Positions 1-64,000 of a DNA stretch of 64,000 nucleotides are shown piece after piece. The first letter of the stretch is position 1; each line of letters starts with the position of its first letter. The position numbers and the translations under genes were made by a program. The notes below the pieces were generated by a model. It was not told where the DNA came from, did not search any database, and saw only the letters and a program-made list of their open reading frames with translations. The stretch spans positions 5,673,725 to 5,737,724 of the forward strand of contig NC_057759.1 in assembly GCF_004010195.1 (NCBI RefSeq). The letters run 5' to 3'. Source of the stretch: Chiloscyllium plagiosum (lineage: Eukaryota).

Positions 1-290
1 CTTTTCTAAGGATTCACTCTATCTTTGCTGTCTATACCTGACATATGCTCCCTTCATTTTCATGACCAAAACTTCAACTTCTCTCATCATCCAGCATTGC
101 CTTCGCCTACTAGGCTTTCCTTTCACCCTAAAAGGCATATACTCTCTGAATTCTCGTTAACTCATTTTTGAAAGCTTCTCATTTTCCAGTCAACCCTTTA
201 CCTGTGAACATTTCTCCACACCCCCCCTCACAATCAACATTTGAAAGTTCTTGCCTAATACTGTCAAGCCCATTGACATTGACACCATTT
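1..290 (-). mobile_element. CR1-type LINE fragment (ORF2 linker region)
   Basis: Resembles the CR1 segment at ~46990-47250 in this window (e.g. ttttgaaagcttctcattttccag vs ttttgaaggcttcacattttccag). Confidence 0.6.
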
Positions 291-1664
291 TCAAAGAGTG
301 TTACTCTGAATTCTTGTCCAAAATGCACCTTGCAAATCTTTGAGGGGCCCTATTTTCATCCTAGTTATCCTTTTGCCCTTAATGTATTTCTAGAATTCCT
401 TTGGATTCTTGGATCTATATTTAATATGACGTTTTTTAAAGTTAAAAGCAAGGTGGGGAAAAAATCAGGCTGTAACATAATTTCAAAAAACATACATAAC
501 ATAGATGTTTAATGCAGACGTAGAAGGAAACTAAACAAAAGTCACCAATTTATAGAATGAAACACCGTTATTAAGTTTATTAGTGATTGGGCAGGACAGA
601 ATTAATCCTTTGAACAGCTGTCACGTACAGACACATGACAATTAAATAATGTGAATTCCAAACACACATCCTGTGCCAAAGCCTGACAAATAAAACTGCA
701 AATGACAGAAACCAGAAACAAAAGTAATAATTGCTGGAAAAACTCAGCACGTCTGGCAACATCTGTCGAGAGAAAGCAGAGTTAAAGCTTTGTGACCAGT
801 GATTGTTGTTCAGAACTGAGATTCTCCAGGAATTTCTGTCTTTGTTCCTGACAAATGGAGAATAATTACTACAGGCGCGCGCACACACACAGAGCAACTG
901 TCAAGTTCTGAATTAGTTTAAAATACTAATATCTTAAGTACAGACAATGACTAATAGTTATGGATTTCCATATAAACTGCAGGCAACGGAAAATGATACA
1001 GCCGAGATGAATACCACTCTCACATGGAGTCATTGTGGTCTGCAGCAGTCAGAAACATCCAGCTAACAATTTTACTCCCATTCAGACAGCGTACCATTTC
1101 CATAAATGTATCATGGTGGCAGAGGAGCTGCCATTCCCACCTTTATCACAGCGTCATTCTCCATTTCTCCAACTTGCAGGAACAGATTTTCTTTTTAACT
1201 CTACCTTCATCAAAAACACGTCTCGTGCCTTTGTTTCAAATGGAATTAAATTTTCTACATATAACCCTGCCCTCCTCTTGACCCTCGTTCTGAAGTCTGA
1301 TGTAAAACACAAGAAAATTTGGTTCCATTTTCTCAAATACTCAATGTGATCACAATCATATTTTGAAACAGTGGAGTAGGAAAGATTTAGTGAGATAGGT
1401 AAAGCCGCTCAATTTTCTTTTTGCAACAGGAGTTCAAGAGTTTCATTCTTCAATAAATTTACTTTGACTGTTCCAATTTCCTCCACTGCACAAGAGAAAA
1501 TCAAAGTCCTTCTGCCTTCCTCCTCCCCTGATAGAGCCACACAATGTCCCAATGATGGTGACCCTCTCACAATACAGAGCAGGTTAATGAACACCTACCT
1601 TTACTTCAACGCTGTTCAAATAGTTATATCACTGTGCACTGAGAACACTTCCTGGTTATGACCT

Positions 1665-3080
1665 TGATTAGGAGGGACAATGAGCTGAGGAGTGGCAGAT
1701 GGAGTTTACTTCAGATACACGTGAGGTTTTACATTTTGATAACGCAAAGCAGGGCAGGAATGGTACACTTAGTGGTGGGGCCTTGGCGAGTGTTGCTGAA
1801 CAAAGAGACTCCTGAGTGCAGCTGCATATTTCCTTGAAAATAGTCACAGGTAGACTGGGCAGTGAAGAAGGCATTTGGCATGCTTGTCTTCATTGGTCAG
1901 AACATTGAGTGTAGGAGTTGGGATGTCATGTGGTGGCTGTCCAGGACATTGGTGAGGCCACTTTTAGGAGATGGAGTACAATGCTCATCACCCTTCTCCA
2001 GGAAGGATGTTGTTAAACTTTAGATGCTGCAGAAAAGATTTACAAGGATGTTATAGTGATATAGAGTCATACGGCATAGAAACGGGCCCTCACCATGTGC
2101 ATGATGTCCAACAAACACCAAACTGCAATCTACCTGCACTTGGCCCATAGCCTACTATACCCTGTTTTTTTTTAAAGGCATATCCAGGTGCTGCTTAAAT
2201 GCTGTGAGAGTACTCCACCACCCTCTCAGGCAGCATGTTCCAAACTTTGCCCACTCTCTAGATCAAAATATTTTTCTCTGGTATCTTCTAAACTGCATTC
2301 TCCGCACCTTCAACTTGTAACCTTTGGTCTTAGACACATCAGCCATGGGGAGAAAGATCCTCACGATCTACTCTGTCTGTATCTCTCATAATTTGACATA
2401 CTTCAGTCAGATCCTCCCTCCACCTCCTCGGCTCCAATGAAACCAAACCTGGCCTATCCAGTCTCTCCTCACGATGGAGACTTTCCAACCTACTGCACCC
2501 TCTCCAGTACAATCACACCTTCTGATAGTGTGGTAACCAAAAGTGCACACATCAGTCTTCTATCTGTTGCCGAGCCAATATTTTGTAAATTTATCAGAAG
2601 ACTTTCTTGCTGTTATATTGTACCGCTCTGGTAATTCTGTATGCCTCCTTCAGCAGCCTGTCTGCCTGTGCTGACACCTTCTGTGATCTATAGACTTGTA
2701 CACCATGGTCCCCTTCTTTCTCAGTATTCCCTAGGGACCAGCCCTTCATTGTGTAATTCTTTCCCGTATTAGACCTCCCAAAATGCATTACCTCATACTT
2801 ACCAGGATTAAATTCCATCTGCCATTGCACTGCCCAATGTACTCATACTGTAGCCTGAGACCATCCCCGTTACTGCCAATCACACCCCTCATTTTCATAT
2901 CACAGAACAAAGAACAGTACAGCATAGGAACAGGCCCATCACCCTCCAAACCTGCACTGAAACATTTTGCGCTTCCACATGAAAATCTCATCTGCAGGCT
3001 GACTAATCATATGTTCTACATTCACATCCAAGTCATTAATGTACATAACAAACAGCAAGGATCCCAGCACTGATCCCGGT
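1665..3080. mobile_element. Cluster of CR1 LINE 3' fragments in both orientations
   Basis: Translated remnants WQMEFNPGKYEVMHFGRSN, GSVLGSLLFVMYINDLD typical of CR1 RT; 3' tails with ctat(g)a-type repeats. Confidence 0.8.
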
Positions 3081-3084
3081 GGCT

Positions 3085-4507
3085 GTCGTGGTGGCCTGTA
3101 TCTGGCCAGAATAAAGTGGCCCATGTCTGTTAACACAAACTGGTGTGTAAGTGGAAAGTAGAATTAAACAGCAGGATGTGAAACAGAATGGTGGGCAGAA
3201 ACTAAGCTAAACAGCCTACTTACATGCAGTGGGGCATAATGATACCATTGAACAAGCCACTGCAAGGACAGTAAAAAGGACAAGAAGATCGAAGGTCCAA
3301 TAAATGAGTAACTCCAGCCACATTAAATGAAAGGGTAATTGTCCCAGTTACTGAACAGACACCAGGTGCTAGTTACAGCCCATTAATGCTCTAAACAGCT
3401 GACGGTGCAACAGCTAAAGTTATCTTATAGTACTCAGTTTCTTGAAATATGTTAGAATATTAAGAAAAAGATTGTCATAAAGAGTAGTTTTCAACATAAC
3501 AAATAGGTGCATAATACCAAAGCATAAAGGGGAAAAGAAGCATTTTATACCTGGAAGTGAAGGTTTAGGTATAGGTAACTTTAGGTAACACCTAAAGTTA
3601 GCTTTAGGTAACACCTTCTTTTACACCCAGAACAAAATAGATTGCTCACAGCCCATTAATCACAAAGTGCTAACAGTTGGGGGCAAATCTTAGTTTTGTA
3701 ACTAAGATTTTATAACAGAAATTAAAATTCCAAGTTGATAGCAATTAAGTCAAAACAGGCTGTCCTTTGTTTATTTCTTCAGATATAATTCGGGAAGTTG
3801 GGAATATAAGAGGAGCAATTGAATTTGATAACATGGAATACAGTGACTAACAGCATTCAAGCTGTCCCTAGAGACAAGCTAGCCTCAGAGAAACCAGAAG
3901 GTGTTCGGCAAATAACTTTGGAATGTGAATGACTAGGATGCACAGAAAGATCACAAGGCCTAGAGATTACATTTATCTTCATTTATTCCCATTTATCTCT
4001 CCACCCTGGAGGCTTCCTGCCTCTATTCCTGATGAAGGGCTTTTGCCCGAAACGTCGATTTTCCTGCTCCTCGGATGCTGCCTGACCGGCTGTGTTTTTC
4101 CAGCACCACATTAATCTAAACTCTGGTTTCCAGCAACTGCAGTCCTCACTTTTGCCAAGAGATTACAATGTCCACTAAACTCTAAGAGATCAGTGAATCC
4201 TGGGGCTGTCCATAGAAGTGCCAATCATTGTATACTCTATTCTATGAGACACCTAACCAAAGTAAGGGGGAGGATCATGACAATTACATACAATGTGATT
4301 ACTAACAGAAAGTTTATAAAAAGTACTGCTTTTTATTGTAAAATCAGAGTGCGTCATGGACCTCTATTCTGAGGCCAGTCTCAGGGGAAGATTATTTGGG
4401 CCTCTCCCTGCATTAACTAGTTTCTGATTGAATAAATACCAACCATTTGCCTGAATCCTGCCTGCCTGCTGAGTCTTTCATCCCCAGTCGGGGGTTATGC
4501 TCCAACA
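3085..4507 (+). mobile_element. Probable solo LTR interrupting CR1 sequence
   Basis: Non-coding block starting TG and ending CA between CR1 pieces, with TATAAAA (~4315) and AATAAA (~4431); no TSD found, boundaries uncertain. Confidence 0.35.
3972..4157 (+). mobile_element. Penelope-like pseudo-LTR fragment with hammerhead core
   Basis: CTGATGAAGGGCTTTTGCCCGAAACGTC at ~4029-4056; 10-bp TSD AGAGATTACA at 3962-3971 and 4158-4167. Confidence 0.75.
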
Positions 4508-4976
4508 AAGGCCTTACAGAAGTCCATGTATACCTCGTCAACTGCACTACTCTCATCAGGATGTTTTGTTGCTAGGACTGGAGGTTTTCAGATAGGGGTG
4601 AGGCTGAACAGGCTGTTGCTTTGTTCCCTGGACTGTCGGAGAATGAGGTGTGACCTTTGTACAGGTTGAGAAAAGTTATTAGGGTGAATAGCCAAGGTCT
4701 TTTTCTGAATGCGGATGAGTGCAAAAATAGACAGCACAGGTTTGAATTGTGGAAAAAAGATTTTAAAAGACACTGTGGGGTTACTTTATCACAGAGGGTG
4801 GTGCTTGTATGGAATGAGCTACCAGAGGAAGTGGAGGTGATGGGTACAATTACAAACTTTTATAGGCACCTTGGATATATACAAGAATAGGAACAGTTTA
4901 GAGGGATATGTGCCAAATGCTGGCAAATGTGACGAGCCATGATGTGGAGGTGCTGGTGTTGGACTGGGGTGGACAA

Positions 4977-5124
4977 AGTTAAGAATCACACAACACCAGT
5001 TTCTTGTACAGCAGATTTATTTGGAAGCACCAGCTTTCAGTGCACTGCTCCTTCATCGCTCTGAAAACTAGTGCTTCCACATAAACCTGTTGTACTACAA
5101 CCTAGTGTTGAGAGATTTTTAACT
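4977..5124. repeat. Fold-back (inverted) pair of Penelope-like 3' ends
   Basis: aagttaagaatcacacaacaccag...ggaagcaccagctttcag is approximately the reverse complement of ctgaaaactagtgcttcc...tgttgagagatttttaactt. Confidence 0.65.
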
Positions 5125-8100
5125 TAAATGGAATGAGGTCAGATTCTAACAGCTTGGTCAGCACTAACAGCTTGGACCAAAGGATCTGTTTCAGTGCTGT
5201 ATAACTGTGTGACTCTCTGACGGCCAGACCTTGATATCACTACTCCCAGTTAGACTCTGCACTATCAGAGTTGCAATGGTCAATTGCCTTTACCTCCTTG
5301 ACTCTGAAGAACAGCACAGATCCGTTCTGTGACAATGTGTTGGGGTTTCACTTGCCTGTGAATTCTACAGGCGCAAACAGTCAAAGAAAATAAGATCCTT
5401 CTTATTCACTTTAGGAAACATGAACTGAAAACTCTGTCCTTTGATAGCTGGCTGTCCACTCAACAGCAAGCATTTAAACTGCTCAGTACCACAATACAGG
5501 AAAATTGAAGCAAGATCAATCAAGTGTGGGCATCCTTCCTGTATCATAACAACTGTTTCTTTCAAAAATCTTTTTTATACATAAAATCAGTGCATGTACA
5601 CAACAGCCCAAGTCGTCAACATTAAATTTTAGTTTCCAAGTTTTTCACTAGGCAACATGGCTCTAATCTGATCATAGTCTGTCACATCTGAGCAGGGTTT
5701 TGAAGGTCAATAAACTGTATCAACAGTCCCATTGAATAGCACAGACTGACGGGTAGAGAGTACTTCCCAAGTCCACAAACCGTGTAAGTGAATGGAAGAA
5801 ACAAGATGAGTTCTGAGCTCTCAGAAGAACAAACAGTTGCAGACTGCACCAGTTATTGACCTTATTCATGTAAGGAAGGACTTGAAGGAAAATTATAATT
5901 TCTGGACATAACAAAGAGTGAGATGATGCCAATACACAGTGGGTACAGAATAACTTGCAAAGTACAGAAATACTGTCAGGTTGATAGGTCTATTGGCAAA
6001 AATGGAAAAGTCACGACCTCAAAGGTATCGCAGTTGGGAGAGCGAGCATTTCATTAAACAAGTAGTCCAGGACAGTGTGAGAATGTGTCAGCCCCTGTGT
6101 ACAAGTGAACTTCCTATAGATTTTAAATGCATGTTATCAACTTGGTCAAAAAGTAAATTCTACTTGTTTATTAGAAAATACTGAACCTATTGCATGTTCA
6201 CAATGTATTCCACTTAAGAGGGAAAGAAGTAAATAAAAATCCAGACTAATTATTCATTCGATTATCTCACCATGGCTTAAACATGCTGTCTGACTCCCTG
6301 ACTGTATGTAGTTCGTGTATCAATTCTTTCTGTCCAAACTGGAGGAATTAAATAGCAGGCCAAGTGCCAGATTGAAGCAAATATAGTAATTTAATTTATT
6401 TCCACAAGGAGGAAACAGAACAAATCTCAGACAAAATGACTGAATACATACTTTGATTTGAAACGGTGCAAAAGGAAATCGAACGTTGACATGAAAAGGT
6501 ACACATTTAAACAGATACCGAGAGATTATTGGACACAGAATGAAATAACTCTCATTACTGGTCTTGTTATAAGTGTGAACAATAAATTCAAAGTACACAT
6601 TCAGACCAGAGACTGACCAATCCAGAAAATACCTTACAAACATAAACTTACCATCGAATAAACGTTGTGGAAATTATCCAAACTGCTTTAGAGTGTCAGA
6701 GACTGACAATGGTCTAAAAAGTCTCACTTTCATTTCGAGTACATAGAATTTCTCCAGTGCACATAGAGGTAATTCGGCCCATCAGCCTCCAACAACTCGC
6801 CAAAGCACATCCCACCCAGTTGTTAGTTAATCACTCTCTGTTATACTTAAAGTAAAGATTAACAGCTTTATTTCTTCAACTAGTTCTAGGCCTATCAAAT
6901 TTTCACAGATTACTGCATGAGATAAATATTTTGTGTGTTGCTGGTTTTAAATTAATAAAGAGGTTTACCCCATGTCGTAACAAAACCAATGCAGACATGG
7001 GGAACATGTCTGTGTGCAATTTGCACACAATGAGCCAAGGCTGGAATTGAAATTGTGTCCCTGGCACCAGTGTGCCATGATGCTACCCTGACATGGATGG
7101 CAATAGATAAAATCTTATTCATGTTGAGCAACAGAGACTTGAAGTAAAAAGAGCTCCTGCAGTTTCTGGGAAGTGTCATCTTAAACAGAGCCAAATATTA
7201 TAAGTACACTCACTTATTCACAGAGCACACACTGAGAGGTACAGATACTTACAAATGCACTCATCCATTCATGTAGTTGAAACTGTCAGGTATGGATTGA
7301 AAACTGCACTCAAATATTCATATTGGAGAAACTGACAGGTATAGATTTAAGACAAAGTTCTCATGCATTTAAAAAAACTGACAGGTACATTTTGATGACA
7401 CACATTCTCAGAGCTGAGTACACACAGGCAGATAAAAGTGTCACTGGCTTCTCATTTTTCTTATTGCCTTATTTTGAGACATTTAAACTGACACAAGTCT
7501 GAAAGAAATTAATAACTGTAGTGTATATACCCTGCAATTGCATGATAGAAATGAGAGGCATCATTCACCTTTCACTTTATCTCTAACTTACTGTGTGTGC
7601 TCACAGATCACATACTGACAGATTCAATTACAAGTCACCGTAACATAACAGGGATGGACTAAAAAAATTCATTTCATCTGAAAGTTAGAAATGTTGAAAT
7701 AGTTGCTCTCTCACATGCCAGTGATTGACAGAAACTGAGTAAAAACAAGATTAGAAACAACAAACTGGCAGTTACAGAATGAAATATGGAGTCAGCTGCA
7801 AAACAATGAATTGTTAGGATACAATGCAACTATTCACTGGTGAGAAACTGACATAAACAGTGTAACATCAGCAGTAACATTGTTATTGCCAATTTCTGCA
7901 TTGTACAACATATTGTTCCTTACCAAATGCTGCAGTTATAAATACAAACTTACTGTCAATGCGCAGAAGCTGATATTCAAAGGATATGATTTGGAGGGGA
8001 GGGAGTCCTGCCTGAGACTGTCCAAAGTGGAGTTTGGTCATACTCAGAATTGTAGGTACTAAATGAGGAACATTCTTATGTTAATGACTGACACCTCCAG

Positions 8101-8144
8101 CGTAAAAACAAGTTACACTTCAGAAGGTTTGACCTGTAAAGACT

Positions 8145-8400
8145 GTGAAATAGAGTAAACAAAAATGCTTTACCACCCAGAAATGGATAGACACAGATTG
8201 GAGGAACATTTCCAAGTGGCAGGCAAATGGTGTAAAGTTTTACTGCTTACATCAGTGTTTGGTGGATACAGAAGTGAAATAGAGTAAACAAAAATGCTTT
8301 ACCACCCAGAAATGGATAGACAGATTGGAGGAACATTTCCAAGTGGCAGGCAAATGGTGTAAAGTTTTACAGCTTCCATCAGTGTTTGGTGGATACAGAA
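8145..8400. repeat. Direct tandem duplication, ~128 bp x 2
   Basis: gtgaaatagagtaaacaaaaatgc...ggtggatacagaa repeated at 8145 and 8274 with only a few differences. Confidence 0.95.
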
Positions 8401-8865
8401 TAAAACCTGTTTTGAAGTAACACTAATTGACGATTACACAGAGGACCAGAGTCTCAATGGACAGGTGTTGAATTCATGCCAAATGTCGAAATAAGGACTC
8501 GATAGCTACAAAGTTAAAGTGACACATATATAACATGCTAACGGTTGCTGGATAACAGCCATTCGTATGAGACTGAGAAATGCTCTAAATCCCTGCGTGA
8601 AAGTTCAATGCTCCTAAATAAAAACTGCAGCAACGTGGTTCTGATGCACTGCAGTTACTTGCAAAGCACACAGTTAAAGAACGGTCTCCGGGCCCACAGT
8701 TAGCAATCAAGTTCTCAGAAATATATCAATCCCATGTCAAGACAGAGATTTTCAACCCGTGACTCAAAAAAAAACGTTTTATACAGGGACTTTTTTTCAT
8801 CTCTCTCCAACTCCGTGCAGTTGAAAACGAGTTCCATCAACCCCAAACCTAGAAAACACTCACAG

Positions 8866-9191
8866 TCTTAGAATCCCTACAGTGTAGAATTAGGCACTTT
8901 GGCCCAATAACACCGACTCTCCGAAGAGTAATCCACCCAGACCCATTCCCCATTATTCTGCATTTACCCCTGATTGATGCAGCTAACCTACACATCCCAG
9001 AACATTATGGGCAGTCAGCATGGCCAATTCACCTCCCTGCACGTCTTTGAATTGAGAGAGGGAAACTGAGCACCCGGAGGAAACCCGCTCAGACAAGGGG
9101 AGAATGTGCAAAGTTCCCCACAGACAGTCGCCCGAAACTGGAATCGAAGCAGGGTCCCTGGCGCTGTGAGGCAGCAGTGCGAACCACTGAG
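8866..9191 (-). mobile_element. tRNA-derived SINE (HE1-like elasmobranch SINE)
   Basis: Minus strand starts ctcagtggttcgcactgctgcctcacagcgccagggaccctgcttcgattcc (A/B-box tRNA head) and ends in CR1-like tail ctacactgtagggattct. Confidence 0.75.
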
Positions 9192-9486
9192 AAAAGTGGC
9201 AAGCTCAGTGTTAATTCCAGCCCAGAGGGAGGACCAGAAACAAACATGCGGAGCTAGAAACACACCCTTCCACTCTCACATCATCACAACAACGAGCAAA
9301 AGGAAACAGAGCCAATACCACAGTCACTTTCTGTGACAGGCACAAAACAAATCTCCCTCAGTCAGACTGACAGGAACAGAATCACCATCCACTTCACATT
9401 TCATTGCAGATTCTGACAATCACATTGCGTTCCACTCTAACCAAGCACAGAGACGGAGTGTTTGGGAATGGTTCCGTGTAAACTAC

Positions 9487-9550
9487 CCAATCAGGAACCA
9501 GGCTTTACCCCATCCTTTATTAGCATTGATGACGCCATCGGTCTATAAAA
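9487..9550 (+). promoter_or_regulatory. Histone H2B promoter (CCAAT, octamer-like H2B box, CRE half-site, TATA)
   Basis: CCAAT 9487-9491, ATTAGCAT 9519-9526 (cf. ATTTGCAT H2B octamer), TGACG 9530-9534, TATAAAA 9544-9550. Confidence 0.8.
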
Positions 9551-9603
9551 TGGGAGCTCCGAGCCCGTTTTCCCTTATTCTGTGTCTGAGAGTGAGCGGC
9601 GCT

Positions 9604-9984
9604 ATGGCTGATGAGAAGAAAGTCCAGCAAACTTCCAAGAAGGGCGCGAAGAAAATCATCAAGAAGGCACCAGCGAAGGGCGGTAAGAAGAGGAAGCGGA
9701 CCAGGAAAGAAAGTTTCTACATTTACATCTACAAAGTGATGAAGCAGGTTCACCCCGACACCGGCATCTCTTCCAAGGCCATGAGCATCATGAACTCGTT
9801 CGTCAGCGATATTTTCGAGCGCATCGCGGGGGAGGCTTCCCGCCTGGCCCATTACAACAAGCGCAGCACCATCAGCTCCCGGGAGATCCAGACCGCCGTG
9901 CGGCTGCTGCTGCCCGGGGAGCTGGCCAAGCACGCCGTGTCGGAGGGTACAAAGGCGGTGACCAAGTACACCAGCTCCAAGTGA
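9604..9984 (+). CDS. H2B: Histone H2B, replication-dependent, intronless (126 aa)
   Basis: MADEKK...[23 protein letters not shown]...[16 protein letters not shown]; true ATG at 9604 downstream of TATA. Confidence 0.98.
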
Positions 9985-10023
9985 AGGACTGCATTACACT
10001 GAAACACACATCCACAACCCAAA

Positions 10024-10064
10024 GGCTCTTCTAAGAGCCACCCACAACCACCTTGAGACAGCTG
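10024..10064 (+). terminator. Histone 3' stem-loop plus histone downstream element
   Basis: GGCTCT-TCTA-AGAGCC at 10024-10039, preceded by CCCAAA and followed by ACCCA; purine-rich gagacagctg ~15 nt downstream. Confidence 0.9.
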
Positions 10065-11112
10065 AACCATTTTAAGAATTTTGTTTTAGTTTGCCTGTTG
10101 CTAAGGTATTTTAGCTTTTCGTACTACATTCGCTTTTATAATTGGTTTGCAATTTTGAGAGATAACGGAATGAAGGGGTGGGCTAAGAATACATCACAAA
10201 CAGCCCCTTTTCCCTGTCAGTGGAGAGACAGCAGATTAAGCACCGGTAAGTCATTTTAAAGATTGATTTGTTCTGGTCTGCATGTGATTGTTGGCCAGGT
10301 ATTTTTAGTCACATACTATATTTAATTTTATAAATGCGTTGCAAATTGACGAGGCGAGGGGAGCGACTACATGACCAAGCCCTTCCCTGTCTGTAGAGAG
10401 AGAGCAGATGAAAAAAAATGAGTCTTTTCATCGTACTTGTTCAAGTTGTTAAAAGTCTTGGTGGAATGTGAAAACTTATTTTCATCCTGGCAGACCAAAT
10501 GGAAATGCCCACCGCCTTCAGTCCCACGGATTGATGTGTTTTAGTCTTTTTTTACATTGACAATGCGCAGTTTTTAATCCGACTCTTCAGAATGCACTTT
10601 GACAGCCTCTCACCAATAGCAGAAAGTGAACCGAGAGAAAACCAAAACAGCTGCCGGGCTGAAATGTGATTTTTGCTGAATCTGATCGAGACCGATAAGG
10701 GAGACCAACTTTAAAATATCGCCTAAACACTGTGTTCGCCATTGATACTGAGCCGGAAGAATGTTGTGTGCTGCTTTATCAAACTGCAGTGTTTGGCCAG
10801 TTTTGTTTCAGCCTCTTAAGGGTTAGAAAATAACCTACACTCGATCAAAAAGGGACAGATACAGGGGGGGGGGGGAAGAGAAATGAGGGAAAGTAAGATC
10901 GTGTGACGTGTACGTTTGTACACTAAAAGTAAATTAACGAGTATTTTTTTAATTTCAGTTTTTTTTACTTTTTTTCAGTGTAAAACATACTCCTTTGTTT
11001 GGAAATTGGCGGGCTTTTCAAATTGGAAAGAAGGCGGTTGATGATTTGGCGCCGGGACTTTCCGCCCTCCTCCCCGGGCCCCCTCCGGATTGGGGAATGA
11101 GGCAGATATCTG

Positions 11113-11636
<524 letters not shown>

Positions 11637-11666
11637 AGATAGTGTTCTTGAATCTGACAACCCAAA

Positions 11667-11707
11667 GGCTCTTTTAAGGGCCACTCACAGCATCTGTGAA
11701 AGGAGCT
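11667..11707 (+). terminator. Histone 3' stem-loop plus histone downstream element
   Basis: GGCTCT-TTTA-AGGGCC 11667-11682 (one G:U pair) and GAAAGGAGCT 11698-11707. Confidence 0.9.
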
Positions 11708-12428
11708 AAACTCTGTCGGATTGATTATTTCCCTTTTAATGTGGAGAACCTTTGTACCGGACATCAATGAATTCCACGCTCCATTTAACTGGATACTGTT
11801 GCTGTCGGTTATCAGGAAGAATTTATCATACAATTGCATTTTGAGTGTCCTGAACTACAGGATTTCTTATTGAATGGTCACTGCCTGAGTGACCATTCAG
11901 TTATAGACTGGCGGCACGAACGTCCGCGATCGGGTTTGACCTCACATTAGATTCTCATTTCTTTTAAGTGCAGTAGGAAGAGCTGGGTTGACCCAGTGCA
12001 GTAACGGGTCAGTCGCTGCAGAATACAGTAAGAAACAATCCCTGACTCTCTGCGCTTTATTCTCTCTCGGTTCATATTCAGTCTTTTATCCCCTGCCTCT
12101 GGGGAGAGAGAGAGAGAAAACAGATTGAACACCAGTGAGGCATTTTCAGCTGTAAAGGCGTGAATGGGGTGAAGTGAAATTGTCTGAACTTTAATTTCGT
12201 AATCGAAAAAGCAATCAACGTGTACGTGCTCATTTATTCTCCTCTGTAAAACTTGCTGCAGGCACAAGAATAAGTTTTTGAGAAACATCGACCAGGATCG
12301 AATGGCAGAATAAACTGGATGGGCAGAATGGCCAAATGTTTCTGCATCTCAAAAGTGACGAAGCGATTCTTTACATGGAATAACCAGATTACAGTACAGT
12401 CTCGGTTGACCAAATCGACACTCTAGGA

Positions 12429-12551
12429 GAAAGTGAGGTCTGCAGATGCTGGAGATCAAAGTTGAAACTTTATTGCTGGAACAGCACAGCAGGTCAGGCA
12501 GCATCCAGGGAACAGGAGATTCGACGTTTCGGGCACAGGCCCTTCTTCAGG
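12429..12551 (-). mobile_element. Very short, young Penelope-like insertion ending at a hammerhead ribozyme
   Basis: 16-bp TSD AATCGACACTCTAGGA at 12413-12428 and 12552-12567; sequence matches 37472-37599. Confidence 0.85.
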
Positions 12552-12872
12552 AATCGACACTCTAGGAATACATGCTAACGTAAACAGCAACAAAGCGGAT
12601 CCACTGTGAATACTCTCTGCAGAACACGGCATTAGTACATTTTTTGCAATTCAAATAATTTTAAAGTCGCGATAAATGTGAAATAACTAGCCTCCCCTTC
12701 CTTTTTTATACAGCCCGGCCCGACCTGACTGAGAAAGAGCTGAGTGAGAGGCGGGTCCGGAGAGGAAACTGAGTGACAGACAGAGCAGGGAAATGGATTT
12801 GATCATCTAGCTCCGCCTCCAGCTCACTCCAGCCCCAACTGTCTCTGGGACTGAACCTTTTTTTTCTCGAAA

Positions 12873-13271
12873 ATTAAAAATCTCACAACATCAGGTTATA
12901 GTCGAACAGGTTTAATTGGAAGCATACAAGCTTTCAGAGCGCTGCTCCTTCATCAGGTGGTTGTGGAGGACACAATTGTAAAGCACAGAATTTATAGCAA
13001 AAATTTAGTGTGATGAAACTGAAATTATACATTGAAAAATACCTTGATTGTCTGAGTCTTTTATTTGTTCGAATACCATGACAGTTTCACTTCTTTCACG
13101 TGTAAATCACACAACCATTTTTAAAATTTGCATTCTCAGGTTAGCTGTAACAATGGGTGATAATTGGACAGTATGTTGAAGGTGTTAGCCCCCTGTATTC
13201 TCTGTATATGCCAATTTACAACACACTGTAAAATGTTGCTATAAATTGTGTGCCTTACAATTGTGTCCTCC
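12873..13271 (-). mobile_element. Penelope-like terminal fragment (second family) with inverted end
   Basis: Minus-strand CTGATGAAGGAGCAGCGCTCTGAAAGC at ~12929-12956; 12965-13000 inverted at 13236-13271; related pieces at ~16630-17000 and ~53510-54010. Confidence 0.6.
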
Positions 13272-14310
13272 AGTGGAAAGGCAACAATTCGTAAGGAAGA
13301 TAAGTTAATAAATAGGTCTGTGTGCGCTTAACTGGTCACTCCTGTAGGCCCTTAGCCATCCATCAGGTCGGAAAAACACATCCAGCCCAGTCAGTGCCTG
13401 TTGGTGAGGTAGGTCCCTGTCATAAAGAGGTATCAGTCTAAACTAAGTGTAAGAAGTCATAAGGTAACCTTGCACAGCTTGCATCTCGGATATCATTGTT
13501 TTACAAAATGGCATCTTAGTGAGGAGGGCAAACTTTGACCATAAAATGGTTTCCTGACAGATTGTGTCAGAATCTCTTCAATGTTAGGTTTAGAATAATT
13601 TTTAAACTAGGAGCAGACTCCTGTTTTTTACCTTAAACACAAAATCATTCTGTATCTGAGGCAGAAATGTTAAATTTTAAATGGTTTATTAGTCTCAAAT
13701 TAAACATTCTTTCTAGGGTTGTGATTCAAAGAAGACAGAAGATCTGACAAGTTAGAACTGACAGTGGGGCATTCGTGGTGTGTAGGAACACCAAGTAAGT
13801 TAAAGCTTCATCAATATTACATTTTAGAGTTGGCATTTCATAATCAGCGATGGCTACTCAAAATCATCATAAAGACCCAAAATGCAAATAAATTCAAAAT
13901 ATGCATCTCTTTCTCTCTTACATGCGCACACACACACGGGTAATAAGAATCCATTATAATTGTTAGCACCTGACCGTTTATTACAAGGCTTTTGACATGC
14001 TTCTGAGATGATACAAAGTTTCCGAGATCACAATCAAACACTGTCATTAAATTAATACGTTAACAACTGTGAATGTTACCACTGTGTCTTTTTTATACAG
14101 ATTCATTGATGTTGAGGCAAATGTTCTTAATTGCTTTAGAGCATCCTGTTATCACTTGGTGAGAACAGATGTTTTTTTATCTTCTGCACATCCTAGGTTC
14201 CCCTTTTTGTGGCCTGATGCCTCCCTGCCTGCCCTGTTTATTTTCTTGTGTTCTATAATTCAACATTACATTTAGTCTAAGTATTTAAGGACCAGTTTTA
14301 AGGCTTACTA
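13272..14310 (-). mobile_element. Partial solo LTR related to ERV-B LTRs
   Basis: Colinear with 34900-36078 (gtcataaggtaaccttg, ttttacaaaatggc, gaccataaaatgg...cagattgtg, gtttaaggct end). Confidence 0.85.
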
Positions 14311-15884
14311 ATTATACTCACTCAGATGCCTTTTAAATGTTATAATTGTACCGGACTCCACCACTTCTCTATGCGCCTTATGATTTTATAAACTTCTATA
14401 AGGTCACTCTCCAGGGAAAACAGTTCCAGCCTGTTCAGCCTCTGCCTACAGCTCAAATTCTCTAACCGGGATGAAGCATATTTACATGAAGTTTATGTGT
14501 GACTGAGAAGGACAGAATTTTAATCCTTGACTGAATAGTTGTCACTTACCGAGATGACAATTAAATAATGTGAATTTCAAATAGACAATTTATACAGGTA
14601 GCTCATGTGCTATACTTGCAACATGTCCTTTCTATAACCCACTAACAATACAACTTGATAAACTTCTGCCCATTTCTCATTTGCCTGAATGTGATGTTCT
14701 CCATTTCCTCATTAAGACATAATTTTTAAGATAATAACAATCAGGGATATATTTGGATTCATTTTGTGTATGCCTTTTGATACACTTGCTTTAAATTTTC
14801 ATCTTTTTGCTGTAACTCTGTTAGTTGTAACTTTGCTAGTTGTTTTAAGCGGGTGTAACGAAAATATTCCAGGAGAAATGCAGCTGGTCAAACCATGTAG
14901 TTTTAAACCAAACAGTTTGATTTACAAATTTATCGAAAGATACACAAACAAAAGAGAACAGTTTACTAAATAACTTAAAAATCTGAAAGCCCAACCGGTT
15001 ACACCAACTTAATGATGGTGTTCCCAACATTTGCAACAATGCCCATAAATAGCCCCTGGCACAAAAGGAAAAATCAAACACAGGGTCTCACAGGAGAGAT
15101 ATCAGACAGAGAGTACAATCATGGACCTTCTTCTTTGGGTTCCGCAGCTTTTTCAACTGCCTGACTGCTTTCAGGCAATAGCCAGACAGCCAAAAAACAC
15201 ACTTGTAACCAGAGAAAAGCTGAGCTGGGAAAACTGGGACACTCCCCTTTCGTTGTACAAGTGTTCTTTTTAAAAATGTGGAAGCCTTTTGCCTGAGGCA
15301 TTACCCGTTAGCTATAATCAAAATGGCCCTGTCAGATCGAAGAACATCCTTTCCACAGTCACAGCGTGAATTGAGTCAGACTCACATTGAGCTCCATTCC
15401 AGAGAGATATATTCAAACCAAGAGTCAAACACCTCCGAGGAAATGGAAGTTTATATTTTTTATCTACATTCGCAATGCATGCTACCCAGTTCCAATCAAT
15501 TTGAATGAATCCTCATACGAAATATACACTGCATTAAATCTGAACATGGAACGGTACAGCACAGGGTCCTTCAGCCCACGATGTTGTGCCGAATGAAATT
15601 TAAACCCTTCTGCCTGCCCATGGTCCATATCCCTCCATTTCTTGCATGTTAATTTGCTTATTTTAAAGTCCTTTCAATATCTTTTATCGTATCTGCCTCC
15701 ATCACCACCCTTGGCAATGTGTTCCACTCCTACCACTCTCTACATTAAAAGAGGTCCTTAGGTCTCCTTTGAACTTTCCCCGTCTCACCTTATCTGCATG
15801 CCTCTTAGTTTTAGACATTTCAACTCTTGGAAAAAGATTCTGACCATCAACCTTAAACATGCATCTCATAATTTTATAGCTTTC

Positions 15885-16450
15885 TGGATGTTGGTTTGCT
15901 CACTGAGATGGAAGTTTTGCTTTAGATGTTTTGTAGGTAACATCAGTGAGCCTCCAGATGAAGCCCACTTTCTGTTTATAGGTTTAGGTTTCCTTGGGTT
16001 GGTGATGTCATTTCCTGTGTAGTGTTGTTTCCTGTGGTGATGTCATTTAGTGGTCATTTTCTCGGGGGTGGTAAATGGGATCCAAGTCAATCTGTTTGTT
16101 GATGGAGTTCCGGTTGGAACACCATGCTTCTTGGAATTCTTGTGTATGTCTTGGTTTGACTTGTCCTAAGAGGGATGTGTTGGCCCAGTCGAAGTGCTGT
16201 CCTTTCTCATCTGTATGTAAGGATACTAGTGAGAGTGGATCATGTCTTTTTTTGTGGCGAGTTGATGTTCATGTCTCCTGGTGGCTAGGTTTCTGCCTGT
16301 TTGTCCAATGTAGTGGACACATAAATAAAAAGCGGGCCATACCGCCAGTGCTTCATCCAGGGGCTCACTGATAATGGTACCTAGTATGGTGACAAAACAT
16401 CCAGGTCAGTGAGAAAACCTAGATCAAGAACCTCAACCTGAGCTATAACT
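15885..16450. mobile_element. Penelope-like element remnant (third family, GIY-YIG C-terminal region, inverted structure)
   Basis: Minus strand encodes YIGQTGRNLATRRHEHQLATK...FDWANTSLLGQ...EFQEAWCS; degenerate hammerhead CTGATAATGGTACC...GGTGACAAAAC at ~16368-16399. Confidence 0.65.
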
Positions 16451-17510
16451 CTTCAAATTTTACAGACTTCTGTTAAGTCTGCCCTCAGTCTCTGCTGCTC
16501 AGAAGAAAACTATTTGTGTTTTTCTAGCTTCTCTTTATAGCTCATTCCCTCTTGACAACATTCTGGCAAACCTCCCTGCACCCTCTCTAAATCCTCCATG
16601 TCCTTCCGGTAATGTGCTGACCACAATTGAAAAATCACGCAACACCAGATTATAGTCCAGCAGGTACATTTGGACGTACTATTTTTCAGAGCGCTGCTCC
16701 TTCATCAGGTAGCCATGAAACAGGATCATGAGACACAGAATTTATCGCAAAAGATTATAGTGACATGCAACTGAAATGATATTTTAAAGAAACCTAGATT
16801 GCTGTTCAGTGTTTCATCTTTTAGAATGGGTTGCAAGTTTCAGTTCATTAATAAATACATCCCAGAACTCCTTTTAAGTCACATTCCAAAGATGACTTCA
16901 GACTTCATTTAAAAAAGGGTGACATCTCAACTCAGACAATGTTTTAAAGGTGTGAGGTTAGAGACTGTCTGTATCCTAGTCTTGAGTCAGGCTGTTTCTA
17001 TTGCAGAAAAGGCGCTGGTCCTGGTGGCCACTTTAGCTCCCCCTCCCACTCCACCAATGACATGTAGGTCCTTGGTCTCCTCCATCGCCAGATCTTGGCC
17101 ACGGACCTGGTTGTGGGTTTGGAAGATGCTGCCTGAGGAGCTTTGGTGAATTTCTGCAGGGCATCTCGTAGCTGCTACTGAACACGGGTGGTGGATGTGG
17201 TGCCAACCAAGCAGGGGCTGCTTTGTCTCTGGATGGTGTTCGGATTCTCAAGTGTGGTCTACAATGTGCACTGCAGACATGACTGAGCAGTGTGTGTTTG
17301 CGCACGTGAAACTATGCGTAAGTGTCAATGAAAATGTGTCTCTCTCTCTCTCTCACACACAGACATGTACACTTTCATACTCTCACTCAAACGTACTCAC
17401 ACACATACTCTCTCATACGCACACTATGTGAGCAACATCAGTTTGAAATGTACATCGAGTGCCAACTGGAGAACGATCACCGGGATTACCTGCTGGAGTG
17501 TCTCACTCAC

Positions 17511-17612
17511 CTTGTTTCCAATCCCCGAGTTTAATGGGAAGCAATGTGAGGAGAGAAAGGATCAGAAACAGTGGGACAATGAGTACTGCCATCTCAGTGC
17601 TGCGTGCCTGTG
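17511..17612 (-). pseudogene. Transmembrane exon of an Ig-superfamily receptor (phase 1-1)
   Basis: acceptor ctctctgaatccag, 102-nt exon QARSTEMAVLIVPLFLILSLLTLLPIKLGDWKQ, donor AG|gtgagt. Confidence 0.6.
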
Positions 17613-18794
17613 CTGGATTCAGAGAGGGATTTCCTGTCAATAACATCATCCCTTCAGCAAACACCAAGCCCAGTGTTCCCTGTCGCACTGACCCCCTGCG
17701 AACACTAGTTCGTTTGGAGGGAAACCCTCGTGTCTGAAAATTCCCTCCAAACCCTCACCATTGCAGTAGCATCATTGTTTCTGTGCAGCCTGTCTCATTA
17801 ACAATATCCCACCAATTCAACCTAAACTATTCGATGCTAAATTCAAAAGATCGCTCTGTACCAACTCTCTCTAAATTGTCAACTAGAAATTACTGTCTCT
17901 CATTTTCACGGCCTGCATATATCGAGGCAAAACTTGTCCTCCACCAGTCGGCGGCAACTGGGCCATTCACAGAGAAACATTCGCCATTCGTCCCCCTCTA
18001 GTCTGCTCCACCCATTCAAAGGGATCATGGCTGATCACCCAACACAGTCTGCATCTGCAGACCTCACTTTCACCCAACACAGTCCCTTGTCTCCCCGCAT
18101 TCTCCCTTTAGCCCCAAATAACTCAATCCAACTCCTTCCTGAACAACATTCAGTATTCTGGCCCTGACTGCTTTCTGAGACAGAGAATTCCACAGGCTCC
18201 CCACTCTCTGGGTAAAGACATTTCTCCCCATCTCAGTCCCACTCCATTTCCTTTTGACTGTGCCCCCCTGGTTCTGGACTCTCCGCCCGGTCACTGGGAA
18301 CACCCTCCCCATGTTTATTCTGTTTCATCCTTGTTCAAGCTTATAGGTTTCTGGGAGATTCCCCCTTAATTCTTCTAAACTCCAGTGAGAGTCACCCTAA
18401 TCATTCAGTCTCTCTCCATCTGTCAGTCCTATCATCCCAGGAATCATTCTGGGAAACCTTCGCTGCACCCCCTCCATAGGCACAATATCCTTCCTCAAAT
18501 AAGGAAACTTCAAACTGCTCTCAGTTCCCCAGGGTGTGGTCTCACCGTGTCCAATTGTAGCGAGACATTGCTTCACTTGGACTTGAATCCTCTTGCTATG
18601 AAGGCCTCCCTTATCTGAGAAAGGATATTACTCTCTCTTTCTCACTCTCTCTTTCTCCCTCCCTCCTCTCCCCACCCCCCCACAGATGCTGCTGACCTGC
18701 TGAGTTTCTGAAGCAATTTTTTAGTGTTCATGTCAAGACTTCAGCTCGACTCCAGTGAAGAACATGCACAGATCAAAGATGAAGAATAAATTAC

Positions 18795-19094
18795 CTGGCT
18801 CTGTGAGGTTGATGGAATTCCTGGTCACATTAAATATCGTTCCAACCCCTGTTGATTGCGACGCACTGGTATCTGCCTTGGTGCTGGGACTGGAAGGACT
18901 CAATGGCCAGCTCTCTCCTGTCTGAGCTAAAGTTGTAATTCCCGCTGGCATTGTTTAAGGCTTATCTTTGTAAGTACCATTGAAAGTACAGTCCTGTACG
19001 TCGACACAAAACACACACTCTGGAACAAGACGATTCCCAAGTGGATCCTCCATTTTATTGACTCTGAGGGTGAGGAAAACCCCAGCAACAGGAA
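18795..19094 (-). pseudogene. Disrupted Ig-domain exon, Fc-receptor-like (FCRL-type)
   Basis: acceptor ttgttttgttccag, PVAGVFLTLR...GNRLVPEC / GLYFQWYLQR*...SSDRRELAIESFQSQHQGRYQCVAIN / IFNVTRNSINLTEP, donor AG|gtaatt; needs 2 frameshifts and has an in-frame stop. Confidence 0.7.
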
Positions 19095-19369
19095 CTGGAA
19101 CAAAACAAGACAAAGAGGAAATAAAAGATTGGATGTTGAAATTGTCTTTTTTTCACAGATGTTATCTTCTATGACAGAATAATAACTGACAGGAGAAATA
19201 AAACAATTGAGATTTCACATCGTTGCAAAGTCTCCATCTGTTGTAAAATCTACACTTTGAAAGATTTGTGTTAACTATGGATGGTCAAATGGAACATCAT
19301 CCAACCATTGCCTCCTGATGTTCAATGGTATTACCAATGCAGTCCCCAACCCCTGCAATGTCAAATCTT

Positions 19370-19640
19370 GGTGGTTACTGTCACTGTTCCCACTCCCCGC
19401 AGTATCAACATCTGCGGGTTACTGTCACTGTCCCCACCCCCAAACCACATTCAAAATCCTGGGAGTTACTGTTACTGTCACTGTCCCCACACCCCACAGT
19501 AACAACATCCTGGGGGTTACCGTCACTGTCCCCACCCCAACCCCACTGTCAACATCCTGCGGGTTACTATCACAGTCCACCCCACCACACTGTCAACATC
19601 CTGGGGGTTGCCATCACTGTCCCCATCCCACACCCCACTT
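19370..19640. repeat. Degenerate minisatellite (~40 bp unit)
   Basis: Recurring caacatcctgggggttactgtcactgtccccacccca-like units. Confidence 0.8.
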
Positions 19641-21289
19641 TGATCATCATCCATGCCAGTCAAAAGCAACCACATCTTTGTTTTCTAATACCATACTCCC
19701 AGTCGTAAGGTCACAGAACAGAAATAGGCCCTTCAGCCCAACACATCTATGCTGACCAGGTCCCCAAATGGAACTAGTCCATTTGCTTGTGTTTGGCCCA
19801 TATCTGTCAAAACCTTTCCTATCCATGTATCTTTCCAAATGTCTCTGAAAGGTTATTACTGTACCCACTTCTACCACTTCCTCTTGCAGCTCATTCCAAA
19901 TATGCACCACCCTCTGTGTGAAAAAGTTAACTCTCAGGTCACTTTTTAAAAATCTTTCCCCTCTCACCTAAACCACTGCCCTCTAGTTTTGGACTCCCTG
20001 CCCTGGGGAAAAAAGACCTTGGCTACTCACCTTCTCCAAGCCCCTATTTCTGCAACAATATACATATGAAACATCAAGAACCACTTAATCTGACTCTAGC
20101 CTTGGATTGGAAGTGCACATATAAATCGTTCTTCGATGTGATGAGGATTTCTGCCTCTCCCACTCTTACAGGCAGTGAGTTCCAAATTCCCTACCACCCT
20201 TTGAGTGAAAATGTTTTCCCTCACATCCCCCTCTGAACCTCCTGTTCCTTACCTTCAATCTATGCCCCTCCCCCAGTCATTGATCCCATCCTTCAAGGGG
20301 GTGGTGGAGGTTTCTTCCTGTCTACACCCCTCATCATTTTATACATCTCAATCATGTCCCCATACTCTCAATCTGTTCTGCTCTAAGGAAAACAACGCCA
20401 GTCTGTCCAATCTCTCTCCATCACTGAAACTCTCCAGCCCCCAAGGCAACATCCTGGTAAATCTCCCTCTGTGTGCTTCCCCAGTGCTATCACATTGCTC
20501 TGGTAATGTCGATTTGTATAGAGATGCTTAAAAATTCATTGAAATGGCAATACATTTGCAGTTCAGGAGAGACTCTGCCTGCTGGTTAGAAACAGCACAA
20601 TGCTAATTGCCCTCTTGACTTTTGCTGATGTTGATTGTGTGTAGGGTTCTGTAGTCGTTGGAGTATTCTCACTAAACCTCTCACCATCCTTACAGAAAAT
20701 ATATTCAACTGGGGTCAAACAGAGTAGTTTAACGAAGTGCTGTCTCCCTCCATTACCTCATTTCCAGAGCGGGCAGTCAGCTCTAGGACTGACACAGGGA
20801 TGCCTGAGATTAAAGCAAACTGTTAGGCACTTTTCTAAGGCAGGAGTTGTTGTTGTGTTCAGCAACAGACAGTACTCTCACCATACAGTCAGAGAGAGTT
20901 ACAGAGTCACTGATAGTCAGAGAGAGACAGAGGGTCACAGAGAGGCAGGGAGAAACAGAGAGAGACATAGACACACACAGGGACACAGAGTTTTAAAGAA
21001 ACACAGTCAAACAGAGTCAGAAAGAGGCACAAAATCACAGCGTCATCGAGATTAATCGACAAGAGTTAAAGCAAGTCATAGACAGGCAAACAGAGAATGA
21101 TAGAGACCTCGCGGTTTGTTCAAGATCAATCGACATAATCAGAGAGTTAAAGCAAATCATGGACAGTCAGTTACAGAGATAGATGTACAGAGACAGGGAG
21201 ACGGAGAGAGACCTCGCGGTTTGTACAAGATGCCTCACTGGGGGGGATCTCTCCTGTCCCCCTCCACCCCCCAATAACCACCATCCTGA

Positions 21290-21510
21290 CCCTCGGGAAC
21301 GGGACATGTTGACACAGTCCGCTCTCCCTCGGCGCTTTTCCTTCCCGCGTGGCCCCGGCGCCATTTTAGCTTCAGGCCCCGCGCGAGATGGCGGTTAACG
21401 GCCGCCTCGTGCCCCAAGTGACCGTTAGCAGCTGCTTCAGGGGAAAGGCTCTTTAAAGGGACAACCCTTTCAGGAGAGAGAAACAACAGGGCCGGCTCCG
21501 GGACTCGCCA
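21290..21510. promoter_or_regulatory. CpG-rich promoter-like island
   Basis: High CpG density; YY1-type motifs on both strands (CGCCATTTT ~21359-21367, AGATGGCGG ~21386-21394); minus-strand donor-like ca|gtgagg at 21238. Confidence 0.5.
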
Positions 21511-21999
21511 AACTCAATAATAATGACAAATACACACAGACAGAGGTGGGAGTGAACAAGAAATTGTGCGGCGGCACATCAAGACCAAAGGCCACTCTCC
21601 CGAAGGACGGCTGCCCCGGACTCGAAACGTTGACTCCGCTTTCTCTCTGTCTGTCTCTGGACAGATGCTGCCAGGCCTGAAGCACAAACAAGGTCCTCGG
21701 GGGTGAGTCCGAGTTCAGGATCCTGTTAAGGTTCGGTTGGCAGATGGATGATAGTGTGGGAGGGTATGCAATGGGATTAGAAGAATAGAGGCGGAGACTG
21801 TTTCCTAAATGGGGAAAGGTTTCGGAAATCTGAAGCACAGATTAACAGGCAGGTTCAGTTGGTGGTTAGGAAGGCAAATGTAATAAAGAACAAAGAAAAT
21901 TTATAGCCCAGGAACAGGCCCTTTAGCCCTCCAGGCCTGAGAGGATCCAAATCCACTGTCTAAACCTGCCGCCCAATTCCTAAGCATCTGTATCCCTCT

Positions 22000-22575
22000 T
22001 GTGAGAAATAAAACTCACAGTATAATAAATTTCAGTCCGAGTCAAAATCTGAAGCAGCGAATTTTATTGAAACCTTCTTACAAGAAGGGGTGACTAGTGG
22101 GCACACACATTCAGGGATTGCTTTACAACTTATACAGTATTAATTTTTGGTACTCCCTGTTTACCTCCTCGGCCTTCATACCTATCAATCTCCCTTATTG
22201 TGTTCTACCACTACCCAGCTGCACTCTGCCCTTATTACTTCCCCTGCCCTTCTCCTCTCTCCTCTCCTTTCCAAATTGGCGACCCTCCCCTCTGTAAGTG
22301 CTGACATAAGGCTTTTGCTAAACTTGGATCTTTATGCTCTTTTCACTTTTATCTGTTTGCTTGTAACATCTTCCATTGTTCATCGGTACATTCCATTCCT
22401 GAATATACATTTCAACAATGTGCCTTTTCTTGCCTAGTTTAATGCGTTTCAGCTATCTCAGCTATTTTGCTGAGACTGTAAATTATTTAAACTATCATGA
22501 TGGAAAATAATTATGCACTAAAGTTAGTACACAATTATACTTGCAGAAGTAACACTGTTTTACCTATATCCCACA
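22000..22575 (-). repeat. ERV-A 3' LTR
   Basis: TG...CA termini, homologous to 29948-30525; PPT AAAGAAAAAGGGGGAAAT immediately upstream on minus strand (22576-22593). Confidence 0.95.
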
Positions 22576-22703
22576 ATTTCCCCCTTTTTCTTTAATTATC
22601 ATTTGTTATCTTCTGCATTTTTAAATATATGTCGCTTCCAAATTGACCAACATCTTTTCCAAAATTTCTTTTTTTTGGAATCTTCCCGAGGTCACTTATT
22701 CCC

Positions 22704-24610
22704 TCATTGTTTAACAGATAGAACCCTTCTCCCCCCCCCGGGATTGTTCTTTAGAGGCATTTGTGCAGCCAAAGCTGTTTTAATCAACCTTTGGATTAAC
22801 GCCCGTGCGCAAGGCAAGATACAGCATCGTATTGCGATTATACTCCCACCACTACGATCAAGGAGGTAAGGATTGAAACCACCACACCCTTCCACTTCCC
22901 AAACCATAATTCTAGCCACCCGGTGAATGATGTGCTGACTCCTGAATTTTCAGCTAATTCTTTGGCTAGTGTTGTTGGACCTTGTAGGGCTTAAGTAATA
23001 GACCCATCTGGAGCAGTGTTATTTGGAATAAAGGTACAACTGCTCCCTCTGAACATCACACATACTCCCTCTTTTTCTGCTAGGATCGTATCAAGGGCCA
23101 TTCTATTCTCCCATGCCATTCGGCTGGTTGCATCAAGTTGTTCGGCTATTCCTTTAATTGCGTCTCAAGTGTGATTGATAAACCTTTGCTTATTATAGAA
23201 AATATAATTTATCCAATCCACATTTTTGTTAACTGCTACCCACCAAAACAGAGCTGATTCAAAGCCTGCCGTGATCTGGTTATGAGCCTTAAATTCATCA
23301 GGTAACCCTCTTGGGACTCCTATAGAGTCTAGATATATCTGATCATCAAACAAAGTACCCAATAGTGTCCTCTTACTTCGTCCCCCTTTCTTTACTATCT
23401 CTTTCTTTTCAAATGCCAAGGTGAACAGAATTGCCAATTGTACAATTGCACACATGCCCTTCCAATCTGGAGGTAGGGTGGTTCTCAATATTTTCCCTCT
23501 GCAGTATCACCACAGATTCGCTCGGGAATCCTTAATGCTGAGTAGTTCCCTCCCTTTTCCATCACGTACTCAATCTCAGTACATGATTTCAGCTTCCCCC
23601 AAATATCTGGACCGATCTGTTCCTCACCTGTTTACACATGATGTGTGATTTCTGACAACAGCAGAAAACATGGGGGGGGGGGGGTGTCTTTAAACCTTCG
23701 TTCTTTAAGAGAGGGAACATTAATAGAAGGGGCATACAATCTTTATTACTCCATGTAGTCTCATCCTGATACAGGGCTATCATGCATGTCATGCCCCTCC
23801 TGTTTCGCTTCCATCCGAGCGGAAAGGGGACTACTTGGGCCATTGGTCTCCCAGAGGCACATGCATAACAATTGCTTTTATTCAAACTTTTCACAGTGTA
23901 CTTTACCCATTCAGCCCAGACATTTGTATCCCCATATCCTGTTTCTACTTCAGTGGTCTGCTTTAAGTCCTTTACCTCTACAGTTTTTATCACCTTAGGG
24001 TCAGAGTAAGGGACTTTACTCTTCCTTTCTCCTACTAGGGTTCTATCTTTCACCTGTATTTTAAAACAACATCCCAGGAAATTCTTCCCGTCTGCTTTCA
24101 TCTCTATCCCAAATATTTGGTCTAATTGGACTTGATAGATTTCACCTCTAAAACTGCTTCATACCATGAGGTTTTGTTTATTGTTAAATATATTGGGTTA
24201 CACTTTTTATTGGGACAGTCAAGAGCTGGCTGGAAGAGGCCTCAGTGTACTGTAATGAGTGGATTAATCAAGAGATCACCTCTGAGGTCTTCCTGCCTCC
24301 GCCATTCTTTATCCCAAAGATATCCCTTACACTTCTCTCTCTGGGATACTTTCATCCCGTTAGTCTTATCCCATGCCCCACCCCCTTTTGGGACCTTTTT
24401 CATAGAACCTAAGATGTATCTCTGAGTTACTGTATTGCCTTTGAGTTTTTTTTTACATCTCCACAATCCACCAGGCTGCAGGCATCTGTTTCTATGACTC
24501 GTGGATTTGTACTTTGTGGAACTGTTATCACTGTAAGACGACCACACCATGGCCTGACAGAATCCTAAGACTAGTAAAGCTAATATAGTGCACCTAAACA
24601 TTCTTCCCAT
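22704..24610 (-). pseudogene. env: ERV-A env (frameshifted)
   Basis: Signal peptide MGRMFRCTILALLVLGFCQA, CYAC (CXXC), furin site RSKR, IGVPRGLPDEFKAHNQITAGFES, ISD-like WENRMALDTILAEKEGVC, TM region. Confidence 0.92.
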
Positions 24611-24699
24611 TTTACAGTGGTATTAAAGCACCGAGATACTTAGCATACAATACTACAGAAACTATCCCATGCTCGCGCTGCTACTGTATAATCAGTTAT

Positions 24700-27468
24700 T
24701 TAAAGTCTTTTCAACTTAAGTTTAAGTGGCTCTTTTGTCGATTCAGTTGTCCAGATTTCTGTCTCAACTGGAGATTCCACTGGCCCTTCGATCCGAGTGT
24801 AGTGAGTCCAGCCTTTCTCTGCTGTTCTTATTGCTGTTTCAGTGGTCAAGAATGCTTGGTATGGCCCCTCCCAGTCTGGTTGCGATTTGGTCTGTCCACG
24901 ATTTGACTAGGACCCAATCCCCCAGTTGGATGGGATGGACAGCAAATTCAGGGGGTTGAGTCTGTGCCAGCGAACTCTGTTTTCTGAGGAAAGACAAAGA
25001 GGAGGACAAGCCCAGTATATACTACTACAAGAACAGATCTTTCGTCTCCAGGGTCAGCAGTTCCCCTTTTGTTCCCAGATAGGGCAGGCCAAACAATATC
25101 TTATAAGGGGACAGCCTCATATCTTTCCTTGGGGCCGTTCACACTCGCAAAAGGGCTATAGGTAAACGCTTAGTCCAAGGGAGTCTGGTTTCTACTACTA
25201 ATTTAGATAACTGCTTCTTGAGTGTCTGGTTCATTCTGTCAACCTTTCCTGATGAAGTGCCAAGGAGTGTGGAACTCTCAGGAGATTCCTAATACCTCCA
25301 TTACCACCTGGAGTACCCTAGAGGTAATGAGTTCCCTGATCTGAATCTATGCATTCCACTATACCGTATCTAGGGATTAATTGTTCGAGTATTATCTTGG
25401 ACACCCCACTTGCTGTGGCAGTGGCTAAAGGGCATGCTTCCACCCATCTAGATAGGTGATCAGCCATTACCAGCATATACCTCAGTCTTCCCACTCGGGG
25501 TAATTCGGTATAATCTACTGAAATGCTCTGAAATGGTCTTAGCTCCTTGATTTTTTTTTACATGTTTATCTGTTTGGCTATCTTATATATCCCTTTGCAT
25601 CCACATTTTCTTTAAACTAAATCACACATTGCTTACACTCCCCAGTGACTCCCCTGATGTAGTTGAAAAGTGTGGTGCTGGAAAAACACAGCAGGCCAGG
25701 CAGCATCCGAGCACCAGGAGAATCGACATTTTGGGCATAAGCCCTTCTTCAGGAATGAGGCTGGTGTGCCAAGCGGGCTAAGATAAAAGATTTGGGGGAG
25801 GGGCGCTGGGAATACAATAGGTGGAAGGAGGTGAGGGTGAGGGTGATAGGCTGGAGAGGGGATGGGGGCGGAGAGGTCAGGAAGAAGATTGCAGGCCAAG
25901 AGGGTGGTGCTGAACCGGGGGGTTGGGACTGAGATAAGGTGGGGAGAGGGGAAATGAGGAAGCTGGAGAAATCTACATCCAAGCCATGTGGTTGGAGGGT
26001 TCCTAGGCGGAAGATGAGGCGCTCTTCCTCCAGGCGTCATGTGGCCAGGGTCTGGCGATGGAGGAGGCCAAGGACCTGCATGTCCTTGGCGGAGTGGGAG
26101 GGGGAGCTAAAGTGTTCAGCCATGGGGTGGTTGGATTGGTTGGTGCGGGTGTCCCAGAGGTGTTCCCTGAAACGTTCCGCAAGTAGGTGGCCTGTCTCCC
26201 CAATGTAGAGGAGACCACATCGGGTGCAGCGGATACAGTAAATGATGTGTGTGGAGGTGCAGGTGAATTTGTGACAGATATGGAAGGATCCATTGGGGCC
26301 TTGGGGGGGAAGATGTGGGCGCAAGTTTTGCACTTCTTGCGGTTGCAGGGGAAGGTGCCAGGAGTGGAGGTTGGGTTGGTGGGGGGTGTGGACCTGACAA
26401 GAGAGTCGAGGAGGGAGTGGTCTCTCTGGAACGCTGATAGGGGTGGGGAGGGAAATATATCCCTGGTGGTGAGGTCCTCATTCTCCCCTGATGTAGGACA
26501 GCCATAATCTCTTGCATCATCATTTTATTCAACATTTCCCTCCCATTGGGTAACATCCAGCGCCCATCCACTGTCTTTGCAGCTCCTAAATTTTTTAGTT
26601 CCTTTTCCTCTTTTGCAGTAAACAACGGGGCACCCTGAAGACCTGGAATTGCAGGTATTAGGGAGTATATCACTGCTCCCTGTGGATTCAGGTTTGCTTC
26701 TTTAGCTACCTCGTCGGCCAGTTTATTTCCCCTTACTTCCAGGTCATTCCCCTTCTGATGTCCATTTATATGAACCACCACTATTTCTCTCAGGAGTAAC
26801 AGAGATTCCAGCACTTCTTTTATCAATTCCTCATGTGCTTGGTCTTTTCCTCTGCTATTTATCAGTCCTCTTTCTCGCCAAATTTTTCCGAAGGTATGTA
26901 CCACTCCAAATGCATTTTTGGAGTCTGTATATATCGTTCCTTCTTTGTTTTCTAAGGCTCTGAGGGCTCTTTCTAGGGCATAGAGTTCACAAGTTTGGGC
27001 TGACCAGCCGTTAGGCAGTCTTTCAGCCTCGATAATGCTTCCCTCTATCCCATCTACTATAGCATATCCATTGTGCCTTTTACCCTCAATCACCCGGGAG
27101 GACCCATCGATAGACAACCGAGCTCCCGCATGCAGCGGGATGTCCCTTAAGTCCATCTTTAATCTGATATTCAATAATATCAAGGCAGTCGTGTTCTGGA
27201 TTGCCAAGGGTCACTCCCTCTCCCTTGCCACAGAAACGCAGCTGGATTCAAGCAACTGTCTGCGACTAACACAAGGTCATTCTGCTGTATTAAGATTGTC
27301 TCATATTTCAAGATCCTAGAGTCTGTGAGCCATCGTCCTGCTTTTTGATTTAATATGGTCCGTACCTGATGTGGGGTGCTGACTATTAAGGCTCCTCCAA
27401 AAGTAAGTTTCTGACTCTCCTCTACCAATAAGGCTGTTGCTGCCACTGCCTGCACACACTCTGGCCAG
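24700..27468 (-). pseudogene. pol: ERV-A pol 3' half (connection, RNase H, integrase); RT absent
   Basis: SIDGSSRV, SAQTCELYAL, IYTDSK, VVHINGHQKG...GNKLAD (RNase H); integrase remnants ending GPYQAFLTTETA...EPLKLKLKR; interrupted by Penelope. Confidence 0.92.
25663..26482 (-). mobile_element. Penelope-like element 3' fragment (GIY-YIG endonuclease + pLTR) nested in ERV-A integrase
   Basis: IIYCIRCTRCGLLYIGETGHLLAERFREH; 14-bp TSD CTCCCCTGATGTAG at 25649-25662 and 26483-26496. Confidence 0.92.
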
Positions 27469-28054
27469 TAATGTAGCTTTCCGTTCTTTAATTTAAAATG
27501 AATTAATGCAGTTATGTTTTAAATTAACCATGAATCAATATGACAGGTCACTGTGAATGCATGAAGGAGTCCTCCCAATTAATATTAATCCAGGCTAACA
27601 CAATTGATTTATTATAAATATTAATTATATATTATATAATTCAGGGTGAAAACACAAAAAGTGACAAACATTTTAAAAACTGTAATCGCGCAGTTCTGAT
27701 TGTTTACCAGTCACTTGTGACTTCTCATTCTGTTTCTGTAATTGTTTTGCTCGAGCACATTCATTTTTAAGAACCTCAACAGATTTCATAGCACCATTTG
27801 CAGTTAATTCAATCCCCAATTTGGTGGCAGTATCTTGTCATGAGCGCAAAACTGATTCTTCGTACCCCTCATCACAAAACTGTCGCCATAATCCAATTAA
27901 CTCTTTCTTTCCTGCTGCCTTGGGCTTTAAATTTATGGTTGATCTTACCGCCCCCGTATCGACTAGGAAAACTACGTCCTCTTTATAAAGTCTCACCTTT
28001 TAAATTTATCAAATGTTCCTGGTGGGTCCCCAGGGGCAGGAACCCCTGACACCC

Positions 28055-29660
28055 CTATTCTTCATCAAGGTTCATAAACGGCACTACCTTTGCTTCCTTT
28101 TTCAGATCTGGACACTCTCTCTTAAAGTGACCTGTCTTTCCACAGTAATAACATCCCTGTTGGTCCTGTTTACCAGACCCCTTAACATTTCCTCCCCAAT
28201 CTCTTCTCCTCCCTTTATTTTCAACATGCTGCCCGCCACCATTCCAGTTTCCTTCTCCTTTTAGGTTTGTCCTTTTCTTTATTACCTCTTCAACCGTGGC
28301 TATCATTATTTTTGCCTTCTGTTTCTGCTTCTCATGTTACGTTGCCAGATCAATTGCTGAGCCAATTTAACCAATTGAACAGCTTTAGGGCCACCTAATG
28401 GCCATTCCTCATCACCCAATGTTTTGTTTAGACCTTGATTTTTTTTTAAGAAATATTGCAATATTTCTTGCTCCCTGTAACCTCAAGTACCAGGAGCCTC
28501 TGCTCCCTGTAACTTTACCCTGTAACTTCAAATACAATTTATGCTTGTCTAACTTTAAAGCCTGTTCCTAACTATAAATTTTGGAATCTTACTTGTTCAG
28601 TATTTAATATTTAAAATGTAAAATGCATACAGTTCCCAACTTTGAAATCCACTATAATTACCCCGTTTTAGTCCCTTGATTTAAATCCAAAATTAGCTTT
28701 TAAGTTGTGCTGACCAGTGATTGCTCAATTACAATGCTATAGGTCGTGAAATAACCAGAGCTGCCTTAAAAGGATTTGTCTATTCAAGTTTAAAAAAAAC
28801 TTCTAATGCATGAATAATGACCGAATCCAAGGTCACCGATATTAACCATAGGATTTTGTTTTGATTTATTACAATCTAATGTTGAACTGAGACTTCAACT
28901 GTCCTCCATAAATCGCTTTTATGTTAGGATAAAAGAGATTAGTTAGAAACTGATAGTAAGGCAGTCATGACCTGTAAAAAGAACAGGAGTTAACATTTTA
29001 TTTCATAATCTGTAAAATCCTTAACCTCAAAAGAAATCATGTTAAAATTTCCATAATAGAAATCAGATTCAAAACAGTCCCGGATCTCAAGCTCCAGGGA
29101 ACAAAGCACAAACATTCAATCATCAACAAACAAATGTGCATTCAAACCGAATCACAAAGGGTTAAACTTTCTGTTAGCTGTACAGCTCTTTTTTCTCTCT
29201 CTCTCACACTCTCACACATACGCACAATCTCACAGACGCTTTGAGCTTCCCGCAACGACGACTCTATCTTTTGAATCTTTTTCTGGATGTCTGTCCATGA
29301 TTTAGTTATGAAGTGTACCCTCAGTAGCCCTTCAGCTACTAGCCCTTCTAACATGAAGTATAATCTGATTCCTCCTGACTGTAAGGCTGTTTTTCATTGA
29401 CATAAATTCAAATATTTACAAACGCAGTCTTCGTCCGACCTGTACTTTGGCCAGAAGACGAAGAATGGATTCCTCAGTACATACAAAGCAACAATATTTA
29501 ATCATCATTTTCCTATCTTTTCCCCTTGTACAAGTATTATTTTTCCAATTCCACAACATCCTGCCCAACGGACTTTCTGGAGGTATATTGTCAGGGACCC
29601 CACCTCCAATTCCATTTTCTTTTTCCTGGAGGCTTTTTCCTTTCCCTTGGCACAGCCCAT
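28055..29660 (-). pseudogene. gag: ERV-A gag remnants (MA start, CA end, CCHC nucleocapsid)
   Basis: MGCAKGKGK...PPESPLGRML at 29660; GLLRVHFITKSWTDIQKKIQKIE; CYYCGKTGHFKRECP; stop after DEE then start of protease. Confidence 0.88.
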
Positions 29661-29925
29661 ATTGAGTTCCTTCATTAATCCCTTGTTAACTACTAGAACT
29701 CAATCCCAACCACCAAGGCAGTACTTAAAAGTCAATTTTCTTACCTTGGTCTGTGCACAGAGTTGCCTGGCTCCCTGTCGCCTGATTCAGATAGACTCTC
29801 ATCGGATCTCGATCAGTCAACCAGAAGGGGGAACCCACCGCCGAGGAACACGGGACTGTTCTAAAAGGAATGGGACGCGTCTTCCCAGTCGTCGACGGTG
29901 CTTTACCCTGCCAGTCATGAAGGAC

Positions 29926-29944
29926 ATCCCAGACAAAGCCCCCA
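29926..29944 (-). promoter_or_regulatory. ERV-A primer binding site, tRNA-Pro
   Basis: TGGGGGCTTTGTCTGGGAT just 3' of the 5' LTR vs canonical tRNA-Pro PBS TGGGGGCTCGTCCGGGAT. Confidence 0.85.
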
Positions 29945-29947
29945 AAT

Positions 29948-30525
29948 TGTGAGAAATAAAACTCACAGTATAATAAATTTCAGTCTGAGTCAAAATCTGA
30001 AGCAGCAAATTTTATTGAAACCTTCTTACAAGAAGGGGTGACCAGTGGGCACGCACATTCAGGGATTGCTTTACAACTTATACAGTATTAAGTTTTGGTT
30101 CTCCCCATTTACCTCATAGGTCTTCATACCTATCAATCTCCCTTATTGTGTTCTATCACTACCCAGCTGCGGTCTGCCCTTATTACTTCCCCCTCCTCTT
30201 CAAGTTGGTGACCCTTCCCTCTGTAAGTACTGACATAAGGGAGAATTTGCTACACTTGGATCTTTATGTTCTTTTCACTTTTATCTGTTTGCTTGTAACA
30301 TCTTCCATTGTTCATAGGTACATTCCATTCCTGAATATACATTTTAACAATGCGCCTTTTCTTGCCTAGTTTATGCGTTTCAGCTATCTCAGCTATTTTG
30401 CTGAGACTGTAAATTATTATCATGATGAAAGAAATTATTTGCTAGAATAATTATGCACTAAAGTTAGTACCCAATTATCCACAATTATACTTGCAGAAGT
30501 AACACTGTTTTACCTATATCCCACA
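29948..30525 (-). repeat. ERV-A 5' LTR
   Basis: Homologous to 22000-22575 with substitutions and small indels. Confidence 0.95.
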
Positions 30526-31149
30526 CTCTGCTCCCCACCTATTCATGCATCTGTCCAGAGCCATCTTAAATGAATCTACCTGCCTGCCTCTACTACCTCT
30601 GCTGGTAATGCATTTTAGGCACCTACCACCCTCTGTTTGGAGTAATTGTTGCGTACATCGCCCTTAAACTTTTCACCTCTCACCTTGAACGTGTCACCCT
30701 GGGAAAAAGCTTCTCTCTATCTACTCTGTCTATACCCTTCATGATTTTGTAGACCTCAATCAGATCCGCCCTCAATCTCCTACTTTCTAATGAAAACAAT
30801 CCTAACCGACTCAGCTTCTCTTCATAGCTATACCTTCTATACCAGGCAAAATCCTCGTAAACTTTCTCTGCACCCTATCCAAAGCGACCACATCCTTTTG
30901 GTAATGTAGCGACCAGAACTGGACACCGTATTCTAAATGCGCCGAACCAATGTCTTGTAGAATTTTAACATGACCTGCCAGCTCTTATACTCAATATCCA
31001 ATCCGATGAAGGTAAGCGTATCATATGTTTTCTTGACCACTCTACCCACCTGTGCAGCAACCTTCAGGGTACAATGAACCTGAACTCCCAGATCTCTCTG
31101 CTCATCAACTTTTCCCAAGGCTCTTCCCTTGACTGTATAATCCTCTCGA

Positions 31150-32505
31150 CCAGCTCAGGCGGGTGTACCACTGAGATCGAGGCAGCTGGGCAGTCTGAGG
31201 AGGGAGGCAAGGCTGGGAGATGTGAGGGGGGGGGGGGGGGGTCTCCATCCTCTGGGTCCACTCTCACCCACACAAGTGCCGTGACAGAGTCGATGTCTTC
31301 TTCGTTCCCCCCCTCCTCCCTCACCTTTCTGAAGCCGATACTGTCCTGTGCCAAAACAGGACCGTAGAACCATTTCCAACCAGTTGAGATAGAGGTTAAG
31401 GCCGGGCACGGTGGGATAGGCTCCCCGGCACTGGCTTGGGGGGGGGGACAACCCTTTCTCGACTGGAACCGAAAACCCTGCTGGGACATCAACCCAGGCA
31501 CGGCCAGTAACCCGTGGACAGGGCTTGCTTTAAACATCTGGCCCTCCCGGCCCCTAACCTCGGAGCACGTCTTATTCTCCAACGCCAACCCAGCAAGTCC
31601 AGGAGGCGGCGAGGCAGCGTCAGGGCGGCAAACCACTTCACTAAAACGGTTTCTCCCCTCCCCTCGCTCGAAAAAGAGAGGACGTATCGCCTCGCGGGGA
31701 GATGGAAGGAGGCCAGGAGTAAAGACGCTCTCCGTACCCGATCTTACAGCACGTCCAGAGACACAGCGTGAGTGTGCCAACTTCAATTTCACACTCAGGG
31801 CACACCGGGGATGCTCCTGTCTTGCAGGTCGTCCTGGTGCCGCGAGGAGCATCTTCAGTCGAGTCGCCGGAGTTCTGTGACAGAGAGAGAGGGAGCGTCC
31901 TGGCATCGTGCCCACCTTTCGGAGGAGGGCTCCCGTCCCTAATTCTGGACTCCCGGTTTTATACAACCGCTCAGTGCCCTGTGGTACCTTAGAACGGAGC
32001 AGGTGACTGACCCATCGGGGAAGGCTCTCCCCTTTCCCGATCTGATCGATACGGATTAATTCTCAGCGTGGCCGTCCTTTGTATCACGTCTCGTCTGACT
32101 GAGAAAGGACTTTCGCCAGTCAGCCCAAACGGTGTCATTCCCTCCACCCCCAGTCATCTCCCAAACAGGAGCTCCCTCTGCACTCCCAGATTTTCAATCC
32201 CACATCGGTCAGCCCTGGCTGGAATTGAAACCATCCTGCCATCGGGAGGTTACTTGGAGGTGACCCTCAACCCCCCCTGTCGCATCGTCCTCCAGGCTTT
32301 GATTGGGTTTTAATCCGAGAGGGTTTTGACAACGATCCTCAATAACTCCCATCTTGCCCAGGAATAGCAGGTCGAGGAGGGGACAGTTTGCCAGGGAGCA
32401 AATCAGTGTCGAACCAGATTGATTGGGGGGGCACGGGAGACCCAGTCTGTTACGTAAGATAACAGGGAGCTCAACTGAAATCCGGAGAGTCCAGACCTTC
32501 GGAAA
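31150..32505 (-). mobile_element. Degraded L1-clade (Swimmer-like) LINE ORF2 3' end
   Basis: Minus-strand remnants QLSSLLSYVTDWV, FQPGLTDVGLKIWECRGSSCLGD, and C-terminal knuckle ASPVCPECEIEVGTLTLCLWTC across frameshifts. Confidence 0.6.
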
Positions 32506-32741
32506 GTGCAGTCGCAGGTCGACAGGATCGTGAAGGAGGCGTTTGGTATGCTTTCCTTGATCGGTCAGAGTCCTGAGGACAGGAGTTGGGAGGTCGTGTT
32601 GTGGCTGTACTGGACAACGGTTAGGGGCTGCTGTTGGAATGTTGCATGTGAGAGAGAGAGTGTGTGTGTGTGTGAGAGAGGGTGTGTGTGTGAGAGAGTG
32701 TGTGTGGGAGAGAGTGTGTGTGAGAGAGAGTGTGTGTGTGA

Positions 32742-32766
32742 NNNNNNNNNNNNNNNNNNNNNNNNN
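32742..32766. other. Assembly gap (25 N) after a (TG)n/(AG)n microsatellite
   Basis: Run of N directly visible. Confidence 1.
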
Positions 32767-33149
32767 TCGGAGGCTGAGGGGTGACCTTATAGAGGTTTAC
32801 AATATTATGAGGGGCATGGATAGGATAAATAGGCAAAGTCTTTTTCCTGGGATGAGGGAGTCCAGAACTAGAGGCATAGGTTTAGAGTGAGAGGGGAAAG
32901 ATATAAAAGAGACCTAAGGGGCAACGTTTTCACTCAGAAGGTGGTACATGTATGGAATGAGCTGCCAGAGGTTGTGGCAGAGGCTGGTACAATTGCAACA
33001 TTTAAGAGGCATTTGGATGGGTATATGAATAGGAAGGGTTTGGAGGGATATGGGCCAGGTGCTAGCAGGTGGGACTAGATTTGTTGGTTGGGATATCTGG
33101 TCGACGTGGATGTGTTGGACCGAAGGGTCTGTTTCCATGTTATACATCT

Positions 33150-34522
33150 CTATGACTCTATGACCTGGCTAGAACACCCTGCACATCACGTGACTTCACT
33201 TTCTCCATTAGTTTACTATGGGGAACCTTATCAAACACCTTACTAAAGTCCATGTGTATGACCTGTGCAGCTTTTCCTTCATCTAACAACTTGGTCACTT
33301 CCTCAAAGAAGTCTATTAAGTTGGTATGGCACAATCTCCCCTGCACAAAACCATGTTGCTTACCACCGATCAGTCCATTCTTTTCCAAATATAAATAGAT
33401 TTTATCCTTCAGTACCTTCTTCAGCAACTTTCCCACCACTGACATCAGGCTCACTGGTATGTAGTTATCCAGAATATCCCTACTACCCTTCTTGTACAGA
33501 GGGACAACATGAGAAACCCTGTAGTCCTCTTGCACCTCACCTGTGTTTAACTTTCCCAACATTGACACTTACTGCCAGAAATCTGGATGGGGCAGAATTT
33601 GTAAGAAGCGTCCAGGACAGTTTTCTAGAGCAGTATGTCAATAGTCTGACGAGGAAAGGGGCCATATTGAACCTGGTGTTGGAGAATGAGCCAGGCTAGG
33701 TGGTAAAGTTGTGGTGGAGATTCCTTTGGGAACAGTGACCACAATTTTGTAAGTTTTAATATACTGTTAGACAAAGATGAGAGTGGTCCTACGAGAAGTG
33801 TACTAAACTGGGCCAAGGCCAATTGTATCAAAAATAAGCAGGAGCTGTGAAATGGGGATTGGACACAGCTATTTGAAGGGAAGCCCACATTTGATATGTG
33901 GGAGGCTTTCAAAGGTAGGTCAAAGATAGGGAAGGATAGGCATGTCCTGTTGAAAGCAAGGGATAGGGAAGACAAGAACCGTGAACCATCGATGTCAGGA
34001 GAAATTGTACGACTAGCCAAGAGGAAAAGGGAAGCATACATAAGGTCCAGGCAGGTAAGAACAGAATGGGCCCTGGAAGAATATTGAGAGAGTAGGACCA
34101 GTCTTAAGCGAGGAATCAAGCGGGCTAAAAAGGGTCATGACATTGCTTCAGCTAGCACAATTATGGAGAATCCCAAAGCCTTTTATTCTTATATAAGAAG
34201 CAAGTGGGTAACTAGAGAAAGGATTGGTCCACTAAAGGATAAGGAAGGAAGGCAGTGTATCAAACCTGAGAAAATGGGGGAGATTCTGAATCTCAACTTT
34301 GCATCAGTGGTCATGGAGGAGAGGAACATGATGACTATTGAGATTAGAGGTAGAAGCTTGATTACTCTGGATCATGTTGAAACAAGTAGGAAGATGTGTT
34401 GGGTAGGCTAGAGGTTATTAAGGTAGACGCATCCCCAGGACCGGATGGGATTTATCCCAAATTGCTAGGGGAGGCGAGAGAGGTCTGTAAAGCTGGGGCC
34501 CTGACAGATATCTCTGTAGCAT
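33150..34522. mobile_element. CR1 LINE ORF2 fragment with internal inversion
   Basis: Minus part LNTGEVQEDYRVSHVVPLYKKG...IHMDFSKVFDKVPH; plus part ...ENPKAFYSYIRSK...GALTDISVAS. Confidence 0.85.
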
Positions 34523-34554
34523 CAGGTGTTCTTCCTCCAGGCCTCAGGTGGTTA

Positions 34555-36078
34555 TGTTAATGTACAAATTTGAGACAGCCCAGGGAATCCCTTGTGGACT
34601 CAGACCTGTAAAGCCTGTCTCTTGGTTCATCCCGGAGATCGGACTCTTTGGAAGTCTGCAATAAAACCCTCTTGCAGACAGTTTAGTTTAATTTTAGTCA
34701 TCCCTTTTATTCACTAATAGTATCACTCTTACACCATAACACTGATACCTATAAGCTAAACTAACGAGTTCTAATAACGTAAGACAGTGAGGTACCATCT
34801 CTTCAAGTGCCCCAGCAGGCTACTCCGATGTACTGCTACAAAGTGGCTTCTTTTATACAAAAGTTTACAAAAACATTGCATGTTCTTAATTAGACAGATA
34901 AGTGAAAGAGAATAATTCTAAGGAAGAAAAGTTAATTGACAGATATGTGTGTGTGTGTGCTTGACTGATCACTCCCACAGGCCTTGAGCTATCCATCAGG
35001 TAGGAAAAACATACCTAGCTGAGTTAAGCATCTGCTCGTGAGATAAGTTCCTATAAAGGAGTACCAGTCTAAATTAAGTGGGAGATGTCATAAGGTAACC
35101 TTGAACAGCTCACATGTCTGATATCATTGTTTTACAAAATGGCTTCTTAGCAAAGGCGTCAAATCTGTGACCATAAAATGGCTTCCTGACAGATTGTGTT
35201 AGAATCTCTTCAATGCTAGGTTTAGAATAATTTTAAGCTGGGAGCAGATTCCTGCTTTTTATCTTAAGCACAGAATCATTCTGTACTTGATGCTGAAATG
35301 TTACTGCAAGGTTGTATCTAAAATGATTAATTAGTCTCGAATTAAACACTGTTTTCAACATTGTGATTCAAATTCAAATAAGACATAATATCTGACTAGT
35401 TAGAGTTGACTGTGGGGCAGTCTGTAAGGTCTGTAAAGTGGTCTGCAAGAACAGCAAGTAAGTTAAAGCTTCATTAATATTACCTGTTGCAGAGTATGTA
35501 TTCAATAACTGGTAATGGCTACTCAATAGCATCATAAAGACCCAAAATGCAGTTAAATTCCAATCCATAGCAGATAAGCACTAAGTGTTAATTTTCCACA
35601 GGCTCCAATAGCCTCACCACTAAAATGGTCTCTCCCTCTCGTGTCATTTTGAACTCTCAAGTCAGCAAAGATTTTTCTCTCTCTCTCTGTCTGCCCCGCT
35701 TGCAAGGGGTAATAAGAATCCATTATAATTGGCAGCATCCTGCCGTTAATTACAAATCTTTTGATAGTACCGAGTTCCATTTCAGAGTCAGAATCAAACA
35801 CTCTTAATTTCACAAGGGAACGGCTGTGAATGTTATTACTTGGTGTCCTGTTCACACAGATTCACCGATGCTAAGGCAAATGTTCTTAATTGCCTTACAG
35901 CATCCTGTTATCATTTGGTGAGCCCAGATGTCCCTATCTTCTGCATTCCCTGAGATCTCCCCTTTTTCTGAGCCTTCCTGCCTGTCTATTTTCTAGTCCA
36001 GTAAATGTGTTCTATAATTCTGCATTATATTTTAGTCTAAATGTTTAAAGACAGGTTTTAAGGCTATAGACTTTCTCA
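34555..36078 (-). repeat. ERV-B 3' LTR (~1.5 kb)
   Basis: TG...CA; homologous to 40833-46072 minus insertions; PPT AAAACAAGGGAA at 36079-36090 on minus strand. Confidence 0.9.
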
Positions 36079-37471
36079 TTCCCTTGTTTTGTCATTTCAT
36101 GACAACTATTTGGCTTATACAAGTATACTTAGTCTATTCAGTCAATTTGTATTCTTAATAAGTCACGTGCCTCCTCTGACGAGCAGAATCTGAAAAATAC
36201 TGGATTTCAGCATGGAAGTTCGGGCATGGAGATAGAGGGGGAGACATGGGTCGATTAATCAGATTCCTCTTTGGCTTAGATGAAAAGCGATGTACGGTCC
36301 ATTTCATGCATAAGCAGACGGCAATGTATATTCCTAGGATGAGACCAAGGATTATCAGTACGTCCCACACAGGCTCCATCCGTACAGCGACCGTAGCCAG
36401 CAAGTAAAACTCCATCCATGTGAGTCAGATGACTGTGGGGCAGGTACCTTCCCTGCGTCTTGACCTGTTTTGTTGATAACATCTGTATCGTCCAAAATGT
36501 CTTTCAAGAAATCATTGATGTTGGTGCAACATTGCGGGCCAATGACTGAACAGGCGTCTCCTTCTTTAGGAGGAAATCTAGCACTCGTCGACTCTGAAGC
36601 ATCATCATCTGAGTATCCTGTAACTCTTTGTTCACCAGTTTCAAAGCATGGGAAGTCAAGTTGGCAGATGTTTTGATCTCATACGCAAGGTCAATTATCA
36701 ATACCCCAGCCAGCAACCTGGACCACCAGGTTTGTTGGTGGAAGAAGTTGTGCAAGTCCCATTTTGTTTTTCCTCTACTTGTTGCTTCATACTGATTCAC
36801 CTGCTGGTGGGTGTTCCATTCATCATCTACTTCAGGCATCTCATGGTGAGGGAGTGGAAAGTGGAAAGAGTATTAGAATGGTGGAAGAGTGAGCAGATAA
36901 TACATGGGTCAGGGGGCTTAGCTTGAACAAAGAAACCATTAATAACAGGAAGAGGATTGGGAGTGCATAGTATTTTTGGTCGTTCATCATCTTTTCCAGC
37001 TTGTCTTGTTAATTACTGTAGCTACTGAATACAGGAAACATGTAAAGATATTTCTGTCAGTGGCAGTAGATTGGATAGGATAGGATTCATCAAGAAGGTA
37101 TAAGTGGTCAGTCTCATGGCAATAGGTGCCTTAAGGTTTGGTGATTTCTGTACGATGTGCTCAATACTGCAATCTGCATGGTTCATTTTGAAAAGGGAAC
37201 AGACAAGCATCTCAAGGTAGCAATTTTCAGGTGATGGAATGGACAAGGTTATGGAATTGTGCTATCTCACGATGACTGGCATAGAAGTGTTGTAAGGATG
37301 ACAATAAGGTCGAGAGTGATGTTTGGATATGCAATGCGAGTAGTTTAAATGAGCTTCAGCTGGGCAGCTGCATTCATAACTTCCAATGGTATTAGTACAG
37401 GTATCATACATACAGTCACACTGGAGTTTTAGCTGGTCTAGGTTATCACAGAAGGGTTGGTTATATTTGTG

Positions 37472-38295
37472 GAGAAAGTGAGGTCTGCAGATGCTGGAGA
37501 TCAAAGTTGAAACTTTATTGCTGGAACAGCACAGCAGGTCAGGCAGCATCCAGGGAACAGGAGATTCGACGTTTCGGGCACAGGCCCTTCTTCAGGAATG
37601 AGCAGAGAGTGTTCAGCAGGAGAAGATAAAAGGTAGGGAGGAGGGACTTGGAGGAGGGGAGTTGGAAATGTGATAGGTGGAAAGAGGTCAAGGTGAGGGT
37701 GATAGGTCGGAGTAGGACGGAGGCGGAGAGGTCAAGAAGAAGACTACAGGTCAGGAAGGCTTGGTTGGGTTGGTTCGTCCGGGTGGCCCAGAGGTGCTCT
37801 CTGAATCGCTCCGCAAGTAGGCGGCCTGTCTCGCCAATATAGAGGAGGCCACACCGGCTGCATCGGATGCAGTAGATGATGTGGGTGGAGGTGCAGGTGA
37901 ATGTGTGGCGGATATGGAAGTTTCCTTTGGGGCCTTGGAGGGAAGTGAGGGGGGAGGTGTGGGCGCAAGTGTTGCACCTCCTGCGGTTGCAAGGGAAGGT
38001 GCCCACCTTGTCTCAGCCGGATCCTTCCCGCCCGGCACCGCCTTCCTGTCCTGCAGTCTTCTTCTTGTCCTCTCCGCCTCCACCCTACTCCGACCTATCA
38101 CCCTCACCTTGACCTCTTTCCACCTATCACATTTCCAACTCCCCTCCTCCAAGTCCCTCCTCCCTACCTTTTATCTTCTCCTGCTGAACACTCTCTGCTC
38201 ATTCCTGAAGAAGGGCCTGTGCCCGAAACGTCGAATCTCCTGTTCCCTGGATGCTGCCTGACCTGCTGTGCTGTTCCAGCAATAAAGTTTCAACC
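37472..38295. mobile_element. Young Penelope-like insertion with inverted pLTRs, nested in ERV-B env
   Basis: 15-bp TSD TTGGTTATATTTGTG (37457-37471, 38296-38310); GIY-YIG remnant IIYCIRCSRCGLLYIGETGR; ~37503-37759 inverted at ~38040-38294. Confidence 0.93.
38201..38236 (+). ncRNA. Minimal type I hammerhead ribozyme in Penelope pLTR
   Basis: ATTC-CTGAAGA-A-GGGC CTGT GCCC-GAAAC-GTC-GAAT: core CUGANGA/GAAA, stem II, stem I ATTC/GAAT, palindromic ACGT stem III; identical copies on minus strand at 37564-37599 and 12519-12554. Confidence 0.8.
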
Positions 38296-38371
38296 TTGGT
38301 TATATTTGTGCACATGTACTTGGATTGGGCTTTCATCAGATGCCTGTATCAGTACTAACACTAGAACTGTG

Positions 38372-40175
38372 AGGGGGCTACAAGCTTGCAATGTCCTTTG
38401 TAGACCCATGTTGAGCATCCTTCTAGCTTTACTGCAGTTTCAGTTGTCAGAAGAACTTGATAAGGACTTTTCCAGGGGGTCCCAATTTTCCACAATTAAA
38501 GTCTTTCAACAGTATGTAGTCACCAGGGTTAATGTCTTTAAATATTGGAACTCTTTCTTCTTCCTTCCCTGGTATTCGATAAGCTTATTTGACCTGTTGA
38601 TGATAAGACTGCAGTGCTTTGGTTAGCTTAATCAGGTACCTGTGCACCTCTGCCACGAAATGCACATCAACGATGTGTTGGGCAGTTAATGTTGCAGACC
38701 AGAGAGTCCTCAGGGGCTTCCATATATTAGTTCAGCCGCCGAGAATCCTGTCTTTGTCTGTGTCATGGGCCTCATATTAAAAAGGGCGATTGGAAGTACT
38801 TGCAGCCAATTAAGGCCTGCTTCTTCTACCAATTTGCTTAGCTGACCTTTTAGGGTACCATTGGCTCTTTCTACAATTGCTGCTGCTTGGGGATGGTTGG
38901 CACAATGGAATTTTTGATTCATATTCAAGCTCTTACATATTTCCTTGTTTAGCTCCACACAGAAGTGGGGGCCATTATCAGAAGAGACCGTTACTGGTAT
39001 TCCAAATCTGGGTATGATTTCCCTTAACAGAATTTTACAAGTAGTTGTTGCTGTGCAGTCAGTACAAGGATAAGCTTCAATCCATTACTGAATACATCGA
39101 TTATCACTAAGCTATACTTATAACCACGTCTTCTAGGTAACTATAAAATCTAACTGGATAGTATCAAAAGGTGCACTTGGCAAGGGAGTTTCACCTGGTG
39201 GGCACTTTATTCCTTTCCCGGAATTATACTTTTGACGAATTAGGCAATTTGCAGCTACTTGTTTTGCTTTTTCTTGCAGGTGGGAATTCCACCAAGTTTG
39301 GAGAATTCTGTCCACCATTCCCTCCATACCTACATGCATATACGTATGAACATAATCAACTAGAATAGGCAAAAGCAAGTCAGGTAGACGTGTCTGTCTT
39401 ACCGGCGTAACCCAAAGCTTATTATAACTACATACATAACAACCATGGTTCATCTATCTTTGTCTTTCCTCATCAGAGGCATCCCCCAATGGGACCGTAT
39501 TTGCTCTCGGTCAGGCATGGTCGTGGTATCAGAAGAGGAAATAGGAGAGTCTCTCTTTGGTTTCCTGTTTGTCATTTGAGTGACCATGTCGTTTTGCTCA
39601 AGAGCTGCTTTCTTAGCAGCTGCGTCAGCAGAATTGTTGTTTTCAATGACATCGGAAGTATCAGAGGAGTGAGCAGAACATTTGATAATTGCCAATTGAG
39701 GGGGAAATTGAATAGCAATGAGGAGATTAGCATCACAGGCAGCATTGAGGGTAGGGATTCCTGATGAGCTAAGGAAGCCGCGCTGCTGCCAAAGTTGAAC
39801 AAAATTATGGGCTCATCTAAAGGCGTAATGGGAATCAGTATAGCTATTAGCTGACTTTCTTTTAGCAAGTATACAGGCACAGGTGAGAGTAAGGAGTTCA
39901 ACTTGCTGGATGGAACAGGGTGGGTCAACAGAATAAGCTTCTAGTGTCTGGGAAAAAGTGACAATCGCGTATCCTGACATACATTTGCCCTCTGGAGAGA
40001 TAGAAGAAGAACCATCGACATAAAGTGTAAGGTCTGGGTTAACTAGAGCCTGATCGGTAAGATCAGGACATGGTTTACTAACAAGTTAATTTATGAGAAC
40101 ACAACCATGGGGAGGATCAGGCAGTTCAAGATGTTCTTCCTGTAGGAATGTAACGGGGTTAATGTGAGAGCAGTA
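38372..40175 (-). pseudogene. pol: ERV-B pol 3' part (tether, RNase H, integrase); RT and most gag deleted
   Basis: YCSHINPVTFL, LYVDGSSS, AIIKCSAH, HTYMHVG...ANCLI, TIQLDFI, SSDNGPHF, HPQAAAIVERANGTLK, PYQVLLTTETAVK. Confidence 0.92.
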
Positions 40176-40810
40176 TTTAAGGAGAGAAGTGGATTCTGAA
40201 TGCAGTACGTTTAGAGGTAAATTGTTTCTCATAATTAGGATACAGACTTACTATTTCCGTTAGGGGACATTTGTCTTTCATCTTATCTAGAGTTACACCC
40301 ATATTTATCCTACCTACTTTAAATCTTTGCAAAACTACTGATGTACAGGGACACCAACCCCAATCACGACAGAGCACAGATACAAAACACAAACGTTCAC
40401 TCACCAACAAATAAATGTGTATCTAAACTGAATCTCAAAGGGTTAAATTTTCTGCAAGCTGCAGAGAGTTAGCACTAAGTCTCTGTGTGCCTTTCTTGCT
40501 TTCTCTCTCGCGTGCGCATACAAGCGCACACACACAAATATTTTAGAAGATACAACCCAACAACGAACAATAAAATCTAATTATTTCTGCAAAGCATTCT
40601 CGACATTCTAAAACTTGACAGTTTCTGTTTTTAGTACTTATTTAGAGTTCCATCAGGGTACTATGAGAGTGAAACGGGGGAATTCACACATGATGATACA
40701 GACCTAGAGCAACCGAGGTATAATCTTACCTTGTGGGCCCCTTGGTCTCTGATCTAACCCTTAGGTGAAGCTCGTCTTTTCCAGTTTCACTCAAATGTAG
40801 CCCTTGTTGG

Positions 40811-40829
40811 AACCCTGCTCGCAGCGTCA
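40811..40829 (-). promoter_or_regulatory. ERV-B primer binding site, tRNA-Ser
   Basis: Plus strand AACCCTGCTCGCAGCGTCA resembles the 3' end of vertebrate tRNA-Ser(UGA/CGA) (...AACCCUGCUCGCUGCG-CCA), adjacent to the 5' LTR. Confidence 0.7.
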
Positions 40830-40832
40830 AAT

Positions 40833-43800
40833 TGTTAACATACAGATTTGAGACAGCCCAGGGAATCCCTTGTGGACTCAGACCTGTAAAGCCTCTCCCT
40901 TGGCTCATCCCGGAGATTGTCCTCTTTGGAAGTCTGGAATAAAAACCTCTTACACAGTTTAGTTTAATTTTAATCAGCCCCTTTATTCACTAATAGCATC
41001 ACTTACAACATAACACTGATACCTATGAACTAAACTAAACTAACTAGGTTTAACTAGGAGAGTAGAGTACCAGCTGGCTACTCCGATGTACTGTTGCAAA
41101 GTGGCTTCCTTGATACAAAAATTTACAAAAACATTGCATGTTCTTAATTAGATAGATAAGTCATAGTCGTAGAGTCATAGAGATGTACAGCATAGAAACA
41201 GACCCTTCAGTCCAACCTGTCCGTGCCAACCAGATATCCCAACCCAATCTAGTCCCATCTGCCAGCACCCGGCCCATATCCCTCCAAACCCTTCCTATTC
41301 ATATACCCATCCAAACGCCTCCCTCAGCCTCCGACACTCCAGGGAACACAGCCTCAACCTGTTCAGCCTCTCCCTGTAGCTCAGATCCTCCAACCCTGGC
41401 AACATCCTTGTAAATCTTTTCTGAACCCTTTCAAGTTTCACAACATCTTTCCAGTGAAAGACAATAATTCGTAAGGAAAAAAAGTTAACTGACGGATCTG
41501 TGTGCACTTGACTGATCGCTCCTATAGGACTTGAGCTATCCATCAAGTAGGAAAAACATACCCAGCTGAGTGAAGCATCTGCTCACGAGATAAGTTCCCA
41601 TAAAGAAGTACCAGTCTAAATTAAGTGGGAGATGTCATAAGGTAACCTTGCACAGCTCACATGTCTGATATGATTTTTTTATTTCAAAAATGTACTTCAT
41701 TCATAAAACACTTTGATCTATACAACTGGACATGCCATACATATGTAAACATTCCATTTGTTTGCATACCGAAACAGAGTAATCATTCCTATTTACAGGT
41801 CTATGCAATTACATTTTTAACTGAGGCGTCAGCAGAGCCCAAATGACTGCGTGGGCCCCCTGTTCTTCTTTAGGCAGGCAGATGTTACACGGTGGTCTTT
41901 CCCCACCGCGCCTTGGCAGCAGCTGCCCCAAGCTCCAGCGCGTCCCTCAACACGTAGTCCTGGACCTTGGAATGTGCCAGTCTGCAACACTCACTTGGGG
42001 TCAACTCCTTCAGCTGGAAGATCAACAGGTTTCAGACCACCCAGAGAGCGTCCTTCACCGAGTTGATGATCCTCCAGGCGCAGTTGATGTTCGTCTCAGT
42101 GTGCGCCCTGGGGAACAGGCCATAGGGCACGGAGTCCCACGTCATAGCGCTGCTCGGGATGAACCTCGACAAACGCCACTGCATTCCTCTCCAGACTTCC
42201 TCTGCATAGGCACATTACAGAAGAAGGTGTGTGACAGTCTTGTTCCCACGGCAGCCGCTTCGAGGGCAGCGTGCGGTGCGGCAGAGAGTCTGGGCGTGCA
42301 TGAAGGATCTCACAGGCAGAGCCCTTCTCACCACCAGCCAAGCCATGTTTTGGTGCTTGTGGAAAGTTCTGGTGATGAGGAATTCTGCCAAATGGCTTTG
42401 ACAGTCTGCTCAGGGAACTGCTCGACAGGATCCACCCTTTCCTTTTCCCGAAGGCTCTCAAAGACACTATGTGCTGACCACTTCCTGATGGACTTGTGGT
42501 CAAAGGTGTTTTTCTACATAAATTTCTCCATGAAGACAGGTGGTACGGAATGGTCCAGCTACTCGGAGCATTCCGCAGCAGCAAGGCCAGGCCCATCCTT
42601 CGCAACACCAGGGACAGGTAGAACCTCAGTACGTAGTGACACTTGATGTTTGCGTACCGGGGATCCACGCACAGCTTGATGCAGCCACACACAAAGGTGG
42701 CCATCAGGGTGAGGGTAGCATTGGGCGTGTTTTTTCCCTCATTGCACAGGTCTTTGTACATTGTGTCTCTTCGGACCCGGTCCATCTTTGCTCTCCACAT
42801 GAAGTGGAAGATGGCCCGGGTGACTGCGGCGGCACAGGTTCTGGGGATAGGCCAGACCTGTGCCACGTATACCAACACTGAGAGTACCTCACACCTGATG
42901 ACCACGTTTTTTCTGGCGATGGAGAGCGACTGTTGCTCCCATCTGCCTAGTTTCTGTCTCATCTTCCTGATCCGTTCCTCCCAGGTCTTGGCGCACGCCC
43001 CAGCCCCCCCGAACCAAATACCCAACACGTTCAGGTGGTCGGTCCTGACCGTGAAGGGGATAGAGGATTGGTCGGCCCAGTTCCAGAAGAGCATGGCCTC
43101 GCTCTTGCCTCGGTTTATCTTGGCCCCCGAGGCCTGCTCGAACTGGTCACAGATGCACGTGAGTCTGTACATGGACAGCGGATCCAAGCAGAAAACAGCG
43201 ATGTCATCCATGTATAGGGAGGCCTTAACCTGCAGGCCCCCACTGCCAGGAATAGTCACCCCTCTCAGTCTCTCATCCTTCCTGATGGATTCGGCAAATG
43301 GCTCGATGCAACACACAAACAAGGCAGGAGAGAGAGGGCAGCCCTGCCTGACTCCAGATCTTACAGGAAAGCTATCTGATTCCTACCCATTGATTGAGAC
43401 TGCACTGACAATGTTGGTGTAGAGCAGTCTGATCCAATTACCGATTCCCTCCCCAAAGCCCATTTTGGAGACGACATCCTTCATATATCCTGTCAAAAGC
43501 TTTCTCCTGGTCCAGGCTGATGAGGCAGGTGTCCACCCCCCTGTCCTGCACGTAGGCAATCGTATCTCTGAGGAGTATGAGACTCTCGGCGATCTTCCTA
43601 CCCGGTACAGCACAGGTTTGGTCAGGGTGGATCACCGATCCGAGAGCAGACCTGACCCGGTTGGCTATGACCTTTGACAAGATTTTGTAGGCTGTGTTTA
43701 ACAGTGAGATTGGTCTCCAATTTCTAATTTACTCCCTCTCCCCCTTCTGCTTGTAGATGAGGGTGATGATGCCTTTCCTCATGGATTCACTCATGGTACC

Positions 43801-46072
43801 TGCCTGAAGCATACTGATATACATCTCCAGCAGGTCCTGGCCAATCAAGTCCCAAAGAGCGGAATAGATCTCGACCGGTAAGCCGTCGCTTCCGGGAGTT
43901 TTGTTCTTTTCGAAGGACTCGAGGGCCTTGGTCAACTCATCCAGAGATAGCGGCTGGTCCAGCCTCTCTCGTGTTCCATCGTCTAGGACCTCCGTCATAG
44001 AGGACAGGAACGACTGGGAGGCTATGCTGTTGGTTGGCTTCGAGTCATACAGACTGGCATAGAAGGATTTGCTGATCCTCATTATGTCAGCCTGAGATGA
44101 TGTTACCGAGCCATCATCTTCCTTCAGGCTGCTGAGCACAGAGCTCTTTGTGCACCTTCTGGAAGAAGAAACGTGAGCATGTCTCGTCCTGCTCCAGGGA
44201 GCGGACTCTGGACCGGAAGATTATCTTGGAAGCCTCCGAGGCAAAGAGCGAGGCTTGCTGGCCCTTCACCTCCTGGAGGTCCTCCGTGACATCGACCCCC
44301 AACATCTGCAGCAGGAGCAGGTTCTGCATACTTTCCTGGAGCTGGGACAGTTTTCCCCGCCTCTCTCTCGCCTCCTGAACACCTTTGAGGATGAAGAACC
44401 TCTTGATGTTCCCTTTTTACTGTTTCCCACCAGTCCGCTGGAGTCTCGGGGGCTTCGTGGTTCTCCAATCTGCGTAATCACGCTTGAGCTCCTCGATGTT
44501 TCCTGGGGTCAACAGCTTAGTGTTCAGTTTCCACATTCCCTTACATCCCACTGCTCATCCTGTAGGTGACAGTCGGCCAGCAAGAGGCAGTGGTCAGAGA
44601 AGAACACCGGTTTGACGTCGGTGGTTCTGACCGAGAACGTTCGGGACACAAACAAGTAATCTGAGCGGATAGACCCATCTGCCCGTGACCAGGTGTATCT
44701 ACGCTGCGCTCCGTCTGCAGGGGTGCAGAAGACGTCGTGCAGCTTGGCATCTTTGACCGTTTCCGTCAGGGCTCTGGACATGGCGTCCAGTTTACTGTCC
44801 CCCCTGCCGGATCGTCCAAATGCATCAATGTTACAGTTGAAGTCTCCGGCCAGAATGACCAGCCTGGACGGAGCCAGCAACCGTGGAAGCTATTGCAGGA
44901 CTGCCAACCGTTCACTCTTATCGGCTGGGGCGTACACATTGATTAGTCTCATGGGAGCGTTTCGGTATGTAACATCCACGATGAGGAGGTGCCCGCCCAC
45001 CACCAACATAACCTCTGAGATGGTGAAGTTACCTCCTCGCAACAGAATACCCAGGCCTGAGGAGCGGTTATCGTTGCCCCCCAACCAAACTGACAGCCCG
45101 TGGGCCCACAAGCTCTACCATCTCCTGTAACTGCTGAGGTGTAGTTTTATGAAATGGTTTCTTAGCAAGGAGGGGAAACTTTTGACCATAACATGGCTTC
45201 CGGACAGATTGTATCAGAATCACTTCAATGTTAGGTTTAGAATAATTTTAAGCTGGGAGCAGATTCCTGCTTTTTATCATAAGCACAGAATCATTCTGTA
45301 CCTGAGGCTGAAATTTTACTGCATGGTTGTATTTAAAATGATTAATTAGTCTCAAATTAAACATGCCTTCTTTTCAAGTTTGTGATTCAAATTCAAATGA
45401 GTTATAAGATCTGACTAATTAGAACTGACAGTCTGTAAGGTCTGTAGAGTGATCTGCAAGAACAGCAAATAAGTTAAAGCTTCATTATTACCTGGTAATG
45501 GTACTCAATATCATCATAAAATCCCAAAATTCAGTTAAATTCAATGCATAGCAGATAAGCACTGAGTTAATTTTCTACAGGCTCCAATACCCTCAGCGCT
45601 AAAATGGTCTCTTCCCCCTAGTGTCCTTTTGAAACCTGATGTCAGCAAAGATTTTTTTTCTCTGTCTGCCCCGTTTGGAAGGGTTAGTAAGAATCCATTA
45701 TAATTGGCAGTATCTAATCATTAATTACAAAGCTTTTGATAGTACCGAGTTTCGTTTCAGGGTCAGAATCAAAACACTGTCATTAATTTCTTAAGGGAAT
45801 GGCTGTGAATGTGATCACTTGGTGTCCTGTTCACACGGATTCACCGATGCTACGGCAAATGTTTTTAATTGCCTTACAGCATCCTGTTATCACTTGGTAA
45901 GACCAGAGGTCCCTATCTGCTGCATTCCTTGAGATTCTTTCCCCCACCCCCCTCCACCTTTTCTGAGCCTTCCTGCCTGTCTATTTTCTAGTGCAGTGAA
46001 CGTGTTCTATAATTCAACATTACATTTTAGTTGAAATGTTTAAAAACCAGTTGAAGGCTATAGATTTTCTCA
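40833..46072 (-). repeat. ERV-B 5' LTR, interrupted by a CR1 fragment (~41161-41453) and a Tx1 LINE
   Basis: 40833-41160, 41454-41674 and 45144-46072 are colinear with 34555-36078. Confidence 0.9.
41675..45143 (-). mobile_element. 5'-truncated Tx1-clade LINE ORF2 (APE endonuclease, RT, C-terminal zinc knuckle), frameshifted
   Basis: LINVYAP, ILAGDFNC, FSDH; LDQEKAFDR, GVRQGCPLSP, LYMDD; A-rich 3' end at ~41675. Confidence 0.9.
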
Positions 46073-46204
46073 GTTAAGGTTCGGTGAAGGAGGAGGCCCA
46101 GGACCAACATGTCCTTGCTGGGGAGTTAGTGTTCAGCCACATGACAATGGGGTTGCTGGGTGGGGGTATCCCAGAGATATTCTCTGAAATGATCTGCAAT
46201 TTGC

Positions 46205-48790
46205 TGACCTGGCTAGCCAGTCTACCGTGAGGAACCTTATTGAACCCCTTACTGAAGTCCATATAAATCACGTCCACCGCTCTTCCCTCATCAATCCTCC
46301 TTGTTAATTCTTCAAAAAAACTCAATCAAATTCGTGAGACATGATTTCCCATGCATAAAGAGATGCTGACTATCTGGAATCAGTCATTGCCTTTCCAAAT
46401 ACATACAAATCCTATCCCTTGGGATTCCCTCTAACCTACCTATCATAGTCAGGCTCACTGATCTATAGTTCCCTTGGCTTTTCCTTACCACATTTCTTAG
46501 TGGTGCCACGGTAGCTAACCTCCAGTCTTTCAACACCTCGCCTGTGCCTATCAATGATAGAAATATCTCAGCAAGGGGCCCAGCAATCACTTCGCTTGCT
46601 TCCCACAGAGTTCTGAGGTACACTGATCAGGTCCTGGTGATTTATCTACTTCTGTGCGTTTGAAGACATCCAGCAGCACCACCTCTCTAATATGGACATT
46701 TTTCAAGATTTCACCATCTATTTCCCTACATTTTAGAACTTCCATGCCCTTCTCCAAAGTAAGCACTGATGCAAAATACTCGTTTAGTATCTCCCCCATC
46801 TCCTGCAGTTCCATACGTAGACTGCCTTGCTATTCTTTTGAAGGGCTCTATTCTCTCCCCAGTTACCCTTTTGTCCTTTAATGTATTTATAAAAACCCTT
46901 CAGATCCTCCTTAACCCTATTTACCAAAGAAATGTCCTGTTCCCTTTTTGCCTTCCTGATTTCCCTCTTAAGTATAGACTCCTACTACCTTTATACTAGA
47001 GAGATTCACTCAATCTCTTCTGTCTATCCCTGTCGTATGCTTCTGTCTTTTTTTTTAAACCAAAACCTCAATTTTTCTAGTCACCCTGCATTCCTTTTAC
47101 CTACCAGCCTTTACTTTCACCCGAACAGAATGTACTGTCTCTGGATTCTCATTATCTAATTTTTGAAGGCTTCACATTTTCCAGCCATTGCTTTACCTGT
47201 GAACGTCAGCTTTTAAAAGTTCTAGCCTAATATCGTCAAAATTAGCCTTCCTCCAATTTGAACTTCAACTTTTAGATCCAAGAGTTTGGTGCTGGAAAAG
47301 CATGGCAGGTCAGGCGGCATCCGAGAACCAGGAAAATCAACATTTCCGGCAAAAGCCCTTCATCGATTTTCCTGCTCCTCGGATGCTGCCTGATAAGCTG
47401 TGCTTTTCCAGCACCAAGCTCTCTGCTCTAATCTCCAGCATCTGCAGTACTCAAATCCTTAACACTATGGCAGTCCCAGTCTATGTTTGGAAAGTTACAA
47501 TTCCCTACCAAAACCACCCTATTATTCTCACAGATAACTGAAAGCTCCTTACAAATTTGTTACTCAATTTCTGGCTGACTATTTGGTGGTCTATAATACA
47601 ATCCCAATAAGGTGATTATCCCTTTTTTATTTCCCAGTTCCACCCAAATAACTTCCCTGGTTGTATTCCCAGGAATATCCTCCCTAAGTGCAGCAGTAAT
47701 ACCATCCCATATCAAAAACATGACTCCCAATCCCCTCTCGCCCTCTTTTCTATTCTTGCTATCGCATTTATATCCTGGTGGATAAGATGCCAGTCCTGTC
47801 CATCCCTGAGCCACATTTCTGTAATTGCTATGATATCCCAGTACCATGTCTGTAACCATGACCTGAGGACATCTGCCTTCCTTGTTAGGCCTCTTGCGTT
47901 GAGGTAAATGCAGTTTAATTTATCAGTCTGACCTTGTTCTCTGCTTTGTTCCTTCCTGTCCTGATTGTTTCACTTGTACCATTTCCCAACTGTACCAGTC
48001 TCAGATTGATCTCTCTCTTCACTATTTCCCACATTATTTAGTTTAAACCCTCCTGAGAAGCTCTAGCAAATCTCCCTGCCAGAATATTAGTCCCCTTTCA
48101 ATTCAGGTGCAACCCATCCTTCCGGTACAAGTTACTTCCACCCCAGAAGATTTCCAAAGATCCCTTCTCCCATGCACCAGTTCCTCAGCCCATATTCATC
48201 TGCTCTATCTCCTATTCCTATCCTCACTGGCTCATAGCACTGGGAGTAATCCAGATATGACCTACCTTCAAGGTCCACCTTTTTAAATTCCTGCCTAACT
48301 TGCCATATTTTCCCTTCAGAATCTCATCCTTTTCCCTTCCTCTGCCATTGGTTCCAATGTATACAATGACGTCCTGCTGGTCCCTCTCCCCTTTTAGAAC
48401 ATTCTGCACCATCTCTGAGACATCCTTGATCCTGGTACCAGGGAGTTAACACACCATTGTTATGTTTTGCTGCTGACCACGGAAACTTGTTTGTGCCTCT
48501 GACTGGAGAGTCCCCATCACAATCGATCGTTTGGATCCCAACATAAACTCTCATTGCATTAGAACCTGCCTAGATACCAGTAATGTGGCTGTTTGTGCTA
48601 CATTCCACTGACAGTCCATCACCCCCTACATTTTCCAAACAGCATACTTGTTTGAAATGGGGATAACCACAGAGGATTCCTGCACTACCTTTCTATCCCT
48701 CCTACCTTTTACTGGAGTTAACCCATCTACCTGACTGGTATTTGCATTTTTTCTCCCTTCTAATAACTGTCATCCGTCACACCCCCTACT
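46205..48790 (-). mobile_element. Long CR1 LINE remnant (ORF1 esterase region, ORF2 endonuclease to RT start)
   Basis: QQDVIVYIGTNGRG (SGNH-like ORF1), IWVELGNKKGIITLLGLYYRPP, KSPGPD, VIYMDFSKGFNKVPHG. Confidence 0.85.
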
Positions 48791-50064
48791 CTGTGTTTGG
48801 AAAGTTAAAATCCCTAACCATAACCACCTATTATTCTTACAAATAACTGAAATCTCCTTACAAATTTGTTTCTCTATTTCCGATTGACTATTCAGTGATC
48901 TATAATACAATCACAATAAGATGATTATCTCTTTCTTATTTCTCAGTTGCACTCAAATAACTTCCCTGGATGCATTCCTCATTGTAATATTCCTCTTGTA
49001 AATTCTTCATTCCTCCAGCTGATCCAAGTGATCCAAAAGGATTCACAACCAAACACATTTACTGCAGACGTAATCAACAGTAACAATGAAACTCTCCCTA
49101 AACTCCATATCCGACAGAAAGAGCATATTACTCTATGAAAGGCCATATTTCCTCCTTCACAATCTACAGAACCAGACAATAGCACCATTATTTTGCTGTA
49201 AAAACTAGTGCTCCAGGCTAACTTAGTACTTATGATTTACATTTTTTACATTTAATCAAGAGACAGATTTCAATAAAACATAATCAAGAAAGAACCCACT
49301 CTATACACTACTGCAGACATACAGCAAGGTTACACATTAAAAACTATGCACTTATCTGTTCCTGTGCAGCAATCTCTCCCACATAGGTTCCTCCAAAGAT
49401 AGCTATGAATTTTGCTGTTTGTTATTTTTTTCTAGACTCACTCTGATGTCCAGTAACTGCAGATTCACTGCTGTATCAGTTAGCAGTGTAGGTTTCTTTC
49501 TCTCTCCCTTGTTTTGGGCTCCTATACCCTGGGATAAAGATCTTGGCTATTCACCCTATCCCTGCCCCTTATACACTTCTGTAAGGTCACCCCTCAGCCT
49601 CCAATGCTCCAGGGAAAACAGCCCCAGCCTATTCAGTCTATCCCTAAAGCTCAAACCCTCCAGATCTGGGAATAGCCTCATCCATCTTTTCCAATCCCTT
49701 TCAAACATTTCATAACGTCTTTCCTATAGCAGGGAGTCCAGAACTGAATGCAGTATTCCAAAAGTGGCCTTACCAATGTCCTGCACAGTTGCAACATGAC
49801 TTCCCAACTCCTATACTCTGTGCTCTGACCAATAAAGGAAAGCATATCAAACACCTTCACTATCCTATCTATCGGTCTCTGCACTTGCAAGAAACTATAA
49901 ATCTGCACTCCAAGATCTCTTTGCAACAGCTCGCGTTTATTTAAATTATCCATCTGCCAAGCCTCAGACCATCAGTACATTCAATCAATTCTAGTTTATA
50001 TCATATTTTCTTTCCTCTCTCATTTGGATAGAAGTATACAAATATCTCGGCAGATGGGCTGGGA

Positions 50065-52975
50065 CGTTTTTCACTGGAGGTTGAGTGGTGACCTTGTAGA
50101 GGACTATAAAATCATGAGGGGTATAGATGGGGTAAACAGCAAGTGTCTTTTCCCTCGGGTGGGGTTTCATGATTAGGGAGCAAATGTTGAAGGTGAGAGG
50201 AGAAAGATTTTTTCAAAAAACGAGTATCACTTTTAAGAAAGGAGTTTCTATGTGGAATGAATGTCTAGAGGAAGTGGTGGATACAGGTACAGTGACAACG
50301 TTTAAAATACATTTGCATAAGTTCATGAATCAGAAAGGTTCAGTGGGATATGGGCCAAATACTCGCAAGTGGGACTAGTTTAATTTGAGAACATAGTCAG
50401 CATGGACGAGATGGATTGCTGGAACTGTTTCTGGGCTGTATGACTCTAACTGTTCTGTACTGGTCATAGAACTATTTTCTTGCCTTTCCCCAGAACCATC
50501 CACTTTGTTGTTCAAAAATCAGAAATACTCAACCTTGAATATATTCAATGACCACCTAACTGCAGGAAGACATCCCCACTTCTGAACTCCATTCCTCTTG
50601 CTAATATATCACTTGCCAATCTCATTGCTTGCTGCACCTGCTTGACAACTGACATTGACTGGTGTAGAAGGACACAGAGGCACCTTTGTACGTCCACACA
50701 TCATTCCTGATGAAGGCTCAAGCCTGATACATCCTTTCTCCTGCTCCTTAGATGTTGCTTGACCTACTGTGCTTTTCCAGCGCCAAACTTTCTGACTGAT
50801 CTCCAGCATCTGCAGTCCTCACTTTCTCCACATCCCAATGAATCACCATTTAAACCATACATCTCTTTGCTGCTTTTTTCTGCAGCAAAGGCTATAACTT
50901 CATATTGTGGTCCCGCATTTGCCATGTGTTTGCCAATTGATACCCAGACCTGGACGACTTTTCCAGAGTCTGTCCCCTCCCTAGATTCACTCCCTTTCCT
51001 TTCAGGTCCTGTAAGTCAACAAATTGAATCCCAGGATGAAACAAAGAAATGGAAAACGGGGTGAGAAAGGAGAGTGCTGTAAACACAGATGTTGGACAGA
51101 GGAAGGAAGTTGCACTCTGGGGTGAAACCCAATCTTCATTCAGAGAGAGGAGCAGCAACTTCCAAAGTTCATGGTCCAATGTCCACATTCAGGCAAAAGG
51201 AGGGTTGTGACTGGCAGGAGGACCACACTCCTTCCGGTTGTCCAGGACTCCTCGTTGGTCCAAAAAAATGTCGCAGGCCATTTCTGTGGTGAGCGAGGAG
51301 CATGCACATTATTTTGCTGACACCGGTGAACATTCGCAGTCCTTGCTGCCACAGAGGAGCATGCGCAGTATGCAATGTGAAGATGCTGGTGTTACTGACT
51401 AAATTTAAAAGTGTCTAACTGCCAATCATTTAAAAAAAGGCTGCAGTCACAATTTTCTTTCCCCATCATGGTTCAATATTTTATTCTGTTTACATTTTGT
51501 CTGGCTGCTCAACTTTTGTATGTGTTTCCCCTAGGGTAGAATGCTGTCCAAATCTAGAGGGGCACAGCTTTTGGGTGAGAGGGTGAAGATTTAAAAGGGA
51601 CCTGAGGAGTAACTTTTTCATGCAAATGGTGGTGCATGAATTGAATGAGCTGCCAGAGGAACTGGTAGAGGCTGCTACAATGATAACATTTAACATGCAT
51701 CTGGATGGGTATATGAATAGGAAGGGTTTAGTGGGATATGGGCCAAATGTTGGCAAATAGGTCACTATATTAATTTAAGATATCTTATCAGTGTCGATCA
51801 AAAGGTTTATTTCCATACTCCACAACTTTATGGCTCGATTTCTACATTGTTGGAACCAATTGCACAAGACTTGGAATAGACCATTCGCCCCTTACAGCCT
51901 GTCCTTAGTTGTGGCCTACCTGCGCATATTTAAAGCAATTTTGTCAAAGAATTCTGAAGTTTTTTTTTAAAATTGAACATGCTTTCAGACTTTTATGATG
52001 TTTCTAAAGATATCATTTTAGCTATTAGTTTTAAAGGCCAGCCATTTCTCATGCACTCCCATCTCCCAGGTAGAGCATCACCATCCATTCTCCCTGTGTT
52101 CTTGAAGGACTTGATACAGCAATCAAAAAGGGCTTGACGCATGAGAAAGGATTAGGGTGGGAATGGAGTGAGAATAGATGGAGGTGCAGAGGGTGTGGGG
52201 AGACAGAAATGAGAGCAGAGAGAATGGACAGGGGGGCAGAGGGTGGAGGGAGAGACAGCACAAATCCCATCTTCACCAGGACCGCTGTCAAGTGTCCTAC
52301 GAACTGGAACCCATTCCTCCCACAGCAGACGAGTTTCTGAACAGCATCCAACCTAGACCCACCCACGTACCCTACAGCTCTCCATTGCTAATACACCCTA
52401 ACCTGCACATCTCTAGACACTTTAGCATAGTCAATCCACCCTAAACTGCAATTTTTTGAATTGTGGGAGGAATCCTGAGCACCCAGAGGTAACTTACAGA
52501 CACAAGGTGGAAAACATGCCAAAGTCCACACAGACATTCATCTGAGGGTGGAATCGAACCCGGGTTCCTAGGGTCATGAGCCAGTGGTGTTAACCACTGA
52601 GCCATGCCACCCAGAGCTTTGAGGTTCTGCTTTTTCTTTGTAGCTTCTAACTTCTCATGTGCCTGCAGCAGAGGATCTCTCCTCCTGACATTGTTGAATC
52701 ATACCTGCTGCAACCTCCCTTTCCCATCTCTCCAGCCCTGATCACATCTGTTCCTGAATCCTCCTGCCAGACAGATACTGAGGCCATCTGGCCTCCTGCT
52801 CGTTGTAGCAAATAGAGACAATGCCTGTCACTATTCTGTCCCTTACCACCACTTCCCACTCCCCAATGTTGTCATTACTCTCACCACGCACCACCCATCC
52901 AGTTTGCTCCCCCGGCCTGCAGCCCTATCTCAGATCTCAGTGCCTGACTCGCACTCACACCCTCCTGACCCTGTA
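50065..52975 (+). repeat. Segmental duplication copy 1 (paralogous to ~60955-64000)
   Basis: Same order of CR1 piece, unique sequence, Penelope piece, promoter motifs, CR1, SINE, ending tgcctgactc(g/a)cactcacacc. Confidence 0.9.
52340..52612 (-). mobile_element. HE1-like SINE (degraded); paralogous copy at ~63370-63650
   Basis: Minus strand ggtggcatggctcagtggttaacaccactgg...ccgggttcgattcc tRNA-like head. Confidence 0.7.
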
Positions 52976-54457
52976 CACTGACCCAATTAGAAGGCCAGCT
53001 GGAGGGGAAGACCATCTCCCAGAATAAACTGTCTGGTTAACTTTACCCATTTCCTCCCAACAGTTCCGTCTCTCTGAGCCAAAGGTCCTCCAACATGTGT
53101 TTGCCCTGGAACACAGCATCCAGATTCTCCCAGCAAATTTCAGCAAAGTGAAAGACAAGTCCCACCCGACCTTCTCCAATGTGTGTTGTGTAACTGCTTA
53201 ATTGTTTCTAGTGGCCGATTAGAGGCTGACAGCCAAGTTCAGTACCCATGAAGATAACCTCAAGCGGGATCTTGGGTTTACATCCATTATTCTGTACACT
53301 CTCACATAAGCACATATACACATACTCATGCAGACGCTCACTCTCATACACTTGTTCTCTCCCAGATACACAGACATACTCTCCCACACACACCCACCCT
53401 CGCAAAGGCTTATACTGCATCACACATTTTACCAAGCATGCACACACATAAACACACACTTGTGCACGCGCAAACTGTCTCTGATGGACGCACAAATACA
53501 TACAAGTTTTTGAGGTGAATTTTCATTTGCGAAATTACATTTGCAGATACATTCTATTGTGCACTTTTTGAGCAAAATCTGCAGGCAGTCAATCCATATA
53601 ATATTTAATAAATTTCTACTTTGGAAATAGAACCAGTCTCACTCAAGATTTGGATACAGACAGACTCTAACCTCATACATTTTCTGAGCTAAGATTCAGG
53701 TTTTAAAAAACGAGGTATGTTAAGAATATTACTTGAAAGAAGCTCTGGGATTAACATACTAAATGAACCAAAACCTGCAACTCATTCTAAAAGATGAAAG
53801 ACTTAACAGCATTCTAGGTTTGTTCAGTATATGCTATCAGTTGCATGACAGTAATCTTTTGCTATAAATTCTGTTTCTTGTGATCCTGCTCCATAGCCAA
53901 CCGATGAAGGAGCAGTGATCCGAGACCTAGTACTTCCAAATAAACCTGTTGGAATATAACCTGGTGTTGTGTGATTTTTAACATTGTCCACCTCAGTCCA
54001 ACACGGGCTCTTCCACATAATTTCCAGTGAACACAGCTCACACCTCCCCTGGTGCTGCCAGTAAATTTTACAATGCCAATGAAGCAATGGATTACCTGCA
54101 CTCCTGAAAAAATTACAATTTCTGATGATACTAACTACTCATTCACTGCTTCTTCTGATACTTGACAGTGGTAACTTAGTGCTGGAGACTGAAAAAAATG
54201 AGCAGCTTTGAAACAAATGCCTGTTAGATTGCATAGATATCAAGGTCAGAGTACGATGGGAAGTTCAAGTAAGCTTTATTGTGACCCAGCTTTGTTACTT
54301 CTTCAGATTTCCCCAGCAAAAAGGTGTACAAAATGTAAGCTGTTTTTTCAAACGGCTCAAGGTCAAAGCGTACACACTACCCACCCACCGTCTCAGATGG
54401 TGAGCGGGCTGTCCCCAGTGTGGAGCCGCTCATTCAGTTGCAGGCCGGAGGAATCGA

Positions 54458-55591
54458 TTAATCCCTTCCCGCACTCTGGCAGGTGAATGGCTTCTCTCCC
54501 GTGTGGACCCGCTGGTGTGTCCGCAAGTTGCTCACGTGACGGAATGCCTTCCTGCATTCAGGACAGGTGAATGGCCGCTCCCCGGTGTGGACCCGCTGGT
54601 GCGTCTGCAGGTTACCCAACCGACTGAATCCCTTCCTGCACTCTGAGCAGGTGAAAGGCTTCTCTCGTGTATGGACCCGCTGGTGGGTCAGGAGTGTAGA
54701 TGACTCAGTGAACCCCCTCCTGCACACGGGGCAGGTGAACGGCTTTTCTCCTGTGTGAACCCGCTGGTGCCTCTGCAGATGTCCCATCTGACTGAATCTC
54801 TTCCCGCACACTGAGCAGATGAAAGGCTTCTCTCCGGTGTGGACCCGCTGGTGGATCAGGAGTTTAGATGACTCAGTGAACCCCCTCCCACACACTGGGC
54901 ATATGAACGGCTTCTCTCCCGTGTGGACCCGCTGGTGTGTCTGCAGATGGCCCACATGACTGAATCCCTTCCCACACTCTGAGCAGGTGAATGGCCTCTC
55001 CCCGGTGTGGATCCGCTGGTGGGTCCGTAGGCTGGAAGAATCAATGAATCCCTTCCCACACACTGAGCAGATGAACGGCTTCTCCCCGGTGTGGACCCGC
55101 TGGTGGGTCAGCAGGCCAGAAGAATCAATGAACCCCTTCCCGCACTGAGAGCAGATGAAAGGCCTCTCCCCTGTGTGGATCCGCTTGTGGATCAGCAGCG
55201 TAGATGAATAAGCGAACCCCTTCCCACACACCAAGCACGTGAATGGCCTCTCTCCGGTGTGGACCCGCTGGTGAGTCCGCAGGTTGGAAGAATTCACAAA
55301 CCCCTTCCCACACTGAGAGCAAGTGAACGGCTTCTCCCTGGTGTGGACACTGTTGTGGATCAGCAGTGCAGATGAGTGAGCAAATCCCTTCCCGCACATG
55401 GGGCAAGTGAACAGCTTCTCTCCCGTGTGGATCCGCTGGTGCTTCTGCAGATGACCCATCTGACTGAATGCCTGCCTACATACTGAGCAAGTGAACGGTC
55501 TCTCCCCAGTGTGAATGCGTCTGTGGGTTTCCAACACTGATGGGGAAGGAAATCCTTTCCCACAGTCCTCACATTTCCACGGTTTCCCCAT
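54458..55591 (-). CDS. C2H2 zinc-finger array protein, 13 fingers (377 aa)
   Basis: 13 CX2C-X12-HX3H units joined by TGE(K/R)PF linkers; upstream splice acceptor ttatttttgcag| at 55918. Confidence 0.93.
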
Positions 55592-56500
55592 TGGGGGAGC
55601 TTTCCTTGTGTCGCTCTGAGTTTGAAATTACAAACAGAATGTGTACGCAGTTTCTCCCCACCGTGAGTGGTGTCAGTTTGATCCTCCAAGCTGAGTAAAT
55701 GGTTTGAAGCACATTTCACAGACAGCGCACTGAATCTCCCTCACTCGGATGTCTCCATATTCTTCCTGCCATACCAGTGTCCAAAACCTCTCAAGCAGAC
55801 AAAAGGAAACATTTCTTCTCGATTTGAATAGCTGCTGATATTCAAGTCCCAATGAATCAAGTGGCTCTGTCAGAAGTTGATGTATCATATGCTTTCAGAC
55901 TTCTTTCCGCATGTCTTCCTGCAAAAATAAATTCACAAAATGATTGACCAGTTAGTACAGTTAAATAAACATAACATAGGTGGCAATTCTGGTAGATTGC
56001 TAGGTGCCTGCTGATCACACATTATCCAGGACACAAAAACCTGAAAACTCTTACGTAGCCAGAAAGCCTTAAGTGTGCGTAGAGGAAAACTTCATTTAGG
56101 TGACTAGGACCTGGAGCAACCTGCCTACAAAGTTGCTGGAGATGGAGCTGAATCAAGGATATGAAAATGAAAGGTCAAGGCTGCTTGAGAAAAGAAAGCC
56201 AGTAAATTTGCTGAATGACTTCCTGCTGTCCTATTACATTAAAAAGACAACAAGAAATACAGGACGTAACTCCATTCGAGGGTGAAGAATAATTGCAAAA
56301 TAGCTTTGACAACAGCCAATAATATCAGCTTTATACCATATGAAGCATTATACATCTAAATTTCGTACCAATGTGCTAAATCCTCAAATGCTGCTCAGTT
56401 TGATAAGATACTATCTTTTTACTTGCAAACATGAGGAAAGAAGCAATCCTTTTCTAGTGCCAAATCAAGAAGATACACAATGAAAATACCTTTAAGTGGG

Positions 56501-56790
56501 ACAGAGGGCACTGAGTACCTTTGCAGAGCCTGCTTCCTCCCTGGATTCACTCCAGTTGCTACAAGTGAACAGTGTCCCCCCCTCTCTCTGTCCCTCCCAG
56601 GATGAGGAATGGAAAGGGGAAGGCATTGTTTTGCTCCCAGATGTTACAGAGGGCACTGAGTACCTTTACAGAGCCTGCTTCCTCCCTGGATTCACTCCAG
56701 TTGCTACAAGTGAACAGTGTCTCCCCCTCTGTCTGTCCCTCCCAGGATGAGGAATGGAAAGGGGAAGGCATTGTTTTGCTCCCAGATGTT
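56501..56790. repeat. Direct tandem duplication, 145 bp x 2
   Basis: acagagggcactgagtacc...ctcccagatgtt at 56501 and 56646. Confidence 0.95.
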
Positions 56791-56829
56791 GTCCAAAGGG
56801 AGGGAGTTACACTTTGTAACTGACAAGGC

Positions 56830-56910
56830 TACTTCTGCGTCGTGACGTCCTCAACTGGGGGGGGGGGGGGGCAGGACACAGAGTGGGGCCGAACTGCGCC
56901 TACGCTACCT
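56830..56910 (-). promoter_or_regulatory. Candidate promoter of the zinc-finger gene
   Basis: TGACGTC CRE-like site ~56843, G-run, ACTGCGCCTACGC (NRF1-like); donor-like AAAG|gtattt at 56490. Confidence 0.45.
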
Positions 56911-57219
56911 TGCAGCTGAGGCATGTGGGGAGGGGAGGACATCTTGCAAACTCCCTCCGCTCTCCTCCAAATCAATGTGATTTGAGTTCAAGTAAAGCAT
57001 GGGGTTTAATTTTAGTTTCACACTCACAGAAAACCTCCTTCTCTGTGAATCCAACATTTTATTCCCCCCGCCCCCTTCCCCTTCCACTCCATGGAAATAA
57101 TGATCTAAGAGACTCTAGAGTTGGAGTTGCTACCATACCTGCTGTAGGGGGTTTGGGAGAAACAGTTTATTTTATGAATCATTTCAATTCAACCACATCC
57201 TTGCCATTGAAATACTAAT

Positions 57220-58040
57220 TTTCCACGGAGGGTGGTTCATGTGTGAAATGAACTTCCTGAGGAAGTTTTGGATGCAAGTACAATTAAAACATTTGGATAA
57301 TTACATGAATAGGAAAGGTTTGGAGGGATACAGGCCAGGAGCAGACAGGACAGACTATTTGGGATTATGGTCCCAAATTTGGGATTATGGTCAGCATGGA
57401 CTGGTTGCACTAAAGGTCTATTTCTATGCCCCTTAACTCTATGACAGGTTCATAGTTCCATGAAAATAGAGTCAGAGGTAGACAGGGTAGTGAAGGTGGT
57501 ATTGGTATGCTTGCCCCTATTGATCAATGCATTCAATTCTTGTTTCTCTGCTATAGGATAGGAAAGATGTTGTAAAACTTGAAAGTGTTCAGAAAGATTT
57601 ACAAGGATGTTGCCATGGTTAGAGGATTTGAGCTACAGGGAGAGGCTGAATACTCTGGTGCTGTTTTCCCTGGAGTAGAGGCTGAGGGGTGACCTCATAG
57701 AGGCTTTTAAAATCATGAGGGGCACGGTAGGGAAAATGGGAAAGTCATTTTCCCCACGGTGGGGGTGCAAAAGGTTTAGGGTGAAAAGGGAAGATTTAAA
57801 AGGGACCTAAGGGTCACGCAGTGGGTGGTGCATGTATGGAGTGAGCTCCCAGAGAAAGTGATGGAGGCTGATACAATTACAACATTTAAAAGGTATCTGG
57901 ATGGTTATATGAACAGGAAGGGGTTGGAGCTTTATGGGCCAAATGCTGGCAAATGGAACTAGATTTGCATTGGATATCTTGTCAGCATGGCTGTGTTGGA
58001 TCGAGAAGTTTTTTTTTCCATGCTGTACATCTCTGTCTAT
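57220..58040 (+). mobile_element. CR1 LINE 3' fragments
   Basis: gaggctgaggggtgacctcatagagg, tggagtgagctcccagag, tatgaataggaaaggtttggagggata typical CR1 3' end. Confidence 0.8.
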
Positions 58041-60954
58041 TTGATAACAGATGCTTTATTTTAGTTGACCTAAGTATTATTATAAATTAGAGCAAGGTAC
58101 TAATATTTAGATGTAAGGGAGAGAGAATTCCTCAACAAGGGCACTATAAGAATCTTGGGTGACCCCTATTTCTGGTTTACTTTCTAATGAACAAACATTA
58201 ACTACAAGCACCAACTGTGCATTTATGTTTTCTCACTTTTCTTGTTTTATTCCCTGCTATGACTTTCTATGTCTGGATGGTTGACAGTCTGGGAGATTGT
58301 GGGTTGGTCCTTGATCGACTGATTTACTGTTTTATTGAATCAGAAGGTATAAAAGGGGGTCAAAGCTTCAGCAGAAATCCAGCAGAGCTGAGAACAGACA
58401 CCAAATAACTTTGTGGGAACAGGCAGATCAGAAGAAGAGAAAACAGGACCTGAAATCTGAGCCGACCTGCGACTACCATGTTATCAGTGCTTTGATTAGC
58501 AGTGGCAATCCTCTACCTTAACTGAGCTTCTCAGTTGACCTGAATGCCACATACCCACTCGATATTCAGGATCCAATCCTTGTCATCCTGAAGCCATGTC
58601 TCTATAAGGAGTCTCAGATCATAACTATTTTCTTTAATGTGTACAGTCAGTTCACTCACTTTCGTTACAATGCAGCACGCGTTCAGACACCACAGCTTTT
58701 AATTTCAATTTTTGTAGTCTTTTGAATCCAGCTTTGATTGCTGGTACATTTATTCTCCTTGTCCCTGTCTATCTTTCTCTGACGTTTATTTTCCACATCA
58801 CTACTTACTCACCTGCCTTGATTTGGATTGGCCATGCTAAATTGCCCATACTGTCCAGGGATGTGCAGGTTAGGTGGGTTAGCCATGGGAAATGCAGGGT
58901 TATGGTTTCATAGGAATCGAATCAGGAGTAGGCCGTTTGGCCTGTCGAGCCTGCTCAGCCATTCATTAAGATCATGGCTGATCTATCCATAGTCTCAACT
59001 CCTCCTACCGGCATTATCCTGACTACCCTTGATTCCTCTACCATGCAAAAACCCATCCAACTGTGTCTTGAATATACTTAATAAAGCTGCCTCTACTGCT
59101 TCCTTGGGCACTGCTGTCTGCGAAAAGCAGCTCCTCCCCATCTCTATCCTAAATCTGTTCCACCTAACCTTGAGGCCATGTCCCCTGGTTCAGTCTCACC
59201 CACCAGCAGAAACAACTGGATAGGGTAGGAGACGGTGGGGTTGGCATTATCTTTGTAGGGATCAGTGTGGACTAGATGGGCCGAATGGCCTGATTCCACA
59301 CTGTTGGGCTTCTATGATTTACCGCAGTTGTGTTTGCTCTGATCACAACACCCAGAACCTCCCACCATCTGCAAATCAAAAGACAATCCCAGCCTGCCCT
59401 CTCATTTTTGTGTTACCTAACTGCTTAATCGTTTCTAGTGAATACAGCCCACAAATCTTACTACTGCCAGTAAACGTTAAAATACTGATGAAACAATGCA
59501 ATATCTGCAGCATTGAAAATCATAACCCTTCGAACAATACCAGTTACTGATTCACCGCTTCTTCTGATGCACGGTATTGGAAATACAATGTTGGAGGCTG
59601 AAAGAAATTAGCAGTTTGAAACAAAAGCCCACCAAACACTTCACTTACTGCCACTAAACCTGAAAGCACTTCATCCCTACAGTGCAATGAATTCCTACTT
59701 TTTATGAAAATCCCAGATCTACTCACTCACTCAGTTGCTGTCTCGCAAACGAAAGATTTTACTGTAACCTTTTCTGCTCCCAGGAAGGACAAAACATTTT
59801 TGAAAACTGCTCTGAAAGTCCAGTCTTCACAATGACACTTCTATCACCGAAGACAATTTGAGTCAGACAACACAGAAACAGACCTTTTGGTCCAACTTGT
59901 CAGTGACAACTAGATGTCCGAAATTAGTCCAGTCCCATTTGCCAGCATTTGGCCCATATCCCTCTAAACCCGTCCTGTTCATGTACTCATCCAGATGTCC
60001 TTTACAATGTTGTAATTGTACCAGCCTCCACCACTTCCTCTGGCACTCGTTCCATACATGCACCACCTCTGCGTGAAAGAGTTGCCCCTCAGATTCCTTT
60101 TAAATCTTTCCCCTCTCACCTCAAACCTATGCCCTCTAGTTTTGGACTCCCCTACCCTGGGGAAAAGATCATGGCTACTCACCCTATCCCTGCCACTAAT
60201 GACTTCAATAAGGTGGCCCCTTATGAACTTCAATAAGCTCACCCCTCAGTCTCTGATACTCCAGGGAGAGCAGTACCAACCTACTCAGCCTCTCCTTAAA
60301 GCTTCCAATGCTGGCAACAGCCTTGTTCATCTTTTCTGAATCCTTTCAAAGTTTTGCAACATCCTTCCTGCATCAGGGAGACTCGAACTGAATGCAGTAT
60401 TCCAAACATGGCCTACTCAATGTCCTGTACAGCCACAATATGACCTCCCAACCCCTGTACTGAATGCACTGACCATAAGACATAGGAGCAGAAATTAGCA
60501 AGGATACCAAACACCTTCTTCACTATCCGGTCTAGCTGCAACTCCACTTTCAAGGAACTATGAAGCTGCACTGCAAGGTGTCTTTGTTCTGCAACATTCC
60601 CCATTAACTGTGTAAGTCCTGCTCTGATTTGCCTTACCAAAATACAACACCTCATATTTATCTAAACTAAACTCATCTACCAATCCTCAGCCCATCTTAT
60701 CAATTGTAATTTATAATTGAACTTTCTTTCCTCTATCATTCCCTAAAAGCTGAAAATCAGCTATGATTGAATGGTGGAGCAGATGTAATGGGCTGAATGG
60801 CCTAATTTCTGCTCCTATGGTCTCTTGCTGTCCTGGTCACAGTATGAGAAATGGGAAATAGGAACAGGCCATTTGGTCTTCCGAGCCTTCACCAGCATTG
60901 AACACATCATAATTGGATATGAATATACCTACATTTAGGTGAATACACTGGGAC

Positions 60955-63900
60955 TCTTTTCACTGGAGCATACGAGGTAGAGATTGACCTTGCAGAGGTC
61001 TATAAAATTATGAGGGTTATAGGTGAGTTGAACAGTGGTTGTCCTTTCCCTAAGGTGGGGATTTCAAGATTAGGGAGCAAATTTTGAAGGCGAGAGGAGA
61101 AAGATTTTAAGCACCATTCTTTCCTTTTACAGAGAAAGTGGTTTGTGTGTGGAATGAATGTCCAGAGGAAGTGGTGGATGCAGATACAATTACAACATTT
61201 AAAATACATTAGATAAGTACATGAATAGGAACAGCTCAGAGGAATATGGGTGAAACACTGGTAAATTGGACTAGATTAGCCTGAGAACATAGTCAGCACG
61301 GACTAGTTGGACCAAATGATCTGTTTCTGTAACTGTATGACTATAACTGTTCTCTACGGGTCTTAAAACCATTTTCTTGCCTTCCCCTCGAATCATCCAC
61401 TTCGTTATTGTTCAAAAATCTGATGAACTCAGCCTTGAATACATCCGATGACCCCCTAACTGCAGGAAGACATCCCCACTTCTGAACTCAATTCCTCTTA
61501 GTAATATACGACTTGCCTCGCTCGTTGCTTGCTCCATCTGTCTGAGAACTGACATTGACCGGAGTAGCAGGACGCTGAGGTGCATTTGTACGCCCACACA
61601 TCATTCCTGATGAAATGCTCATGCCTGAATCGTCGACTCGCCTACTCCACAGATGCTACCTGACATGCTGCACTTTTCCGGAAGCGCACTTTTTGACTCT
61701 GATTTGCCGTCTTCACTTTCTCTACATCCCAATGTATCACCATTTAAACAATACACCTCCTTTCTGCCTTTATTTTGCACAGCAAAGGCAATAAGTGCAT
61801 ATTGTGGTACTTCAATTGCCATGTGTTTGCCAGTTGAGACACAGACCTAGACCAACGTTTCCAATCTGTTCCCTCCCTGGATTCACTCCCTTTCCTTTCA
61901 GTTGCTGCAAGTTAACAACTGAACCCCAGAATGAAAAGAAATAAATCGAAAAGAGAGTGCTGTACTCACAGATGTTTAGACAGAGGAAGGAAGCTGCAAT
62001 CTGGGGTGAAACTCAATCTTCATTCAGAGGGCAGCAACTTCCCAAGCTCATGGCGAACTTCCGCATTCATGCACTACGGGGTGTCTCTGATTGGCAGGAG
62101 GACCAGACGCCTTCCGGTCGTCCAAGTCTTCCCATTGGTCCATGGAAAAAAGGTATCGGGACGTTTCAGCGGAGAGCGAGGAGAATGCGTACTATTTTGC
62201 TGACATCGGTGAACATGCGCAGTATTTCCTGACACCGAGGAGCATGCGCAATATGTGATGTGACGATGCTGGTGTTATTGACAGATCTTAAGTGTCCAAA
62301 TGCCAATAGCAGAAGAAGAATGGTTGGACCCAGAATTAGTTTCCTCGTGGGTCAGCGTTTTATTCCTTTTGCACTTTGTCTCCTGCTCACCTTTTCTAGG
62401 TCTTTTCCCCAATGTAGAGGAAGTCTAAAACTGGAGGGTCATAGGTTGAGAAAGAAAGGGGAAAATTTTAAAAGGAACCTAAGGGGTAACTTTTTCACAC
62501 AGAGGGTGGTGGGTGTTTGGAATGAGCTGCCAGAGGAAGTGGTAGACGCTGGTACAATTCCAACATTTAAAAGGTGTCAGGATGCATATCTAAATAAGAG
62601 GGTTTAGAAGGATATGGACCAAATTTCGGCAAATGGGACTAGATTAATTTAGGATATCTGATTGGCACGGACCGAAATGTTTGTTTTCATTCTTCTCAAC
62701 CCTATGACACTATTCCTACATAGTCAGAACCAATTTCACAAGACTAGGGGTAGACCATTCACCCCTCAATTGTGGCCTAACTGTGCATATTTTAATGCAG
62801 GTTTCAGAAAGATGTCTGCAGCTTTAAAAAGGAATTGAACATGCTTTCAGACTTTAATGATGCTTCTGAATACATTTTAGGTATTCTCAATTTTAAATAT
62901 TAGCCATTTCTCATGCATCCCTGTCTCCCAGGTAGTGTCATCACCATTCCATTTTCTTTCTCTTCTTAGAAGGGCTTGATACGGTGATCAATGAGGGCTT
63001 GAGGCATGAAAAAGGACGGCGGGGTAGCGTGTGCGGGAGAAGGGAGAGAGGATGGACAGAGTCAGAGGCTGGTGGGAGAGAGAGAGCGAAAAGTGGCCAT
63101 GTGGACAGAGGATGGGGGTAGAGAAAGGCTTGTTTAGAGGGTTGGGGGGAGAATCGGGGTGCAGTGTGAAAATGGGAGAAAGGGCAGGGGGCAGTGGATG
63201 GGGAGAAAATGGACAAGGGGCAGCATGTGAAGCGAGAGACAGCACAAATCCCACCTTCCCCGGACTGATATCAGTGTCCCACGAACTGGAACCCACTCGT
63301 CCCACAGCAGATTTGGGGCAATCATTTCTCAATATAGAATCATATAGTCCATGCAGGCCTTTTGGCCCATCAAATTCACACCGACCTTCCGCAGACCCAC
63401 CGCTTACCCAATAGCCCTGCAGTTGCCAATGACTAATCCACCCTAACCTGATCATGCCTGGGCACTTTAGCACAGCCAAAACATACTAAACTGCAAATCT
63501 TTGAACTGTGGGAAGAAACTGTGGGAGCACGTAAAGGTAACCCATGCAGACACAAAGTGCCAAAGTCCACACAGACTGGCGCCTCAGGGTGGAATAATAC
63601 TCGGGTCCCTGGCACTGTCTGGCAGCGATGCTAACTGGTGAGCCATCGTGCTGCTCAGACCTTTGAGGCTCTGCTTTGTCTTTGTAGCTGCTATCTTTTC
63701 ATGTACCCTCAGCAGAGGCTCCCTCCTCCTGACATTGTTGGACCACACCACAGCAACCTCTCTTTTCCACTTTTGAAGCGCTGAGCACGTTGGTTCCCAA
63801 ATTTTGCGCCAGATACTGATGCATTCTAGCCTCCTGATTCCAACTGCAGAGAATGGAGGCAAACCCTGTCAGTATTCTGTTCCTTACTACCATCTCCGCC

Positions 63901-64000
63901 TGCCCAACATTCTTTTTACTCCCATCATCCAGCCAGTTAGCTCTTCCACCCTGCAATTCTCTCTCAGATCCCTTTTACCTGCCTGACTCACACTCACACC
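60955..64000 (+). repeat. Segmental duplication copy 2 (runs off window end)
   Basis: Colinear with 50065-52975; includes CTTCCGG (ETS) ~62111 and GCATGCGCA (NRF1-like) ~62242. Confidence 0.9.

Follow-up and report, generated by a model that had tools for sequence, protein, structure and literature searches.

A pair of EGF domains in the surface subunit of a gamma-type retroviral envelope family in the shark Chiloscyllium plagiosum

Introduction

Gamma-type retroviral envelope (Env) proteins carry a CXXC motif in SU and an ISD and a CX6CC motif in TM, and are reported to be widespread in fish genomes (bioRxiv 10.1101/2021.11.23.469661; PMC9967133). Their receptor-binding domain (RBD) is found in the N-terminal half of SU, with the CXXC following in the C-terminal part, and the proline-rich region tolerates large in-frame insertions (PMC9967133). 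Several ERV lineages have captured host genes. Crocodilian ERVs have taken up KIT-ligand, as a separate ORF between pol and env, and the extracellular adhesion protein nectin3, which replaces env; both have a recognisable donor (PMC4299795). Frog ERVs have captured OGFr, and most of them still have an intact env (bioRxiv 10.1101/2021.11.23.469661).

Here we describe an ERV family of Chiloscyllium plagiosum whose gamma-type Env carries a pair of EGF domains within SU. No description of EGF domains in a natural retroviral Env was found in the openly available main texts searched. The word EGF is absent from the main texts, as available, of bioRxiv 10.1101/2021.11.23.469661, PMC4299795, PMC9967133, PMC10536682, PMC13709493, PMC4422223, PMC8672886 and PMC10435555, and that of PMC12813294 holds only EGFP.

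Structure of the window provirus

The window, the whole stretch of 64,000 nt that was analysed (Chiloscyllium plagiosum NC_057759.1), contains on its minus strand a broken ERV with pol remnants, an env running from 38418 to about 36150, and a 3′ LTR. Its features are as follows.

38420..40020, minus strand: pol remnants (RNase H, integrase zinc domain and core)
38341..38418, minus strand: env start and a hydrophobic stretch, by eye like a signal peptide
37472..38295, no strand assigned: Penelope-type insertion flanked by 15-bp direct repeats, with a GIY-YIG fragment and inverted arms
37331..37420, minus strand: putative hybrid EGF-like unit, in which the C-terminal half of the second EGF is joined to two Cys from the N-terminal block
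37031..37303, minus strand: post-EGF SU segment, proposed as ZP-N in the first-pass annotation, with no family match
36893..36907, minus strand: SU CXXC motif
36150..36730, minus strand: TM subunit remnants with several frame changes
36567..36599, minus strand: ISD-like stretch of TM
36526..36552, minus strand: CX6CC motif of TM
36305..36361, minus strand: membrane helix of TM
35129..36078, minus strand: 3′ LTR, beginning with TG after a purine tract
45144..46072, minus strand: related LTR with 11.1% mismatch to the 3′ LTR over 904 aligned nt; a candidate partner only, its pairing in one provirus being unproven

The env ATG at 38418 follows the integrase tail, as the first-pass annotation had it, and the peptide quoted there is present on the sequence; its six Cys fall at 37331-37420, and a stop codon stands at 37262-37264. 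Neither gag nor a retroviral reverse transcriptase (RT) motif was seen in the window provirus. While the LTRs at 35129-36078 and 45144-46072 differ by the 11.1% given above, the window env differs by only 2.4% from the closest copy on its contig; the discrepancy could be due to segmental duplication or to LTRs that are not a pair. At 13276-14305 lies a third LTR copy of this kind, more diverged (~76%) and possibly a solo LTR, and a LINE-like fragment with RVT_1 and endonuclease matches occupies 41450-45100, between the upstream LTR and the pol remnants. Elsewhere in the window, a 389-aa ORF on the minus strand (54458-55627) encodes 13 C2H2 zinc fingers in 84-bp repeats.

The sequence itself shows a 15-bp direct repeat on either side (38296-38310 and 37457-37471) of the Penelope-type insertion that had been proposed within env. 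Its inverted arms measure 259 nt, and its GIY-YIG match scores 23.5 bits against a cut-off of 22.6. Among 30 loci, only the window copy carries the insertion at this env site. One end of the element recurs 25 kb away as a 129-nt identical repeat (12426-12554 and 37471-37599), and on account of that identical end the element may be young.

EGF domains in long-form env copies

The segment first noted in the window produced 40 scored matches among 102 candidates in the 3.56-Gb assembly. The env 5′ part adjoins it in 28 of the 30 loci fetched (one of the others ends at a contig edge and one is without this part), and the module is flanked in the fetched loci by the env 5′ part, pol and TM. Because 28 of 30 loci carry the env 5′ part beside the segment, the module is a trait of the virus family. 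A one-off insertion after integration, the outcome that the first-pass annotation had set against its own reading, is thereby excluded.

In a protein search, copies surfaced in which the two halves of the query were 500-700 nt apart, and these led to longer env ORFs. By our own count from the 47 matches listed, there are about 25 long-form places, 11 of which were fetched. The long env encodes a putative signal peptide followed by a block with eight Cys, then a stalk in which Ser and Thr make up 41%, and lastly two EGF domains. The Thr-rich stalk need not have been captured and may be low-complexity sequence of viral origin.

Both EGF domains were recovered with profiles. The Pfam family EGF_3 (PF12947) matches two of eight long-form ORFs above its cut-off of 28.5 (34.9 and 35.0) and three more below it, and the first EGF has six Cys in ORFs P0011 and P0012. 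We also built an EGF profile from 40 host EGF units, taken from two ORFs of the shark genome and one amphioxus protein. This profile finds two EGF domains in 10 of the 11 long-form ORF pieces that score and one in the remaining piece; the pair reaches 15.7 and 13.1 bits, and its shuffles peak at 6.6.

Calcium-binding EGF domains have an acidic motif ahead of Cys1 and the pattern C-x-N-x4-Y/F-x-C. The second EGF of the long form agrees with this consensus in a column census of the 11 long copies: C243 is kept in 11/11, C249, C258 and C271 each in 10/11 and C260 in 8/11, N251 is kept in all 11, and acidic or Asn residues stand at 226-229. An acidic linker typical of calcium-binding EGFs joins the two units, which have loop insertions of their own; despite the divergence, the twelve Cys can all still be read, as can the calcium-binding residues. 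The long form never reaches the Pfam EGF_CA cut-off of 27 (best score 21.9), PDB sequence searches with long-form ORFs did not find EGF, and a fold model of mean pLDDT 46.8 did not form the pair with confidence. The proposal of a host-type EGF in SU stands, and the feature is larger than first noted, the long form having two clear EGFs; its coupling to a ZP-N domain is not supported.

The env that holds the module is a true gamma-type env with class I pol. The CXXC of SU falls in the same alignment column across copies, and the TM subunit is of gamma type, with a TLV_coat score of 30.3 bits against a cut-off of 22.5 (protein P0005) and PDB matches to syncytin-2 and GP2. Among PDB sequences, the RT of one long copy is nearest to MLV-type RT (E 1e-37; next RT group 5e-28). 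A canonical furin motif was not seen by eye in the three decayed copies inspected. The EGF pair lies N-terminal of the CXXC, the position of the RBD in gamma-type SU.

Two env lineages separated by a 543-nt gap

Removal of 16 duplicate identifiers and six host-gene loci from 77 loci left 55, among which residual assembly duplicates are possible. Eleven have the long env and 44, including the window copy, a short one, in a sample biased towards short copies by the short queries of the first searches. All 44 short loci are without cover of long-form residues 75-240, and the two arms abut wherever both are present. The gap between the forms is 543 nt and in frame. It brings together two similar stretches, one from the N-terminal Cys block and one from the second EGF, and, by the Cys count read from the long-form ORF, takes out twelve Cys, an even number. 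Because it cuts through an otherwise complete EGF, we read it as a deletion, and the short form was probably derived from the long one.

The split between long and short copies has a support of 100/100 on 521 shared columns, with a bootstrap that is not fully settled. Each lineage is star-like, with pairwise distances of ~13% within lineages and 22% between them. Within the short lineage, the window belongs to a clade of 10 copies with a second SU gap of ~440 nt, located in the window at 36868-36872, after the CXXC, and also present in loci L002, L005, L006, L007 and L011. This clade looks like a defective branch.

The structure of the window unit can be understood from this comparison. Its six-Cys stretch scores 15.0 bits on the host-EGF profile against a shuffle maximum of 8.5 (n=1000), and it matches Pfam EGF_CA at E 5e-4 and 20.7 bits, under the cut-off of 27. 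The gap shared by the short copies has its junction near 37408; the first two Cys of the unit derive from the N-terminal block and not from the second EGF, and the acidic motif before Cys1, which falls in the missing 543 nt, is absent. The calcium-binding EGF that had been assigned to 37331-37420 is therefore EGF-like beyond chance and is not one intact calcium-binding EGF; it reads as a hybrid left at the deletion junction. The window env copy is, to judge by its sequence, a dead deletion derivative.

The post-EGF segment

The first-pass annotation had also proposed a ZP-N block at 37031-37303 and, with it, an EGF-ZP arrangement like that of uromodulin and GP2. The last Cys of the proposed block (37031-37033) lies past a frame change near 37090 and has a stop after it, whereas the CXXC and TM are further on. 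The frame pattern could be classed in 28 of the 55 copies. The other frame is the one taken by 23 of these and the window frame by five, and only two of those five, hence two of the 28 classed, have the terminal Cys.

Searches in which positive controls worked gave no ZP match. There was no match to Pfam ZP families in the window, long-form or segment proteins. The ZP-N profile PF23344 matched none of seven proteins at E up to 10 and none of 28 segment members, and a PDB sequence search with the post-EGF segment gave no ZP match. A genome-wide search with a ZP-N model found 18 places, none of them at the listed env loci when compared by eye. A pair of host ZP-N exons found one another at E 7e-19 but did not match the env profile. 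Multi-copy ZP-N matches were considered as another ERV family and rejected, the two inspected resembling intron-containing host genes with no provirus match.

Structure prediction gave four beta strands at pLDDT 60-67 for the segment in one model and a pLDDT under 50 in a second. With structure models of mean pLDDT 46.8 and 44.8, Foldseek and VIA-align returned no stand-out match, and neither ZP nor EGF was listed, an outcome that speaks neither for nor against a ZP fold. A post-EGF profile run against 1.84 billion representatives gave four matches, all repeat artefacts; an ESM Atlas search with the post-EGF part gave no usable match, and viral contigs gave none, all of them weak blanks. Neither the ZP-N block nor the uromodulin-like arrangement is supported by the profile and sequence searches, and the segment may be ordinary SU.

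Selection, range and expression

SU, TM and integrase were under purifying selection between the long and short lineages. Among the columns that separate the lineages, third codon positions account for 33 of 69 in SU (P 0.009), 24 of 44 in TM (P 0.003) and 19 of 31 in integrase (P 0.001). This excess implies constraint on env in this frame during some or all of the branch, before or after the deletion. No individual SU segment is significant by itself; the C-terminal half of the EGF has 5 of 8 at third positions (P 0.09). In a variant-count test, private changes are about neutral, the EGF pair has a shared-variant ratio of 0.76 against 0.74 and 0.55 for shifted-frame controls, and neither the pair nor the post-EGF SU is separable from such controls. 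Within the window clade (10 copies), the third-position excess is absent in every gene.

The long EGF segment also occurs in DNA runs of two other organisms, B and C. Of the words of a long-form stretch, 21-28% are present in these runs, and in one run of each organism all 30 bins, EGF bins included, are covered at a likeness of at least 88%, with no single contig spanning them. As to expression, no RNA run was listed among those holding the stretch; one raw RNA run, of which 2% was read, gave one partial read, and a run only guessed to be RNA gave scattered contigs. Comparisons with longer proteins matched 0 of 1345 candidates for P0012 and 0 of 1244 for P0005, both weak blanks.

Donor search

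No donor gene was recognised: the best non-ERV match in the genome is a generic EGF array (E 0.027). Of 1312 EGF_3 candidates in the genome, 150 were scored. An amphioxus adhesion-GPCR EGF array shows 46% identity over 68 aa, and the leads differ among themselves: SUSD1 (score 0.83, below the threshold of 0.9), adhesion GPCR and fibrillin. The best-matching place in the host lies in a large-exon gene for an EGF array (L070:446-2647 and L071:327-3023, at 28.62 Mb of G000:C9), whose frames of 734 and 899 aa encode tandem calcium-binding EGFs with no intron between units. Because this host gene has intronless EGF arrays, the missing intron between the env units is not diagnostic. Two weaker host places were discarded, one as an unrelated single EGF exon and one as a chance match. 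Separately, about 100 EGF_3 exons lie on one strand over ~320 kb of G000:C19 (5.67-5.99 Mb), which form a very large EGF-array gene or a cluster. The donor results lead us to infer that the capture is old or was made from another host.

Origin and role of the EGF pair

The EGF pair in the SU of this gamma-type Env is real, family-wide and, as far as searched, undescribed. We consider it probable that the pair was captured in frame long ago and served as an accessory module for attachment or display. In this reading, the ancestor was a class I retrovirus whose Env was of gamma type, and it would have taken up in frame a host-type EGF and calcium-binding EGF pair, presumably by template switching, inserting it into the N-terminal half of SU beside the Thr-rich stalk and keeping the fusion machinery. 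Probably secreted in folded form, the pair would have played an adhesive role on the outer face of the spike, in imitation of a host EGF-bearing surface protein. In a sister lineage, an in-frame deletion between similar stretches would then have removed the stalk together with the first EGF and half of the second, and this lineage still multiplied; the window copy, itself dead, would belong to a young, further-deleted branch of it. As the sister lineage multiplied without the full pair, the pair was not essential for spread of the family in the genome.

A captured EGF pair on a mucin-like stalk might instead have been the cell-binding domain, joined to an otherwise ordinary gamma-type fusion apparatus and later remodelled to the hybrid by in-register recombination, so that the virus would have gained its receptor targeting from a stolen host ligand module; we think this unlikely. 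It is unlikely, too, that the pair is the RBD itself, with entry via the host receptor of the EGF module and a hybrid that kept or changed this role. The pair does lie in the RBD half of SU, and a deletion in register that keeps the frame and removes twelve Cys fits selection for a foldable unit; yet template switching at similar sequence yields such a deletion without selection, most of the pair is missing from 44 of 55 sampled loci (in sampling that favoured the short form), and the ~170 residues of unmatched SU between the EGF and the CXXC and beyond could be a conventional RBD. At the other extreme, the pair could be a functionless passenger, brought into env by recombination and harmless in a loop. 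The selection tests gave no clear signal for the pair, the larger lineage lost most of it, the window clade has no third-position excess anywhere, and the proline-rich region accepts large in-frame insertions (PMC9967133). Against this, twelve Cys and the calcium-binding residues remain readable although the pair is far from any host EGF in the genome, the pattern that constraint on the fold would leave; a passenger is therefore improbable.

Two further readings concern the identity of the domains. Chance resemblance of a Cys-rich viral SU to EGF would accord with the modest scores and the PDB sequence searches that found no EGF with long-form ORFs, but tandem units, an acidic linker, one unit above the Pfam cut-off and shuffles that stay at or below 6.6 bits make such convergence very improbable. 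Capture of an EGF plus ZP-N from a uromodulin/GP2-like gene, as in the first-pass annotation, is hardly credible: the four strands predicted in one model are compatible with a beta sandwich, but the second model does not reproduce them with any confidence, the last Cys is off-frame, and the Pfam, PDB-sequence, genome-profile and host-exon searches were blank.

To our knowledge, the origin and change of retroviral SU are poorly known, and the N-terminal halves of SU usually match nothing. The favoured reading, in which the pair is a captured accessory module, suggests that part of a host surface protein became a component of the viral entry machinery. If true, a recognisable host domain pair in the SU of a selected env would demonstrate one route of SU change, module exchange with host surface proteins while the fusion part was kept. 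The long and short Envs provide a natural comparison within one family, and an EGF profile placed upstream of a gamma-type TM is a simple genome screen for how common such Envs are.

Comparison with known systems

The family shares the CXXC, ISD, CX6CC and class I pol of anamniote gamma-type ERVs and differs from them in the Thr-rich stalk and EGF pair of its N-terminal SU. As in the crocodilian and frog captures, host coding sequence appears to have been carried and multiplied by an ERV lineage; here, in contrast, the module is fused in frame within SU, TM is kept, and the donor is not recognisable. Host tandems of an EGF and a calcium-binding EGF (SUSD1, adhesion GPCR E-like, fibrillin) have the same Cys spacing, acidic linker and C-x-N-x4-Y-x-C motif, whereas the env pair consists of two units only, with longer loops and no sushi, GAIN, TB or ZP family match in env. 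Use of an EGF-type module by a virus has precedents in the EGF-like growth factors of poxviruses, which are separate secreted proteins, and in engineered ligand-displaying retroviral Envs, which are man-made. The env pair differs from both in being a natural module inside a fusion protein and, by Pfam, of the matrix or adhesion type rather than the EGFR-ligand type.
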